DNA from: an uncultured Candidatus Saccharibacteria bacterium
Lineage (GTDB): Bacteria > Patescibacteriota > Minisyncoccia > Phycocordibacterales > UBA9973
Reading direction: 5' to 3'
NCBI GenBank assembly: GCA_964439045.1
Contig: CAYTMO010000002.1
Location: forward strand, 1 to 55,635
Length of the DNA stretch: 55,635 nucleotides
The translations under genes were made by a program, and so were the position numbers. Below the pieces are notes generated by a model that saw only the letters and a program-made list of their open reading frames with translations, was not told the DNA's origin and searched no databases. The first letter of the stretch is position 1; each line of letters starts with the position of its first letter. This document shows, one piece after another, positions 1-55,635 of this stretch.

Positions 1-1383
1 AGTATAACTACAAAAAAAGCAGTAATCTTTGGGTTTACTTCTTGGGTATATAAATACTACGAACAAAGGAAGAATGATCCATTTTATAAGACTGCACTAA
101 ATCAATTATTTTTGGCTCTAAGAAAAGAGAATTTTTATCATTACTCTAATATCCCAGACGATTTAAACTACTACCTTGCAACCTACATAAAAGCATCTGA
201 AATTTCAGATAAAAGTTCATTTAGTTGGGATACATGGGGTATGCCTGAAGGTCGTGTTTATACAATAACAATTAGAGGTGATCTTAAAAACCTACTTATA
301 GATAGACTTCTTGACGTTACTGTAAAAAATAAAGACCTAGAGATACAAGTAAAAGGTAAAAATTATAATGACGAACTTGCACTTCTGAAAGAAAATTCAG
401 AGTTTGATCCATTCAAAAATAAAACACTTGAATCTTTTTATTCAACAAGTGGTATTACTGAAGATGAGTTTGGTGTAGTTAAATCTAAGGTTCATTCGAT
501 ATTTAAAATAATTTCAGAAAAATATGACGAAGATGTACGCATAAATCTAATAGAGCAACCATTGGATGAAGCTAAATTTACTAATTTTGGAAAAGAGAAT
601 TTTAATTCATATGCAAAATCAAGAGTCATGTTTAGAATTAGTAACTTTATAAAAGATTCAGTAAAAAGAAAGAGTGGCTTTGGTTATAATATACTGCTTC
701 ACAAAGAGCAGTTTGTGGTTGAAACAAATATTCACTATACAAACGATGATCAGTTTGGTGAGAATTTGGCTCGCTCAGAAGACAATAAAATACTTGAAGC
801 AATCTATAAAAAATTCACGAAAATACCACCTTTAGCTAAAGAAAAAATCGGAGAGGTTGTTTCTAAAAATAAAAATATAAAGTCTATTGTTTTATGGACT
901 AATAACTATTTTAACATTCAAGACACTAATCAAGGAAACTTTAGACCACACTGGCAAGATCAAGGTTCAAAGATGGATAAAGGCTCATACTATCAGGGAT
1001 CCCTGGATGGTGTGGATGTTTATATGGTCTACAGGTTTGACGAACATAAATCTTACCCAGATACATTATTTGCATTTGAAAAAGAAGCATTCTCTATGAA
1101 AGAATTCGAGCTGGAGATGGAACCAATTGATAATGTGCAAACTAAAATTTTTAATGGCAATGATACATCTGTTCATCTATCTGTTACCAATTTATCTGAT
1201 CTAGAAGATGAGAGGGTTAAAATCGTAGAAAAGTGGATATCCGATGATCCAACTGAAGTAATTGATAAAGATGCTAAAATCACTGAACTTAAAACTAATG
1301 TTGTTTTCAAGTTCTTTAAGGGTATCGATACTGAAGACCTTTCGGTAAATCAAGATAAGGTTAAAATCTTCGAATTAAGGTAG
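1..1383 (+). CDS. hypothetical protein, 5' end outside window
   Basis: Frame 1 is open from nt 1 to the TAG at 1381-1383. The listed start at 112 is only an internal TTG. No motif recognised. Confidence 0.6.
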   Translation, partial: SITTKKAVIFGFTSWVYKYYEQRKNDPFYKTALNQLFLALRKENFYHYSNIPDDLNYYLATYIKASEISDKSSFSWDTWGMPEGRVYTITIRGDLKNLLIDRLLDVTVKNKDLEIQVKGKNYNDELALLKENSEFDPFKNKTLESFYSTSGITEDEFGVVKSKVHSIFKIISEKYDEDVRINLIEQPLDEAKFTNFGKENFNSYAKSRVMFRISNFIKDSVKRKSGFGYNILLHKEQFVVETNIHYTNDDQFGENLARSEDNKILEAIYKKFTKIPPLAKEKIGEVVSKNKNIKSIVLWTNNYFNIQDTNQGNFRPHWQDQGSKMDKGSYYQGSLDGVDVYMVYRFDEHKSYPDTLFAFEKEAFSMKEFELEMEPIDNVQTKIFNGNDTSVHLSVTNLSDLEDERVKIVEKWISDDPTEVIDKDAKITELKTNVVFKFFKGIDTEDLSVNQDKVKIFELR

Positions 1384-1447
1384 CTGTTGGTAACCTTGCT
1401 ACACAATAATCTTAATGTAAGCTAGACTACAAAAATACCATTTAAAA

Positions 1448-1661
1448 TGGTATAATCAGTTTACAATTGAATACAGTCGACCTAACCCCTTAGGATTTCT
1501 TAAGGATATGGTTGCAAATCGCAACGAGCATAAAGAACCTATCACTAGGGTCGCTCGTTGCGTTATATCTGGAAACGGATATATGAGTCGCAAGACTCTA
1601 CCTAGTGGTAGGCTTTTTGCGTCTTACCCTAGAATTATAAATAATACGCAAGAAAAAAATT
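1448..1661 (+). promoter_or_regulatory. extended -10 promoter plus about 200-nt structured leader with terminator-like hairpin
   Basis: TGGTATAAT at 1448-1456. Hairpins at 1481-1494, 1520-1529/1553-1562 (10 bp perfect), 1564-1569/1578-1583, 1585-1598 (GCAA tetraloop) and 1598-1611 followed by TTTTT. Confidence 0.5.
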
Positions 1662-2117
1662 ATGAATAACCAAAATCGCAACGAGCAAGTTTGGAGTAAA
1701 GTTCTTAGTTCAAATGAAGAACTTAAATATGAGTTTTCAATAGGAAGCCAATATATAAAAACTTACCTCATTATTTGGGGAATTATTAGTTTGTGTACTC
1801 TTATGCTTGCTCCTATTGTATTTGCCTTGGCATTTCTGTATCTAAAAATATATTTACCGAAAGCAAATATTTATGGATTTACAAATAAAAGAGTCCTAAT
1901 ACATAGAGGTTTTTTCTCAACAGATTTAGTTAGTGTAGATTACAGTAAAATAACAGATGTTACAGTGAAAGAATCTTTCCTGGATAAAAGTTTTACTAAA
2001 AGTGGACAGTTGTATATAAACACAGCGGGATCAGGTGGTAAAGAAATCATCTTACAACATGTAGCTAATCCTTATGAGATTAAAAAGAAACTCGATGAAT
2101 TGAGAGATGGTAATTAA
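1662..2117 (+). CDS. membrane protein with bacterial PH-like domain (bPH_2/DUF304, YdbS/YdbT-like)
   Basis: Hydrophobic hairpin IIWGIISLCTLMLAPIVFALAFLYL, followed by a segment (VDYSKITDVTVKE...LYINTAG) resembling bPH_2 from memory. Confidence 0.6.
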   Translation: MNNQNRNEQVWSKVLSSNEELKYEFSIGSQYIKTYLIIWGIISLCTLMLAPIVFALAFLYLKIYLPKANIYGFTNKRVLIHRGFFSTDLVSVDYSKITDVTVKESFLDKSFTKSGQLYINTAGSGGKEIILQHVANPYEIKKKLDELRDGN

Positions 2118-2138
2118 TGATTTCATATTTAATAACGA

Positions 2139-3632
2139 CTATCGAATCTTTTCAAACTTCTCAGAATATTTCTTAATAATGTCTTCGACATCTTCGCTAT
2201 TATTAAGATTAAACGTAAAACATCCCTCTGTAATTTCAAGAACATATAGAAAAGATTCCTCTATATAAAAGTACTCCATTGCAGTATCTAGAAGCATGCT
2301 TAAGCTGTTGTTAAGTAGTAATACCTCGTCTTGATATGAATCAATAAAGCTTTTATAGTGTTCTGTCATATCAATATCAAATGTAGACGAGACCTTTTGA
2401 GCCAATTCTTTGAACTCACATAGTGTTCGGTAATTCTTTATTGGTATTGCATGCTTTTTTACGAAAAGGAACATATTTGAAATTGGCATAAGTAATTCAA
2501 CTTGCTGTTTGTATTCTTTAACAAAAGAAATATTTTCTTTGCAGTTATATAAACTAATGCCAGTTATAATCTGAACCTGTCTATGCATCCCCAAGAAATC
2601 CTTTTCAATTGTTTGCTCCGTAAGCAAGTCAGTATCAAATAATTTTTGAAAATACTCTTTTGATTTTTGCAGTTCAGTATACCAAGCTATAAATAACCCT
2701 TTGTGATTATTTTTTGTGTTTCCATTCCATGTATCAAATCTTTCACTCATAAAAATCGGTGAATATTCTTTTGTAAACAAACCGTCATCTAGCCATAGAA
2801 ATATCTTTTCTTTAATAAGGGATTCTATACTTGTATTTTTACTCTTTGCATATAATTCAATTGCAGATAAGAGGCTTTCTTCAAACTTCTCATCTTTGTC
2901 CATGTACGCAATATGAAGATCATCAGCTAGTTTGATGAAAATCTCTTTAATAGGAAGTTCAGCAAAGAAAACATGGAGTAAGAAGCCGTCCTTTTCTGCT
3001 GTACTGCGTTTTATCTTCTTTGCTCCCTCATAATACATACGCGAATAAATACGATCTATGATCAGGTCCTTGTCTTGTTTAGTGAGAGTATCTCCATTTT
3101 TAAATCTTTCATAAAGAAAAACCTGCTCACTAAGGTAGTTATAATCGCTGGTTGATCCTTCATCCAAAAGAAGCAAATCACTTTGAATGTCTTTTGGAAG
3201 ACTGTTGAAGGTAAATATATGCAGTACTTTTAAGTATTCTAAGTAGGTTTGTGCCGTAACGAACTTTATACTTTCTTCATGGGAAATGTCTTTCAAGAAT
3301 TCAGTCTCAACTTTTTCTTTAAATTTTCTCGCGTGAGAGAGGAGACTATCAATAACTCTCTGATTTCGCAAGAGAGATATTTCGGATCTATATAAAAACA
3401 TCTGAGCATCCATTTTCATGGTATCTTCAAGCTGAACAATATTTATGTATTTGTTGTATTCAATTGCTTCTGATCTACTCGGCATCCATCCTTTAGTTAG
3501 AATATATAAATCAGATTCCGAAAGGTGTCCCTTACCAGTCTTTTCTCTGTGAATATCATTATGAACAAGTGCTTTCACTCGTTCAAATGGAGTTATGTTT
3601 GATCTTCTTAAAATATTGGTGAGACTTTTCAT
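2139..3632 (-). CDS. hypothetical protein (497 aa), last gene of the methyltransferase operon
   Basis: Long ORF abutting the upstream ORF (3632/3634). No Walker A or nuclease motif recognised. Confidence 0.6.
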   Translation of the reverse strand: MKSLTNILRRSNITPFERVKALVHNDIHREKTGKGHLSESDLYILTKGWMPSRSEAIEYNKYINIVQLEDTMKMDAQMFLYRSEISLLRNQRVIDSLLSHARKFKEKVETEFLKDISHEESIKFVTAQTYLEYLKVLHIFTFNSLPKDIQSDLLLLDEGSTSDYNYLSEQVFLYERFKNGDTLTKQDKDLIIDRIYSRMYYEGAKKIKRSTAEKDGFLLHVFFAELPIKEIFIKLADDLHIAYMDKDEKFEESLLSAIELYAKSKNTSIESLIKEKIFLWLDDGLFTKEYSPIFMSERFDTWNGNTKNNHKGLFIAWYTELQKSKEYFQKLFDTDLLTEQTIEKDFLGMHRQVQIITGISLYNCKENISFVKEYKQQVELLMPISNMFLFVKKHAIPIKNYRTLCEFKELAQKVSSTFDIDMTEHYKSFIDSYQDEVLLLNNSLSMLLDTAMEYFYIEESFLYVLEITEGCFTFNLNNSEDVEDIIKKYSEKFEKIR

Positions 3633-3633
3633 A

Positions 3634-3831
3634 TCATTTGTTTTTTCTTAGTGCATTTTCCAAGAACTCGACCCGTTCTTTAAGTTCTGTGTTGACTATA
3701 TTCTTTGAAAGCGTAGAAGTAAGCTTGGCAATCATAGATGCCTGCTTGAGTGACATTTCCTTATTCATCACTTTACGGATGGTATCCGAAAGAATGTTAT
3801 TTATCTCTTCTAGATTAATTGGTTTAGTCAT
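3634..3831 (-). CDS. small helical hypothetical protein (65 aa)
   Basis: ORF packed 1-2 nt from both neighbours (3831/3833 and 3632/3634). Ends in an ELKERVEFLE coiled-coil-like segment. Confidence 0.45.
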   Translation of the reverse strand: MTKPINLEEINNILSDTIRKVMNKEMSLKQASMIAKLTSTLSKNIVNTELKERVEFLENALRKNK

Positions 3832-3832
3832 A

Positions 3833-4207
3833 CTAGTTATTTTCTACGATTTCAAACCAAGCTCTCACTTCATGAGCCTTGCCACTTTTAATAATGTTTT
3901 TGTAGAGTGCAAAGATAACATTTGGGGTTAGCTTTCTTGCCCAAGAATTTATATCCTGAACTAATCCATCTTTCTCAAGTCTTTTGTTCCAATCGGTAAG
4001 CGTTCCGACATCGATATTATATTTTTTTGAGAATTCTAGTTGTGTTTTAATTGCGAGTAACTCAAACACAGTTTCTTCTTCAATGCCAAATTTCTCGAGA
4101 GCTACTCTTGGTTGTCCCTTAAGAAACGAAGGAAGGGACTTCCAAAGAGCGTAAGTCTCGTAGACTTGCTTTTTATATGGATCTTTAGAAAAATCTTCTT
4201 CCTGCAT
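3833..4207 (-). CDS. HTH-containing protein, possibly phage terminase small-subunit-like
   Basis: Putative HTH FSKKYNIDVGTLTDWNKR. Sits directly after two phage-type methyltransferases. Family assignment is from memory only. Confidence 0.5.
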   Translation of the reverse strand: MQEEDFSKDPYKKQVYETYALWKSLPSFLKGQPRVALEKFGIEEETVFELLAIKTQLEFSKKYNIDVGTLTDWNKRLEKDGLVQDINSWARKLTPNVIFALYKNIIKSGKAHEVRAWFEIVENN

Positions 4208-4214
4208 ATATCAC

Positions 4215-4964
4215 TTAAAGCTTTACCGCAGTCTCGCCAGTGAGCCTCTCAAGCCTTGTGAGGGATGTTTGTACATATGCCTCATCAAGCTCTATTCCGA
4301 TACACTTTCGACCCAAGTGCTGACATGCGACCCCTGTTGATCCACTTCCAAGAAATGGGTCATATACAACATCACCAACTCTGGTTGAGTTAAGGATTAT
4401 TTTCCTTAATAGTCCAATTGGTTTTTGCGTGGGGTGGAGTTTAGATTTATGAGGTCTAGGATGATAGATAACATTTCTCGCTTTAGACTGTTCCATTTTG
4501 TGTTTGCCAAACCATCCGTATGCAATCAGTTCATACATCGACAAATAATCCTTTCTGCTCATGACAGGTTGATTCTTTAACCAAATAATCATTTGGCTAT
4601 AATAAAAACCAGCAGACTTCATTCCTAAACGTAAGCTTGGAAACATTAAGTCGGCATTGAAAATATAGACCGCATTGTATTCTTCAAGATATGGAATAGT
4701 TGCACCTAAATATTTGCGAGTGAAATTCTCGTATTTTTCTTCTGATTGCAAATGGTCATTGGCGATAATTTTTTCATTATTAACACCGAGCTTTGAGAGT
4801 CCTATTTTATTTTCTACATAGGCAACACCATAAGGAGGGTCAGTCACGACTGCTCTTATTTTATTGCTTCCTATAACCTTTGCGACAAATTCTTTATCCA
4901 GAGAATCGCCACACCCTATAATGTGATTTCCGACTCTAAAAATATCTCCTTTATTTATTTTCAT
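4215..4964 (-). CDS. DNA methyltransferase (N6-adenine/N4-cytosine, N6_N4_Mtase family)
   Basis: Motifs VVTDPPYG and HPTQKP...DPFLGSGSTG. Overlaps the upstream gene by 14 nt. Confidence 0.9.
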   Translation of the reverse strand: MKINKGDIFRVGNHIIGCGDSLDKEFVAKVIGSNKIRAVVTDPPYGVAYVENKIGLSKLGVNNEKIIANDHLQSEEKYENFTRKYLGATIPYLEEYNAVYIFNADLMFPSLRLGMKSAGFYYSQMIIWLKNQPVMSRKDYLSMYELIAYGWFGKHKMEQSKARNVIYHPRPHKSKLHPTQKPIGLLRKIILNSTRVGDVVYDPFLGSGSTGVACQHLGRKCIGIELDEAYVQTSLTRLERLTGETAVKL

Positions 4965-6219
4965 AGATTTTCTTCGCCTTAAGATTGGTAAATTTTTCCC
5001 AACGATCTATGATAATCGTCGCGAAGAGTAAATCTTTTTCGACCCCACGCCATACACGATTTAATTCTTCACATGCAATCAAATCAGATCCGCTTCCAGC
5101 GAAGCCAGAAAAGATAATATGCATAGGTGCAGAGCATCGTTTGAAAGGCTTTTCATTTAAAGAAACTGGTTTCTGTGTCGGATGTAAATAGCTTTGAGTG
5201 TTATCTCTTTTAACAAGCCAAAGGTCTATCATGTCCTGCAATTCATCAAGAACCTGATTACCAGTTGTTACTTCTTGATTAAGAATTTCATTTGCATTTC
5301 TGAAGTTTGGATTTAAGTATGGTTTACCAAGCGTGCCGTAAGTACATGGCTCATAGAGCCTATTCCAAGCAATTTTCGGAGTGCAGTTCTGGTTCGATTT
5401 TACCCAAAGACAAACTCTTCTTTTCTTGATTTGATATTTATCATACAGAGATTGAGTTAATCCTATGCTATTTGGGTCTGACCAGTAAAAGAAGTGCGAG
5501 TCTGGTTTGGCAAACTTTTTTGCTGTCTCCATGCTCTTACTAATAAATTCAGAGTATTCCTCTTCGCTTTTATTATCTTTGTATTCTCCACCATATTTTC
5601 CTCCGTATTCCCAAGAAATATTATAAGGTGGATCACAGAAGACAATATCGGCGAGATCGTCTTTCATGAGTTCTTTAACTTGGTCTTCATTAGTAGAGTC
5701 GCCAACTAAAAGGCGGTGCTTCCCGAGTTCCCAAACTTCTCCTAACTTCACTTTTGGTGCCACTGTTTCTTTAATAGCTTTTTCAACATCAAAATCATCT
5801 TCAACAAGATCCACATCATCAAATAGATTCTGTAATTCTTCATCTCCAAAACCAACATCAAGAAGCATGTCCATATCGAACTCTTTCAAGAGTTCTTCAT
5901 CCCATGACCCAGTATTCTTATTAAGTCTCAAGTTGAGTTCTTTTTCTTCTTCGAGTGTTAGTTCCCGTGAAGGAATCATGCACTCAATTTCTTCAATACC
6001 AAGATCCGCATACACTTTTATTCGTTGTTCACCTCCAATAATTATATTCGCCCGTGATCCTATATTTAGAACTATTGGCACGACTGTACCAAATTCTCTA
6101 ATAGACTTTTCCAAGTCTCTTCGCTCACTCTCGCTTAACTTTCGCGGATTGTATCCGTTTTTGATCAGGGCACTAAGTTTGCGAGAACTATGTGACCATG
6201 TGGGCTTTTGTTTTGCCAT
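4951..6219 (-). CDS. ParB-like nuclease N-terminal domain fused to DNA methyltransferase
   Basis: N-terminus NPRKLSE...IIGGEQR (ParB/Srx-like), then CDPPYN and HPTQKP...FAGSGS methylase motifs. Confidence 0.85.
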   Translation of the reverse strand: MAKQKPTWSHSSRKLSALIKNGYNPRKLSESERRDLEKSIREFGTVVPIVLNIGSRANIIIGGEQRIKVYADLGIEEIECMIPSRELTLEEEKELNLRLNKNTGSWDEELLKEFDMDMLLDVGFGDEELQNLFDDVDLVEDDFDVEKAIKETVAPKVKLGEVWELGKHRLLVGDSTNEDQVKELMKDDLADIVFCDPPYNISWEYGGKYGGEYKDNKSEEEYSEFISKSMETAKKFAKPDSHFFYWSDPNSIGLTQSLYDKYQIKKRRVCLWVKSNQNCTPKIAWNRLYEPCTYGTLGKPYLNPNFRNANEILNQEVTTGNQVLDELQDMIDLWLVKRDNTQSYLHPTQKPVSLNEKPFKRCSAPMHIIFSGFAGSGSDLIACEELNRVWRGVEKDLLFATIIIDRWEKFTNLKAKKIYENK

Positions 6220-6336
6220 AGGGTTAATTCAGAAGAGGGTCTTAATAATGCTCTTCTACCCTTATTCGTCATTGAATGACAAAATGACAATTTCTTTTTA
6301 TTATCTAAAATTAATTACTGAAAAATCCTTAATACA

Positions 6337-6370
6337 AAAGACCTTTTGCTCTTTGGAACAAAAGGTCTTT
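6337..6370 (-). terminator. intrinsic terminator hairpin after the 231-aa gene
   Basis: Perfect 12-bp stem AAAGACCTTTTG/CAAAAGGTCTTT with a 10-nt loop and U-rich flanks on both strands. Confidence 0.7.
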
Positions 6371-6394
6371 ATTTTGTCATTTAAAACCAGATGA

Positions 6395-7090
6395 CTATAT
6401 TTCTCCTTTAAGTAAAAAGAGAGCTTGATAACCATTCTTCTTGGTGTAGTGAGGAATGGGGTTTGAGTTCATACCAAAGAATTTCTTCAATCCTTCATTT
6501 AGTTCATACTTTACATTTCTACCAAACTTTTTATTCCAGTTAGACTTCGTTAGTGCTCCACCATGTTCAGCCATCACTTGTAGTAGTGTCCATTTAAGAT
6601 CATGTTTATTTGTTTTAGTGTTCATAAAACCCATATCTTTATAATCAAACTTTTGTGACTTCATTCCTGGGTAGGAAACCTTTACAAGGTGCCCATCCAA
6701 AAACTTAATACTTAGACTTTCCCAAGTTGCTTTCTTTGGTAGGATGTACGATGCAACCACAACAGTCTTTTCTTTTTTATTTGATCCAGACCCAATATCT
6801 TCAGTATTAACAATCCGAACATTTTGAACCCTTCTTTCGGGAATAATATAATTTTCTTGAACTAGTTTGTTTATCTCAGCGATTCTTTCTAGCTGTGGGG
6901 CTATATTCCCGTATACAGATTTAACTGTTTCAAGTTGTTTTAGAAGTGGCTTTTCTATCTTTTCTTTCATATCAGCTAGCGATTTTAGAGCTTCTTTAGC
7001 TCCAACAGGAATACTCCCTTCAGGGAAGGTTACAGAGCTTTTCTCGTCTTTCATTTGTTTTGCCACTAATTCGCCAACTGTCATTTTCAT
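6395..7090 (-). CDS. hypothetical protein (231 aa)
   Basis: Clean ORF with its own terminator. No motif recognised. Confidence 0.55.
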   Translation of the reverse strand: MKMTVGELVAKQMKDEKSSVTFPEGSIPVGAKEALKSLADMKEKIEKPLLKQLETVKSVYGNIAPQLERIAEINKLVQENYIIPERRVQNVRIVNTEDIGSGSNKKEKTVVVASYILPKKATWESLSIKFLDGHLVKVSYPGMKSQKFDYKDMGFMNTKTNKHDLKWTLLQVMAEHGGALTKSNWNKKFGRNVKYELNEGLKKFFGMNSNPIPHYTKKNGYQALFLLKGEI

Positions 7091-7169
7091 ACTCTAATTA
7101 TATCAAAATTGGCATTTGTTGGCATTTACCGATACCTATTTACTCTCAGATTTTAAACCAAAATGAGTC

Positions 7170-7616
7170 TTAATTTTGAGTAGGCCAAGAAACGATTTGT
7201 CCGTAGTAGTAATCTGCGATTCGTTCTATATCCTCATTAAATGATTTTTCGTTGTCTACAATTTCTCCTAATCCAAAAAATGGAGAGTCTGGTTCGTGAT
7301 TGATAAAAAAGTCGCCTTGAACACTGTCACAGCTTGGACAAACATTTGCCCAATAAGTTTCATCGCTCATTGCAGTGTGTCTTTGTTTAAGGGTTGTAGG
7401 AATTGGTGCTGGTGGCTCGCTAATTTCGCCCGCTAGTAGCGAATCAGTCCATTTAAAGATAATGATCTCCTTACCGCATTTCCAGCAGTTATAAGGGGTA
7501 TATCTATACTGATACCCTTGGGGAAGCGTAGTATTGGTCTCAGAAGCCACTTTGGCAATTAGTCTCTTAAATTCAGTAGTTTTGTCCATTTCTTTATTAT
7601 AAAAAATACAAACCAT
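7170..7616 (-). CDS. zinc-ribbon protein (CxxC...CxxC), function unknown
   Basis: CWKCGKE and CPSCDS pairs. An alternative start is MDKTT at 7589. Confidence 0.5.
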   Translation of the reverse strand: MVCIFYNKEMDKTTEFKRLIAKVASETNTTLPQGYQYRYTPYNCWKCGKEIIIFKWTDSLLAGEISEPPAPIPTTLKQRHTAMSDETYWANVCPSCDSVQGDFFINHEPDSPFFGLGEIVDNEKSFNEDIERIADYYYGQIVSWPTQN

Positions 7617-7741
7617 TAAAACAATTAGCGACCCACAAACCTAAACTTCTGTATCAAGAACGTGCTAGAATACCCTTACAAGGGTTGCACCTACGGGTAC
7701 CATACCCGAGTACACCGCAAAAAAGTGTTATAATATTTTGT

Positions 7742-8260
7742 ATGAAAAACTTTTTCATACTATTATCGATAATAATTGTCCTAATAGTAATACAGTTAAT
7801 TTTTGGTAGTGCATCATTGATACCATTTGCGGTAGCTTTTTCCCTTTCTTCCGTTGCAATAGGTATATGGTTATCTCTCCAACAATATTCATTGAAATTA
7901 AAATCTGAAAAAGTTGAAACAGATGTAAAGTTGGTAACTATTTTTACAAAAATTATGAACATAGCCCATGCAAGAAGTGGATATGTAGTTTCAGAAAAAG
8001 CTATAGAGAAAATATTTGATAGTGGAATTTTAACTGAAAGTGAAATCAGGAATGCTTCAGCTCTTAACGACAGATTGGAAGAGTCCGCCATTTTAACCAT
8101 ACCTGTAGGTATAGCAGAACAAGATGCTGCCATCGTAGCTATAGCAAAATTAGGAAGTAGGCATGAGGTGTTAAAGGATATTGCTATAGTAGGGCTAAAC
8201 TCTATAAAAAGTTTTAAACCTGAGTTGGCGAATAAGTACCTAAAAGAGCTAGTGGATTAA
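7742..8260 (+). CDS. membrane-anchored hypothetical protein
   Basis: Preferred start MKNFFILL, preceded by TATAAT at 7727-7732. Two TM helices then a soluble domain. The antisense ORF 7654-8133 is judged a shadow. Confidence 0.5.
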   Translation: MKNFFILLSIIIVLIVIQLIFGSASLIPFAVAFSLSSVAIGIWLSLQQYSLKLKSEKVETDVKLVTIFTKIMNIAHARSGYVVSEKAIEKIFDSGILTESEIRNASALNDRLEESAILTIPVGIAEQDAAIVAIAKLGSRHEVLKDIAIVGLNSIKSFKPELANKYLKELVD

Positions 8261-8360
8261 TTCAAAAATCCCTTTTTTATTAATAGATTAGTTCCAACTG
8301 CGCACCAAAACACCCGCAAATGTTTTTAACTTGTTTTAAAGTTTTTGCTATAATAAAACT

Positions 8361-8498
8361 ATGGATACAAAAGATATTGAAAAAGAAGACGAAGAAAATA
8401 GAACTAATAATCAAAATAATACTAGCGATAGTAATAACAAAAACAACAGTACTGGGAATTATGACGAAGAAGAGGCAGAAGTCACGCCAACAGATTAA
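8361..8498 (+). CDS. candidate leaderless small acidic/Asn-rich protein (45 aa)
   Basis: ATG lies 6 nt after the extended -10 TGCTATAAT (8346-8354). MDTKDIEKEDEENRTNNQNN... ends with TAA at 8496-8498. Confidence 0.25.
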   Translation: MDTKDIEKEDEENRTNNQNNTSDSNNKNNSTGNYDEEEAEVTPTD

Positions 8499-9634
8499 TG
8501 CGAATGCCCTGTATGCGCATTTGGTAGATTGGTGCCTTTGTAATCTTTTAAGAAATACACAGCAAGTAGTGTGGTAATAGGTACAGTCAAGATAAGCCCT
8601 ATGCTACCTACTATGGTTCGTATTATTTCTGTAGCGAAGATTTCTTGATTGATAATGCTCACCCCAAGAGAATTCGAAGAATAAAATAGTAAAAGAAGTG
8701 GAAGTGATGCGCCGGTGTACGCAAGAGCTAAAGTATTTACCAATGCTCCTACATGATCTTTACCAACGCTTAAAGCCTTTTTATAAATTTCTTTTTTAGA
8801 CAAATGCGGAGCCGAACTATAAAGCTCGCGCACTACCGCAGACTGAGTAATCGCAATGTCATCAAGCACTCCCAGAACTCCAATCATAATTCCACCCAGA
8901 AGTAGCCTAGTAAAGTCGAGAGTCCCGCGTGTATTTAAATTAAGATAAAAGGCTTCTTCTGTAGCAAAACCAGTAAAGTGAGCAAGAGTAACTCCTACAT
9001 ATGCCAAGATTCCTGTAAATATAACTGCAATGACGGTACCACTAAATGCAACAGTCGAGATACGGTTAAACCCGTGCGTAAGATAAATAGCCAGGAAAAG
9101 AATAATAGTGGCCACCACAATACTGGTCAGTATCGGAGGGTAGCCCGCCAAAAGACTAGGAATAAGCACATATACAATAACAAAGAAACTTCCAAGTAAC
9201 CCCAGAAGTGACCGCACTCCTTGCCTACCAGAGAACAACAACACAACAGCAATAAATAAACCTATAAAAAAGAACATCACTGGTCGACGGTCTATGTCTC
9301 TTACAGAATATGATTCCCTTCCGTCTATTGCATCGAGAGTATAATAAAGAAAAAATTTATCACCCTTTTCGAGAATAATATAATCGTTTTCTATTGTTAC
9401 AACTTTGCCATTTTGCTCTCCTTCTAAGATCTTTATAGAAATAGTCTGCCTAGTCGTAGGCAACCCTATACCCTCCACTTCTTCTGTACTTTGAGCGAGC
9501 ACCTCCACTACTTCTGCTTTTAATATTTCAACCTTATCTTGAATCAATTCTTGAGCAGACACATTGGCAACTCCAAAAAAGCAAAATAAAAATAAAATAA
9601 TATTAACAAAAAGTATTTTAGACAAATTAATCAT
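8495..9634 (-). CDS. YibE/F family membrane protein
   Basis: Signal/TM, an extracytoplasmic domain, then multi-TM core with LGVLDDIAITQSA and VNTLALAYTGASLPLLLLF, typical of YibE/F. Confidence 0.85.
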   Translation of the reverse strand: MINLSKILFVNIILFLFCFFGVANVSAQELIQDKVEILKAEVVEVLAQSTEEVEGIGLPTTRQTISIKILEGEQNGKVVTIENDYIILEKGDKFFLYYTLDAIDGRESYSVRDIDRRPVMFFFIGLFIAVVLLFSGRQGVRSLLGLLGSFFVIVYVLIPSLLAGYPPILTSIVVATIILFLAIYLTHGFNRISTVAFSGTVIAVIFTGILAYVGVTLAHFTGFATEEAFYLNLNTRGTLDFTRLLLGGIMIGVLGVLDDIAITQSAVVRELYSSAPHLSKKEIYKKALSVGKDHVGALVNTLALAYTGASLPLLLLFYSSNSLGVSIINQEIFATEIIRTIVGSIGLILTVPITTLLAVYFLKDYKGTNLPNAHTGHSH

Positions 9635-10071
9635 TATTCTTTAGAACAAGCATTACAAATTCCAAATAAATCAAAAGAGTGGTGTGTGATTGATTTAAAG
9701 TCTTTAACTTGTTTCAATGCTTTACTAATCAAACCGTCTGCATCACAACCAGTAAAGTCACTTATCTTTTTACATTCTAAGCAGATTATATGGTGATGGT
9801 CGTCTTTGTGATCTTGCAATTCATACTGCGCTTCCCTCTCGCCGGTATTTACTCTTTTTATCAAACCCTTTTTTTCTAAAGTCTCAAGTGTTCTGTAAAT
9901 AGTTACCTTATCCGCTTTGTCTTGTTTCAACTTTTCAAAAAGGGTGTTCGCGGATATTGGCTTTTTTAATTTAAAAAACAAATCCAAAAGAGCTACTCGT
10001 GGCAATGTCTTTTTCAATCCTGCCTTATTTAGTATAGCTTCAGATTCATTTAGCTTATCTTTCATATACAA
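9634..10071 (-). CDS. fur: Fur family metalloregulator
   Basis: Winged helix VTIYRTLETLEKKGLI, HHHIICLECKK and C-terminal CNAC. Its stop overlaps the YibE/F start. Confidence 0.85.
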   Translation of the reverse strand: MYMKDKLNESEAILNKAGLKKTLPRVALLDLFFKLKKPISANTLFEKLKQDKADKVTIYRTLETLEKKGLIKRVNTGEREAQYELQDHKDDHHHIICLECKKISDFTGCDADGLISKALKQVKDFKSITHHSFDLFGICNACSKE

Positions 10072-10114
10072 ATATTAGTCTTTTTCGCACAAAATGTAAA
10101 TCTTTAAAACATCT

Positions 10115-10180
10115 AAATGCAACATACTTGCATTTGTATGAGTATCAGTTATATTATATTTAGATGCAACTTTGTTGCAA
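10115..10180. promoter_or_regulatory. two palindromic operator candidates in the fur divergent promoter
   Basis: AAATGCAA-catac-TTGCATTT at 10115-10135 and TGCAAC-ttt-GTTGCA at 10165-10179. Both fit ATGCAAC-N3-GTTGCAT. Confidence 0.45.
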
Positions 10181-10219
10181 TTGTTCATTTAAACATTCAC
10201 AAATTTAAAGATTTTTGTT

Positions 10220-11017
10220 ATGTGTAAAACATGCGAGATTAATGGTATTAAAATGGAACTTGAATTTCTTCAAATTCCTGCCGCCCAAACAATGATTAAA
10301 GATCTTTCTTTGATTAAAGCTTGGCAAAACCTATTTACATCAGGATGGTATGAAGAAGATTTGATTCAAAGGGCGTGGGCACACCTCAAATGGACCGAAC
10401 GCGAAGCTGAAAAATGTGGTCAACCGCATTGGGTGGGTAACGCCAAAGCATTCTTGTCTTCGATGGCAAAAGGCTTCCTAGAACCTTTCGATCGAAATAA
10501 GTTCATGCCAAAAGACTGCGACGAGAACTACGCTTTTAAGGTTCGAGTCATTGACGCAATTGAAGAAGTGTCTCGTTTCTACGGAAACCGTTGCCCTTCT
10601 GTGCTTTGGAATTCTTTTGCCTATTTAGGAACAAGGGAACATCCCGAAGAATCGCGTTCTATTCTGAAAGAAGCCGCCGAACTCCCCCACCACTATGCAA
10701 TTGTGGATACGATGTTGCACGCGTCAGCAAAGTGCTACAAACTTTTGCTCACAGTGCAGTCTTTCATGTTCCAGCAAACGGGGATGGTAATTGACCACAA
10801 CTGTGACTGCAGTTGCAGTCTGGTCAACCTGCTTGCAGGCTTGGGCGATATGGCCGTAGTTTTTAAAATCCGTCCGGACCAAATTTTCGAGGCAACGCAA
10901 AGCGCGTTCACACACATGCTTGCCGAGAGTCACCTAATTCTGAACTGCAGGTTGCCGTTCGAATACACAGTAACCAAGGAAGCTGGTTTGTTACAAGGAA
11001 TTACGGTAAAACAGTAA
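10220..11017 (+). CDS. Cys/His-rich hypothetical protein with anomalously high GC
   Basis: Long ORF with many Cys (CKTC, DHNCDCSC). Hand count 30/60 G+C at 10381-10440 versus 19/60 at 11101-11160. Confidence 0.6.
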   Translation: MCKTCEINGIKMELEFLQIPAAQTMIKDLSLIKAWQNLFTSGWYEEDLIQRAWAHLKWTEREAEKCGQPHWVGNAKAFLSSMAKGFLEPFDRNKFMPKDCDENYAFKVRVIDAIEEVSRFYGNRCPSVLWNSFAYLGTREHPEESRSILKEAAELPHHYAIVDTMLHASAKCYKLLLTVQSFMFQQTGMVIDHNCDCSCSLVNLLAGLGDMAVVFKIRPDQIFEATQSAFTHMLAESHLILNCRLPFEYTVTKEAGLLQGITVKQ

Positions 11018-11035
11018 GGTAGTATTCAAAAATAA

Positions 11036-11072
11036 GCTCCGCTTGCTTTTCTAAGGCAAGCGGAGCATTTTT
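11036..11072 (+). terminator. intrinsic terminator
   Basis: GCTCCGCTTGC/GCAAGCGGAGC 11-bp stem followed by ATTTTT. Confidence 0.85.
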
Positions 11073-11092
11073 ATAAATTAAACAAAAACACA

Positions 11093-11434
11093 ATGGAAAT
11101 ATTTTTTATTACAACAAGTATTGCGGGTTTTGCAGTTATTTGGAGAAATTGGCTAGAAGATCATCAAGAAAAAAAAGAATACATAAAAACAAAACTAGGC
11201 TCCTACAACAAGGTACTTTTATGTGGTTCGTGTTTTACTTATTGGCTCGCTCTAATCGTTTTATTTTTTAACAATCCTCTAAAAGAAACGGGTTACCTAA
11301 TTGATAATAAAATTATATTCTTTTTTGCGTCTTGGATGTCTGTCGCGTACATCTCCGTATTCCTTAGATTTTTATATGTATTAATACAAGAAACAGTCAG
11401 TGAAAAAGTACACAAAACACATCACAAACACTAA
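11093..11434 (+). CDS. small membrane protein with His-rich C-terminus
   Basis: Three hydrophobic helices. Ends KVHKTHHKH. Confidence 0.5.
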   Translation: MEIFFITTSIAGFAVIWRNWLEDHQEKKEYIKTKLGSYNKVLLCGSCFTYWLALIVLFFNNPLKETGYLIDNKIIFFFASWMSVAYISVFLRFLYVLIQETVSEKVHKTHHKH

Positions 11435-11450
11435 AAATCTGAAATTAAGA

Positions 11451-12419
11451 TTATTTACTAATCAACTTTAGCTTTTTCCCACTACCCAAAATAAGCAAAA
11501 CTATAGCGATAGAAAAATGTGGTAAATGCCCCACGAGTTCTATTGGTCCCAACAAATAAAGAGTAATAACCAAAAAGACAGCTAAAGCGATAGTGGTCAA
11601 TCTTGTAACCAATCCCAACACAAGTAATATACCGAAGGTAAATTCAGCCACCCCAGCAGAGAAAGCAAACCAATAGTCACTCATACCTAAAAATTCCATA
11701 AAATTCCAATTGTGAGATTGTAAAAAGTTATTAGTTAAAGAAGGTGTTAATATCTTTTCGCTAAAAGCAAGAACCATCAAATTAAGTCCTGTGCCTACAC
11801 GTAGGATTGGATTTCCATAATCGTGTATTGTGTGAGTTAATTTATTAAAAATCTGCGTATCTTTTATTTTCCATTTTGGTCTACCAACTATGATTGCATA
11901 TATAGCAAAGCCTAATATTTCTAAAGTATCAAGCATTTCTATCGCACCATATTCTCTAACACCTAAAACAAACAAAACCAACAATAATGCTCCCCCAAGC
12001 TTTTCATAAAAACCAAACAAAAACATCAGTCCCACTAAACCTTGAATGACAAGCATCAGATATCCAGAATCACCTTCTGCTATCAAGTTAGGAGCAAATA
12101 CAAAACCATAAAAAGTAAAAATTAAAAAAGCTAAACCAAAACCGATACTAGCAATAGACAAAGCATAAGGGCTCCATTTTTCTAAAATATTATTTATTCT
12201 AGAAGGGACATTTAACTTTTTCTCTAAAACAATTGCCAAGAAAATAATGAACAAAACTATGCATATTGAAATTATTACTGGAATATCTGTTATTTTATAA
12301 GGTTCTACATATTCAACTGACTCTGCAAACCATTTTACATGAGCAAATGTCACACTTGGAACCAAAACAAAGAGTAATCCAAACAAATACATTAGGTTTT
12401 TAGAAAAAATTTTAAACAT
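11451..12419 (-). CDS. polytopic membrane protein (C-terminal part DoxX-like)
   Basis: Hydrophobic throughout. AEFTFGILLVLGLVTRLTTIALAVFLV resembles DoxX from memory. Confidence 0.55.
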   Translation of the reverse strand: MFKIFSKNLMYLFGLLFVLVPSVTFAHVKWFAESVEYVEPYKITDIPVIISICIVLFIIFLAIVLEKKLNVPSRINNILEKWSPYALSIASIGFGLAFLIFTFYGFVFAPNLIAEGDSGYLMLVIQGLVGLMFLFGFYEKLGGALLLVLFVLGVREYGAIEMLDTLEILGFAIYAIIVGRPKWKIKDTQIFNKLTHTIHDYGNPILRVGTGLNLMVLAFSEKILTPSLTNNFLQSHNWNFMEFLGMSDYWFAFSAGVAEFTFGILLVLGLVTRLTTIALAVFLVITLYLLGPIELVGHLPHFSIAIVLLILGSGKKLKLISK

Positions 12420-12473
12420 TTTATTTGATTAAATTAATAATACTTATTATCACTAGCTCAATAGACGAAACCT

Positions 12474-12639
12474 TTGCCAGATGGTCAATCTTTGTTTTAT
12501 TATACCAAAAAATGACTTATCCACCATTGCCTAATACCTCACAGCTTTCGTATACTGATTTAGTAGTTGCGAAACTATGCAACTACTATAAGTAGAGCAT
12601 ATTTTCTACTTTTTTACTAGGTTTTTAACACAAAACATT
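12474..12639 (+). promoter_or_regulatory. promoter and leader with strong hairpin plus terminator-like hairpin upstream of the B12 module
   Basis: TTGCCA-18 nt-TATTAT. Perfect 10-bp stem at 12561-12570/12579-12588. AGTAGA/TCTACT stem at 12591-12610 followed by TTTTTT, ending 25 nt before the ATG. Confidence 0.5.
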
Positions 12640-13185
12640 ATGGAAACATACAAAAACAATTGGTTCAAGTATATACTCGGCTTTATTGTCTGCCTTTTAA
12701 TCCGTCTTATACCCTTTCGCCCACCGAATATTGAGCCAATACTTGCCACACAGATGCCTTTTTCTAAAAAGTACGGCTGGATTGCAGGATTTACTTTTGC
12801 TTTTTTAAGCATTGTTTTGTATGACATCATAACTGCAAAAGTAGGAATGTGGACCTTTATTACAGCTTTTGCTTATGGAATTTTAGGTTTATGGGCAAGC
12901 TTTTATTTTAAAAATAGAAAAAATAATTCTTGGAATTATGCAAAATTTGCTGTTTTGGGAACCTTGGTTTTTGACATTGTTACTGGGCTTAGTATTGGAC
13001 CGCTATTTTTCAATCAATCCTTCACTGAAGCATTCATAGGTCAGGTACCCTTTACCGCATTGCATCTCTTAGGAAATGTAAGTTTTGCAATTATTCTCTC
13101 CCCTCTTATTTACCGTTTTATTATTGAAAACAAAAAATTAGAAACAAGTTTCTTAATAAATATCTTTAACCCAAAAAGAATATGA
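12640..13185 (+). CDS. six-TM membrane protein, candidate corrinoid/vitamin uptake component (ECF-S-like or DUF6580-like)
   Basis: RLIPFRPPNIEPI motif. Its stop overlaps the nrdJ start (ATGA). Function is inferred from context only. Confidence 0.6.
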   Translation: METYKNNWFKYILGFIVCLLIRLIPFRPPNIEPILATQMPFSKKYGWIAGFTFAFLSIVLYDIITAKVGMWTFITAFAYGILGLWASFYFKNRKNNSWNYAKFAVLGTLVFDIVTGLSIGPLFFNQSFTEAFIGQVPFTALHLLGNVSFAIILSPLIYRFIIENKKLETSFLINIFNPKRI

Positions 13186-15473
13186 AGAAAATTACAGATA
13201 AAAAGTATGGAGTATTAAAAGAAATAATAAAAAGAGACGGTTCTGTTGTACCTTTTGACAAAAAGCGTATCACCAGAGCGATTTTTCGTGCAATGCAATC
13301 CGTAAAAGAAGGAGACGAGACTTACGCAGAAAAAGTAATGCACGATGTTTTAGACAAAATATTAATCTTAAAAAAGGAAACAGAGAAAGTAAAAACTTCT
13401 AAAAAGTTTAGACTAACAGTGGAGTCAGTCCAAGACATTGTAGAAAACGAACTTATTGCTTCAAACTTTTTAAACACAGCTAAAGCATATATTGTCTATA
13501 GAAAAGATAGAGCAATAGTAAGAGAGAAGGTTGGTTTTGTGCCAGAGAAGGTTAAAGAACTTGTAAAAGAAGGTAAAAAATATTTTAGGAATCCCCTTGC
13601 AGAATTTGTATATTACCGAACATATGCAAAATGGATAGATGAAGAAGGACGCCGTGAAACTTGGATAGAAACCATAGATAGATATATAAGCTTTATGCGT
13701 GAAAATCTAAACGGCAAGTTAAGAGAAGCAGAATATGAAGAAATAAGACAAATGATACTCGAGCAAAGTGCGATGCCTTCAATGCGTCTTTTACAATTTG
13801 CTGGTAAGGCCACCAGAAAAACAAATGTCTGTGCATACAACTGCTCTTTTATTGCACCGAAAAGTTTCCAAGACTTCGCAGAAATTATGTATATATCAAT
13901 GTGTGGTACTGGAGTAGGATGGTCAGCAGAGAGTGAAAATATTCAATCCCTCCCTCAAATCCAAAAGCAAACAGGCAAAAAGGTAATTACTCATACCATA
14001 CCAGACAGTAAAGAAGGTTGGGCAGATGCCTTTGCTCTTGGTCTCAAGACTTGGTTTGAAGGTAAGGATATAATATTCGACTATTCGTTGATTCGTAAAG
14101 CTGGATCTCGTTTAAAAACTATGGGAGGTAAAAGCTCTGGACCAGAACCTCTTAAATCGTTACTTGATTTTACTCGCACAAGGATACTTAAAAAACAAGG
14201 TAGACATTTATCAAATTTAGACGCACACGACATAATTTGTAAAATTGGTGAATGTGTAGTAGCTGGAGGAGTAAGAAGAAGCGCAATGATTTCCCTTTCA
14301 GATTTAGACGACGAAGCTATTCGTGATTCTAAAAAAGGACAATTTTATTTAACCGAAGGGCAAAGAATGCTTGCGAATAATTCTGCAGTCTACCTTTCAA
14401 AACCAAGTACTACAGAATTCCTAGACGAATGGATTGCTTTAGCAAAAAGTGGCTCAGGCGAAAGAGGAATATTCAATCGTGGTGGGCTCAAAGATACATT
14501 ACCAGAACGTAGGCTTAAACAATTTAAAGGTGGCATATATCCAGCTTGGGGTACTAACCCTTGCGGAGAAATTATTCTGCAATCAAAACAATTTTGTAAT
14601 CTCTCCGAAGTTGTGGCTCGTGCCGAAGACACAGAAGAAAGTTTATTGAAAAAAATTCGTATTGCTACCATTATCGGCACTTATCAATCTACTCTTACCT
14701 ACTTCCCCTACTTATCTAAAGAATGGAAGAAAAATTGCGAAAAAGAAAGATTGCTTGGAGTATCTATCACAGGACAATGGGATTGTGAATTGGTTAGAAA
14801 CAAAGACATCTTAGAAAAGATGAAAAAGGTAGCTATCGAAACTAATAAAAAGTACGCCAAAAAATTTGAAATAGAACAATCTACTTGTATTACTTGTGTG
14901 AAGCCTTCCGGTACGGTCTCTCAGACAGTGGACTGTGCATCCGGTATGCACCCCCGCCATTCTAATTATTATATTCGCAGAATTCGTATTTCGGCTACTG
15001 ATGCATTGTTTAAAATGCTGAAAGACCAAGGCGTGCCGTATTATCCAGAAGTTGGACAAACAATGGAAGATGCTTCTACTTTTGTATTAGAATTCCCAGT
15101 TAAAGCCCCAGATGGCGCAATATGCAAAGACGACATAAATGCTATTGCTCAATTAGAGCATTGGAAAATGGTCAAAAAACATTTTACAGAACACAATCCT
15201 TCTGTAACCGTGTCTGTAGAAGAAGACGAGTGGCTCGCCGTAGCAAATTGGGTTTATGATAATTGGGATTTAGTAGGGGGGCTTTCTTTCTTGCCTCGAT
15301 CAAATCACATATACCAACTCGCTCCATATGAAGCAATTACAAAAGAGAAATACGAGGAAATGAAAAATCGTCTTGGAGAATTAGACTTTTCAAAAATCGT
15401 GACTTATGAAAAACAGGACGAAACAGAAGTAAAAAAAGAGTTAGCTTGCGTAGGGGGACTTTGTGAAGTATAA
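13182..15473 (+). CDS. nrdJ: adenosylcobalamin-dependent (class II) ribonucleotide reductase
   Basis: N-terminal ATP-cone (IIKRDGSVVPFDKKRITRAI), TNPCGEI and CNLSEV active-site motifs, 763 aa. Confidence 0.95.
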   Translation: MKKITDKKYGVLKEIIKRDGSVVPFDKKRITRAIFRAMQSVKEGDETYAEKVMHDVLDKILILKKETEKVKTSKKFRLTVESVQDIVENELIASNFLNTAKAYIVYRKDRAIVREKVGFVPEKVKELVKEGKKYFRNPLAEFVYYRTYAKWIDEEGRRETWIETIDRYISFMRENLNGKLREAEYEEIRQMILEQSAMPSMRLLQFAGKATRKTNVCAYNCSFIAPKSFQDFAEIMYISMCGTGVGWSAESENIQSLPQIQKQTGKKVITHTIPDSKEGWADAFALGLKTWFEGKDIIFDYSLIRKAGSRLKTMGGKSSGPEPLKSLLDFTRTRILKKQGRHLSNLDAHDIICKIGECVVAGGVRRSAMISLSDLDDEAIRDSKKGQFYLTEGQRMLANNSAVYLSKPSTTEFLDEWIALAKSGSGERGIFNRGGLKDTLPERRLKQFKGGIYPAWGTNPCGEIILQSKQFCNLSEVVARAEDTEESLLKKIRIATIIGTYQSTLTYFPYLSKEWKKNCEKERLLGVSITGQWDCELVRNKDILEKMKKVAIETNKKYAKKFEIEQSTCITCVKPSGTVSQTVDCASGMHPRHSNYYIRRIRISATDALFKMLKDQGVPYYPEVGQTMEDASTFVLEFPVKAPDGAICKDDINAIAQLEHWKMVKKHFTEHNPSVTVSVEEDEWLAVANWVYDNWDLVGGLSFLPRSNHIYQLAPYEAITKEKYEEMKNRLGELDFSKIVTYEKQDETEVKKELACVGGLCEV

Positions 15474-16047
15474 ATTTATGCTATATACAAAAAAAGGAGA
15501 CAGTGGAACAACAAAATTGTTTAATTGTGAACAAGGACAAAGAGTAAGCAAGGCTGATTTTATTTTTGAAGTTCTTGGTAATGTGGACGAATTAAACTGT
15601 TCTATTGGTTATGCAAAAGCAATTTCTAAAAAGACACATTGCACTTTATACATAGGTGGAGAAAAAGTTTCATACGAAGAAATACTCGAAAAAATACAAA
15701 ACATTTTATTTTGTATTCAAGCTGAATTGGGTGGATCAAATATATCCATTACAGAAAAACACACATTGTATTTAGAAAAAGTTATATATGAAGTAGAAAC
15801 AACACTACCACCAATAACATCTTTTATAGTTCCAGGTGGTGGAGAGCTAGGCGCATATTTAGATGTATTAAGGACAATCACTCGCAGGACAGAAAGATAT
15901 TTGGTTCTATTGAAAGATAAAAACACAAAGGATTTAAACAAGGAAAATATAATTTTTATGAATCGCCTTTCAAGTGTCTTTTATGCTTTGGCTCGTTTTG
16001 CGAATTATCAAGAAGGACACATAGAAAAAGAACCTAATTATCATTAA
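15463..16047 (+). CDS. pduO: ATP:cob(I)alamin adenosyltransferase, PduO type
   Basis: YTKKGDSGTT motif and LSSVFYALAR C-terminus. Overlaps the nrdJ end. Start may be MLYTKKG at 15478. Confidence 0.9.
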   Translation: MKYKFMLYTKKGDSGTTKLFNCEQGQRVSKADFIFEVLGNVDELNCSIGYAKAISKKTHCTLYIGGEKVSYEEILEKIQNILFCIQAELGGSNISITEKHTLYLEKVIYEVETTLPPITSFIVPGGGELGAYLDVLRTITRRTERYLVLLKDKNTKDLNKENIIFMNRLSSVFYALARFANYQEGHIEKEPNYH

Positions 16048-16083
16048 TTGCTTTTTAATTTTACTTATTACATACTTTAAATT

Positions 16084-16386
16084 ATGAAAATAAAACAACC
16101 CCTTCCCCGCAAGGCCTACGAAAAAAACGCCGAAATATACAAGATATTAGCAAATCCAAAAAGGCTAGAAATATTAAACTTATTAAGAGAGCAAGAAATG
16201 TCTGTAGAGGACTTGGTAAAGATACTTGGCATAGCCAAAGCCAATGTGTCTCAACACTTGGCATTGCTCCGCCATTCAAAACTTGTTGTGGTTAGAAGAG
16301 ATGGGTTAAATGGATACTATAGTATTATTGACCCTCGAATAGTTGAGCCTTGCAGAATTTTACACAAATTAAATACACATAAATAA
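16084..16386 (+). CDS. ArsR/SmtB family transcriptional regulator
   Basis: LANPKRLEILNLL...VSQHLALLRHSKLV HTH. Confidence 0.85.
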   Translation: MKIKQPLPRKAYEKNAEIYKILANPKRLEILNLLREQEMSVEDLVKILGIAKANVSQHLALLRHSKLVVVRRDGLNGYYSIIDPRIVEPCRILHKLNTHK

Positions 16387-16402
16387 AACTTTATTTGCAA
16401 AC

Positions 16403-16432
16403 AAAAAACACAGCTTGAAAGCTGTGTTTTTT
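16403..16432. terminator. bidirectional intrinsic terminator
   Basis: A-run, ACACAGC/GCTGTGT stem, then T-run, between convergent genes. Confidence 0.8.
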
Positions 16433-16457
16433 GTTTAACATTAACGTATTAAAACAA

Positions 16458-17639
16458 TTAATACATTAATCTATTGCGAGTCATATTACCAACGACACCG
16501 TCAGCAGATAAGTAATTTGCTCTTTGAAAAAGAATTACAGCATTGTATGTACTCTGATCAAAGTAAGCACTAGAATTAATTCCACTTACCAAGTATCCTT
16601 TTGCTGAAAGCAATGATTGAAGGCAAGCTACATCAGCACCATACATTCCAAAGCGTAGTGTGCGGCCGATATAACACCCAAAGCCAGTGGAAGTTCCCAA
16701 TACAGAACCCACATTAACATTACTATTTACGTTGATAGTAAATGTAGTACAAGCACTTGTATTGTTACTCTGGCAGATAGTAATAGTAGTGGAACCATAA
16801 GACAAAGCAGTAACAGTCATAGAGCTACTACTAGTCTGGATATTTTGATAGTAACAAGGTTGCCCAGTAATAGTGCTGTACACCGCCCCAGAATAACAAC
16901 CAGGATTTATAGATGCAGATCCAGTAGTTGCAACACTTGGGTTTGAGTTGCTAGATACATACAAGCTACTACCGTTTGAAGAATTAAAGGTTACAGAATT
17001 TCCTACAGAAAGAGAAATATTTGAAATATTAATTCCAGTATTTGTACCATAATTAACTCCCCCTCCTACTGTTACATACAAGTTCACACAAGAATTTGTA
17101 TTTCCACTTTGGCAAATATTAAATGAAGTTGTACCAGAAGTACTTCCATAAACTGAAATAGTATTTCCACTTATACTTGCTGTAGCAACATTCGGATTTG
17201 AATTACTAGAGACATACAATGTTCCGAAATTATTGTTTGCAGTTACATATGAAGTCTGACCAACGTTCAAAGAAAGATTTGTATTACTCAATGTAAATGT
17301 TGAAGAATACGCTGAAGGCCAAGCCATAGAAGCTGATTGTTGGTTATTTACCAAAACATAGACCAAGCTTCCTGAAGTGATATTGTAACTATTTGCACTT
17401 ACATAAGTAGAAAGAAATCCACTACTGTTTGTAGTACCTAATACTGTACTTTGTGTACCGTATGACAAATTGTAATAAAGAACAACGCTAGAATTCGGGT
17501 CTCCTGACACATTTATCATCACATTATTACCACTTGAAGACAAAGAAAGTGTTGGGTTGACGGCGTAAACTTTAGCGACGAAACCAGTGAAAATTGCCAA
17601 AAAAGCAAATAAAATCAAGAACTTTTTGTATATTTTCAT
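16458..17639 (-). CDS. secreted S/T/N-rich repeat protein with C-terminal peptidoglycan-binding domain
   Basis: Signal peptide. Two internal repeats (LYVSSNSNP.VAT...ICQS.NT..C). C-terminus GADVACLQSLL...GVVGNMT is PG_binding_1-like. Confidence 0.75.
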   Translation of the reverse strand: MKIYKKFLILFAFLAIFTGFVAKVYAVNPTLSLSSSGNNVMINVSGDPNSSVVLYYNLSYGTQSTVLGTTNSSGFLSTYVSANSYNITSGSLVYVLVNNQQSASMAWPSAYSSTFTLSNTNLSLNVGQTSYVTANNNFGTLYVSSNSNPNVATASISGNTISVYGSTSGTTSFNICQSGNTNSCVNLYVTVGGGVNYGTNTGINISNISLSVGNSVTFNSSNGSSLYVSSNSNPSVATTGSASINPGCYSGAVYSTITGQPCYYQNIQTSSSSMTVTALSYGSTTITICQSNNTSACTTFTINVNSNVNVGSVLGTSTGFGCYIGRTLRFGMYGADVACLQSLLSAKGYLVSGINSSAYFDQSTYNAVILFQRANYLSADGVVGNMTRNRLMY

Positions 17640-17806
17640 ATTTTTAAAAAGATTAACTAACTAATAAAATCGACTTCTACTACTGGTATAACATATCTTT
17701 ATTCATTTTACCAGAAACAAAACAAAAGCAGCCGAAGATATTTTTAAATACAAAAAATAGTATAAATTTGATTGTTTATAAAAAAATATAATTATATAAT
17801 AAAAGT

Positions 17807-18283
17807 ATGAACGAGAAAGAAGCATCTAAAGAAAAAATAAAGTGGCTCGCACCAGAATATGAAAACAAAGAACAAAGCGTAGATTGGTTCTGGGCACTTG
17901 GTGTAATAGTGGTCACTACAGCGGTGACTTCCATAATTATCAAAAATTATTTTTTTGCAATACTTATGGTTTTGGGTGGTGGGCTGCTCGCATATTTTTC
18001 AATTCAAAAACCAGGAATGCTAGACTACGAATTAAACGAGAAAGGGTTCAAGGTTAGAAATCGCCTATACCCTTACGAAAACATAAAAAGCTTCTGGGTC
18101 CAAGAAAAGCCCAAGCCACTATTTTTTATAAATACTGAAAGATTCTTTATGCCTATTGTAGTAATGCCTCTATACGGCAATATCACTGAAAAAGTCAGAC
18201 AAAAAATGCTAGCCAACAATGTGCCAGAAGAAGAAGTGAGAGAACATCACCATATAAAAATAATGGAAGATTTAGGGTTCTAA
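17807..18283 (+). CDS. membrane protein, function unknown
   Basis: Two TM helices then a soluble domain. No motif recognised. Confidence 0.55.
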   Translation: MNEKEASKEKIKWLAPEYENKEQSVDWFWALGVIVVTTAVTSIIIKNYFFAILMVLGGGLLAYFSIQKPGMLDYELNEKGFKVRNRLYPYENIKSFWVQEKPKPLFFINTERFFMPIVVMPLYGNITEKVRQKMLANNVPEEEVREHHHIKIMEDLGF

Positions 18284-18342
18284 ATCCTAAAAAATTTGAA
18301 TTTTTACTAAAAAATGCTAGGCTAAGTCTGTTAGTCTTTTAT

Positions 18343-18414
18343 GCCCTCGTAGTTCAATGGATAGAATGCGAGCTTGCGGAGTTTGCGATCTAGGTTCGAT
18401 TCCTAGCGAGGGCA
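18343..18414 (+). tRNA. tRNA-Arg (anticodon GCG)
   Basis: Hand-folded cloverleaf: acceptor GCCCTCG/CGAGGGC, D stem GTTC/GAAT, anticodon stem CGAGC/GTTTG, loop TTGCGGA, T arm CTAGG-TTCGATT-CCTAG, A73, no encoded CCA. Confidence 0.8.
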
Positions 18415-18417
18415 CAA

Positions 18418-19164
18418 ATGGAAAATTACCCAATGCGGATTAATAAATATTTAAGCTTCAAGCAAATCGCAACCAGGCGAGAAGCAGATGAATTGGTTAA
18501 AAATAAAAAAGTTTTTATAAATGGCAAGCTCGCAGTACTCGGCAGTAAAGTAAACGAACAAGATAAGGTAGAAGTAAAGCAAGGCAAGGATGCGAAAAAA
18601 TATGTTTACTTTGCTTACAATAAGCCAGTAGGTACTATCTCCCACTCCCCTCAAAAAGGTGAACGCGATATAAAACAAAATCTAAAGAAAATAGCTAAAG
18701 ATGAGAAAATTGCAAAAAATGCAGTAGATATGAACAGTCTCTTCCCTATTGGTAGACTCGATAAAGATTCCCACGGATTGATAATACTTACCAACGATGG
18801 GCGCATTACTGATGCAATGCTTAATCCAAAATATTTTCACGAAAAGGAATACATAGTAAAAACTAAAGAAAAGCTTCGCAGTAACTTCAAAGAAAAAATG
18901 GAAAAAGGAGTAAATATCGAAGGTTATCACACCAAGCCCTGCAAAGTAACAATAGTAAATGAAAACACTTTTCGAGTTATCTTAACCGAAGGTAAAAAGC
19001 ACCAAATCCGCCGTATGTGCGCAGCTCTTTTCCAAGAAGTTAGTGATTTAAAAAGAGTTAGAATTCTCAATATAAAGTTAGAAAAGTTAAAACCCAATGC
19101 TTTAAAAGAAATTGTTGGTGAAGAATTAACTACTTTTCTAAATCAAGTACTTCATCAATCCTGA
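18418..19164 (+). CDS. RsuA/RluB/RluF-family pseudouridine synthase
   Basis: S4 domain, GRLDKDSHGLIILTNDG and KKHQIRRM motifs. The likelier start is MRINKYL at 18433. Confidence 0.9.
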   Translation: MENYPMRINKYLSFKQIATRREADELVKNKKVFINGKLAVLGSKVNEQDKVEVKQGKDAKKYVYFAYNKPVGTISHSPQKGERDIKQNLKKIAKDEKIAKNAVDMNSLFPIGRLDKDSHGLIILTNDGRITDAMLNPKYFHEKEYIVKTKEKLRSNFKEKMEKGVNIEGYHTKPCKVTIVNENTFRVILTEGKKHQIRRMCAALFQEVSDLKRVRILNIKLEKLKPNALKEIVGEELTTFLNQVLHQS

Positions 19165-20608
19165 TTTGTTTTACGAATTCGGGAACGTGGGAGACGAGGA
19201 TCATTGTGCCTTTGTATTCGTCTAGTGCCTTGGCAATAACTGGTAAGTGACGGAAGTTTATGTGGTTTGTCGGCTCGTCTAGTATAAGAAGTCCTGGTTT
19301 TATTAAAACAAGTCTTGCGAAAGCCACAAGCCCTTTTTGCCCTTCGGATAGACTGCCTATCTTAGTACGAATAAATTCTCCTGTTATTAGAAACCCTGCT
19401 GCCACAGAACGCATTCGTTCTTCATCGAGTTTCTCCCCTCCTTCTGCCATAGCGCTAGCAAGAGACTCATATACAGAGTGGTCGAAGTTCAAAGTAGAAA
19501 AGTCTTGTCTGTAATAACCCACCCTTATTCCCTCTTTTATTTTTGAACCATCATCTTCTCCTTTTGCAATCTTTTCAAGTAATGTACTTTTACCAATACC
19601 GTTTGGTCCTTGTAATAACAAATGCATATTTTTCTTAAGCGATACTTTCGCTTTATGCTTTACGATTTTTCCACCCTTAGCTGTAGTAAAAGAAGTAATA
19701 CTTAAAACTTCTCCTATCTGGTCAGATTGTGCAGGTATTTGAAATGGTCTGATTGTTTTATCTTCTTTTCTCACATCCACTATTTCTTCTTCCAAGTCTT
19801 CTGCAAGCTCTCTCATCCGTCTTGCTACCAATCTCAATCTTCCTCCTTTGTGAGCAAAGACATTTGCTTGATCTTTCTTTGCTTGGATTTGTTTTTCAAG
19901 CTGGGCGTTTTTCATATTTTCTCTTTCTTTTCTGGCTTCTATGTCTTTAATAACGTTGTGATAGTTGCCAAGGTATTGTTCTACTTTTCTAGTATATACA
20001 TCTAGGTAAAGAACTCCTTCCGTAAAAGCATTCAAAAATTCCGCATCGTGAGAGATAACCAATACAGTCTTTTTATAATTCATTAAAAAATTTGTAAGGT
20101 GGGCAATACCGGCTTTGTCTAAATTGTTTGTAGGCTCGTCCAAGAGAAGCAAGTCTGGATCTTGGATAAGTGCTTGAGCAAGCAAAAGTCGGGCTTGTTG
20201 GCCACCAGAAAAGCTTTTGATAATTCTATCGTGAAACTTTTCGTGGCCTTTGAGATTTACTACTTCCAAAATCTCATCTATCTTAGGATCTATGTCATAC
20301 ACCTTTTTTGTAAAAGCTTTTTCAAAAAATTCTCTTACAGTAAAATCCATTTCATCTCGTGGAATCACTTGTCTAGAAGACGCAATACTTACTCCATTTA
20401 CAATATTTATAGTTCCGGATTCTGGAGTGTTCACTCCAGAAATAAGTCCAAATATAGTACTTTTACCTGCGCCGTTTTGACCCATCAATGTCAGCTTCGC
20501 TCCGCGACGGATACCAAAAGACACTTCGTCTAGAATAGGCTTGTTTACTCCCCATTCATATGAGACTTTATCAAATCTTACTATTGTTTCTCTGTTTTCT
20601 CCTGCCAT
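19130..20608 (-). CDS. ABC-F family ATPase (two ABC domains, no TM domain)
   Basis: Walker A GQNGAGKST and GPNGIGKST, signatures FSGGQQ and LSEGQK, and a charged linker. Confidence 0.9.
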   Translation of the reverse strand: MAGENRETIVRFDKVSYEWGVNKPILDEVSFGIRRGAKLTLMGQNGAGKSTIFGLISGVNTPESGTINIVNGVSIASSRQVIPRDEMDFTVREFFEKAFTKKVYDIDPKIDEILEVVNLKGHEKFHDRIIKSFSGGQQARLLLAQALIQDPDLLLLDEPTNNLDKAGIAHLTNFLMNYKKTVLVISHDAEFLNAFTEGVLYLDVYTRKVEQYLGNYHNVIKDIEARKERENMKNAQLEKQIQAKKDQANVFAHKGGRLRLVARRMRELAEDLEEEIVDVRKEDKTIRPFQIPAQSDQIGEVLSITSFTTAKGGKIVKHKAKVSLKKNMHLLLQGPNGIGKSTLLEKIAKGEDDGSKIKEGIRVGYYRQDFSTLNFDHSVYESLASAMAEGGEKLDEERMRSVAAGFLITGEFIRTKIGSLSEGQKGLVAFARLVLIKPGLLILDEPTNHINFRHLPVIAKALDEYKGTMILVSHVPEFVKQIRIDEVLDLEK

Positions 20609-20781
20609 AGAAAGATATTAACTTAATTAAGCCAAAATAGAAAGCCTATGGACAAAATAGTTTTTATATTATATATTTAAGTTGCATATAAGTTGTCTAA
20701 ATTTTGTGGGTCTCGACTCTAATCTTTAGAAAATAGTCGACGAAACACTTAAATTGCAATTTAACAAATAACTAAAAATCA

Positions 20782-20979
20782 ATGACTGGAACAATAAAAA
20801 GAATCACAGATAAAGGTTTTGGATTCATCACTGCAGAAGGACTTGCGAAAGATTTATTCTTTCACAGCAACAACCTTGTAGGTGTGACTTTCGACGAACT
20901 TCGCGAAGGTGACTCAGTTTCTTTTGAAACTGAAGAAACTCCAAAAGGCCTAAGTGCTATAAACGTACAACGCGTATAG
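20782..20979 (+). CDS. cspA: cold-shock protein (CspA family)
   Basis: KGFGFI and FFH RNP motifs, 65 aa, long 5' UTR. Confidence 0.95.
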   Translation: MTGTIKRITDKGFGFITAEGLAKDLFFHSNNLVGVTFDELREGDSVSFETEETPKGLSAINVQRV

Positions 20980-20990
20980 TAGCTTAAAAC

Positions 20991-21027
20991 AAAAACCCCT
21001 CGCTTACGAGCGAGGGGTTTTTGTTTT
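20991..21027. terminator. bidirectional intrinsic terminator
   Basis: AAAAA-CCCCTCGCT-tacg-AGCGAGGGG-TTTTT. Confidence 0.9.
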
Positions 21028-21039
21028 AAGCTTTTCTTT

Positions 21040-21315
21040 TTATTGTTCAAACTTTTCTCCTTTAGCCCAAGCTTTGACTGTAGCGTAATCTGTTTCTCCG
21101 CAGATAAATTGCTTGGTTTCAGTATTATAAAAAAATGGTACACCACCACAAAGATCTTGATCCATCTCCAACAACTTCTTTTCGTTTTCTTTGTTGTGCC
21201 AAACTTCAAAAGTATCTACTTTAAGATTTTCTTCTTTTTCCAACTTTTCTACAAGCTTATGCATATGAACACAGTGCGGACACTCTGTACCATAAAATTC
21301 TAAAAGATGACTCAT
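21040..21315 (-). CDS. thioredoxin/glutaredoxin-like small protein
   Basis: CPHC redox motif near the N-terminus, 91 aa. Confidence 0.8.
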   Translation of the reverse strand: MSHLLEFYGTECPHCVHMHKLVEKLEKEENLKVDTFEVWHNKENEKKLLEMDQDLCGGVPFFYNTETKQFICGETDYATVKAWAKGEKFEQ

Positions 21316-21323
21316 AAAATTAT

Positions 21324-21575
21324 TTATTTTACTAATCGGGATAAACGAGATTTTTTGCGAGAAGCGTTGTTTTTCTTAATTACTCCTTTTTTCGCAGCTT
21401 TATCAATAGCAGAAAAGGCAGTGCTTAGCATCTTTTCTGCATCTTTTTTACTTGTTTTTACGGTTTTCTCGATTTTCTTAATAACTTCTTTCATCGCTTT
21501 TTTGCGACGATCATTAAGAGCCTTCTTGCGAAGGGAACCTCGAACTGCTTTGTGTGCTGATTTTGTTATTGGCAT
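21324..21575 (-). CDS. rpsT: 30S ribosomal protein S20
   Basis: MPITKSAHKAVRGSLRKKALN... from the internal ATG (CAT at 21573-21575). The upstream extension in the track is unlikely to be real. Confidence 0.9.
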   Translation of the reverse strand: MPITKSAHKAVRGSLRKKALNDRRKKAMKEVIKKIEKTVKTSKKDAEKMLSTAFSAIDKAAKKGVIKKNNASRKKSRLSRLVK

Positions 21576-21665
21576 ATGTTTACAATCTAACAGAAAATAC
21601 CTAAAAATGCAATTATTTAATTCACTGCATAAAAATGCCACCTCTTGTGTTATGATAAAAACTAT

Positions 21666-22238
21666 ATGATAGGGAGCATAAAAGGACAAATTATCTTTAA
21701 AGCAGAAAGATTCGTAATAGTAGAGACAAATGGTGTCGGTTACAAAATATGGTTATCTACAGAAAGTCTTAATAAAATACAAAAGGTTGAAGAATCTTTC
21801 TTTTTTATTCATACGCACATACGCGAAGATGCACTGGACTTGTATGGATTCTTAATCTACGAAGAATTGGAATTTTTTGAAATGCTTATTAATGTCTCTG
21901 GTATTGGGCCAAAAGGAGCACTGACTATTCTTAGTGTTGCCTCTCTCGATACATTGCAAAAAGCAATTTCTACTTCAGATATTTCTTACTTAACCAAAAT
22001 ATCCGGCATCGGCAAAAAAACAGCAGAAAAAATGGTCATTGAGCTTCGTGACAAAGTAGGCAAAGTAGAACAAAGTGGCAACTTAAGAGAAGAGCTCGAT
22101 GCTCTTGAAGCATTAAAGGCACTAGGCTATTCTCAAAACGAAGCACGCGAAGCATTGAAAGATATTGATGCAAGTAAAAATACAAATGAGAAGATAAAAG
22201 AAGCTTTGAAAAGATTAGGTGGAAATAAAAATAAATAA
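21666..22238 (+). CDS. ruvA: Holliday junction DNA helicase RuvA
   Basis: MIGSIKGQI...GVGYKI OB fold and HhH ISGIGKKTAEKMVIELRDK. Confidence 0.9.
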   Translation: MIGSIKGQIIFKAERFVIVETNGVGYKIWLSTESLNKIQKVEESFFFIHTHIREDALDLYGFLIYEELEFFEMLINVSGIGPKGALTILSVASLDTLQKAISTSDISYLTKISGIGKKTAEKMVIELRDKVGKVEQSGNLREELDALEALKALGYSQNEAREALKDIDASKNTNEKIKEALKRLGGNKNK

Positions 22239-22243
22239 AAATT

Positions 22244-23158
22244 ATGCCAGAATTACCAGAAGTAGAAACCACAACAAGAGGCTTGCAAAAAGAAGTCGTG
22301 GGAAAAACAATAAAAGATGTTTGGACGGATCTTAATACCAAAGACAAAAGGAAGTCTGATACAGTAGCGAACCCAGAATACTTTAAGTTTTTTAAAAAAG
22401 AAGCACAAGGTAGAAAAATAATAAAAGTAGAAAGAAGAGCTAAAAATATTTTAGTGCATTTGTCGAGTGGAAAAACTATTTTGATACATCTAAAAATGAC
22501 CGGGCATCTACTCTATGGTAAGTACAAATTTTTAAATAAAGAAAATAAATGGGTGCCGGATGCAAAAGAAGATAGCCCTCTTCACGACCCGTTCAATAGA
22601 TTTGTGCATTTTGTTTTTACTCTTTCGGATGGGAAACATTTAGCTTTTTGTGATACACGCAAATTCGGCAAAATAACACTGTTTAACACTAAAGAAATGA
22701 AAGAAAGTAGGCACTTGCAAAGTCTCGGGCCTGAACCATTACACCAAGACTTTAGTGTGAAACTTCTAAAAGAAAGATTAACAAAAAAACCAAACAGCAA
22801 AATAAAGACGGTCTTAATGGATCAAAGCATCTTGGTAGGAGTGGGGAATATTTATTCTGATGAAATACTTTGGGCTTCTGACATACATCCAGAAAGAAAG
22901 GTCACAGAAATTACAGATAAAGAATTAAAAGATATCTTTAAATCTATGCAGAAATTACTGAACAAAGGGATAGACTTCGGCGGGGACTCAATGTCTGACT
23001 ATCGAAATATTTATGGCTTGCGGGGAGAATTTCAGATGCATCACCGTGCCTACAGACGAACTGGAGAAAAATGTATGAAGAAGAATTGCGAGGGTGTTAT
23101 AATAAGAAAAGTTATTAATGGGCGCAGTGGGCACTTTTGCTCTGTACATCAGATTTGA
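22244..23158 (+). CDS. mutM: formamidopyrimidine-DNA glycosylase
   Basis: MPELPEVE N-terminus, H2TH region and C-terminal zinc finger. Confidence 0.95.
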   Translation: MPELPEVETTTRGLQKEVVGKTIKDVWTDLNTKDKRKSDTVANPEYFKFFKKEAQGRKIIKVERRAKNILVHLSSGKTILIHLKMTGHLLYGKYKFLNKENKWVPDAKEDSPLHDPFNRFVHFVFTLSDGKHLAFCDTRKFGKITLFNTKEMKESRHLQSLGPEPLHQDFSVKLLKERLTKKPNSKIKTVLMDQSILVGVGNIYSDEILWASDIHPERKVTEITDKELKDIFKSMQKLLNKGIDFGGDSMSDYRNIYGLRGEFQMHHRAYRRTGEKCMKKNCEGVIIRKVINGRSGHFCSVHQI

Positions 23159-23195
23159 TAAATTTTAAATTAATTTAAAAAAGTAAAACAAATAT

Positions 23196-23348
23196 ATGAA
23201 AATATTAGGACTTATCGGTATAGTTATATTGCTTTGGTTTATTTGGGTTTTTTCTGGTGGTCCAGAGCGTTATGACCAAGAATCAGGACCATATATCAAA
23301 CCTCCTGCCCCAGTAGGCACAGGAGAAACTTACGGACCGGATTTATAG
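23196..23348 (+). CDS. candidate small membrane peptide (50 aa)
   Basis: MKILGLIGIVILLWFIWVFSGG then a Pro/Gly tail. Not in the ORF track (under 60 aa). Confidence 0.3.
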   Translation: MKILGLIGIVILLWFIWVFSGGPERYDQESGPYIKPPAPVGTGETYGPDL

Positions 23349-23355
23349 AATTCTT

Positions 23356-24534
23356 TTATTTCTTCGGCAACCTTTCTTTTATTTTCTGCTTAAGCCCCAC
23401 AGACGCTAGAGTATAGCCTCCACCGAAGCCGTCGATAAATCTAATATGGGTATTTTGAAGCTCTTTGATATAGCAAGTCATCACAGAGGATTTGGCTACA
23501 TTGATTCCATAAATCAGATCCCCTTTTTTCTCCATTTTATCTAACCATTTCAAAAGCTCTTCCCTCTTCTCTGGTGTTCCTGCAAAAATAGTTTTTAAAG
23601 AATTATCTATTTTCAATGTATCACTCGAGGTAGACATATCAGGATAAGACCCTCGAAAGACGCGGTGGAAGAATGCCTTGATATGCTGACTGCTCCATTT
23701 AAAAAATCCAAAGAAAAATGTTTTCAAAATATATACAAACTTCGCATCACCAAATTTCAAATGAGAAGAATGTAAAATAGTTTTTAAATTCGTAGTCGGT
23801 GAAAGCACTCTAGGATGTATAGGATGTCTTTCTTCAAAGGAGCCATAGATCTTTTCTAATTCATCTAATGTTTTATCAAAAATAACTTCTGGCTCTTCTC
23901 CGCCAGTCGGCAAGACAATTAAAGAAACAACTTCATCATCTGGCCTCGGTGGGAAGATAGCACTCCATCTGCATTCGAGCCCTGATAGATCTATAGGTTT
24001 GTGCTTGGTATTTTTAGCCAAAAGATACTCTGGAGAATGCTTCATTAATGACTCTGCGTAGCGAATCCCTTCCCCGAGAAATATTGCTTGCTGATAATGT
24101 GAAGAAATATGTAACTTGGCTACTCGTATAGGGAAACCAGCTTCATTCACCGCTGACATAGGTATAATGCTCACACGGAGATCCATACCAAAGCTTTTTA
24201 TTGAATTAGTTTTAAGCGTAGCTAGTCTCTGCTTGCAGAGAGAAAGCATAACAGGCGGTATTACAAAAGTCGCCCCATCCCCTCCATAAACGAAAGGCAC
24301 AGTGACTCCATAATGCTTGGCAGTGTTTAATACAACACTTACAGAAGACACTGCTATCAAATTTATTTCTTGGTATCTTTCTGCCTTGAAGTGCACAGTA
24401 GAATCTACAATGTCAGTCATTATGATATACCAGTCACTCGGCACGGGTTCGAAATTTTCAGCATTACTTAAGAGTTTATTTAAATTGTAATTTACAGAAG
24501 GAAGGTATTTATAAAAATTCTTTGTCTTGGACAT
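23356..24534 (-). CDS. DUF3095-like protein (nucleotidyl-cyclase-like fold)
   Basis: FYKYLP...PVPSDWYIIMTDIVDST...RYQEINL...PFVYGGDGATFVIPP matches the remembered DUF3095 N-terminal signature. Confidence 0.6.
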   Translation of the reverse strand: MSKTKNFYKYLPSVNYNLNKLLSNAENFEPVPSDWYIIMTDIVDSTVHFKAERYQEINLIAVSSVSVVLNTAKHYGVTVPFVYGGDGATFVIPPVMLSLCKQRLATLKTNSIKSFGMDLRVSIIPMSAVNEAGFPIRVAKLHISSHYQQAIFLGEGIRYAESLMKHSPEYLLAKNTKHKPIDLSGLECRWSAIFPPRPDDEVVSLIVLPTGGEEPEVIFDKTLDELEKIYGSFEERHPIHPRVLSPTTNLKTILHSSHLKFGDAKFVYILKTFFFGFFKWSSQHIKAFFHRVFRGSYPDMSTSSDTLKIDNSLKTIFAGTPEKREELLKWLDKMEKKGDLIYGINVAKSSVMTCYIKELQNTHIRFIDGFGGGYTLASVGLKQKIKERLPKK

Positions 24535-24552
24535 TTTTAAATTATAGCATTA

Positions 24553-24592
24553 TGTGGATATACACAGTAGCGAGAATCGTTCTTGCTAGTCC
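24553..24592. repeat. palindromic repeat, copy A
   Basis: TGTGG...GTAGCGAGAA-tcg-TTCTTGCTA-GTCC. Hairpin at 24568-24588. Related to copy B at 25959-26040. Confidence 0.6.
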
Positions 24593-24648
24593 GAGCCCAA
24601 AGCTCTATCTATAATTTGTACTCTAAATAAAGTGTTATAATCTAAATC

Positions 24649-25377
24649 ATGAATTACTTAGAAAACTTAAAGCCTTTTTTATTCGACATAGCGAAAAGAA
24701 CAAAAGAAGCGCTAGGTGAAAACTTTATTGGTTTTTATGTTGCGGGCTCACTTACTATGGGATCATGGAATCCCGAAACTAGTGATGTTGACTTTTTGGT
24801 TGTCATGAAAGACAAAGTTAATAAAAATCAAATTGAATCACTCGAAAAAATTAATAAAGAACTATCCAATAATAGTATCTACAGGAAACTAGAAGGAGAA
24901 TATATTCCCTTGTACGATTTACAAAAAAAGAACTTCTCAATAACTGCTCCGGCATTAGAAAATGGACAATTTAACTCTAGCACACCCTGCATGCTTTCAT
25001 CTGATAATATACTATGTTTTAACGAAACTGGGGTTACGATACTAGGTACAAATTTCAGAGAATTAGATTTAGTAGTTAGTGTTGAAGAATTTAAAGATTC
25101 TGTATATGGAATGTTGCTTGAGTCAAAATCAAAAATTTACTCATCGGATACATTGTCTGAAAAAGTTAAAATTTTAATAAACATTATGCGATGTATATAC
25201 TCTTTAGAAACTAGTAAATTACCTACTAAAAAAGGATCTTTAGAATTCTCTCGCAAACTACTGAACGAAGATACCTACAAAAGTATTATAAAATATCTGG
25301 ATACAAAAGAGGAATTTAATCTGCCTAAAGAGGTCTTATTACAACTATACAAACACGCCTTAAATTACAAAAACTGA
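24649..25377 (+). CDS. nucleotidyltransferase with DUF4111-like C-terminus (aminoglycoside adenylyltransferase-like)
   Basis: GFYVAGSLTMGSWNPETSDVDFLVV NTase motif. The helical C-terminal half resembles the AadA/ANT family. Confidence 0.7.
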   Translation: MNYLENLKPFLFDIAKRTKEALGENFIGFYVAGSLTMGSWNPETSDVDFLVVMKDKVNKNQIESLEKINKELSNNSIYRKLEGEYIPLYDLQKKNFSITAPALENGQFNSSTPCMLSSDNILCFNETGVTILGTNFRELDLVVSVEEFKDSVYGMLLESKSKIYSSDTLSEKVKILINIMRCIYSLETSKLPTKKGSLEFSRKLLNEDTYKSIIKYLDTKEEFNLPKEVLLQLYKHALNYKN

Positions 25378-25428
25378 TTACAGGTACAAAATCTCAATTA
25401 TAACAAGACTATCCTTGCTACCCTCTTG

Positions 25429-25935
25429 CTACTCTTTTAATTTTTCTAAAATAAGATTTTTAACTTCTTCTTTGTTAAAAGAAATACTATTTTGTATTCG
25501 CAAGATAGGCATATCTGCTTCTACAAATATTCTCTCTACATTTATATCTCTTTCTATCCTATCTTCCCTTTCGTGTGATTTGTCATCTAATTCAATAGCG
25601 AGAAGTGGTTTTAAATATGTTTTATCACAAATAACAAAATCTACAGACTTTTCATTTATATGACGAAAAGCAGCTTTCCAGTTTTGCCCAACTACTTTGT
25701 AATCCAATATTGCATCTAGGTGAACTTGAGGAAATATATAGTACTCATTATTTAATATTTCAGTTAAAATACTGAAAAACTCATTTTCTTTTTTAGTAAT
25801 CAAAAAATCCTTGCGTTTATATTTATACAAAAGCTTTTTCTTCTCTTTTGTTTCTATAGAAAAATCTTTTTCAAAGAACTTTAGAATAATAACAATAACT
25901 ATCATTATCCCTAAAAGTATATAAATTGTTGTCAT
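25429..25935 (-). CDS. DUF2726 (restriction-endonuclease-like fold) protein with N-terminal TM helix
   Basis: E.EFF..L......YIFPQV...VDFVICDK....PLLAIELDD.SH matches the DUF2726 pattern. Confidence 0.75.
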   Translation of the reverse strand: MTTIYILLGIMIVIVIILKFFEKDFSIETKEKKKLLYKYKRKDFLITKKENEFFSILTEILNNEYYIFPQVHLDAILDYKVVGQNWKAAFRHINEKSVDFVICDKTYLKPLLAIELDDKSHEREDRIERDINVERIFVEADMPILRIQNSISFNKEEVKNLILEKLKE

Positions 25936-25958
25936 AAAAAGATTATATCACTTTTGCC

Positions 25959-26040
25959 TGTGGCAAGAATGTAGCAAGAACAGTTCTTGCTACATTCTTG
26001 CCACAAGAGAATCTTTATTACTGCCTTTTGCTAGTCCACA
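25959..26040. repeat. palindromic repeat, copy B (47-nt perfect palindrome plus TTGCTAGTCC tail)
   Basis: 23-bp arms at 25959-25981/25983-26005. TTGCTAGTCC recurs as in copy A. Confidence 0.7.
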
Positions 26041-26132
26041 GAGCACTGTCTGGACACACCCTATAAAAAAATATATACTTACTAGTAAGCAAAGTGTGGT
26101 GTAAAAAGTCGAAGAATGTTGTTTAAAACTTG

Positions 26133-26245
26133 AGCAGAGAAAGTAATTGTGGACCCGACCAGAGTTGAACTGGCACTGCACATTTCTAAGACGGGCGTGC
26201 TACCTTTAACACTACGGGCCCTAAAGCTTATATTACTTTCTCTGC
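26133..26245. repeat. perfect 14-bp inverted repeat enclosing the tRNA-like gene
   Basis: GCAGAGAAAGTAAT at 26133-26146 and ATTACTTTCTCTGC at 26232-26245. Confidence 0.8.
26150..26221 (-). tRNA. atypical tRNA, anticodon UAG (Leu codon) with short variable loop
   Basis: Hand fold: GGGCCCG/CGGGTCC acceptor, GTGT/GCAC D stem, anticodon stem CCCGT/ATGTG (one C-U mismatch), loop CTTAGAA, 4-nt variable loop, T arm GCCAG-TTCAACT-CTGGT, A73. Confidence 0.65.
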
Positions 26246-26536
26246 TGGAATTTTAAACTATTTTATTTTCAAAAAAACTACCTCATAAGGATACCTACCT
26301 TTAAAAGTGCTTACTTTTAAAGGGTTATATAACATATTATACCTGCCATATAGAGTGTGAGCAAGTAATGCATCATAAAGTGTTATAATGGGGGTAATGT
26401 CAAACTTAAAAAATAAAAATGTAGTAAAAATAACGCTCTTTGGGACATTCAACGGGACAAATAAAGGGCATCTTATTTTTTTAAACAAGCAAAAAAGATA
26501 TCCACAAATTTTCTTTAGTGAGTTTTAAGAAATTAA

Positions 26537-26965
26537 TTACTTTTTAGACGACTTATAAACGATATAAATTAGAGAAAATACTAGATAAGCGACTGAAACA
26601 ATCAAAGCAATTAAATCTTTTTGTATTGGTATATAAACATCTCCTGCATCCCAAGGAGTTATAATTACAATAAGTAAGTAGATAAGTATATAAAAAATAA
26701 ATGTTTTTTTCCAAGAAACAAAAACCTCTGGTTTTAAAAACACCATAATTAGAGAAGGAATAAAGGCAACTACACCTAGCATTAAAACTAAGATAGAATA
26801 TCCCACCAGATCAACACAAGAGGAATCGTAGTGTCCACAAATACCAAATAAAGTTTCTCTTTGTACCAAAACAAAAAAACCAATAGTACTAAGTAAGCTA
26901 ATTATAAAAACTACTTTTTTTGTAAAAAACTGAAATATCTTTCCCATAAAATTAAAATTTAACAA
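26537..26965 (-). CDS. polytopic small membrane protein
   Basis: Four hydrophobic helices. Overlaps the upstream ORF by 14 nt. Confidence 0.5.
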   Translation of the reverse strand: MLNFNFMGKIFQFFTKKVVFIISLLSTIGFFVLVQRETLFGICGHYDSSCVDLVGYSILVLMLGVVAFIPSLIMVFLKPEVFVSWKKTFIFYILIYLLIVIITPWDAGDVYIPIQKDLIALIVSVAYLVFSLIYIVYKSSKK

Positions 26966-27845
26966 ACCTTTTAAAAATCAAAACCCCTAACACTAACCCT
27001 AATATAATAGCATACCAAATAAAGTTTCCTTTAACTTCTGTATTTATTACAGCGCTAGTAAGAGATAATTCTTCTTTGGGTTCTATGTTTGGCTTCTCTT
27101 CTGTTTCTTCTACCCGCTCATCTTCATAGACTACTTCTTGTTCTATTTCTTTTTCTTTAATTACTTCTACTTCTTTTGTAACTTCTTCTTTTTTTGTAAT
27201 CTCTGCGCCTTGCACCACACCAGAACTTTGTTCTGCATTTTCTGTATTTAAAGCAAACATTATTTGTTCTTGTTTTGGTTCTAATGGCGCAGGAAAGCCT
27301 GAGCCGCCGCCAGAAGAAGAGCTACTAGGAGGATTGTTAGTAGGTGTTTCTTCTGTTGTTTCAGTCTCCTCTTCTTCTGCAACTGGCTCCTCTTCTGTTC
27401 CTTCCTCAACCACTTTCGGGTAAACCTCATCCACTTCCCCATCGGCATTTTGGTCTACTTCAAGCTTGGCTAGTGATAATTTGAAATCTGAATCAATTTT
27501 CATCGTAGCAAGAGTTGTACTTAGACTGGATATATTTTCAAAGGTTGTAGTCTCTACTACATCGTTACCAAGTTGTTTCTCTATGTCTAAAGAAAATGCT
27601 CCACCTGAAATACCTTGAAGCTTCAATGTGTAAGACACTCCAGTAGGAGTAGAAATGAATTGAGTATCACCAAATGTCTTATAGACTACATTTGGTATTT
27701 CTTGTTTGATTTCTCCTGCTATAGGGTCAAGTCCTGTGTATCTGCCTTCAGAGTCTGTGATGCCGAGTGCAAGTGGTGAGTGGAGAATGTAGTGGAGACG
27801 AGCATCTTCTATTTCTATTTTTAAATTAGATTCTGTATCAGTCAC
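26952..27845 (-). CDS. C-terminal part of a surface protein (acidic/Pro-Ser linker and C-terminal TM anchor); frame open up to 27968
   Basis: Listed GTG start has no SD. The same frame as the upstream gene continues without a stop back to the TAA at 27969-27971. Confidence 0.5.
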   Translation of the reverse strand: MTDTESNLKIEIEDARLHYILHSPLALGITDSEGRYTGLDPIAGEIKQEIPNVVYKTFGDTQFISTPTGVSYTLKLQGISGGAFSLDIEKQLGNDVVETTTFENISSLSTTLATMKIDSDFKLSLAKLEVDQNADGEVDEVYPKVVEEGTEEEPVAEEEETETTEETPTNNPPSSSSSGGGSGFPAPLEPKQEQIMFALNTENAEQSSGVVQGAEITKKEEVTKEVEVIKEKEIEQEVVYEDERVEETEEKPNIEPKEELSLTSAVINTEVKGNFIWYAIILGLVLGVLIFKRFVKF

Positions 27846-27968
27846 AATGTTTGTAGAATCAGAGAAAGATAAGTTTGTATTTACTTTGGATTTAATAAAT
27901 TCCCGAAGATTTTGTATTTCTAGAATATCTTTGTGGTCTCTATTAATATTAAAAAATGGTTTATTGTA

Positions 27969-30326
27969 TTATTTTAAATCCACCCACCACCTCTCCACAT
28001 TCGGATTATCATTAGGTGACATCCAAAGTGCGCTAGGGGTGACTACAGTAGCGTCACCATCTACCACAAATCTAGGATTGACGGCTATTTTGTTATGCTT
28101 CATAGAATAATTTATTCCTGCTATTGTCTCCTCTCCCCAGCCTGCTACTTGGATTACTTTGGTATCAGTATGTGGTTGCCAGTTGTCTATAATAGTGTGA
28201 GTATCTTTGGCTTGTTGGTATAAGACAGGGTTACCGATAACTGGTAAATTGGTGTCTTTGTAAGCTGGCTTTGTTCTGCCATCTGCACCAAAAATATAAC
28301 TTTCTAATTCTGCATAGCTACTGATATCAAAACCATATTCTTCGATAAAAGAATCGAGGACTTCTGTGTCTTTAAAAGAAATTATTCTCTCTGGAGCAAA
28401 GGGAATCTTGTTTACCAAAGTTTCAAAATACTTTTCGGACGGAAGAAGATTGTAAGCTACAGGCATATTCTCGGCAAGCCATCTTTGTCTTTCGTTTTTC
28501 ATTATGAGTCCGAAGCCTACATCCCTACCGTGTAGTAGTGACACAAGCGCTTCTGGGGTGCCGAGCTGTGGCATAGCCACCAAGATAACTTTATCTATCT
28601 TTTCATAAAGAGGATTGTTGGTATCTTTTAACTTTTGTATCAAAGCTTTCGCTACTAAGCCACCATTGCTATGGGTTACTATGGTCACTTTTCCATTTCG
28701 AGAAGTAGCTTGTAAGTCTTGTAGGGTTTTTAAAATAAAAGATTCGGAGAATTCTTGAGTTTGGCTGTATGAAAGCTTGCCGTCTGTAGCTTTACCATTT
28801 GTAATAATGTCTTCTAATGAAAGCCTCCAATCGTAAGGAATAAATGCATAGTCTTCGATAATACTTTCATCTTGTTTCCATTTTTGTAAATCTGCAAGGA
28901 AGGATTTGTAAATATTAAGTGGGCCTATCTCATCAACTATTCCAGTCTCAGCCTCGATACCATCATATTGTGTATCGTCTTTAGTATAAATACTGTATGC
29001 ACTTTTACCCGTTGCATCACTTCTTAATAACTCTTGTTTAGAATCACTTGTATATGACCAGAGCTCTTCATCTTGAAAGCAATTAGTAAGTGGTGCTACT
29101 GGTACACAATCTTCAAAGCCTGTTTGTCTATATAATTTACTCCCCATCATCCCCGGCAGGAACATCACATTTGAATTACAGTCTATAGTACAAGGTTCGG
29201 GTACAAAAAATGGATCAGTAGTGAGCCAAGGATCAAAAGACACATTGTCTGATACAGCATTACCTAAGCCTGATTGATTAGTATCGTGGTATGGTCCAGT
29301 AGCATCACCCCAAAAGTTTTGAATAGCATCTACAGCACCAAATACTCCAAACAAAGTATTATTACTAATTAAACTATTGCGGATAATGACATTACCGGAA
29401 TTTTGATATACACCATATTGATTGTTTATAAACTTAGAATGATTGATATTAGTATCTCCTCCAATTTGGATTAAGCCGTAAGAATCATTTTCTACAAACT
29501 CACTATTTGCAATGTGCACTATACCGTTCTGGTTATTTATTCCATATTTTGAATATTTTAAAACTATATGTTTTAAATCCCCGAGTGAGTTGTTGTTAAA
29601 TTTAACATTACCCCAGCTACCTTTTTGAGCTATTGTTTTGTCATTATCTAAATTTGTATCACCTATTAATGTATCGTCTGAAATAGAAGTAAAATAGACT
29701 TTCTCTCCTTCTGTGCCATTAATATTTAAATATGAGGTAGAGCCTACTGTAATATGAGAAATTGAATTTCTAAATTTAATAATTACTCCTGGTTCTATCG
29801 TAAGCGTAGATCCGTTCGTGATATATAATTGGTCAACTATGTATGGGTTGTTATCTTTGGTCCAAGTAATATTCTCAGTCACATCTCCTGAATATGTAAC
29901 AGTATTTGTTTGTTTTAATGGTGTACACAATCCTTCTACCGGACAATCAAAAGCCATATACCCATAAGCTTCTTGATAATCACCATCTAAATATGGAATT
30001 AAATAATATATACCAGCACTGCCATCTAGTAGCTGCCCATTCGCTGGATCAAAATTACCAAAGTTTTTTGTACCAGCATTAATATTACCAATACAAATAC
30101 CATTACCACGTGTCGGTGATCTGAAAACTATATTATCAATTGTGTCTTTAGCAATTTGAAATGAGTTAAAATGAATACTATTTAGATATGGCGGAGTATC
30201 GCAATACACAGCTCCGTTAGTGTTTAATGTGTACGGTATCTCATAAGAAAAATCTGCGTAAGATGTTGTTGGCAGAAAAATTAATACAGAAAATATAGCT
30301 AGCCACAAATACTTTAAAAGTGACAT
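27969..30326 (-). CDS. secreted beta-helix repeat protein fused to an alpha/beta-hydrolase (lipase/LCAT-like) domain
   Basis: Signal peptide. Parallel beta-helix repeats (NSEFVENDSYG...INNQYGVYQNSGN...SNNTLFGV). Nucleophile elbow VTHSNGG. Confidence 0.75.
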   Translation of the reverse strand: MSLLKYLWLAIFSVLIFLPTTSYADFSYEIPYTLNTNGAVYCDTPPYLNSIHFNSFQIAKDTIDNIVFRSPTRGNGICIGNINAGTKNFGNFDPANGQLLDGSAGIYYLIPYLDGDYQEAYGYMAFDCPVEGLCTPLKQTNTVTYSGDVTENITWTKDNNPYIVDQLYITNGSTLTIEPGVIIKFRNSISHITVGSTSYLNINGTEGEKVYFTSISDDTLIGDTNLDNDKTIAQKGSWGNVKFNNNSLGDLKHIVLKYSKYGINNQNGIVHIANSEFVENDSYGLIQIGGDTNINHSKFINNQYGVYQNSGNVIIRNSLISNNTLFGVFGAVDAIQNFWGDATGPYHDTNQSGLGNAVSDNVSFDPWLTTDPFFVPEPCTIDCNSNVMFLPGMMGSKLYRQTGFEDCVPVAPLTNCFQDEELWSYTSDSKQELLRSDATGKSAYSIYTKDDTQYDGIEAETGIVDEIGPLNIYKSFLADLQKWKQDESIIEDYAFIPYDWRLSLEDIITNGKATDGKLSYSQTQEFSESFILKTLQDLQATSRNGKVTIVTHSNGGLVAKALIQKLKDTNNPLYEKIDKVILVAMPQLGTPEALVSLLHGRDVGFGLIMKNERQRWLAENMPVAYNLLPSEKYFETLVNKIPFAPERIISFKDTEVLDSFIEEYGFDISSYAELESYIFGADGRTKPAYKDTNLPVIGNPVLYQQAKDTHTIIDNWQPHTDTKVIQVAGWGEETIAGINYSMKHNKIAVNPRFVVDGDATVVTPSALWMSPNDNPNVERWWVDLK

Positions 30327-30371
30327 TACTCCATCAATATACCAAAAAGGTAAGTTTTGTAAATAGATAAT

Positions 30372-30872
30372 TTATTTAACCAAACACCCGAATAGTATAA
30401 CCCCAAGTGCCACAGAGACATTAAGAGACTCCTTTTTGCCTTTCATTGGTATCTCGGCTACGATGTCGCAATGTTTTAAAATATTTTTTGGAATACCGGT
30501 AACTTCGGCTCCTACGATGAATACATTTTTGTTTTGTAACTTTACTTTTTTATAATTTACAGAGTTTAATGCTTGTTCGATGCCTATTATTTGGTACCCT
30601 TCTTTTTTTAACTTTTTGATTAACGCTATAACATCTTTCTTTTGCTCCCATTTTACAAAGTCTTCTGCTCCAAGTGCTGACTTATGAAAGTCATTCCTTT
30701 TCCTGCCGAATCTATCAACTGGTGCTGGTGTGTACCCAGTAATAAATATCTTGTCTACCCCTGCAGCATCAGAAGTACGGAACATTGCACCTACATTTTC
30801 TACACTTCTGATGTTATTTAATATCAAAATATTTTCTTGTTTTTTCTTTTTCATTTTTTTGTAGTATAGCAA
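30372..30872 (-). CDS. SpoU/TrmH family RNA 2'-O-methyltransferase
   Basis: NVGAMFRTSDAAG, IVGAEVTGI and SLNVSVALGVILF motifs. Confidence 0.85.
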   Translation of the reverse strand: MLYYKKMKKKKQENILILNNIRSVENVGAMFRTSDAAGVDKIFITGYTPAPVDRFGRKRNDFHKSALGAEDFVKWEQKKDVIALIKKLKKEGYQIIGIEQALNSVNYKKVKLQNKNVFIVGAEVTGIPKNILKHCDIVAEIPMKGKKESLNVSVALGVILFGCLVK

Positions 30873-31089
30873 TATTTAGTCTTTCGTGAAAATAAACAAC
30901 ATCTTGCTTTGTGTAAAAAATCTGTTAAACTCACATTATGATTAATATAGTTTTAAATTTAATATTCCGCCGAAGAGCAACTTCAAACAATTTGAGGTCG
31001 CTTAGAGTGTTTAATTAAAAACTTAACTAAATTATATTAAATTTTCAAAAGCGGCCTTAAGGTCGTTTTTTTGTTCTTTTAGCCTTGAG

Positions 31090-31136
31090 TTTGGTGATTT
31101 TAGAAATCATCTTATTTGATTTTTAAAATCACCAAA
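31090..31136. repeat. long AT-rich hairpin
   Basis: TTTGGTGATTTTA/TAAAATCACCAAA 13-bp perfect arms with an inner AAATCA/TGATTT pairing. Confidence 0.6.
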
Positions 31137-31147
31137 TTCCTGCAACA

Positions 31148-31297
31148 ATGAATTTTTTTAAGAGATTTTTTCTAAGCTCCAAGGGGGCAATCAACAAAAA
31201 AAAAGAGCCAAATAAAAAAACTACTGACCAAAAAAAGAAGCTTAGAAAGCTTCGAAAGTGGGACAAAAGAGACAAGCAATCTCTTCCGACTGGGTAG
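31148..31297 (+). CDS. candidate small Lys-rich protein (49 aa)
   Basis: MNFFKRFFLSSKGAINKKKEPNKK... is followed by a plus-strand terminator. Confidence 0.3.
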   Translation: MNFFKRFFLSSKGAINKKKEPNKKTTDQKKKLRKLRKWDKRDKQSLPTG

Positions 31298-31310
31298 TAG
31301 ACTTATCACG

Positions 31311-31345
31311 ATTCCCTCACTTTATTAAGGTGAGGGAATTATTTT
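31311..31345 (+). terminator. intrinsic terminator overlapping the uvrC stop codon
   Basis: ATTCCCTCAC/GTGAGGGAAT 10-bp stem then TATTTT. Confidence 0.7.
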
Positions 31346-32664
31346 AAAAAATTCTTATTTCGTTTTTGTTTATGGAAATTAATAGCAAATCTATGAGACT
31401 CGGCGTTCAATGCTATTATTTCTTTTTTATACTTTTGAGCTATTGTAGTGTCTCCTAAAATTTCTCTGGCTTTATGTTTATCATCTTTTACCACTCCTAC
31501 AACTGGGATATTTAGTTTAAAATCTTGTAAAACTTTCTTAGCTACATTTACCTGCATAATGTTTCCATCTACTACTATCAAACTAGGTGTATGCCACTCT
31601 GTATGCTTAAATCTTCTTTCCAATACTTCTCGGAGCGCTCCTGTATCATTTGCATTTTGCTGACTTCTAATAATGAACTTTTTATATTCATTTTTTTCTA
31701 ATTCACCGTTTTTCGATACCACCATCACCCCCACCATATTCTGCCCAGACATATGAGCAATATCGTAAGCTTCTATTCTAAGAGTTGGATTAGCAAGACT
31801 TTTTCGAGCAGTGGTGCTGTGTAACAGAATATCCCGAGAAAAAGTCTTGCTGACAGAATCATCTTTAATCAAAGCCACATCATTAATATGCCCTAAAGCG
31901 AAAATCTGTCTTTTTATCTCCCCTGCTTTCTCAAATTCTTTTTGCTTTGCATACAATTTCATTTCTTTTTGCAAACTTTTTAAAATTGATTGCTTTTTGC
32001 CTTCAAAAAAAAGTTTTATGTTTTTGATATTTTTTAGCAAAATTTCTTTTTGTTCTGGAGCAAGTTTTATTTGTCTATAAAATTCATATGTTCCTTTGAC
32101 TTTAGACTTTTCATCCAAAAATGGAAATATCTTTCGTACTAATTCCAAAGCAGTTTTGAGTTGAGAACCATTGGGGAATGGGCCGTATATATTTGTGAAA
32201 GAAACAGGGAAATTTTTCGTCGCGTCGGAGCCCTTTAGGGTAAAATGCGAAAAATTTCCCTGTTTCTGTAACTCTTTGCCTCTCACTATCAAAACTTTCG
32301 GCAACTCTTCTTTGGTAATACAAACATAATTAAAGCTCTTATCGTCTTTTTCTTTTGTATTAAAGTATGGCTGGTATTTTTTAATTAAGCTCGCTTCAAG
32401 TATCAAAGCTTCTAGAACACTATCAGTTTCCTGCCATTTTATACTATTTGCTCTAAAAACCATTTCTAAAATTAGTGGCCCACGAGTTTCGATCAAATCT
32501 TTACTAAAATAACTTCGTACTCTGTCTTTCAGGCTTGTTGCTTTACCGACATATAACAACCCCCCACCTTTATAGCCCCCTTCGCCAAGCTTCGTTGGGC
32601 CAAGGAAAAAGTAAACTCCAGGTTTTTCTGGCAAATTAAATTTTTTAAAATCATTTAATTTCAT
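31339..32664 (-). CDS. uvrC: excinuclease ABC subunit C, short form without C-terminal (HhH)2
   Basis: GIY-YIG (PGVYFF...LLYVGKATSLKDRVRSYF), UVR motif (FEKAGEIKRQI), endonuclease domain ending HRFAINFHKQKR. 441 aa. Confidence 0.9.
   Translation of the reverse strand: MKLNDFKKFNLPEKPGVYFFLGPTKLGEGGYKGGGLLYVGKATSLKDRVRSYFSKDLIETRGPLILEMVFRANSIKWQETDSVLEALILEASLIKKYQPYFNTKEKDDKSFNYVCITKEELPKVLIVRGKELQKQGNFSHFTLKGSDATKNFPVSFTNIYGPFPNGSQLKTALELVRKIFPFLDEKSKVKGTYEFYRQIKLAPEQKEILLKNIKNIKLFFEGKKQSILKSLQKEMKLYAKQKEFEKAGEIKRQIFALGHINDVALIKDDSVSKTFSRDILLHSTTARKSLANPTLRIEAYDIAHMSGQNMVGVMVVSKNGELEKNEYKKFIIRSQQNANDTGALREVLERRFKHTEWHTPSLIVVDGNIMQVNVAKKVLQDFKLNIPVVGVVKDDKHKAREILGDTTIAQKYKKEIIALNAESHRFAINFHKQKRNKNFLK
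32200..32267. repeat. inverted-repeat-bounded in-frame element inside uvrC
   Basis: Perfect 20-bp arms AGAAACAGGGAAATTTTTCG/CGAAAAATTTCCCTGTTTCT. The core contains GTCGGAGCCC and GGGTAAAA. Confidence 0.8.
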
Positions 32665-32667
32665 AAA

Positions 32668-35394
32668 TTACTTTTTCTTTAGAACTTTCTTTAAATACTT
32701 GCCAGTGTAGCTGTTTGTATTATTTGCCACTTCTTCTGGTGTGCCTTTAGCAATCAACTTTCCACCATTTACTCCTCCCTCAGGACCAATATCTATAATA
32801 TAGTCAGAACACTTTACTATGTCTAAGTTGTGCTCAATCAATACAACTGTATTACCTTTGCTTACAAGCTGATTTAAAACTTCAAGGAGTTTTGCCACAT
32901 CATCATAATGCAATCCTACTGTAGGCTCGTCTAATAAGTAAATAGTCTTTTCTAAATGTGGACGATATAATTCACTAGAAATCTTTACTCTTTGTGCCTC
33001 ACCACCTGAGAGAGTGGTGGCAGATTGACCAAGCTCCAAGTATCCAAGACCCACATCCATAAGAGTCTTTAATCTATCTGAAATAGCCGGAATATCTTTG
33101 AAAAAAGTTAACCCTTCTTCTACAGTCATTTTCAAAACTTCATAAATATTTTTCTTTTTGTATTTTACTGTAAGAGTTTCCTTATCAAATCTTTTACCTC
33201 GACAAACATCACAAGTCACATACACAGTCGGCAAGAAATGCATTTCTACTGCTATCTCTCCATTGCCTTCGCAAGCTTCACATCTACCACCTTTTACATT
33301 AAAAGAAAATCTATTGGCCTTCCATCCACGAAAACGAGCTTCTTCTGTCTCAGCAAACAAATCACGAATATGAGTAAATGTCCCAGTATATGTGGCAATG
33401 TTACTTCTTGGAGTTCTGCCTATTGGAGACTGATCTATAAGAATTGCACGAGTTAAATACTCTGTACCAGTGAATGAAGCACAGTTAAATACTTGCGCTG
33501 TCCGGTATTTCCTCTCAAGTCTGCCTTGCAGATTTTTATATAAGATCTCATACATAAAAGAACTTTTACCTGAGCCAGAAACTCCGGTGATAGAAGTCAT
33601 CACGCCGAGCGGTACTTCTACATTCATATTCTCTATATTAAAAACTTTTCCTCCAACAATACGAAGCACACCTTTCGCTTCGCGTCTTTTCTCTGGAATT
33701 TCTATTCTTGCTTCTTCGCGAAGATACGCAAGTGTGCGAGAATTATTTGTATTCTTTTTTGCAGTAAGCAATTCATCAAGCCAACCTTGAGCAACGACGT
33801 CTCCTCCGTGCACTCCAGCCTTCGGACCAATGTCTACAATGTAATCCGATGCATAAATAGTATCTTCGTCGTGTTCTACTACTAAAATAGTATTTCCCAA
33901 ATCTCGCAAGTTAAGTAATGTTTTTATCAGTCTATCGTTGTCTCTCTGATGCAATCCTATCGTTGGTTCATCCAATACATAAAGCGCACCTACAAGCCTA
34001 GAACCTAGTTGTGAGGCAAGGCGTATGCGTTGCGCTTCTCCACCTGAGAGGGTGTTTGCTTTACGAGAAAGTTGCAGATAGTCGAGTCCCACATCAAGCA
34101 TAAAAAGAAGCCTTGCTTCTATCTCACGAACCACAGGTAATGAAATTTCTTTTTCTTGATCTGTAAGTTTTAAATTTTTGAAAAATTGATAGGCCTCTGC
34201 AATAGACAAAGATGCAAGGTCTAAAATATTTATTTTATCTTTTACTTCTTTTTTATTCTTAACACTTTTATTTTCTTTAGTATTTTTATTTTCTAAAGTA
34301 TTGCCAGTCAAAAACACATTCAATGCTTCTTTTCTAAGTCTTGCGCCATTGCAAGAATCACAAGGCTCATCCCCTCCGAAATACTTTGAACCCAAGCCGT
34401 TACAATCTGGGCAGGCACCATACGGAGAGTTAAAAGAGAAAAGTCTTGGCTCTACTTCTGGAAAAGAAAATCCATCATTCTTACAAGCAAACTTTGCAGA
34501 CATTACGAATTCTTCTGTACCTATTTTTATAGTTACCAATTGATCAGATTCTAAAAGAGACCTTTCAAGTGCTTCTGCAAGGCGCGCCCTGCTCGCATCT
34601 TTATTATCGACAAATTCGTGTACTAAAAAATGGTCTACTAAAATATCTATATTATGTGCTTTATTTTTAGAAAGGGTTATTTGTTCGCGCAGCTTTTTCA
34701 TCACACCGTCTAGGCGGATTTCTGAGAATCCTTTGCCGAGCAAGTCATATAGAAGCTGATAGTATTCTCCTTTGCGTCCACGAACAATTGGAGAAAAAAT
34801 ACTGATTTCTGTCTCATCCCATTCTACGCCCATTACTTTTCGTTTTTTATTTGCAGGAACTTGGGAAGCAAAATCCTGATCCGTGTCGGAGCCCGTCGGA
34901 TTTTGACGGGTAAAACGGGCAGAATTTTGCTTTCCAAGTTCTTTGATTTTCTCAAGTATAAAATTTAAAATTTCTTCATTAGAAAGTTTTTTAATTTCTT
35001 CGCCACATTGTGGACAATGCGGATGCCCAATACGAGCGTACATCACACGCATATAGTCATATATTTCAGTAATAGTAGCTACGGTAGAGCGAGGGTTGTT
35101 GGATCTTGATTTTTGATCTATAGAAATAGCTGGAGAGAGTCCCGTGATTTCATCTACATCGGGCTTGGGCATTTGATTTAGAAATTGTCTTGCATAAGAA
35201 GAAAGACTCTCTACATACCTCCTCTGCCCTTCGGCAAAAATAGTATCGAAAGCAAGAGAGCTTTTACCAGAGCCTGAGACGCCAGTAATAACCACCATTT
35301 TGTTTCGTGGCATTTCTACATTTATATTCTTCAAATTGTGCGTCCGTGCACCCCTCACTATGATGCTATCATGCTTGTTTAACTTTTCTTTCAT
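32668..35394 (-). CDS. uvrA: excinuclease ABC subunit A
   Basis: [34 protein letters not shown], two ABC modules and zinc modules. 908 aa. Confidence 0.97.
34857..34941. repeat. inverted-repeat-bounded in-frame element inside uvrA
   Basis: 18-bp arms GAACTTGGGAAGCAAAAT/ATTTTGCTTTCCAAGTTC (one G-T). The core has GTCGGAGCCC, a CCCGTC/GACGGG hairpin and GGGTAAAA. Confidence 0.8.
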
Positions 35395-35464
35395 ATATAT
35401 TCCTTAAACAACAATTATAGCAGAAAAATCAATAAAAATCTCTAAATATGATATAATCAGAAAT

Positions 35465-37144
35465 ATGAAAGAAGATAGCCTTGAGCAAAGAAAGCCGGCA
35501 TCAAAACAAGAAATACAAAAGATAAAACAACAATCTAGAGATGAGCTGGCTGGAACTATCCGTGAATCTAGAAGAAACCGAGATGAAGAATTAAAAAAAC
35601 TCGAAGAAGCAAAAAAGAGATTTTTTAAATTTTTATCCCTACAAAAAGACAAACCAAAAACAATCATACAGGAAATAAAAAACAAAGAAGGCGCTACAAG
35701 AAGATTATTAAAAGAAGGAAAATACGAAATTGATTTACAGGAAAAACTTCTATTGAAAGAGAGGGAGCAAGTTTTATATTCAACTATTATTGAACCTTTA
35801 TCTAAAATAAAAAATCTAATCTTAGATTATGAAAATCGAGATGAAGTTAAATCAATCTCAAAAAACTTCAGTGAAGAAAATTTCAGAATCTTTATGTCTG
35901 AAAAAGACCCAAATGAGGTTGGAGCTATAATTATAAAAATATTCGACCTTCTAAAAACCTCTAAATACTCCGACGCTTTCTATCAAAAAATAATTAATCT
36001 TTCAGAAGATTATTTTGAAGAAATTGAAGCTTTCTTACCAAACAACTTTCATTCTTTTTACAATGCTGAATTTATAAACAATTTAGTAGGTGCTCAATCT
36101 TTCACAGAGGGAAACCTGCCGGATGAAAAAATAGTCGAGGCTATTAAAAGCTTTGAACCATATTACAAAGAACAGGTTTCTTGGCAACACAGATACTCAA
36201 AGTTATCAAGTTTAACAAACTTCATATTAATTAAAGGACCTGACAGCCTAAAGGAGTGGATGAAAGAACAAATAAAAAGCGAAATAGAAAAAGAAAACTT
36301 TTCTATTATACCTATATTTAATAATTTTGATGTAGGATCCTCTCTTGAACTTGAAAAGGTCTTTGAAGAAAATATTTTCCAATATACACAAAAAAGATTT
36401 AGCATATCCAAAGAAGACTTTTTCTCTGCAGGGCATTCAAACACGGAAATATACTGGTCCGAAAACTTAAAGACAATGTGTAACATAGAACGAAAAATTA
36501 CTGGTGGAGTAAAAAGGTTATTAAAAGATTACGGGATTCATGAGTTCAATCGTCACCCACAAAAAATATTGATAAATCAATTAAAAGAGGAAAGCGTGGA
36601 TAGACCTTACGGAGTTGTGATATATCCACACAGTGACCATAACAATAATTTTGATAAAAAAGATACTGTCTTTAAAAATTTTTATGAAAAAGATAAAAAA
36701 AATCGTCTATTAAAGGTATTTGAAGTTGGTAGTAATCATGATCTTTTAAAATACTTAATAAAACTAAAAAGAAAATACAAACACAAAATATCATATCTTA
36801 TACTAGGAGGGCATGGCAGTACGGAGGGAGTCGAATTTGCCGATATGTTTATGTCTTACAAAGCCGGTACAAGTCAAGGAGAGTTAACAAAAGATGTTTT
36901 AGATAAAAGAGAAAAAACTCTTAAAATGATATCTGAATTTTTTACTCCAGACGCGACCATAGTCCTTGTGTCTTGTTCTACAGGAGCAGAAGGAGGGTTC
37001 GGAAGTAAACTTAGAGATAAAATAAATTTAAGAGTGTTGGCTCCAAAAGAAGATAGTAATCTAAAAAAACTAGAATTCAAAGACGGGAAGCTCGAAGTTG
37101 AGTATAATGTAGAAAAAAATGTATTTAACAAAATAGAAGTATAA
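35465..37144 (+). CDS. hypothetical protein with coiled-coil N-terminus and C-terminal His/Cys (GHG...SCS) domain
   Basis: LILGGHGSTEG ... IVLVSCSTGAEGG resembles clan-CD or DUF4347-like dyad spacing. Inference only. Confidence 0.65.
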   Translation: MKEDSLEQRKPASKQEIQKIKQQSRDELAGTIRESRRNRDEELKKLEEAKKRFFKFLSLQKDKPKTIIQEIKNKEGATRRLLKEGKYEIDLQEKLLLKEREQVLYSTIIEPLSKIKNLILDYENRDEVKSISKNFSEENFRIFMSEKDPNEVGAIIIKIFDLLKTSKYSDAFYQKIINLSEDYFEEIEAFLPNNFHSFYNAEFINNLVGAQSFTEGNLPDEKIVEAIKSFEPYYKEQVSWQHRYSKLSSLTNFILIKGPDSLKEWMKEQIKSEIEKENFSIIPIFNNFDVGSSLELEKVFEENIFQYTQKRFSISKEDFFSAGHSNTEIYWSENLKTMCNIERKITGGVKRLLKDYGIHEFNRHPQKILINQLKEESVDRPYGVVIYPHSDHNNNFDKKDTVFKNFYEKDKKNRLLKVFEVGSNHDLLKYLIKLKRKYKHKISYLILGGHGSTEGVEFADMFMSYKAGTSQGELTKDVLDKREKTLKMISEFFTPDATIVLVSCSTGAEGGFGSKLRDKINLRVLAPKEDSNLKKLEFKDGKLEVEYNVEKNVFNKIEV

Positions 37145-37154
37145 ACAAATAATT

Positions 37155-37631
37155 ATGGAAACAATTGTAAAAAGTGAAAAAGAATATAAATTAGGAGATA
37201 GTGTGACTCAAAAAAATATAATAAGTTTTGCAATTACCAGCTTTGCTATCTCAAGAAATAAAATGGACGCACAAATCTTATTTGTGGATTGGTTTATTAA
37301 AAGTAAAGCAAGTCAGAATCTGGGCGAAAACCCCGCAGACAAAGTACTATCAATGTATGAAAAGGCAATGGATAATGAACACAAAAATGAAAGTGTTGCG
37401 CAAATAATGGAAGCTTTTAATAAAGTCCAAGCTCATAACACTGGGCCTTCTGGTAAAGATTATGTTTTATCAAATTTTACAAAAGATTTTGAACAAGCTG
37501 TGACAACTGTAAAAGAAAGCAGATACGCTGATAATGTATTATGGTTTAATCTTGGAGTTGATTCAATTAATGTATACAATATGTCAAGCAGAGAGTTTAT
37601 AAACGCAATTAGTCCTTTATTTACAAAATAA
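37155..37631 (+). CDS. hypothetical protein (158 aa)
   Basis: ORF 10 nt after the preceding gene. No motif recognised. Confidence 0.55.
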   Translation: METIVKSEKEYKLGDSVTQKNIISFAITSFAISRNKMDAQILFVDWFIKSKASQNLGENPADKVLSMYEKAMDNEHKNESVAQIMEAFNKVQAHNTGPSGKDYVLSNFTKDFEQAVTTVKESRYADNVLWFNLGVDSINVYNMSSREFINAISPLFTK

Positions 37632-37636
37632 TTGAT

Positions 37637-39868
37637 TTACTTTTCCATCCTCTCTCTCAACACCCCTATCTCATCCCTTAGTATGGCTGCAGTTTCAAAG
37701 TCGAGTTCTTTGACGGCTTTGTTCATTTCCTTTTCTTTAATTTTAATTATCTTTTCATAGACTAGGCTAGTCCTCTCTTCGTCGGACATATGGAGCTTCA
37801 CTTCGGTTACATTGCCATCTTTTGTTTTCTTTTTAGTTACTGTGCTTTTGTCTAATGCGAGCTCTTTTGCATAAGCTTTTTTAAATACTTCAAGATCAAT
37901 AGAAAGCTCTGCGTTCACTGCTTTGCCGTGCTCGCTCTCCATAGCTTCGGTAATGTCTTTTATATTTTTCAAAATTGTCTTTGGGGTGATGTTATGTTTT
38001 TTGTTATAAGCTAGCTGAGTATTCCTCCTCCTGATAGTCTCTTTCAAGGCGCGCTCCATCGAGCCAGTAATCTTGTCTGCATAGAGTATCACTCGCCCTT
38101 CGCTATTTCTCGCTGCACGGCCTATAGTCTGAATGAGGGCAGTCTCACTCCTTAGGAATCCTTCTTTATCAGCGTCGAGTATCCCAATAAGTGCTACTTC
38201 TGGCAAATCTAAACCTTCACGAAGAAGGTTGACTCCTACTAACACATCAAATTTCCCTTTTCTGAATTCGGTTAGAATTTTTATTCTGTCTATTGTCTTT
38301 ACATCACTGTGCAAATACTCTGACTTAATTTTCTTATCTTTCAAGTATACAGACAAATCTTCTGCCATCTTTTTCGTAAGTGTAGTCGCCAAAACTCTAA
38401 AACCTCTCTTGATTGTATTTTCTGTTTCTTTTATAAAATCTTGAATCTGGCCGGGGTAATTTGAGCTCTTCGAAATGTGTTCGGAAGAATCTCCGCTACG
38501 AACAGAACTATCTTGCCCTTCCAGGGCAGAATGCGAATCCTGGAGAACATCTTTCGAAGAGCTAGCAGCCACAGGTCGAACAATGGTCTCTGGATCAACT
38601 AGCCCTGTCGGACGGATGATTTGCTCTACTATCTGCTCACTTTCTTTTCTCTCTACATCGCTTGGGGTTGCACTAGTGTATACTACTTGCCCGATTCTCT
38701 TTTCAAATTCAGGATATTTCAAAGGCCTATTATCCTTCGCAGAAGGAAGACGAAAACCGTATTCCACAAGTGTGTTTTTGCGAGAAGCATCGCCTGCATA
38801 CATACCATTTAATTGAGGCAAAGTTACGTGTGACTCATCAATAATAGTTAAGAAATCAGGTTCTTTGTTTTTTGTATGAGGGAAATATGAAAGCAAAGTT
38901 TCTGGTGCTTCGCCCTCCTTCTTACCAGAGAGGTGTCTGGAATAATTTTCTATACCAGAGCAATACCCCACTTCTTTAATCATTGCCAAATCATAATTAG
39001 TTCTTCTTTTGATTCTTTCTGCTTCTAAGAGCTTTCCTTCTTTTTCAAAATATTTGAGCTGAGCTGCCAATTCCTTTTTTATATTTGCTAAAGCAATTTT
39101 AGTTTTTGAATCTTCGGTGATGAAATGCTTAGTCGGAAAAACATAAATATCTTTTTCTTCTGCTAAGATTTTTGAAGACACAGGATCCACTTTTAAAATC
39201 TCTGAAATCTTCCCTCCTGACATCTCAATGACGTACATAAAAGTATCAGACACAGGCACGAATTCTACTTTAGAACCAATAGAGCGAAACTGCCCGGAAG
39301 AAAGGTCTGCATTAGTCCTTTCAAAATGAATTTTGATTAAACTTTTCATTAATGTAGTCCTATCCATTTTCATTCCTACTGAGAGCTTAAGATTTTCTTT
39401 CTCATATTCTTCTGGTGAACCTAAACCATAAATACAAGAAACAGAAGCGACAATGATGACATCACGACGAGTAAGGAGGGCCTGAGTGGAAGCGTGGCGA
39501 AGGCGGTCTATTTCTTTGTTTATCTGCGCATCCTTTTCTATATAAGTATCAGAGACGGGCATATATGCTTCTGGTTGATAGTAATCATAATAAGACACGA
39601 AGTAATGCACCGCAGCATCAGGGAAAAATTCTTTAAACTCTTGTGCAAGTTGTGCAGCGAGAGTTTTGTTATGCGCTATTACAAGAGTAGGCTTGTTCCA
39701 CTTGGCTATGACATTTGCCATTGTGAAAGTCTTACCTGTACCTGTAGCACCGAGCAATGTCTGCTTTCGCATACCTTTTTCTAAGCCTTTCATAAGCTCC
39801 GAAATAGCCTTCGGTTGGTCCCCGGCTGGCTCGAATTTACTCTTCAATTTAAAAATACCTTCAGACAT
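37637..39868 (-). CDS. uvrB: excinuclease ABC subunit B with Ser-rich insertion
   Basis: GATGTGKTF, DESHVT, helicase C motifs and C-terminal UVR (FETAAILRDEI). 743 aa. Confidence 0.97.
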   Translation of the reverse strand: MSEGIFKLKSKFEPAGDQPKAISELMKGLEKGMRKQTLLGATGTGKTFTMANVIAKWNKPTLVIAHNKTLAAQLAQEFKEFFPDAAVHYFVSYYDYYQPEAYMPVSDTYIEKDAQINKEIDRLRHASTQALLTRRDVIIVASVSCIYGLGSPEEYEKENLKLSVGMKMDRTTLMKSLIKIHFERTNADLSSGQFRSIGSKVEFVPVSDTFMYVIEMSGGKISEILKVDPVSSKILAEEKDIYVFPTKHFITEDSKTKIALANIKKELAAQLKYFEKEGKLLEAERIKRRTNYDLAMIKEVGYCSGIENYSRHLSGKKEGEAPETLLSYFPHTKNKEPDFLTIIDESHVTLPQLNGMYAGDASRKNTLVEYGFRLPSAKDNRPLKYPEFEKRIGQVVYTSATPSDVERKESEQIVEQIIRPTGLVDPETIVRPVAASSSKDVLQDSHSALEGQDSSVRSGDSSEHISKSSNYPGQIQDFIKETENTIKRGFRVLATTLTKKMAEDLSVYLKDKKIKSEYLHSDVKTIDRIKILTEFRKGKFDVLVGVNLLREGLDLPEVALIGILDADKEGFLRSETALIQTIGRAARNSEGRVILYADKITGSMERALKETIRRRNTQLAYNKKHNITPKTILKNIKDITEAMESEHGKAVNAELSIDLEVFKKAYAKELALDKSTVTKKKTKDGNVTEVKLHMSDEERTSLVYEKIIKIKEKEMNKAVKELDFETAAILRDEIGVLRERMEK
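38464..38563. repeat. inverted-repeat-bounded in-frame element inside uvrB
   Basis: 12-bp perfect arms AGCTCTTCGAAA/TTTCGAAGAGCT, central palindrome TGCCCT-tcc-AGGGCA at 38514-38528, and TGCGAATCCTGGAG motif. Confidence 0.75.
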
Positions 39869-39906
39869 ATTGTCCTACTATCATAACATATTAGACTTTA
39901 TAAAAA

Positions 39907-41118
39907 TTATCCTGTAGCGGTTTGATTACCTAAATCAGGAAAAAATATATCATTTATTCCTTTTAATCTACCGTTTTCGTCAAAACGAATAATTATATCT
40001 ACATCTGCTATATTATTCATAAGCCAAATTATAACACTTTGATCTACGGTCTTCATTAATTGCTTAAAATCAGAATCTTCTTTTATTTGAATATATTCCG
40101 GTAACTCCAAAACTTTTTTTAGAATTTCTAATGTGAAGTCTTCGGTGCAAGGGTCGTATAGTCCAACCCTTACCAAGTTTTCTCGAAAGGAAGATATGCG
40201 GGCATATATTTCAGTCGGTGAATCTAAATAATCATCCCCAGAATGACCTTTCCAATCCAAAAGATATTTAATAAATCTATTCATTTCCGAGCCTCCATCA
40301 TCGGACTGGTGCCCCAATATTTCGTGTGTGGCAGTGTTAGATATTTCGCTCTCTCCTTCTTCAGAATCTCGAAGAAAAACCAACGCAGACAAAGGTATGT
40401 TTGTAGTCGTGGTGTCTGAGGTTTTAAAAAAAGTCTTATATAGCTTAGGATAATAGGCTCCCTTGGTGTTCTCATCTGGCCAAAAAGCAATAATCCAGCG
40501 TCCGTTTTTTACATTTTCTAAGCGTGAATTTATAAGCATATCTATTGTTTCCCAATCCTCTGGTGTCAGTGTATTCAAATCTGGTTTAGGAAAAATATTT
40601 TCAAGCTTTAAAGCTTCAGTCAAATCAACTTCCGAAGAATCCTTCCATTGTGTTACATAATTCTCAAACATATTAAAAATTCTCAATGTATCACCTTGTT
40701 CATCTTTATCTATCCTGTTCATCTCGGGCATTCCTTTAAAAGCTTCTTCACTGTAGCCAATCTTAGACATCTTTTTAAACCAAAAGTACTCTCGTGCCAT
40801 CCGTTCACGATATTTAGGAGACCGTATATATTTCAAAATTTGTTTTCTTTGCCTTACAGTTTCAGCTCTCGTGTCTGCGTATATTGAAGGGTTCAATGTA
40901 TCTTTAGGATTTCTAACTTCCATTGTAGTAGAGTCTATTTCGTAACCCTCTTTATTCATCTTGAAATTCTGTGCCTCTGCTTGATTAGAAAAACTCGACA
41001 TAAAAGAAATAGCTAAAACACCAAAAACAAGCTTAGCTTTTGCTTCCAAGTTTTTGATAGTTTCGATAGTTTTATTCTCACGAAAACTCTTTTCTGGATT
41101 TTTTTGAAGGTTTTCCAT
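39907..41118 (-). CDS. secreted HExxH protein (putative zinc metallopeptidase), paralogue 1
   Basis: Signal anchor ending NQAEAQ, and HEILGH. Shares EI.AR, G.YD, FT.E.L.KVLE, NNIA and D..G.LKG with the neighbouring gene. Confidence 0.65.
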   Translation of the reverse strand: MENLQKNPEKSFRENKTIETIKNLEAKAKLVFGVLAISFMSSFSNQAEAQNFKMNKEGYEIDSTTMEVRNPKDTLNPSIYADTRAETVRQRKQILKYIRSPKYRERMAREYFWFKKMSKIGYSEEAFKGMPEMNRIDKDEQGDTLRIFNMFENYVTQWKDSSEVDLTEALKLENIFPKPDLNTLTPEDWETIDMLINSRLENVKNGRWIIAFWPDENTKGAYYPKLYKTFFKTSDTTTTNIPLSALVFLRDSEEGESEISNTATHEILGHQSDDGGSEMNRFIKYLLDWKGHSGDDYLDSPTEIYARISSFRENLVRVGLYDPCTEDFTLEILKKVLELPEYIQIKEDSDFKQLMKTVDQSVIIWLMNNIADVDIIIRFDENGRLKGINDIFFPDLGNQTATG

Positions 41119-41127
41119 TTAATAAAC

Positions 41128-42225
41128 TTAAGCGGCTTTCGAATTTTCGTCACCCATATAATTAAGATGGTATATGTTTCCAACTCCAACCCCTTTCAAA
41201 TTGCCTTCTTTGTCTAGATGAATTCGTACGCCCCCTCCCGCAATATTGTTAATAAAGAAAAATGCATCTTCGATATACAAACTACTTAAATATTCAACAA
41301 CATCAGAATTATGATTCATTGCTTCGTTTTCCAAAACTTTGTTAAGATGCTCCACAGTAAAAGGTTCTGTAGCTGTTGTTATGTCATATATCCCCTCCTT
41401 CGCAAGCATAAACAAAAAAGCTGTTCTTCTCGCAAGTATCTCTTCTGCTTTTCTATAATAGTCCTCCTCGGCTATTGTTCTTTTTTCAGGGACTACTTTA
41501 TGAAAAGACACCAAACCACCAAAAGCTTTTCTAACCGCGTGATCAAATTCGTGCACAAAAAAGGTTTGATCTAAACTACCGAGAGCCATATCCGAGTCAA
41601 CAACAATATAACCCGCAAGAGAGTCCGCAGAATTTACATCAACATATCCAGCTACTGTTTCATCCTCTTTGTAACCAGGTATGTCTTTTAAGATTTTATA
41701 TAGTGTATTTTTTACTATTTTTATTCTTTCATCTCTCATTGTTTTTACTTTCTCAACTTCTTCTGGGGGAAGAAGATTATTAAAATCTGAATTCAAATCA
41801 TACTTATCAAAAATATCTGAGAGAGCAATCTTTTTATCCAAAGACAGATTTTCTTCTATTTTTGATCTATCTTTTAAAAGCTTTTTTTGGTGAAGACGTT
41901 CTATTAACATATATTTTAAATAATTTTCGGATTGCATATACGTTAAAAGCCAAGCTTTTTGCTCTTGGTACATACCTTCTATTTTCTTTAAAACTTCAGG
42001 AGAAACTTCAGTTTCTGGAGCTTGGTATTTTTTTTCAAAATCAATAGGGTTTTGTTCGACTTCTGCACTCGCGATGGGCATATTAGATTGTGCTTCCACT
42101 TGATTTCCTGAACCAAAATAGAAAGACACGAGCATTGTGGTTAAAATTAACCTGCCTCTATCTTTCAAACCTTCTATGTTAATTTTTTTTTCTTTTTTTA
42201 AAAGCTTTTTTAAAGAATTCTCCAT
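41128..42225 (-). CDS. secreted HExxH protein (putative zinc metallopeptidase), paralogue 2
   Basis: Signal anchor ending NQVEAQ, and HEFDH. Collinear motifs with paralogue 1. Confidence 0.65.
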   Translation of the reverse strand: MENSLKKLLKKEKKINIEGLKDRGRLILTTMLVSFYFGSGNQVEAQSNMPIASAEVEQNPIDFEKKYQAPETEVSPEVLKKIEGMYQEQKAWLLTYMQSENYLKYMLIERLHQKKLLKDRSKIEENLSLDKKIALSDIFDKYDLNSDFNNLLPPEEVEKVKTMRDERIKIVKNTLYKILKDIPGYKEDETVAGYVDVNSADSLAGYIVVDSDMALGSLDQTFFVHEFDHAVRKAFGGLVSFHKVVPEKRTIAEEDYYRKAEEILARRTAFLFMLAKEGIYDITTATEPFTVEHLNKVLENEAMNHNSDVVEYLSSLYIEDAFFFINNIAGGGVRIHLDKEGNLKGVGVGNIYHLNYMGDENSKAA

Positions 42226-42480
42226 AAAATATTATAAAAATTAATTAATAATTTAATTCACCACCTCCACCTCAAAATACGGTGTTTCATAATCATACGA
42301 ATAAGAATCATAAGCTTTAGCTATGATTACATAAGTACACACAGAACCAAAAATCGCAACGATAAGAAAAAATACAAAAGATTGACCTACTACTGCTTTC
42401 ATATAGATATAATAACATTTATCAACAAAACTAAAAAATTATCTTATGGCTTAGAACAGACTAGATTTTTCTTTACGCTG

Positions 42481-42553
42481 TGCGCCCGGTAGGAATCGAA
42501 CCTACGACCATCTCCTTAAAAGGGAGCTGCTCTACCGACTGAGCTACGGGCGC
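42481..42553 (-). tRNA. tRNA-Lys (anticodon UUU)
   Basis: GCGCCCG TA GCTC AGTCGGTA GAGC A GCTCC CTTTTAA GGAGA TGGTC GTAGG TTCGATT CCTAC CGGGCGC A. No encoded CCA. Confidence 0.93.
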
Positions 42554-42667
42554 GTAAAAATACTTAAACAACAGAAACGCTTACCAAACAAATATATAGC
42601 AAACAAGCTTAAAAATCAAGAAGAAATGTTGCATTGCAAATTCTAAAAAAGATGTATAATACATTTT

Positions 42668-43402
42668 ATGGAATTATATTATTTTCTATCCGTCATTATT
42701 GTGGCATCGGTATTACAAGGCATCACCGGTTTCGGCTCTGCTCTAATCGCCGCACCACTCCTATTACTAGTATTAGACAAGACCACTAGCGTCATAGCAC
42801 TCTCTTTTGTAAGCATTGCCCTCAATGCTTTTTTATTTGTCGCTATCAAATACCCATTAGACAAAAAGACTTTATACAGAATAATTCTTCCTAGTTTGCT
42901 TGGTTTACCTTTTGGAATTCTTGTTTTAAAACAACTAGACATAAGTATCTTGAGAATCTTGGCAGGACTCTTGTCTATCGTTTTTGCTATGTTACTTTTT
43001 GGAAAAACTTTTCAAATTAAAAGAACAAGATTGGTTAGAATGTTGTCTGGTTTTTTCTCTGGAGTGCTCCATACTAGTATTGGTGTAAGTGGTCCACCTG
43101 TAGTATTGCTTCTCGCTCGAGAAAATACCGAAAAGAATGAAATGCGCAGAACTCTTGCATTACTGTTTTTTATAATGAGTGTGGCTTCTATAGTGCTTTT
43201 CTTCTTCACCAAAGACTTAACTCAAAAGGCCATAAACTTTGGGCTTTACGGAATACCAGCAGCATTTATTGGTGCATACATTGGCAATCATATTTCCAAA
43301 AGAGTTTCTCAAAAACAATTCATCCTAAGTGTTTTTATTCTTATATCTATCACCATATTGGTGGCATTGTACTCAGGGTTCAAGGACTGGTTTATGAATT
43401 AA
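42668..43402 (+). CDS. TauE/SafE (TSUP, DUF81) family membrane transporter
   Basis: GITGFGSALIAAPLL motif and a repeated 4+4 TM layout. Confidence 0.8.
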   Translation: MELYYFLSVIIVASVLQGITGFGSALIAAPLLLLVLDKTTSVIALSFVSIALNAFLFVAIKYPLDKKTLYRIILPSLLGLPFGILVLKQLDISILRILAGLLSIVFAMLLFGKTFQIKRTRLVRMLSGFFSGVLHTSIGVSGPPVVLLLARENTEKNEMRRTLALLFFIMSVASIVLFFFTKDLTQKAINFGLYGIPAAFIGAYIGNHISKRVSQKQFILSVFILISITILVALYSGFKDWFMN

Positions 43403-44043
43403 AAAGCTTCCAATACAAACTGCTCAAAGGCAGCTTCGTCATCTTTGCCTGTTCTCCTTGCTTCTGGCAACAGGTAGCTTAATTTATTTGCTATATCTTT
43501 CAACTCTTCTTCTTTGAATTTCATAAAATTCTTTTTTAAAATCATATCTTTAATATTCCAGAAAAGCACTCCGATAAGCTCCTCCATCCCTACTCCTTTA
43601 TCCATCGCTTGGCGGAAATATATCCAAAGGTTGAGCTTGTCCCTCTTTGCGAACGCATTCGCTAAAAGGAAATTATCGAATTTCTCTAGCTTTTCTTTTG
43701 GTAATTCAAATATATTGAGCTCTGCTCGACTTTTTTTGAAAGCATCGAGCACGGGCTTAGTGAGTTTACCTTCTAAGAAAATATAATCATTTTGAGACTC
43801 ACTTATGAGTGGAAGCTTTTGTAAAACAAAATCCCTTTCATCTTCTCTCTCTAAGATAGAAGAAAATACTACAAGGCATTTGCTAAAAAATAACCCTGCT
43901 CCAGAGTAAAGGCTTTCAATTTGGTTTTCATTAAAATTGTTCCTGTTGATAGCAAAAATTTCTACTCCTTTATATGAAGCTAGGAATTTCTCATAAGTTG
44001 CGAGCTTTTTCTTGGAGTCGTTTCCAGCAAAAAGATAAATCAT
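43399..44043 (-). CDS. holA: DNA polymerase III delta subunit-like (short)
   Basis: MIYLFAGNDS... N-terminus and overall pattern resemble HolA. At 214 aa it is much shorter than the canonical protein. Confidence 0.55.
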   Translation of the reverse strand: MIYLFAGNDSKKKLATYEKFLASYKGVEIFAINRNNFNENQIESLYSGAGLFFSKCLVVFSSILEREDERDFVLQKLPLISESQNDYIFLEGKLTKPVLDAFKKSRAELNIFELPKEKLEKFDNFLLANAFAKRDKLNLWIYFRQAMDKGVGMEELIGVLFWNIKDMILKKNFMKFKEEELKDIANKLSYLLPEARRTGKDDEAAFEQFVLEAF

Positions 44044-44046
44044 AAC

Positions 44047-44568
44047 TTAAATCTTTACAGACTTTTTATATTCTTCATAATGCTTGCCGTATTTGTCTAT
44101 TAGGATACTTTCTTGTTTTTTTAAGAAAAAAACTTTGGTGATGATAAAAGAAATAATAGTGAGAGTAATTATAAAAAATGCATTCATAACAAAACCAAAA
44201 CCAAGTACAAGGAAAAAGAGCCCCCAATGCGTCGGTGTGCGAGTATAGCAATACGGACCTTTGCAAAATGTCTCCTTGCTAATAGTACTTGTATCAAAAT
44301 TTTTAGAAGAGTGTTGCGCCCAGACCACCAATGCTGTAGCAAGTATCAAAAAAAGAAAACCAACAGAAATCATAATACCACTATGAAATATCCGAATCGG
44401 GAAAATTAAATCTAGTCCTACTCCGACAAAAAGAAGCAAAAAATACACCATATAAGAATGCGCTAGCGTGCTGTGCACTATGTGGCTTGGGTGATTCTTT
44501 TCTTTTTTTACTTCTTCTTCCATCTGTCTATTATACCAAAAAATGCTTGAATATAGAAAATTGGGCAA
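44047..44568 (-). CDS. isoprenylcysteine carboxyl methyltransferase (ICMT)/PEMT-family membrane methyltransferase
   Basis: GPYCYTRTPTHWG...E..L...YGKHYEEYKKSV C-terminal signature. Start may be at 44523. Confidence 0.75.
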   Translation of the reverse strand: MPNFLYSSIFWYNRQMEEEVKKEKNHPSHIVHSTLAHSYMVYFLLLFVGVGLDLIFPIRIFHSGIMISVGFLFLILATALVVWAQHSSKNFDTSTISKETFCKGPYCYTRTPTHWGLFFLVLGFGFVMNAFFIITLTIISFIITKVFFLKKQESILIDKYGKHYEEYKKSVKI

Positions 44569-44602
44569 AGTTTAGCCCCGAGGACTAAACCACGGGGCTC
44601 AA

Positions 44603-45328
44603 TTAATCTTCTTCTCTCTTTTCAACCTTAGCCTGTTTTTTGTCACTTGGTTTATAGAGCACTATTAATAGAGCTCCAATAGCAAGTACAATAAACAGAA
44701 GGTTCCATATTGGGTTCCCTCCACTTGTGGTGCTATCCAAAACCAAACAATAAAATCCCAAAAGAACTATTCCAATAACGATAGCCCAAAAAATAGAAGG
44801 TGCTACCTTTTTCCAATCTTCCTTGGTCATCTTTTTTATCCTCCAGCCCAAGAAAAACAAAACCGCAATCGTGATTAATATTGCTATCCAATATTTAGTC
44901 ACGACTCTCGCAACTTTATCATAAACGTCAAGAATTGGCTTTCCATCACCAGAAATCGAATCAAAACTAGTAGCCACCACTTCGCCAGGGAAAGGGGTAA
45001 TCTCAGTCACACTTGCTAGGCGCAATAAAACACCACCTATTACAACTAAGGTTATTAAAATAAATATTTTATTACCCCAAAGCAAAAATACAACAACAGC
45101 CCCCAAGAAAGAAAAGGCGTAGAAAACCCTTTTCACTTCAAAACCAGTAAGAGTGTTATCTACCTCTCCTTTGAACAACAGGTCGTACAATGTATCGAAT
45201 GGGGTGTGAATCACAGTCCATACCCAAGCAAGTTCAATCGGTGGGTCTAATCCAAAGTACTTTGGTATTGTGTTTATTCCAAAGAAAAACACGAGTATAC
45301 CAATTAAGTATCCGAAGCGGCTTCCCAC
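44603..45328 (-). CDS. polytopic membrane protein
   Basis: Six hydrophobic helices, GTG start, Lys/Glu tail. Confidence 0.55.
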   Translation of the reverse strand: MGSRFGYLIGILVFFFGINTIPKYFGLDPPIELAWVWTVIHTPFDTLYDLLFKGEVDNTLTGFEVKRVFYAFSFLGAVVVFLLWGNKIFILITLVVIGGVLLRLASVTEITPFPGEVVATSFDSISGDGKPILDVYDKVARVVTKYWIAILITIAVLFFLGWRIKKMTKEDWKKVAPSIFWAIVIGIVLLGFYCLVLDSTTSGGNPIWNLLFIVLAIGALLIVLYKPSDKKQAKVEKREED

Positions 45329-45538
45329 GTCGTGAAATGCCTTTTCCTATTTGTTGCCAGTTTTCATAGCAATCCAAATAGATGCTCCAAAAAGGATAGA
45401 AATTATTAGTCCCCAACTTGTCCAATTGCCAAAGCCTTCCATAGCGTTGTTTTTTTGATGAAGAAAAAAGTTTTGAGAATAAAAAAGTAGCGACTGAAGC
45501 AATAACAATCGCTACTTATAATTTTTTTGTTTTCACCT

Positions 45539-46432
45539 TCACTTCGGCTTTTTTTTGTTTTTAGCCAAAGCTTTTTTGGCCTCTCTGTCTCGTAGTACCA
45601 TACCAAAATCTGGTTCGGCAATACTGAGCATCTTCAATTGTGCATCGGTAAGTTCCTCAATCGGCGTCCCTGGTCCCGGTGTTGCAAACTCAACCCTTTT
45701 ACCTTTAACGGGTTTATTATTCTCGTCCAAGTACAAGACCACCTCGTCGTAGCCTTTAACAATACCACCATTGCCTTGTCTCATAACAGAAGCAGGGATT
45801 TCGTGTATCTCTTTTTTCTTCGGATCGTAAGTTAAGCTTTTGTTGCTACTACCCTTCTTTTTGGGGACAACAGTTGAAGCCACAGAAGTTACTTCCACAA
45901 CTTCGGCAAAAACTTTTTCAGGTTTTTTTATATTCCCTCCAAACTCTTTGCTCATTTGTTCCACGCTCCACCACTGTTTTTCACCACCAGCCGCAAATGT
46001 AGCTTTCGCGAGACCAATTTGTGTAATTCTTCTGTTCACTCCAGCAAGTGTAATTCTATTATTCATCTCATCTTGATATCCTTGAGACAAACTTGAAAAA
46101 TAGGTTACACTCTGAAAGTCTGACATAGTAGCCTTTTTCTTCGGACTCAAGTCTTCATACACAATCTCCGGTCCATCTTTTTCAGTACGTACTTTCGTAT
46201 TCGCAGTATTTTTTTTCTTCGAACCAGTTATTCCGGATGGAAGAATAAAATTTTCTGTTTTCAGTGTATTCACTGTGTCGTTTGTTGCAGTAGGTTCTTC
46301 TGCTGACATTCCAGCTTGGAAGAATTTTGAAGAGGAATCATTTTTCGTGGTATACCCATACCAGGTAAGACCAAAAAAAACAATGAGGCAAATAATAACA
46401 AAGCCTCCAATGTATGCGAGAATCGTTTTCAT
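45539..46432 (-). CDS. membrane-anchored hypothetical protein
   Basis: Preferred start MKTILAYIGG (CAT at 46430-46432), which removes the overlap with the upstream gene. Single TM helix and a Lys-rich tail. Confidence 0.6.
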   Translation of the reverse strand: MKTILAYIGGFVIICLIVFFGLTWYGYTTKNDSSSKFFQAGMSAEEPTATNDTVNTLKTENFILPSGITGSKKKNTANTKVRTEKDGPEIVYEDLSPKKKATMSDFQSVTYFSSLSQGYQDEMNNRITLAGVNRRITQIGLAKATFAAGGEKQWWSVEQMSKEFGGNIKKPEKVFAEVVEVTSVASTVVPKKKGSSNKSLTYDPKKKEIHEIPASVMRQGNGGIVKGYDEVVLYLDENNKPVKGKRVEFATPGPGTPIEELTDAQLKMLSIAEPDFGMVLRDREAKKALAKNKKKPK

Positions 46433-46461
46433 AAAAAAGGTATGAAGTGAAAAAATAAGAA

Positions 46462-47394
46462 TTAACCTGATCGTGCGTTTATCACCGCAAAATCTATCCT
46501 CCACAATTCGAGATCGTCGATTATTTTAGATATTTTGTAGTGATATGTGTCGCTGGTTGCATATCCGCCCCGCTTCAACTCTACCGCAATGGCAGCGTAG
46601 TAAGGGACTTTGTCAGTGTTCTCGTACCATCCCTTTTCGATTTTATACAACCGATCAGAAACGGGAAAGGAGAAAATTCTACGGTAACGTTTATTCATCA
46701 GCACAGTACTCTGTGCTTTGTAACTCCACTCTGCGCTTTTATAAACACAGAAATGGTCCCAAGGAACATCATCGCTAGACTGTACACACCCAATAGCATT
46801 TTCACGAGGGCTCCAATCGTAGCGATTGTTTTTATCATTTTGACGACATTTAACGCCAAAATGATTATTGGAATTTTTACAAAGCCAAGACTTGCCGGAG
46901 CTAGACTCTAAGATGCCTTGTGCAAGCTTGATGCTCGCAGGAATCCCGTGTTTCAACATTTCGATTATGGCGAACTGTTGAAATGTGTCTATGTACGCAA
47001 TTTGACTTGCGTGCCCAGGAATCCACTTACCTTCTCTCTTTAGTTTGGTAACTATACTGTCGCCTTCCCAAGAAGTATTTACAGTGCGTATTTGCGTATT
47101 TTTCTGGCGATGAAGAATAATAGTATCCCCGTCACTTGTAATACTCTCTTCTTCTACGATAAAGCCTTTATAAAAAGACTGAGTCGCAGAATAAGAAAAT
47201 CGACTTGCTTTATCTAATCCTATTTTGAAATTATCGACTAGTTCATCTAGTGGCAACTCCACGGAGAATCTACCAGCTACTTCTAGCCCCCAAGAAAAGC
47301 TTTTGTTAACTACTGGTATTTTAAACACCAGAATAGCCACCAAAAGAATGAAAAGCCACAAAGCAATGCTTCGGGCAATTTTGTCCCTTTTCAT
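46462..47394 (-). CDS. membrane-anchored glucosaminidase-domain peptidoglycan hydrolase
   Basis: GIPASIKLAQGILESSSGKS...NNHFGVKC matches the mannosyl-glycoprotein endo-beta-N-acetylglucosaminidase motif. Confidence 0.8.
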   Translation of the reverse strand: MKRDKIARSIALWLFILLVAILVFKIPVVNKSFSWGLEVAGRFSVELPLDELVDNFKIGLDKASRFSYSATQSFYKGFIVEEESITSDGDTIILHRQKNTQIRTVNTSWEGDSIVTKLKREGKWIPGHASQIAYIDTFQQFAIIEMLKHGIPASIKLAQGILESSSGKSWLCKNSNNHFGVKCRQNDKNNRYDWSPRENAIGCVQSSDDVPWDHFCVYKSAEWSYKAQSTVLMNKRYRRIFSFPVSDRLYKIEKGWYENTDKVPYYAAIAVELKRGGYATSDTYHYKISKIIDDLELWRIDFAVINARSG

Positions 47395-47508
47395 TGCTTT
47401 GAGTTTTGGTTAAAAAGAAGGTTTTTCAGAATATTCCTTTGTCAAGGAGTTCGTTTAGTTAAACCATTACATATAAAAATAAGATAGTCAAGGGTAGAAA
47501 TTGACCTC

Positions 47509-49968
47509 CTACTTCACCTCTCCAAAGTTATCCCCCGAGCCGTAGTGCACTATAAGTGGTATATCTGTTTTGTATTTTAAATATGACCTTGTAAGCACAC
47601 CCTCCATTGCTTCAGATATTACTTTTTCTGCTTTTGTGAGGACGGTTTCTTCTATCTCATAAACCAACTCATCGTGAATCTGGAGCATAAGATGTGTTTT
47701 GTCTAAAAGTCCAGCTTTCGCCAAGTCTTCTTCTGCATAGCGAATAGCGAGCTTGATGATGTCGGCTGTGGCTGTGCCTTGGACTGGTGCATTAATAGCA
47801 GTGCGCTCTGCCATACTTTTCAAGAATGGAAGCCTGGAGTTTATATTTGGGAAATATCTCCTTCTGCCGAAAAGTGTCTCCGTATAAGTATGCTTCTTGG
47901 CATATTCTTTAACACTTTCTAAATAATCCCTCACACCAGAGAATTGATTAAAGTAATTATCATAAAACTTCTGCGCTTCTTCGCGAGTACCACCCAAGTT
48001 CTTACGAAGCGCAGAGACTCCCATACCATAAATAATTCCGAAGTTTATAACTTTTGCTTTTCTTCGCATTTCACTATCTACCTTGTCTATCGGTACTCCA
48101 AAAACAAAAGACGCCACCCCTGCGTGAATATCCTTTTTATCTTTAAATATTTCTGTCATCTTTTTATCTCCAGAGAGCATAGCCACCACTCGGAGCTCTA
48201 TCTGAGAATAATCAAAAGCTACAATCTTGTGTCCTTTTTCTGCAATGAAACCATTTCGAATTCTTTTGCCTAGCTCTGTCTTGATAGGCAAGTTTTGCAA
48301 ATTAGGATCTTGAGAATTAAATCTGCCTGTCGTAGTCGCATTTTGCACAAATTTAGAATGGAGTCTGCCATCCTCGCCCACCATAGCTGGAATCACATCT
48401 ACATAAGTAGAAAGCAATTTCTGTAATTCTCTGTATGCCATTATTTCTGTGATTATTGGATTGTCTTCTTCGAGCTCTTCTAATACTGATATCTTGGTAG
48501 AGAGGTTGCCACTGGCGTTTTTCTTTTTGGTGTTTTTGATACCTATTTTTACAAACAAAACTTCACTTAATTGTTTTGGAGAATTAATATTGAATTCGCT
48601 ACCTGCCATTTTATAAATCTTTTTTGTAAGTTTGTCTAACTCTGTATGATATTCTTTAGATAAGTTTTTAAAATACTTTTGGTCTATCAGGATTCCGTGC
48701 TTTTCCATTTTGTCTATTATTGGTATTATTGGCTTTTCTATTTCTTCATAAACTTTTTCCAAATTGTCACCCTTTAATCTTCCAAATATGTATTCTTTAG
48801 CTGTTTTGAAATCTTTTGTTTTAGCGTAATTTAAAATATCTTCTAACTTTGGATTGGAAATATCAGAATTCAAAAGCCACAAAGCTATAGAAGTCTCGTG
48901 AAGCTCTTTTGGGTCTACGTCTTCAGTAATTTCTTGCGGATTCTGGAGTAAAGAATTCTGTGTGTCTGGTTGAGCCTGCTCTTTTTTAGAATGTTGTAGA
49001 GGTGTCCCTAAGACCTGCGGATTCTTTACTCCAGAATCCGAATTACCATTCCCAAAAAAGGTTTTAAGCCTTGAGAACAAACTACGAAATTCAAACTCTG
49101 TAAAAACTTTTTCTATCTTACTCAAGTCTGCATTCTCCCAAAATGTTTTTTCTGGAATTTTAAAATCAATTGGTGCATCTTTGCGAATTGTTGCTAATGT
49201 TTTAGAAAACAATGCTTCTTCTTCATTGTCTTTTATAAGTTCAAAAATTCTAGGGGTGATGCCAATATCTTTAAAGACTTTATTATCTTTTTCTTTTTTG
49301 AAAGTTTTATAAAGATTCTCAATAGTTTGAAATTTATTTATAAGAGTAGTCGCAGTCTTCTCTCCTATACCTTTGATACCAATTATGTTGTCAGATGTAT
49401 CCCCTCGGAGTCCTTTGTAATCTGGGAGAAATTCGGGCTTAAAGCCAAACCTTTCTACAACCTTTTCTTCATCATAAAGAATCGTATCTGTTATTCCTTT
49501 TTTCAAGGTATAAACTTGCACCTTTTTATCATCAATAAGTTGCATTGTATCCATATCACCAGATGCAATTATGATATTAATGCTTTTATCTTTTTTAAAT
49601 TGTTCTACTATCGTACCCAACACATCGTCTGCTTCAAATCCTGGTGCATCATAAATAGGGATATTAAAAGCTTCAAAAATCTTGCGAGAGCTAATAAGTT
49701 GAGAAATAAGTGCATCATCTGCTTTTACTCGACCAGCTTTATAAGCATCGTAAGCAATATGACGAAAAGTCTTTTGCGGTAGATCATAACAAGCCACAAT
49801 ATAATCAGGCTTCAAGTCTGCAATTATTTTCATCAACATATTAGATACACCATAAAGCGCGCCTGTGGGCTCCCCACCCGAAGACAAAAAATCTGGCAAT
49901 GCGTGATACGCACGATGAATAATCGCGTGAGCATCAAGAAGTACTAAAAGCTTAGGTTTGTCTTTCAT
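47509..49968 (-). CDS. polA: DNA polymerase I
   Basis: 5' nuclease N-terminus, DYSQIELRVVA and QIHDELVYE family-A motifs. 819 aa. Confidence 0.97.
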   Translation of the reverse strand: MKDKPKLLVLLDAHAIIHRAYHALPDFLSSGGEPTGALYGVSNMLMKIIADLKPDYIVACYDLPQKTFRHIAYDAYKAGRVKADDALISQLISSRKIFEAFNIPIYDAPGFEADDVLGTIVEQFKKDKSINIIIASGDMDTMQLIDDKKVQVYTLKKGITDTILYDEEKVVERFGFKPEFLPDYKGLRGDTSDNIIGIKGIGEKTATTLINKFQTIENLYKTFKKEKDNKVFKDIGITPRIFELIKDNEEEALFSKTLATIRKDAPIDFKIPEKTFWENADLSKIEKVFTEFEFRSLFSRLKTFFGNGNSDSGVKNPQVLGTPLQHSKKEQAQPDTQNSLLQNPQEITEDVDPKELHETSIALWLLNSDISNPKLEDILNYAKTKDFKTAKEYIFGRLKGDNLEKVYEEIEKPIIPIIDKMEKHGILIDQKYFKNLSKEYHTELDKLTKKIYKMAGSEFNINSPKQLSEVLFVKIGIKNTKKKNASGNLSTKISVLEELEEDNPIITEIMAYRELQKLLSTYVDVIPAMVGEDGRLHSKFVQNATTTGRFNSQDPNLQNLPIKTELGKRIRNGFIAEKGHKIVAFDYSQIELRVVAMLSGDKKMTEIFKDKKDIHAGVASFVFGVPIDKVDSEMRRKAKVINFGIIYGMGVSALRKNLGGTREEAQKFYDNYFNQFSGVRDYLESVKEYAKKHTYTETLFGRRRYFPNINSRLPFLKSMAERTAINAPVQGTATADIIKLAIRYAEEDLAKAGLLDKTHLMLQIHDELVYEIEETVLTKAEKVISEAMEGVLTRSYLKYKTDIPLIVHYGSGDNFGEVK
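48937..49040. repeat. inverted-repeat-bounded in-frame element inside polA
   Basis: Perfect 20-bp arms CGGATTCTGGAGTAAAGAAT/ATTCTTTACTCCAGAATCCG. 10-nt direct repeat TGCGGATTCT at 48935 and 49016, exactly 81 nt apart. Confidence 0.8.
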
Positions 49969-49988
49969 ATTGTTCGTATTGTAACATT

Positions 49989-50486
49989 TTAAAGCATTTT
50001 AAACTTCCTGTGTCCTTCCTTCGTATGAGAAATCTTTATTTTGTGGTGCTTCTTGGGCATTCCCTTTTTTATCAATTCTGGCCATTCTACAAACACTAGA
50101 TTTTCTGGATTGGATATTATTTCTTGCCAATTCAAAACAATAAGTTCTTTTTCATTCTTCAATCTATAAGCATCTAAGTGAAAAAGATTTTTAAACACTT
50201 TATGTTTCAAAGGATAACGCTTCATAATTACAAAAGTCGGGCTAATAACCTTATCTTTTATGCCCAAAATTTTGGCTACTGTCTGTGTAAATGTGGTCTT
50301 GCCTGTGCCCAAATTTCCAGACAAACCAACAACACAAGCATATTGATCATTGTTTGTTGATCTTTCTTGCATCAATGTAACTATTTTTTGCACAAAATCA
50401 CTGGCTATTTTAGCTGTATCTTTTGTATCTTTAGAAATCAACTCCAAAGACTTCTTTTTTTTAGTTTTAGTCTTATTAATCTGCAT
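49989..50486 (-). CDS. tsaE: tRNA t6A biosynthesis ATPase TsaE
   Basis: GNLGTGKTTF, SPTF and HLDAYRL motifs. Start taken at MQINK (CAT at 50484-50486). Confidence 0.85.
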   Translation of the reverse strand: MQINKTKTKKKKSLELISKDTKDTAKIASDFVQKIVTLMQERSTNNDQYACVVGLSGNLGTGKTTFTQTVAKILGIKDKVISPTFVIMKRYPLKHKVFKNLFHLDAYRLKNEKELIVLNWQEIISNPENLVFVEWPELIKKGMPKKHHKIKISHTKEGHRKFKML

Positions 50487-50526
50487 TGTTTTTAAATAAT
50501 AACATAATAAGCTATAATAAAACCAA

Positions 50527-52224
50527 ATGGCGACTTTCGACGAAGATAAACAAAATAAACAGTTAGATGATTTAAAAAGGCAGGAAGAAGAAGAGCTTGT
50601 AGCTATGCTTGCGGAATCAAAATACAATCTACCTTATGTCGATTTGTACAAAATCGGTATAGACAATGAGTCATTGAGAGCAATATCCGAAAAAGATGCT
50701 AGAGAATTAAAAGTTGCTCCATTCAAGTTGACTGGTAAAAACATTTTCATAGCTCTCCGTTCCCCCAGCCCAGAGTTAATCAGCAAATTAAAAGAAGAAA
50801 TGGAAAGAAAGGACTTAATTCCTACTTTTTATATGACTTCTATTGGAAGTATTGAAAAAGTTTGGGACAGATACCAAGAACTTTCAATGGCAGAAGGCTC
50901 AAAAGTAGGCGGCTTAGACATTTCTGGTGAAGTGCTTCGAGAAACAGCAAAAAGTATCCAGAAACTTCAAGATATAGGGGTTTTTATTAACAAAATAATG
51001 GAAGAGAGTAAAACCCATAAAATCTCTCGTTTACTTGAAGTTATTCTCGCTGGAGCTATAGCTATTGAAGCGTCTGATATACATATTGAGCCAGAACAAG
51101 ACCGTGGCCGGTTAAGACTTCGCTTAGATGGAGTACTTCAAGACGTGTCCTTTTTTAATACAAATATTTACAATCTCTTAAACTCTCGCATCAAACTTCT
51201 TTCTGGAATGAAACTCACCTCTGCTAAGGCTCAAGATGGACGATTTAGTATTACCGAAGGAGAAAATGAAATAAGTATCCGTACATCACTTATCCCAGGA
51301 TCTTATGGAGAATCCATTGTTATGAGAATTCTGGATCCAAAATCTATCCAAATAGAATTAGAGAGCATCGGAATCGAGTCTTATCTTTTCTCAAAAATTC
51401 AAGAAGAAATAGCAAAGCCCAATGGTATGATTCTAGTTACTGGTCCTACCGGCTCTGGTAAAACCACTACCTTGTATGCTTTCCTTAGAAAAATATATTC
51501 TTCTGAAATAAACATAATAACAATCGAGGACCCAGTAGAATACAGACTAAAAGGAATAACTCAAACTCAAACAGATTCTAAAAAAGATTACGGATTTCTA
51601 GAAGGGCTCCGTGCAGCGCTCAGACAAGACCCAGATGTAATAATGGTAGGAGAAATTCGTGATGCAGAGACCGCTCGTATTGCAGTGCAATCTGCTCTTA
51701 CTGGGCACCTTGTTTTCTCTACACTACACACCAACAACGCAGCAGGAGTTATACCTAGACTTATAGATCTTGAAATAAATCCAAAGATTCTAGTGTCAGC
51801 GCTTTCTCTTTCCATAGCGCAAAGACTCGTGCGTAAACTCTGCCCGTTTTGTAAAATTGAAAAGCCACTAGAAACAAAACAAGAAAATACTATCAAATCT
51901 ATAATAAATAAAATGAAAGAAGAAGGAAAAGATTTAAAAAAGTACGGTATAGATGAAAATGCTAATTACAAACTTTTCCATCCAGTAGGTTGTGACAAAT
52001 GCAACCTCACTGGTTATAAAGGAAGAATAGGAATCTTCGAAGCAATAGACACAGATGAAGCCATAGAAAAAATAATGCCAACAAACCCAAGTGAACGCGA
52101 GATAAAAAAAGTAGCAAGCACGCAAGGAATACTATCTATGCAACAAGATGGAGTGGTAAAAATATTAAACGGTATCACCTCTTTCGAAGAAGTTATGGGA
52201 GCAGTAGACTTGAACGAAGAATAA
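50527..52224 (+). CDS. pilB: type II/IV secretion ATPase (PilB/GspE family)
   Basis: T2SE N-terminal domain, GPTGSGKTTTLYA, GEIRD, and a tetracysteine motif CPFC...CDKC. Confidence 0.93.
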   Translation: MATFDEDKQNKQLDDLKRQEEEELVAMLAESKYNLPYVDLYKIGIDNESLRAISEKDARELKVAPFKLTGKNIFIALRSPSPELISKLKEEMERKDLIPTFYMTSIGSIEKVWDRYQELSMAEGSKVGGLDISGEVLRETAKSIQKLQDIGVFINKIMEESKTHKISRLLEVILAGAIAIEASDIHIEPEQDRGRLRLRLDGVLQDVSFFNTNIYNLLNSRIKLLSGMKLTSAKAQDGRFSITEGENEISIRTSLIPGSYGESIVMRILDPKSIQIELESIGIESYLFSKIQEEIAKPNGMILVTGPTGSGKTTTLYAFLRKIYSSEINIITIEDPVEYRLKGITQTQTDSKKDYGFLEGLRAALRQDPDVIMVGEIRDAETARIAVQSALTGHLVFSTLHTNNAAGVIPRLIDLEINPKILVSALSLSIAQRLVRKLCPFCKIEKPLETKQENTIKSIINKMKEEGKDLKKYGIDENANYKLFHPVGCDKCNLTGYKGRIGIFEAIDTDEAIEKIMPTNPSEREIKKVASTQGILSMQQDGVVKILNGITSFEEVMGAVDLNEE

Positions 52225-52265
52225 AAGTTAATTAAAAGAATAAACATAAAAAAATTGATAATATA

Positions 52266-52928
52266 ATGAATACTATGAATAACCTAGAAGAACTTAAAAA
52301 AAATAATGACAAACACTTCCGTGTAGCGATATTTGGTAGCGCAAAAATAGAAGACGGAGATGATACATATAGACGAGCAAAAGCTTTAGCCACAGGATTA
52401 GGTGAAAGAGGGATAGATGTAATTACTGGCGGTGGACCAGGGCTTATGAAGGCAGCAAATGAAGGACACCAATTAGGAAAACAAAAAAGTGGCACTGATG
52501 CGCACTCTATTGGAGTAGGAGTAGAGTTACCTTGGGATCAAAAATTTAATGATGCTGTAGAATACAGAGAAAAGTTGCCAATATTTTCAAAAAGGCTTGA
52601 TGAGTTTATGCTTTTATCAAATGCTGTAGTAGTAGAACCAGGAGGACTCGGTACTCTTTTAGAATTATTCTACACTTGGCAACTTGTACAAGTACACCAT
52701 ATATGTAATATTCCAATAATCTTAATTGGAGAAACTTGGGAAGGATTGTTGCGATGGATAAAAGAAGAACCATTAGCAAAGGGTTATTTAGAAGATGTGG
52801 ACTACAAACTAGTCTTCCACGCAAAAAACTCCCAAGAAGCTCTTGAGATAATAGATGAGGCACACAAACACTTTCAAGAAGGTGGAGAAAATTTTTGTTT
52901 AAATTACGAAAAATATAAATTAGAATAG
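52266..52928 (+). CDS. LOG family (TIGR00730) nucleotide phosphoribohydrolase-like protein
   Basis: GGGPGLM and PGGLGTLLE motifs. Confidence 0.85.
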   Translation: MNTMNNLEELKKNNDKHFRVAIFGSAKIEDGDDTYRRAKALATGLGERGIDVITGGGPGLMKAANEGHQLGKQKSGTDAHSIGVGVELPWDQKFNDAVEYREKLPIFSKRLDEFMLLSNAVVVEPGGLGTLLELFYTWQLVQVHHICNIPIILIGETWEGLLRWIKEEPLAKGYLEDVDYKLVFHAKNSQEALEIIDEAHKHFQEGGENFCLNYEKYKLE

Positions 52929-52975
52929 TACATTCAGTTCGCTCCGTACAATTTTTTTGCTAAAAAATTAAAAAA

Positions 52976-53117
52976 GCATTAATCTCTAAACAATCCTTTT
53001 AGGGCTTTAGCCCAGAAAGTAACAAATTTTTGAAGGATAGACCCAGTGATTTAAAAAATACCAGAACGTCCTACGCAAACTTATATAACCGAAGGCTGAT
53101 TGCTTAGAGATTAATGC
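52976..53117. repeat. 142-bp intergenic element closed by a 20-bp inverted repeat (structured RNA or MITE-like)
   Basis: GCATTAATCTCTAAACAATC at 52976-52995 pairs 19/20 with GATTGCTTAGAGATTAATGC at 53098-53117. Inner hairpin at 52996-53019. Confidence 0.6.
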
Positions 53118-53332
53118 CTTTGATTCTTTGCAGAATCTTTGGAACACATCTCTTTTACTTCTATATAATTGTCAAAACCCTTACAAAGCTATTATACCTG
53201 CCACACCACACAATGAAATGCTATAATGTGGATAGCTATGTTCATAACCTGTTATGAAAGAAATATAGCATAGTTCACTTGTAATGTCAAGTTTTTATTT
53301 GTGAATATAAATTTTGTGTGTTGTAAAAAATA

Positions 53333-54331
53333 ATGACTAAAATAGATAAAAAAGAAAAAATTGAAGAATCTGTCTTAGACCATACCCTTCGCCCATCTAC
53401 CTGGGAAGAGTATATTGGCCAAAAACACATAAAAGACAACGTAAAAATCCTGCTCAAAGCCGCAGATGAACGGGGGCATATACCCGAACACATACTCTTT
53501 TATGGCCCTCCAGGACTCGGCAAGACAACTCTCGCTCATTTGATAGCTCGTGAAACAGGTAGACAAATTAAAATAACTTCTGGCCCCGCAATAGAAAAGG
53601 TTGGGGACTTAGCTTCTATCCTTACAAATTTATCTGCTGGGGATATTCTCTTCATTGATGAGATTCATAGGCTCAACAAAATGGTAGAAGAAATCCTCTA
53701 CCCAGCTATGGAATCCGGTGTGCTAGATATAATCATCGGCAAAGGTCCTTCTGCTCGCACTATACAACTCGACTTGCCACCTTTTACTATGATTGCTGCC
53801 ACCACTCGCGTAGCTATGGTTTCCTCCCCTCTTCGCTCACGATTTTCTGGAGGAGTGTTTAGACTAGAATTTTATTCAAATGAAGAAATTAAAAAGATTG
53901 TAGAAAGGTCTAGCAGACTGCTTGATACAGTACTAGATAATGGAGCATTAGACGAAATCGCTAAAAGAAGCAGGTACACACCAAGAACTGCAAATTATTT
54001 TCTAAAAAGGGTTAGAGACTATGCTCAAGTCAACAAACAAGAATTAAATCAAAAAACCACACGCGAAGCACTAAATATGCTTGCCATAGATGAAATAGGT
54101 TTAAATCAATCTGATAGAAAGTTTTTAGAAATACTTATAGAAAAGTTTAACGGTGGGCCAGTAGGGCTCAAGACTATAGCTGCCGCAATGAGTGAAGAAG
54201 AAGCCACAGTGGAAGAAGTGATAGAACCATACCTTATCCAACTCGGACTCCTTGAACGCACAGCGCGAGGACGTGTAGCTACAGCAAAGGCATATATGCA
54301 TATGGGGTTTGAATTTGAGGAAAAAAAATAA
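53333..54331 (+). CDS. ruvB: Holliday junction helicase RuvB
   Basis: GPPGLGKTTLAHLIA, IDEIHRL and a winged-helix C-terminus. Confidence 0.97.
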   Translation: MTKIDKKEKIEESVLDHTLRPSTWEEYIGQKHIKDNVKILLKAADERGHIPEHILFYGPPGLGKTTLAHLIARETGRQIKITSGPAIEKVGDLASILTNLSAGDILFIDEIHRLNKMVEEILYPAMESGVLDIIIGKGPSARTIQLDLPPFTMIAATTRVAMVSSPLRSRFSGGVFRLEFYSNEEIKKIVERSSRLLDTVLDNGALDEIAKRSRYTPRTANYFLKRVRDYAQVNKQELNQKTTREALNMLAIDEIGLNQSDRKFLEILIEKFNGGPVGLKTIAAAMSEEEATVEEVIEPYLIQLGLLERTARGRVATAKAYMHMGFEFEEKK

Positions 54332-54343
54332 TAATATAAAATT

Positions 54344-54880
54344 ATGTCCGGTCATAATAAATGGAGTCAAATTAAACACAAAAAGGAAATTACTGATGGA
54401 AAGAAGAGTAAGATTTTTTCGAAGTTAGTGAAATTTATTGCTGTAGAAGCGAGGCTCTCTCAAGGTAAAGAATCCCCTGGCCTCCGAAGTGCAATAGAGA
54501 AAGCAAAGAAAGTAAATATGCCGAAAGATATAATAGAAAGGGCTGTGAAAAAGGCATCGGACTCGAATGTGGTAATGGAAAACATTATGTATGAAGCATA
54601 TGGTCCAGGAGGAGTCGGAATAATTATAGAAACACTGACAGATAGTAAAAACAGAACTGCGCAAGACGTAAAGCATATACTTGCCGAAAACGGTACAGCC
54701 TTCGCCGGTATCGGTTCTGTATCTTGGGCTTTTAAAAGAGAAATATCTCCAGAAGGATTGGTTTGGATACCTACAACCACAGTCGATGCGTCAGACGAAG
54801 ACTTGGTGCTTTTAGATAAACTAGTGGAGGATTTGGAAAACAATGATGATGTGCAGGACGTGTTTACTAATGCGGAATAA
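54344..54880 (+). CDS. yebC: YebC/PmpR family protein, short form
   Basis: MSGHNKWSQIKHKK N-terminus and DDVQDVFTNAE C-terminus. 178 aa versus about 240 for the canonical protein. Confidence 0.85.
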   Translation: MSGHNKWSQIKHKKEITDGKKSKIFSKLVKFIAVEARLSQGKESPGLRSAIEKAKKVNMPKDIIERAVKKASDSNVVMENIMYEAYGPGGVGIIIETLTDSKNRTAQDVKHILAENGTAFAGIGSVSWAFKREISPEGLVWIPTTTVDASDEDLVLLDKLVEDLENNDDVQDVFTNAE

Positions 54881-54896
54881 AAAATAAAATAAAAAT

Positions 54897-55382
54897 ATGA
54901 GAATCTTAGGAATAGATCCAGGATATGAAAGACTGGGAATAGCCATACTTGAGAAAAATACGGAAGACAAGAAAGAAAAAGTGCTTTTTTCGGAGTGTTT
55001 CAAAACTTCTACTAAATTAGAATTCACTGAGAGGTTATTTGCTATTGGACAAGAAGTGAAGAAAATAATAAAAGACTACAAACCAGAAGTACTAGCAATA
55101 GAGACATTGTTTTTAAACACGAACCAGAAAACAGTAATGCATGTAGCAGAAGTACGGGGGGTTATACTCTACGAAGCAGTTTCATCTGGACTCGAGATTT
55201 TTGAGGCTTCCCCTCCCCAGATTAAAATGGCCACCACTGGATATGGTGCTGCGAGTAAAGAACAAATAATAAAAATGGTAAAGTTGCTGGTGGATATAGA
55301 TAAAAGTAAAAAATCAGACGACGAGCTAGATGCTATAGCCATAGCATTAACAGCTTTTGCTCACATAAAAAACCTAACATAA
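54897..55382 (+). CDS. ruvC: crossover junction endodeoxyribonuclease RuvC
   Basis: MRILGIDPGYERLGIAIL, and the E..F and DALAIA-like catalytic motifs. Confidence 0.93.
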   Translation: MRILGIDPGYERLGIAILEKNTEDKKEKVLFSECFKTSTKLEFTERLFAIGQEVKKIIKDYKPEVLAIETLFLNTNQKTVMHVAEVRGVILYEAVSSGLEIFEASPPQIKMATTGYGAASKEQIIKMVKLLVDIDKSKKSDDELDAIAIALTAFAHIKNLT

Positions 55383-55547
55383 AAAGTCACATTTCGGCTT
55401 CGTGTGGTAAGTGTTAGAGTTATCCACATATATGATATTTTGGTATTGCTAAAGAATTTTCTTTTTGATAAAAATATAGCAATTATTAGTAGTGAGAAGA
55501 AAATTTATTAAAAGGTCATTTTAAAAATTTTAAAAAAATAAAAATAT

Positions 55548-55635
55548 ATGAGTTTTGATGAAGATGATGATTTAAAAGAAGATGATGTTTTCCCAGACTT
55601 AGACTTGGATGACGATTTAGACTTGGGATTAGAAG
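55548..55635 (+). CDS. start of an acidic protein, 3' end outside window
   Basis: ATG at 55548. MSFDEDDDLKEDDVFPDLDLDDDLDLGLE stays open to the window edge. Confidence 0.3.
   Translation, partial: MSFDEDDDLKEDDVFPDLDLDDDLDLGLE

Follow-up and report, generated by a model that had tools for sequence, protein, structure and literature searches.

What is a 104-nt palindrome doing inside the coding sequence of polA, and how did it arrive there? In the window (the whole stretch of DNA analysed, 55,635 nt), the two arms of this element are 20 nt each, 100% complementary and 64 nt apart (Table 1), which confirms the arms (CGGATTCTGGAGTAAAGAAT and its exact reverse complement) and the spacing given in an earlier, sequence-only reading. 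The stem extends outward beyond the arms, past a 5-nt bulge. Folded as RNA, the region reaches -42.7 kcal/mol compared with -20.2 ± 3.2 for shuffled sequences (z = -6.98), and with DNA parameters the value is -24.2. Likewise, the 10-nt direct repeat TGCGGATTCT described earlier is present at a spacing of 81 nt, rightly equated with 27 codons, and the linker peptide quoted there is found after FEFRSLFSRLKTFF in the 819-aa product encoded on the minus strand. The two copies of this repeat do not sit on either side of the palindrome. One straddles the arm/core junction, and the other combines the final 8 nt of the opposite arm with 2 nt outside it. The repeat owes its existence to a second complementarity of the arm, whose initial 8 nt (CGGATTCT) also pair with the start of the core (AGAATCCG).

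Table 1. Coordinates of the polA palindrome, its parts and its sister elements in the window.
Feature	Position	Strand	Details
polA host gene	47509..49968	-	ORF, 819 aa; Pfam domains; orthologues
Palindromic element, 104 nt	48937..49040	-	encodes PolA residues 310-344
5' arm in sense orientation, CGGATTCTGGAGTAAAGAAT	49021..49040	-	outer 16 nt locus-specific; inner GAAT is the core terminus
3' arm in sense orientation, ATTCTTTACTCCAGAATCCG	48937..48956	-	
64-nt spacer, a diverged family-A core	48957..49020	-	nhmmer profile match and peptide alignment
Direct-repeat copy, TGCGGATTCT	48935..48944	+	3' arm end and 2 nt beyond
Direct-repeat copy, TGCGGATTCT	49016..49025	+	spans arm/core junction
Outer stem extension, sense AATTACT	48925..48931	-	pairs with 49041-49047
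Stem-extension partner, GGTAATT	49041..49047	-	pairs with 48925-48931 across the 5-nt bulge
Family B element in uvrB	38464..38563	-	encodes SSSKDVLQDSHSALEGQDSSVRSGDSSEHISKSS; E = 9e-19
Family H element in uvrA	34857..34941	-	encodes a 29-letter peptide; strongest hairpin of the window
Short family H element in uvrC	32195..32272	-	encodes GNFSHFTLKGSDATKNFP

Pfam assigns residues 8-273 of the PolA protein to the 5'-3' exonuclease domains and residues 431-817 to DNA_pol_A, and detects no 3'-5' exonuclease domain. The element falls within the linker that joins the 5'-nuclease and polymerase domains, where residues 307-348 of the AlphaFold2 model have a pLDDT of about 25 and no secondary structure. 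It is translated in frame as an unstructured insert of about 35 aa in a disordered inter-domain linker, and the earlier view of an inserted, hairpin-forming element in a non-conserved linker is supported. A strong hairpin, of family A (see below) or another family, is present in 54 of 67 distinct orthologous polA linkers (81% occupancy), the remaining 13 being empty; the two classes are well separated, with 54 linkers folding at -25 kcal/mol or below, 13 above -17 kcal/mol and none between. The element itself is also present, about 90% identical, in L001 and L002, which are independent assemblies. The L001 arms contain two uncorrected mismatches, and arm maintenance is therefore not constant. 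In two other relatives, L003 and L004, the polA DNA flanking the linker is 89-95% identical to that of the window, whereas the linkers are unrelated (50-56% identity). Alignment of PolA orthologues, a check proposed with the sequence-only reading, revealed length polymorphism at the linker site, and related copies exist elsewhere; thus the counter-case named in that reading, a site of uniform length and a sequence found nowhere else, does not apply.

The palindrome in polA is a member of a dispersed family of palindromic repeats, non-coding by design, of Paceibacteria/Nomurabacteria-like Patescibacteria, here termed family A. Its core of about 55-75 nt (consensus GAATTTTCTCRGGTCCTCGG...CCAGACC..TTCGAAAATTC) is conserved and occurs in both orientations, in several frames, and in many genes as well as intergenic DNA. 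The window polA copy matches the family-A profile at 48964-49021 on the minus strand with E = 1e-5 (nhmmer); it is a diverged copy, so its assignment is weaker than for most others. Its spacer encodes PQVLGTPLQHSKKEQAQPDTQ, which matches SRVLGSPAQDSLKERAQPDQL of orthologue linkers in a peptide alignment. A scan of a genome collection yielded at least 129 copies at no fewer than 120 loci, with at least 5-7 copies per genome. The median hairpin span is 97 nt. Hosts among the matches listed include PolA, UvrA, UvrB, UvrC, a UvrD-family helicase, LigA, RecJ, TGT, MnmA, KsgA and others. Cores at different loci of one genome resemble each other more closely (median identity 0.82, with many pairs at 0.9-1.0) than do cores from different genomes (0.74), and the core is translated in several frames without stops. 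Families A and C proved to be one DNA in opposite orientations. Both orientations are seen at the polA site, although the close pair L003/L004 looks like a case of nesting or replacement more than of clean inversion; in L137, a family-A element is nested inside the remnant of a family-B element. The earlier expectation that no conserved sequence would lie at this junction held for the peptide but failed for the DNA, whose core is conserved across genomes and host genes. A survey of hosts by peptide, with a 31-aa query against a representative library, returned 0 matches. Carriage by phages was considered and rejected, as the two viral matches are chance hits to unrelated, GC-richer DNA. No earlier description of such elements in Patescibacteria was found in the literature accessible without subscription.

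Within a genome, copies have only the core in common, and their outer arms are unrelated; each copy has its own pair of arms, complementary to near perfection. No second match to the 20-nt polA arm is found in the window at up to three mismatches (0 expected in shuffles), because the arms are locus-specific in every family member. The flanks are complementary to each other within 69% of 143 copies, compared with 0.6% when partners are swapped. One case is the second insertion site in uvrB, which is empty in L081 and filled in L122 while the flanks remain 91% identical: the L122 insert consists of the core and 24 nt that repeat the upstream host flank in inverted form (22/24). At the first uvrB site, the conserved VPDFL is encoded by the 3' arm, and the synonymous changes that distinguish species there have their counterparts in the 5' arm. 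In these uvrB alleles, the arms are an inverted duplication of adjoining host DNA, with the layout X-core-X', and the polA arms probably arose likewise. Such a layout fits fold-back or template-switch synthesis and not cut-and-paste transposition. Some arms, for example those of L114 at the second uvrB site, consist mainly of sequence recognisable neither as host flank nor as core, so not every arm can be put down to flank duplication. Insertion into pre-existing palindromes was rejected as an explanation, given that empty uvrB sites fold at only 0 to -3.3 kcal/mol.

We therefore favour, with a probability of roughly two-thirds (0.68), a joint reading in which the polA palindrome is a family-A copy with X-core-X' arms that spread by template switching and persists as selfish or neutral DNA. 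Judged from its end products, the process might run as follows. A nascent strand would leave its template for a different copy of the core, probably via microhomology in A/T runs, and copy it; the new core would fold back and prime synthesis along the nascent strand to generate X', after which the strand would resume on the template it had left. Subsequent template switches within a strand could maintain the match between the arms, lengthen them, and invert or exchange the core. Template switching is known to homogenise inverted-repeat arms and invert spacers (PMC8604942), it can expand arms according to the relevant part of PMC13100816, and it has been proposed for coding palindromes in mitochondria (PMC6649704). 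As the cited portions of work on quasipalindromes in E. coli lacZ (PMC7202029) and yeast (PMC8604942, PMC13100816) describe, arm homogenisation, arm expansion and spacer inversion need no transposase. The hallmark of this process, one arm being an inverted copy of the other, is seen here even at constrained or host-derived positions. However, the cases covered in those portions alter a few nucleotides in pre-existing repeats, whereas here a core of 55-75 nt would also have to be imported and 10-25 nt of inverted flank added. In PolA, the element would represent DNA tolerated in a permissive loop rather than a functional part of the enzyme.

Among known systems, the Rickettsia palindromic elements (RPE; Ogata et al. 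2000), which are reported in frame in unrelated metabolic genes (PMC10969869, in its section on these elements), are the closest known analogue. As far as that section goes, RPEs resemble family A as short palindromic repeats of about 100-150 bp with many copies per genome, inserted in frame in conserved protein-coding genes, where translation turns them into surface or loop peptides; in both cases the host bacterium has a reduced genome and the repeat lacks its own transposase. The likeness is one of description, and common descent is very unlikely given that our hosts belong to another phylum, the Patescibacteria. Moreover, unlike RPEs, the Patescibacteria copies conserve only an internal core and take their locus-specific arms from inverted host flank, they use several frames and both orientations, and they show a strong preference for excision-repair and tRNA-enzyme genes as hosts. 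Coding palindromes in the mitochondria of Nematomorpha (PMC6649704) and the RHE of sponge mtDNA (PMC2800124) are likewise long, near-perfect inverted repeats inside translated genes. In the portions of these two sources that concern us, an arm can code for conserved protein, gain and loss are dynamic, template switching or arm conversion is proposed as maintenance, and a parasitic character is suspected. Those palindromes reside in organelle genomes, and the Nematomorpha repeats lack a shared core family (PMC6649704), whereas each palindrome described here is built around a conserved mobile core, and the hosts form a specific functional set.

This functional set sits uneasily with the favoured reading. 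The polA element is one of four in-gene hairpins in the window, as had been noticed earlier, and all four lie in uvrA, uvrB, uvrC and polA; at the family-B site of uvrB, orthologues without the element have 8 aa. Across relatives, elements concentrate in excision-repair genes (UvrABCD, PolA, LigA, RecJ) and tRNA-modification genes. Hairpins occur in 58 of 137 nucleotide excision repair genes but in only 5 of 464 neighbouring genes, raw counts that include shared ancestry. By gene, the relatives yield 5/14 for UvrC, 8/18 for UvrA, 6/24 for UvrB and 39/81 for PolA, compared with 0/58 for the T2SS ATPase, 0/47 for RuvB, 0/26 for PBP and 0/30 for TyrRS. The loci were centred on polA, yet a sampling artefact was discarded, since a genome scan widened the range of hosts and the neighbour-controlled comparison upheld the preference. 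Relaxed selection on the hosts fares no better: element-bearing proteins are no less conserved than element-free ones (UvrA 82%, UvrB 76% and PolA 73% versus 68% and 45% in the hairpin-free PBP and TyrRS). The occupancy of polA linkers together with the host-gene bias exceeds what simple neutral insertion in a tolerant loop predicts.

These numbers are the main argument for a selected cis-acting hairpin, a DNA cruciform or mRNA structure shared in the control of excision-repair and some tRNA-enzyme genes, which might serve, for example, as a roadblock responsive to supercoiling or damage, as a site bound by the repair proteins themselves, or as an RNase III or translation-pause site. Unrelated core families at the same genes and even the same sites, and arms that stay near-perfect where one of them is constrained coding sequence, point in the same direction. 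Nevertheless, we consider this alternative unlikely. An unbiased count gave no excess of G.U over A.C on the sense strand (A.C 101, G.U 51), by which selection on sense-strand RNA structure was rejected; the count points to the DNA rather than the RNA level. Further, no intrinsic-terminator U-run follows the polA hairpin, which has no Rfam match at the gathering threshold or at E < 0.1. About a quarter of the copies listed reside in short ORFs or intergenic DNA, most being intragenic, and the hosts include unrelated proteins, LepA and a glycerate-kinase-like one for example. The empty polA linkers, the many empty uvrB sites and the decayed arms of L001 also count against this alternative. A bolder pair of ideas ties the elements to excision repair itself, and we regard it as speculative and rather improbable. 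On the one hand, hairpins or cruciforms in uvrA, uvrB, uvrC, uvrD, polA, ligA and recJ could act as 'damage mimics' or supercoiling-sensitive roadblocks, a LexA-independent control that could couple expression of repair genes to DNA damage. On the other hand, self-propagating DNA could spread by fold-back template switching without a transposase and build up in precisely those genes that encode the usual suppressors of such switching (flap nuclease, UvrD, RecJ, ligase).

Another alternative is that a transposase moved the element as a classical MITE, a non-autonomous transposon bounded by terminal inverted repeats, and that the 10-nt repeat is its target-site duplication. Family A is indeed small, palindromic, multi-copy, non-coding, hairpin-forming and dispersed, as are MITEs and REP/REPIN sequences, and the copies within a genome resemble one another. 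Its termini, however, are not conserved, the conserved part being internal; the filled uvrB allele contains an inverted and not a direct duplication of the flank; and neither a long version nor an autonomous IS partner with the same ends was found in 2.1 Mb of loci. The suggestion that the direct repeats are a scar resembling a target-site duplication did not survive either: one repeat copy lies inside the palindrome, and a repeat of at least 9 nt occurs in just 12 of 169 related copies, nearly all of them self-complementary A/T words. There is no family-wide target-site duplication, so the 10-nt repeat is peculiar to the window polA copy, where it seems to be a by-product of nested palindrome formation. 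REP/REPIN elements are extragenic palindromes of 20-40 bp associated with RAYT, whereas family-A copies are mostly intragenic, and inspection by eye revealed no GTAG/CGTC tag in the consensus. A transposase-moved origin thus appears quite unlikely. Far less probable still is a contingency locus, in which palindrome and direct repeats would give frequent, reversible in-frame length variants of PolA. The repeat would permit an in-frame slippage deletion of exactly 27 codons, palindromes are known to be unstable, and relatives differ in linker length. Yet the nearest relative possesses an imperfect repeat and an element of the same length as the window copy, no allele shorter by 81 bp was found among the closest known relatives or known proteins, where the earlier reading had proposed to look for one in related strains, and the peptide is neither structured nor conserved, which leaves a length variant nothing to act on. 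Finally, although metagenome assemblies and MDA can produce inverted chimeras, a chance palindrome or artefact is effectively refuted by the expectation of 0 chance matches, the folding z-score, the recurrence in L001 and L002, and intact reading frames in hundreds of copies from many projects.

To our knowledge, in-frame selfish palindromes were previously regarded as a speciality of Rickettsia. The candidate phyla radiation hosts a comparable, possibly larger, phenomenon with a different anatomy, a conserved core plus mirrored host flank, which points to transposase-free spread by replication template switching. The elements account for many lineage-specific 'insertions' and unusual low-complexity peptides seen in proteins of Patescibacteria, which should not be read as functional motifs, and they provide natural markers of recent DNA turnover. 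Their concentration in a complete excision-repair pathway was unexpected and, if functional, would represent a new mode of bacterial DNA-repair regulation.

The best-supported reading of the palindrome in polA, drawn from comparison of sequences, is that it is one copy of a core-nucleated palindromic repeat that has no transposase, and that it would be translated as a harmless spacer in the PolA linker. All features described by the sequence-only reading were found again, namely a perfect 20-nt inverted repeat with 64 nt separating its arms and a word (TGCGGATTCT) present twice in the window at an offset of 81 nt, and the region folds at -42.7 kcal/mol vs -20.2 +/- 3.2 kcal/mol for shuffles (z = -6.98). 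Allowing up to three mismatches, the arm has no second match in the window; the number expected by chance is zero. Its placement after the 5'-nuclease domain holds as well, as Pfam domains and disordered residues put the element in the inter-domain linker: it encodes PolA residues 310-344, and residues 307-348 are predicted by AlphaFold2 (43 orthologues) at a pLDDT of ~25 and without secondary structure, flanked by well-modelled domains. Pfam detected no 3'-5' exonuclease domain in the window PolA, and only the disordered linker and ~80 modelled residues without a Pfam match lie between the 5'-nuclease and the polymerase domain.

Positions of the palindromic elements, the polA gene and other repeat or RNA features in the window
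Feature	Position	Strand	Remarks
LOOT RNA (RF03000)	1479-1599		Rfam 82.9 bits; gathering score 46.4
Palindrome	25959-26005		perfect, 23 bp; just upstream of bracketed tRNA-Leu(TAG)
Inverted repeat	26112-26267		36 nt, imperfect; encloses tRNA-Leu(TAG)
tRNA-Leu(TAG)	26149-26221		
Weaker coding palindrome	27281-27390		low-complexity stretch of hypothetical protein, EEEETETTEE...SSSSSGGG; GAAGAAGAG opposite CTCTTCTTC
Hairpin element in uvrC	32195-32272		in frame
Hairpin element in uvrA	34857-34941		in frame
Hairpin element in uvrB	38464-38563		in frame
polA	47509-49968	minus	819-aa ORF; DNA polymerase I by Pfam
PolA 5'-3' exonuclease domains	residues 8-273		Pfam
PolA DNA_pol_A domain	residues 431-817		Pfam
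polA palindrome arms	48937-48956, 49021-49040		
Intergenic inverted repeat	52972-53121		150 nt overall; 24-nt arms, 92% complementary, 102 nt between; upstream of ruvB, near cumulative GC skew minimum (~51-52 kb)

The closest PolA proteins belong to Patescibacteria (Paceibacteria, "Nomurabacteria", Parcubacteria), and labels such as "Saccharibacteria" or "Burkholderiales" on several source records are probably misnomers for Patescibacteria contigs. Alignment of 120 orthologues across the linker, a comparison suggested by the sequence-only reading, revealed length polymorphism and a few peptide motifs that come back in separate lineages, among them EFSRVLGSPAQDSLKERAQPDQLENSL (diverged to PQVLGTPLQHSKKEQAQPDTQNSL in the window), EFSQVLGSPGPHTPARPFENSL, ESFGAGLAGVGDPENRGPEKTLL, ALRRSHSILEGQDLSGRSEYSSEH and TSPPAPLLxKERVAERPGEV. 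In the polA DNA of 84 loci, the 67 distinct linkers fell into two classes without intermediate folding energies: 54 fold at or below -25 kcal/mol (median length 129 nt) and 13 above -17 kcal/mol (median 75 nt). Profile searches with nhmmer showed that the "FSQVLGSP" and "GLAGVGDPENRGPEK" linker types are one DNA in opposite orientations (families A and C), with the window element as a diverged family-A member (E = 1e-5). The polA flanks of the three nearest relatives are 89-95% identical to the window at the DNA level; one (L001) has the same element with two uncorrected mismatches in its arms, while the other two (L003, L004) carry unrelated hairpins at this site (linker identity 50-56%), so that the site has been refilled within ~10% nucleotide divergence. 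A GC-rich hairpin family, translated as TSPPAPLLxKERG.. or, reversed, as PLSLxRRGxGGEV, was observed in the polA linkers of loci L015, L025, L042, L073 and L074; in polA, uvrB and uvrC it takes the same sites, and copies between genes are frequent too.

The window has four such elements from three core families, in uvrC, uvrA, uvrB and polA, and no other hairpin inside a gene is as strong; besides them there are hairpins outside genes, terminator-like or belonging to RNA genes, and the weaker coding palindrome. The uvrA and uvrC copies have the third core in common (TTTTACCC..GGGCTCCGACRCG), also found in uvrC of a related locus (L081). The intergenic inverted repeat may lie near the replication origin, given the GC skew minimum and the position of dnaN ~10 kb further on in relatives.

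A scan of the genome collection with a strict family-A pattern, biased towards one subfamily, returned at least 129 copies at at least 120 loci. Among the matches listed, PolA accounted for 22, UvrB for 8, UvrC for 4, UvrA for 2 and others for 93, of which 31 in ORFs <180 aa are probably intergenic; the rest, 57 distinct large ORFs typed by Pfam, included UvrD-family helicases (13), TGT (7), MnmA (5), class-V aminotransferases, KsgA and RecJ (4 each), LigA, class-I aaRS and CCA/poly(A) polymerases (3 each), and single cases, for instance a glycerate-kinase-like protein and PheT. The listed loci also have hairpins of other families, which reside in UvrA, UvrB, UvrC, UvrD, LigA, TGT, the CCA enzyme and LepA. 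Among the host genes at loci L001-L204, hairpin elements from several core families unrelated to each other are concentrated in UvrA/B/C/D, PolA, LigA, RecJ, TGT, MnmA, KsgA and the CCA enzyme, often occupying the same loop. Separately, class-I aminoacyl-tRNA synthetases of related genomes at L169:1213-4821, L178:4575-8000 and L199:4206-7187 contain whole inserted domains (histidine-phosphatase in an Ile/Val-type enzyme, NUDIX in LeuRS).

Since one genome per species inflates the counts of inherited copies, we compared syntenic genes in polA-centred loci by the number of orthologues with an inverted repeat. The top four of 18 ranked gene families were exactly the four excision-repair genes (PolA 39/81, UvrA 8/18, UvrC 5/14, UvrB 6/24), compared with 2/28 for TsaE, 1/69 for PEMT and none for a 214-aa protein (0/63), T2SS ATPase (0/58), RuvB (0/47), RuvC (0/35), TyrRS (0/30), PBP (0/26) and YebC (0/24); Fisher's test gave p = 2e-36, ignoring kinship among phylogenetically non-independent orthologue counts. 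PBP, T2SS ATPase, TyrRS and RuvB are of equal size or evolve faster, yet have none. Simple relaxed selection was rejected as the cause, as affected proteins are no less conserved than unaffected ones, and this preference is the main result left unexplained. A selected regulatory hairpin common to repair genes would agree with the bias and with the 81% occupancy of polA linkers, but is rather unlikely given the existence of empty alleles, the intergenic copies and the arm-mismatch spectrum, in which an unbiased sense-strand count (A.C 101 vs G.U 51) gives no support to selection on mRNA structure.

Within-genome comparisons and the folding of many copies showed that only a core of ~55-65 nt, (A)AAGTTTTTCTCAGGTCCTCGG...CCAGACC.TTC.AAAAACTT, is common to the copies, flanked by 10-25-bp arms that are mutually perfect complements and unrelated to those of any other copy. 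In 143 distinct copies, flanks of 22 nt taken 12 nt or more beyond the conserved anchors were complementary within a copy in 69% vs 0.6% with swapped partners, and left flanks of different copies matched in 0.9% of pairs. Core identity had a median of 0.82 among loci of one genome (many pairs 0.9-1.0) vs 0.74 between genomes, which indicates recent copying or conversion inside genomes. This anatomy contradicts a classical MITE with target-site duplication, an improbable alternative: the defining conserved termini were absent from these same comparisons, and no long autonomous version was found in 2.1 Mb of fetched loci. The proposal that the polA direct repeats are a target-site-duplication-like scar was likewise abandoned, as a direct repeat of at least 9 nt appears in only 12/169 copies, nearly all self-complementary A/T words. 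On the sense strand, CGGATTCT opens the polA arm, AGAATCCGCA stands at the arm/core junction, and AGAATCCG closes the far arm and is followed by CA. The core has an unusual left end (GAATCCGCAGGTC; consensus GAATTTTCTCAGGTC). The 10-mer repeat arises because the arms are complementary and the arm's first 8 nt also complement this left end, and has the look of a further palindrome having formed, nested, at this locus; its L001 version is imperfect. The earlier arithmetic is sound in that slippage between the repeats is predicted to drop 27 codons.

The origin of the arms is best seen in uvrB. Site 1 directly precedes the conserved motif VPDFLTIIDES; its 3' arm consists of the host VPDFL codons and the 5' arm of their reverse complement, and synonymous changes between species (CCT GAT TTT TTG vs CCA GAT TTC TTA) are mirrored in the opposite arm. 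At site 2, the empty form VRP-VSEKxxYK-GQIQDF (16 loci) folds at 0 to -3.3 kcal/mol, and filled alleles, which carry 23-48 aa there, at -28 to -60 kcal/mol. In a pair with 91% identical flanks, the empty allele (L081) reads GTTTCTGCGAGTGGGAAGACTTTT-CCT and the filled one (L122) GTTTCGGCGAGTGGGCAGACTTTT -> core -> AAAAGACTGACCACTCGCCGAAAC -> AATAC-CCT, where the added 24-mer corresponds at 22/24 positions to the upstream host flank read in reverse complement; a further empty allele (L106) likewise has the VSASG portion of that flank. The layout is thus X-core-X', X' being an inverted duplicate of host DNA X, the hallmark of DNA synthesis by fold-back or template switching and not of cut-and-paste transposition. 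Such synthesis is known (PMC8604942, PMC13100816, PMC7202029) for homogenising and expanding inverted-repeat arms and inverting spacers, and template switching has likewise been proposed for coding palindromes of hairworm mitochondria (PMC6649704). On the best-supported reading, the palindromic repeat entered a permissive disordered linker in PolA and, judging from its products, probably owes its perfect 20-bp arms to fold-back copying at the DNA level. Older elements can receive new ones, as in a locus (L137) with a family-A element inside a family-B remnant, and the weaker coding palindrome of the window may be another arm-mirroring product.

A contingency locus is highly improbable, and an artefact is excluded by independent assemblies. 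The closest analogue are the Rickettsia palindromic elements (RPE), whose in-frame, multi-copy and palindromic features are all seen here; descent from RPE is very unlikely, and the features of REP are absent. The searchable literature, with subscription journals outside its scope, yielded no account of such elements in Patescibacteria. The X-core-X' architecture and the preference for repair genes have the best chance of being new.
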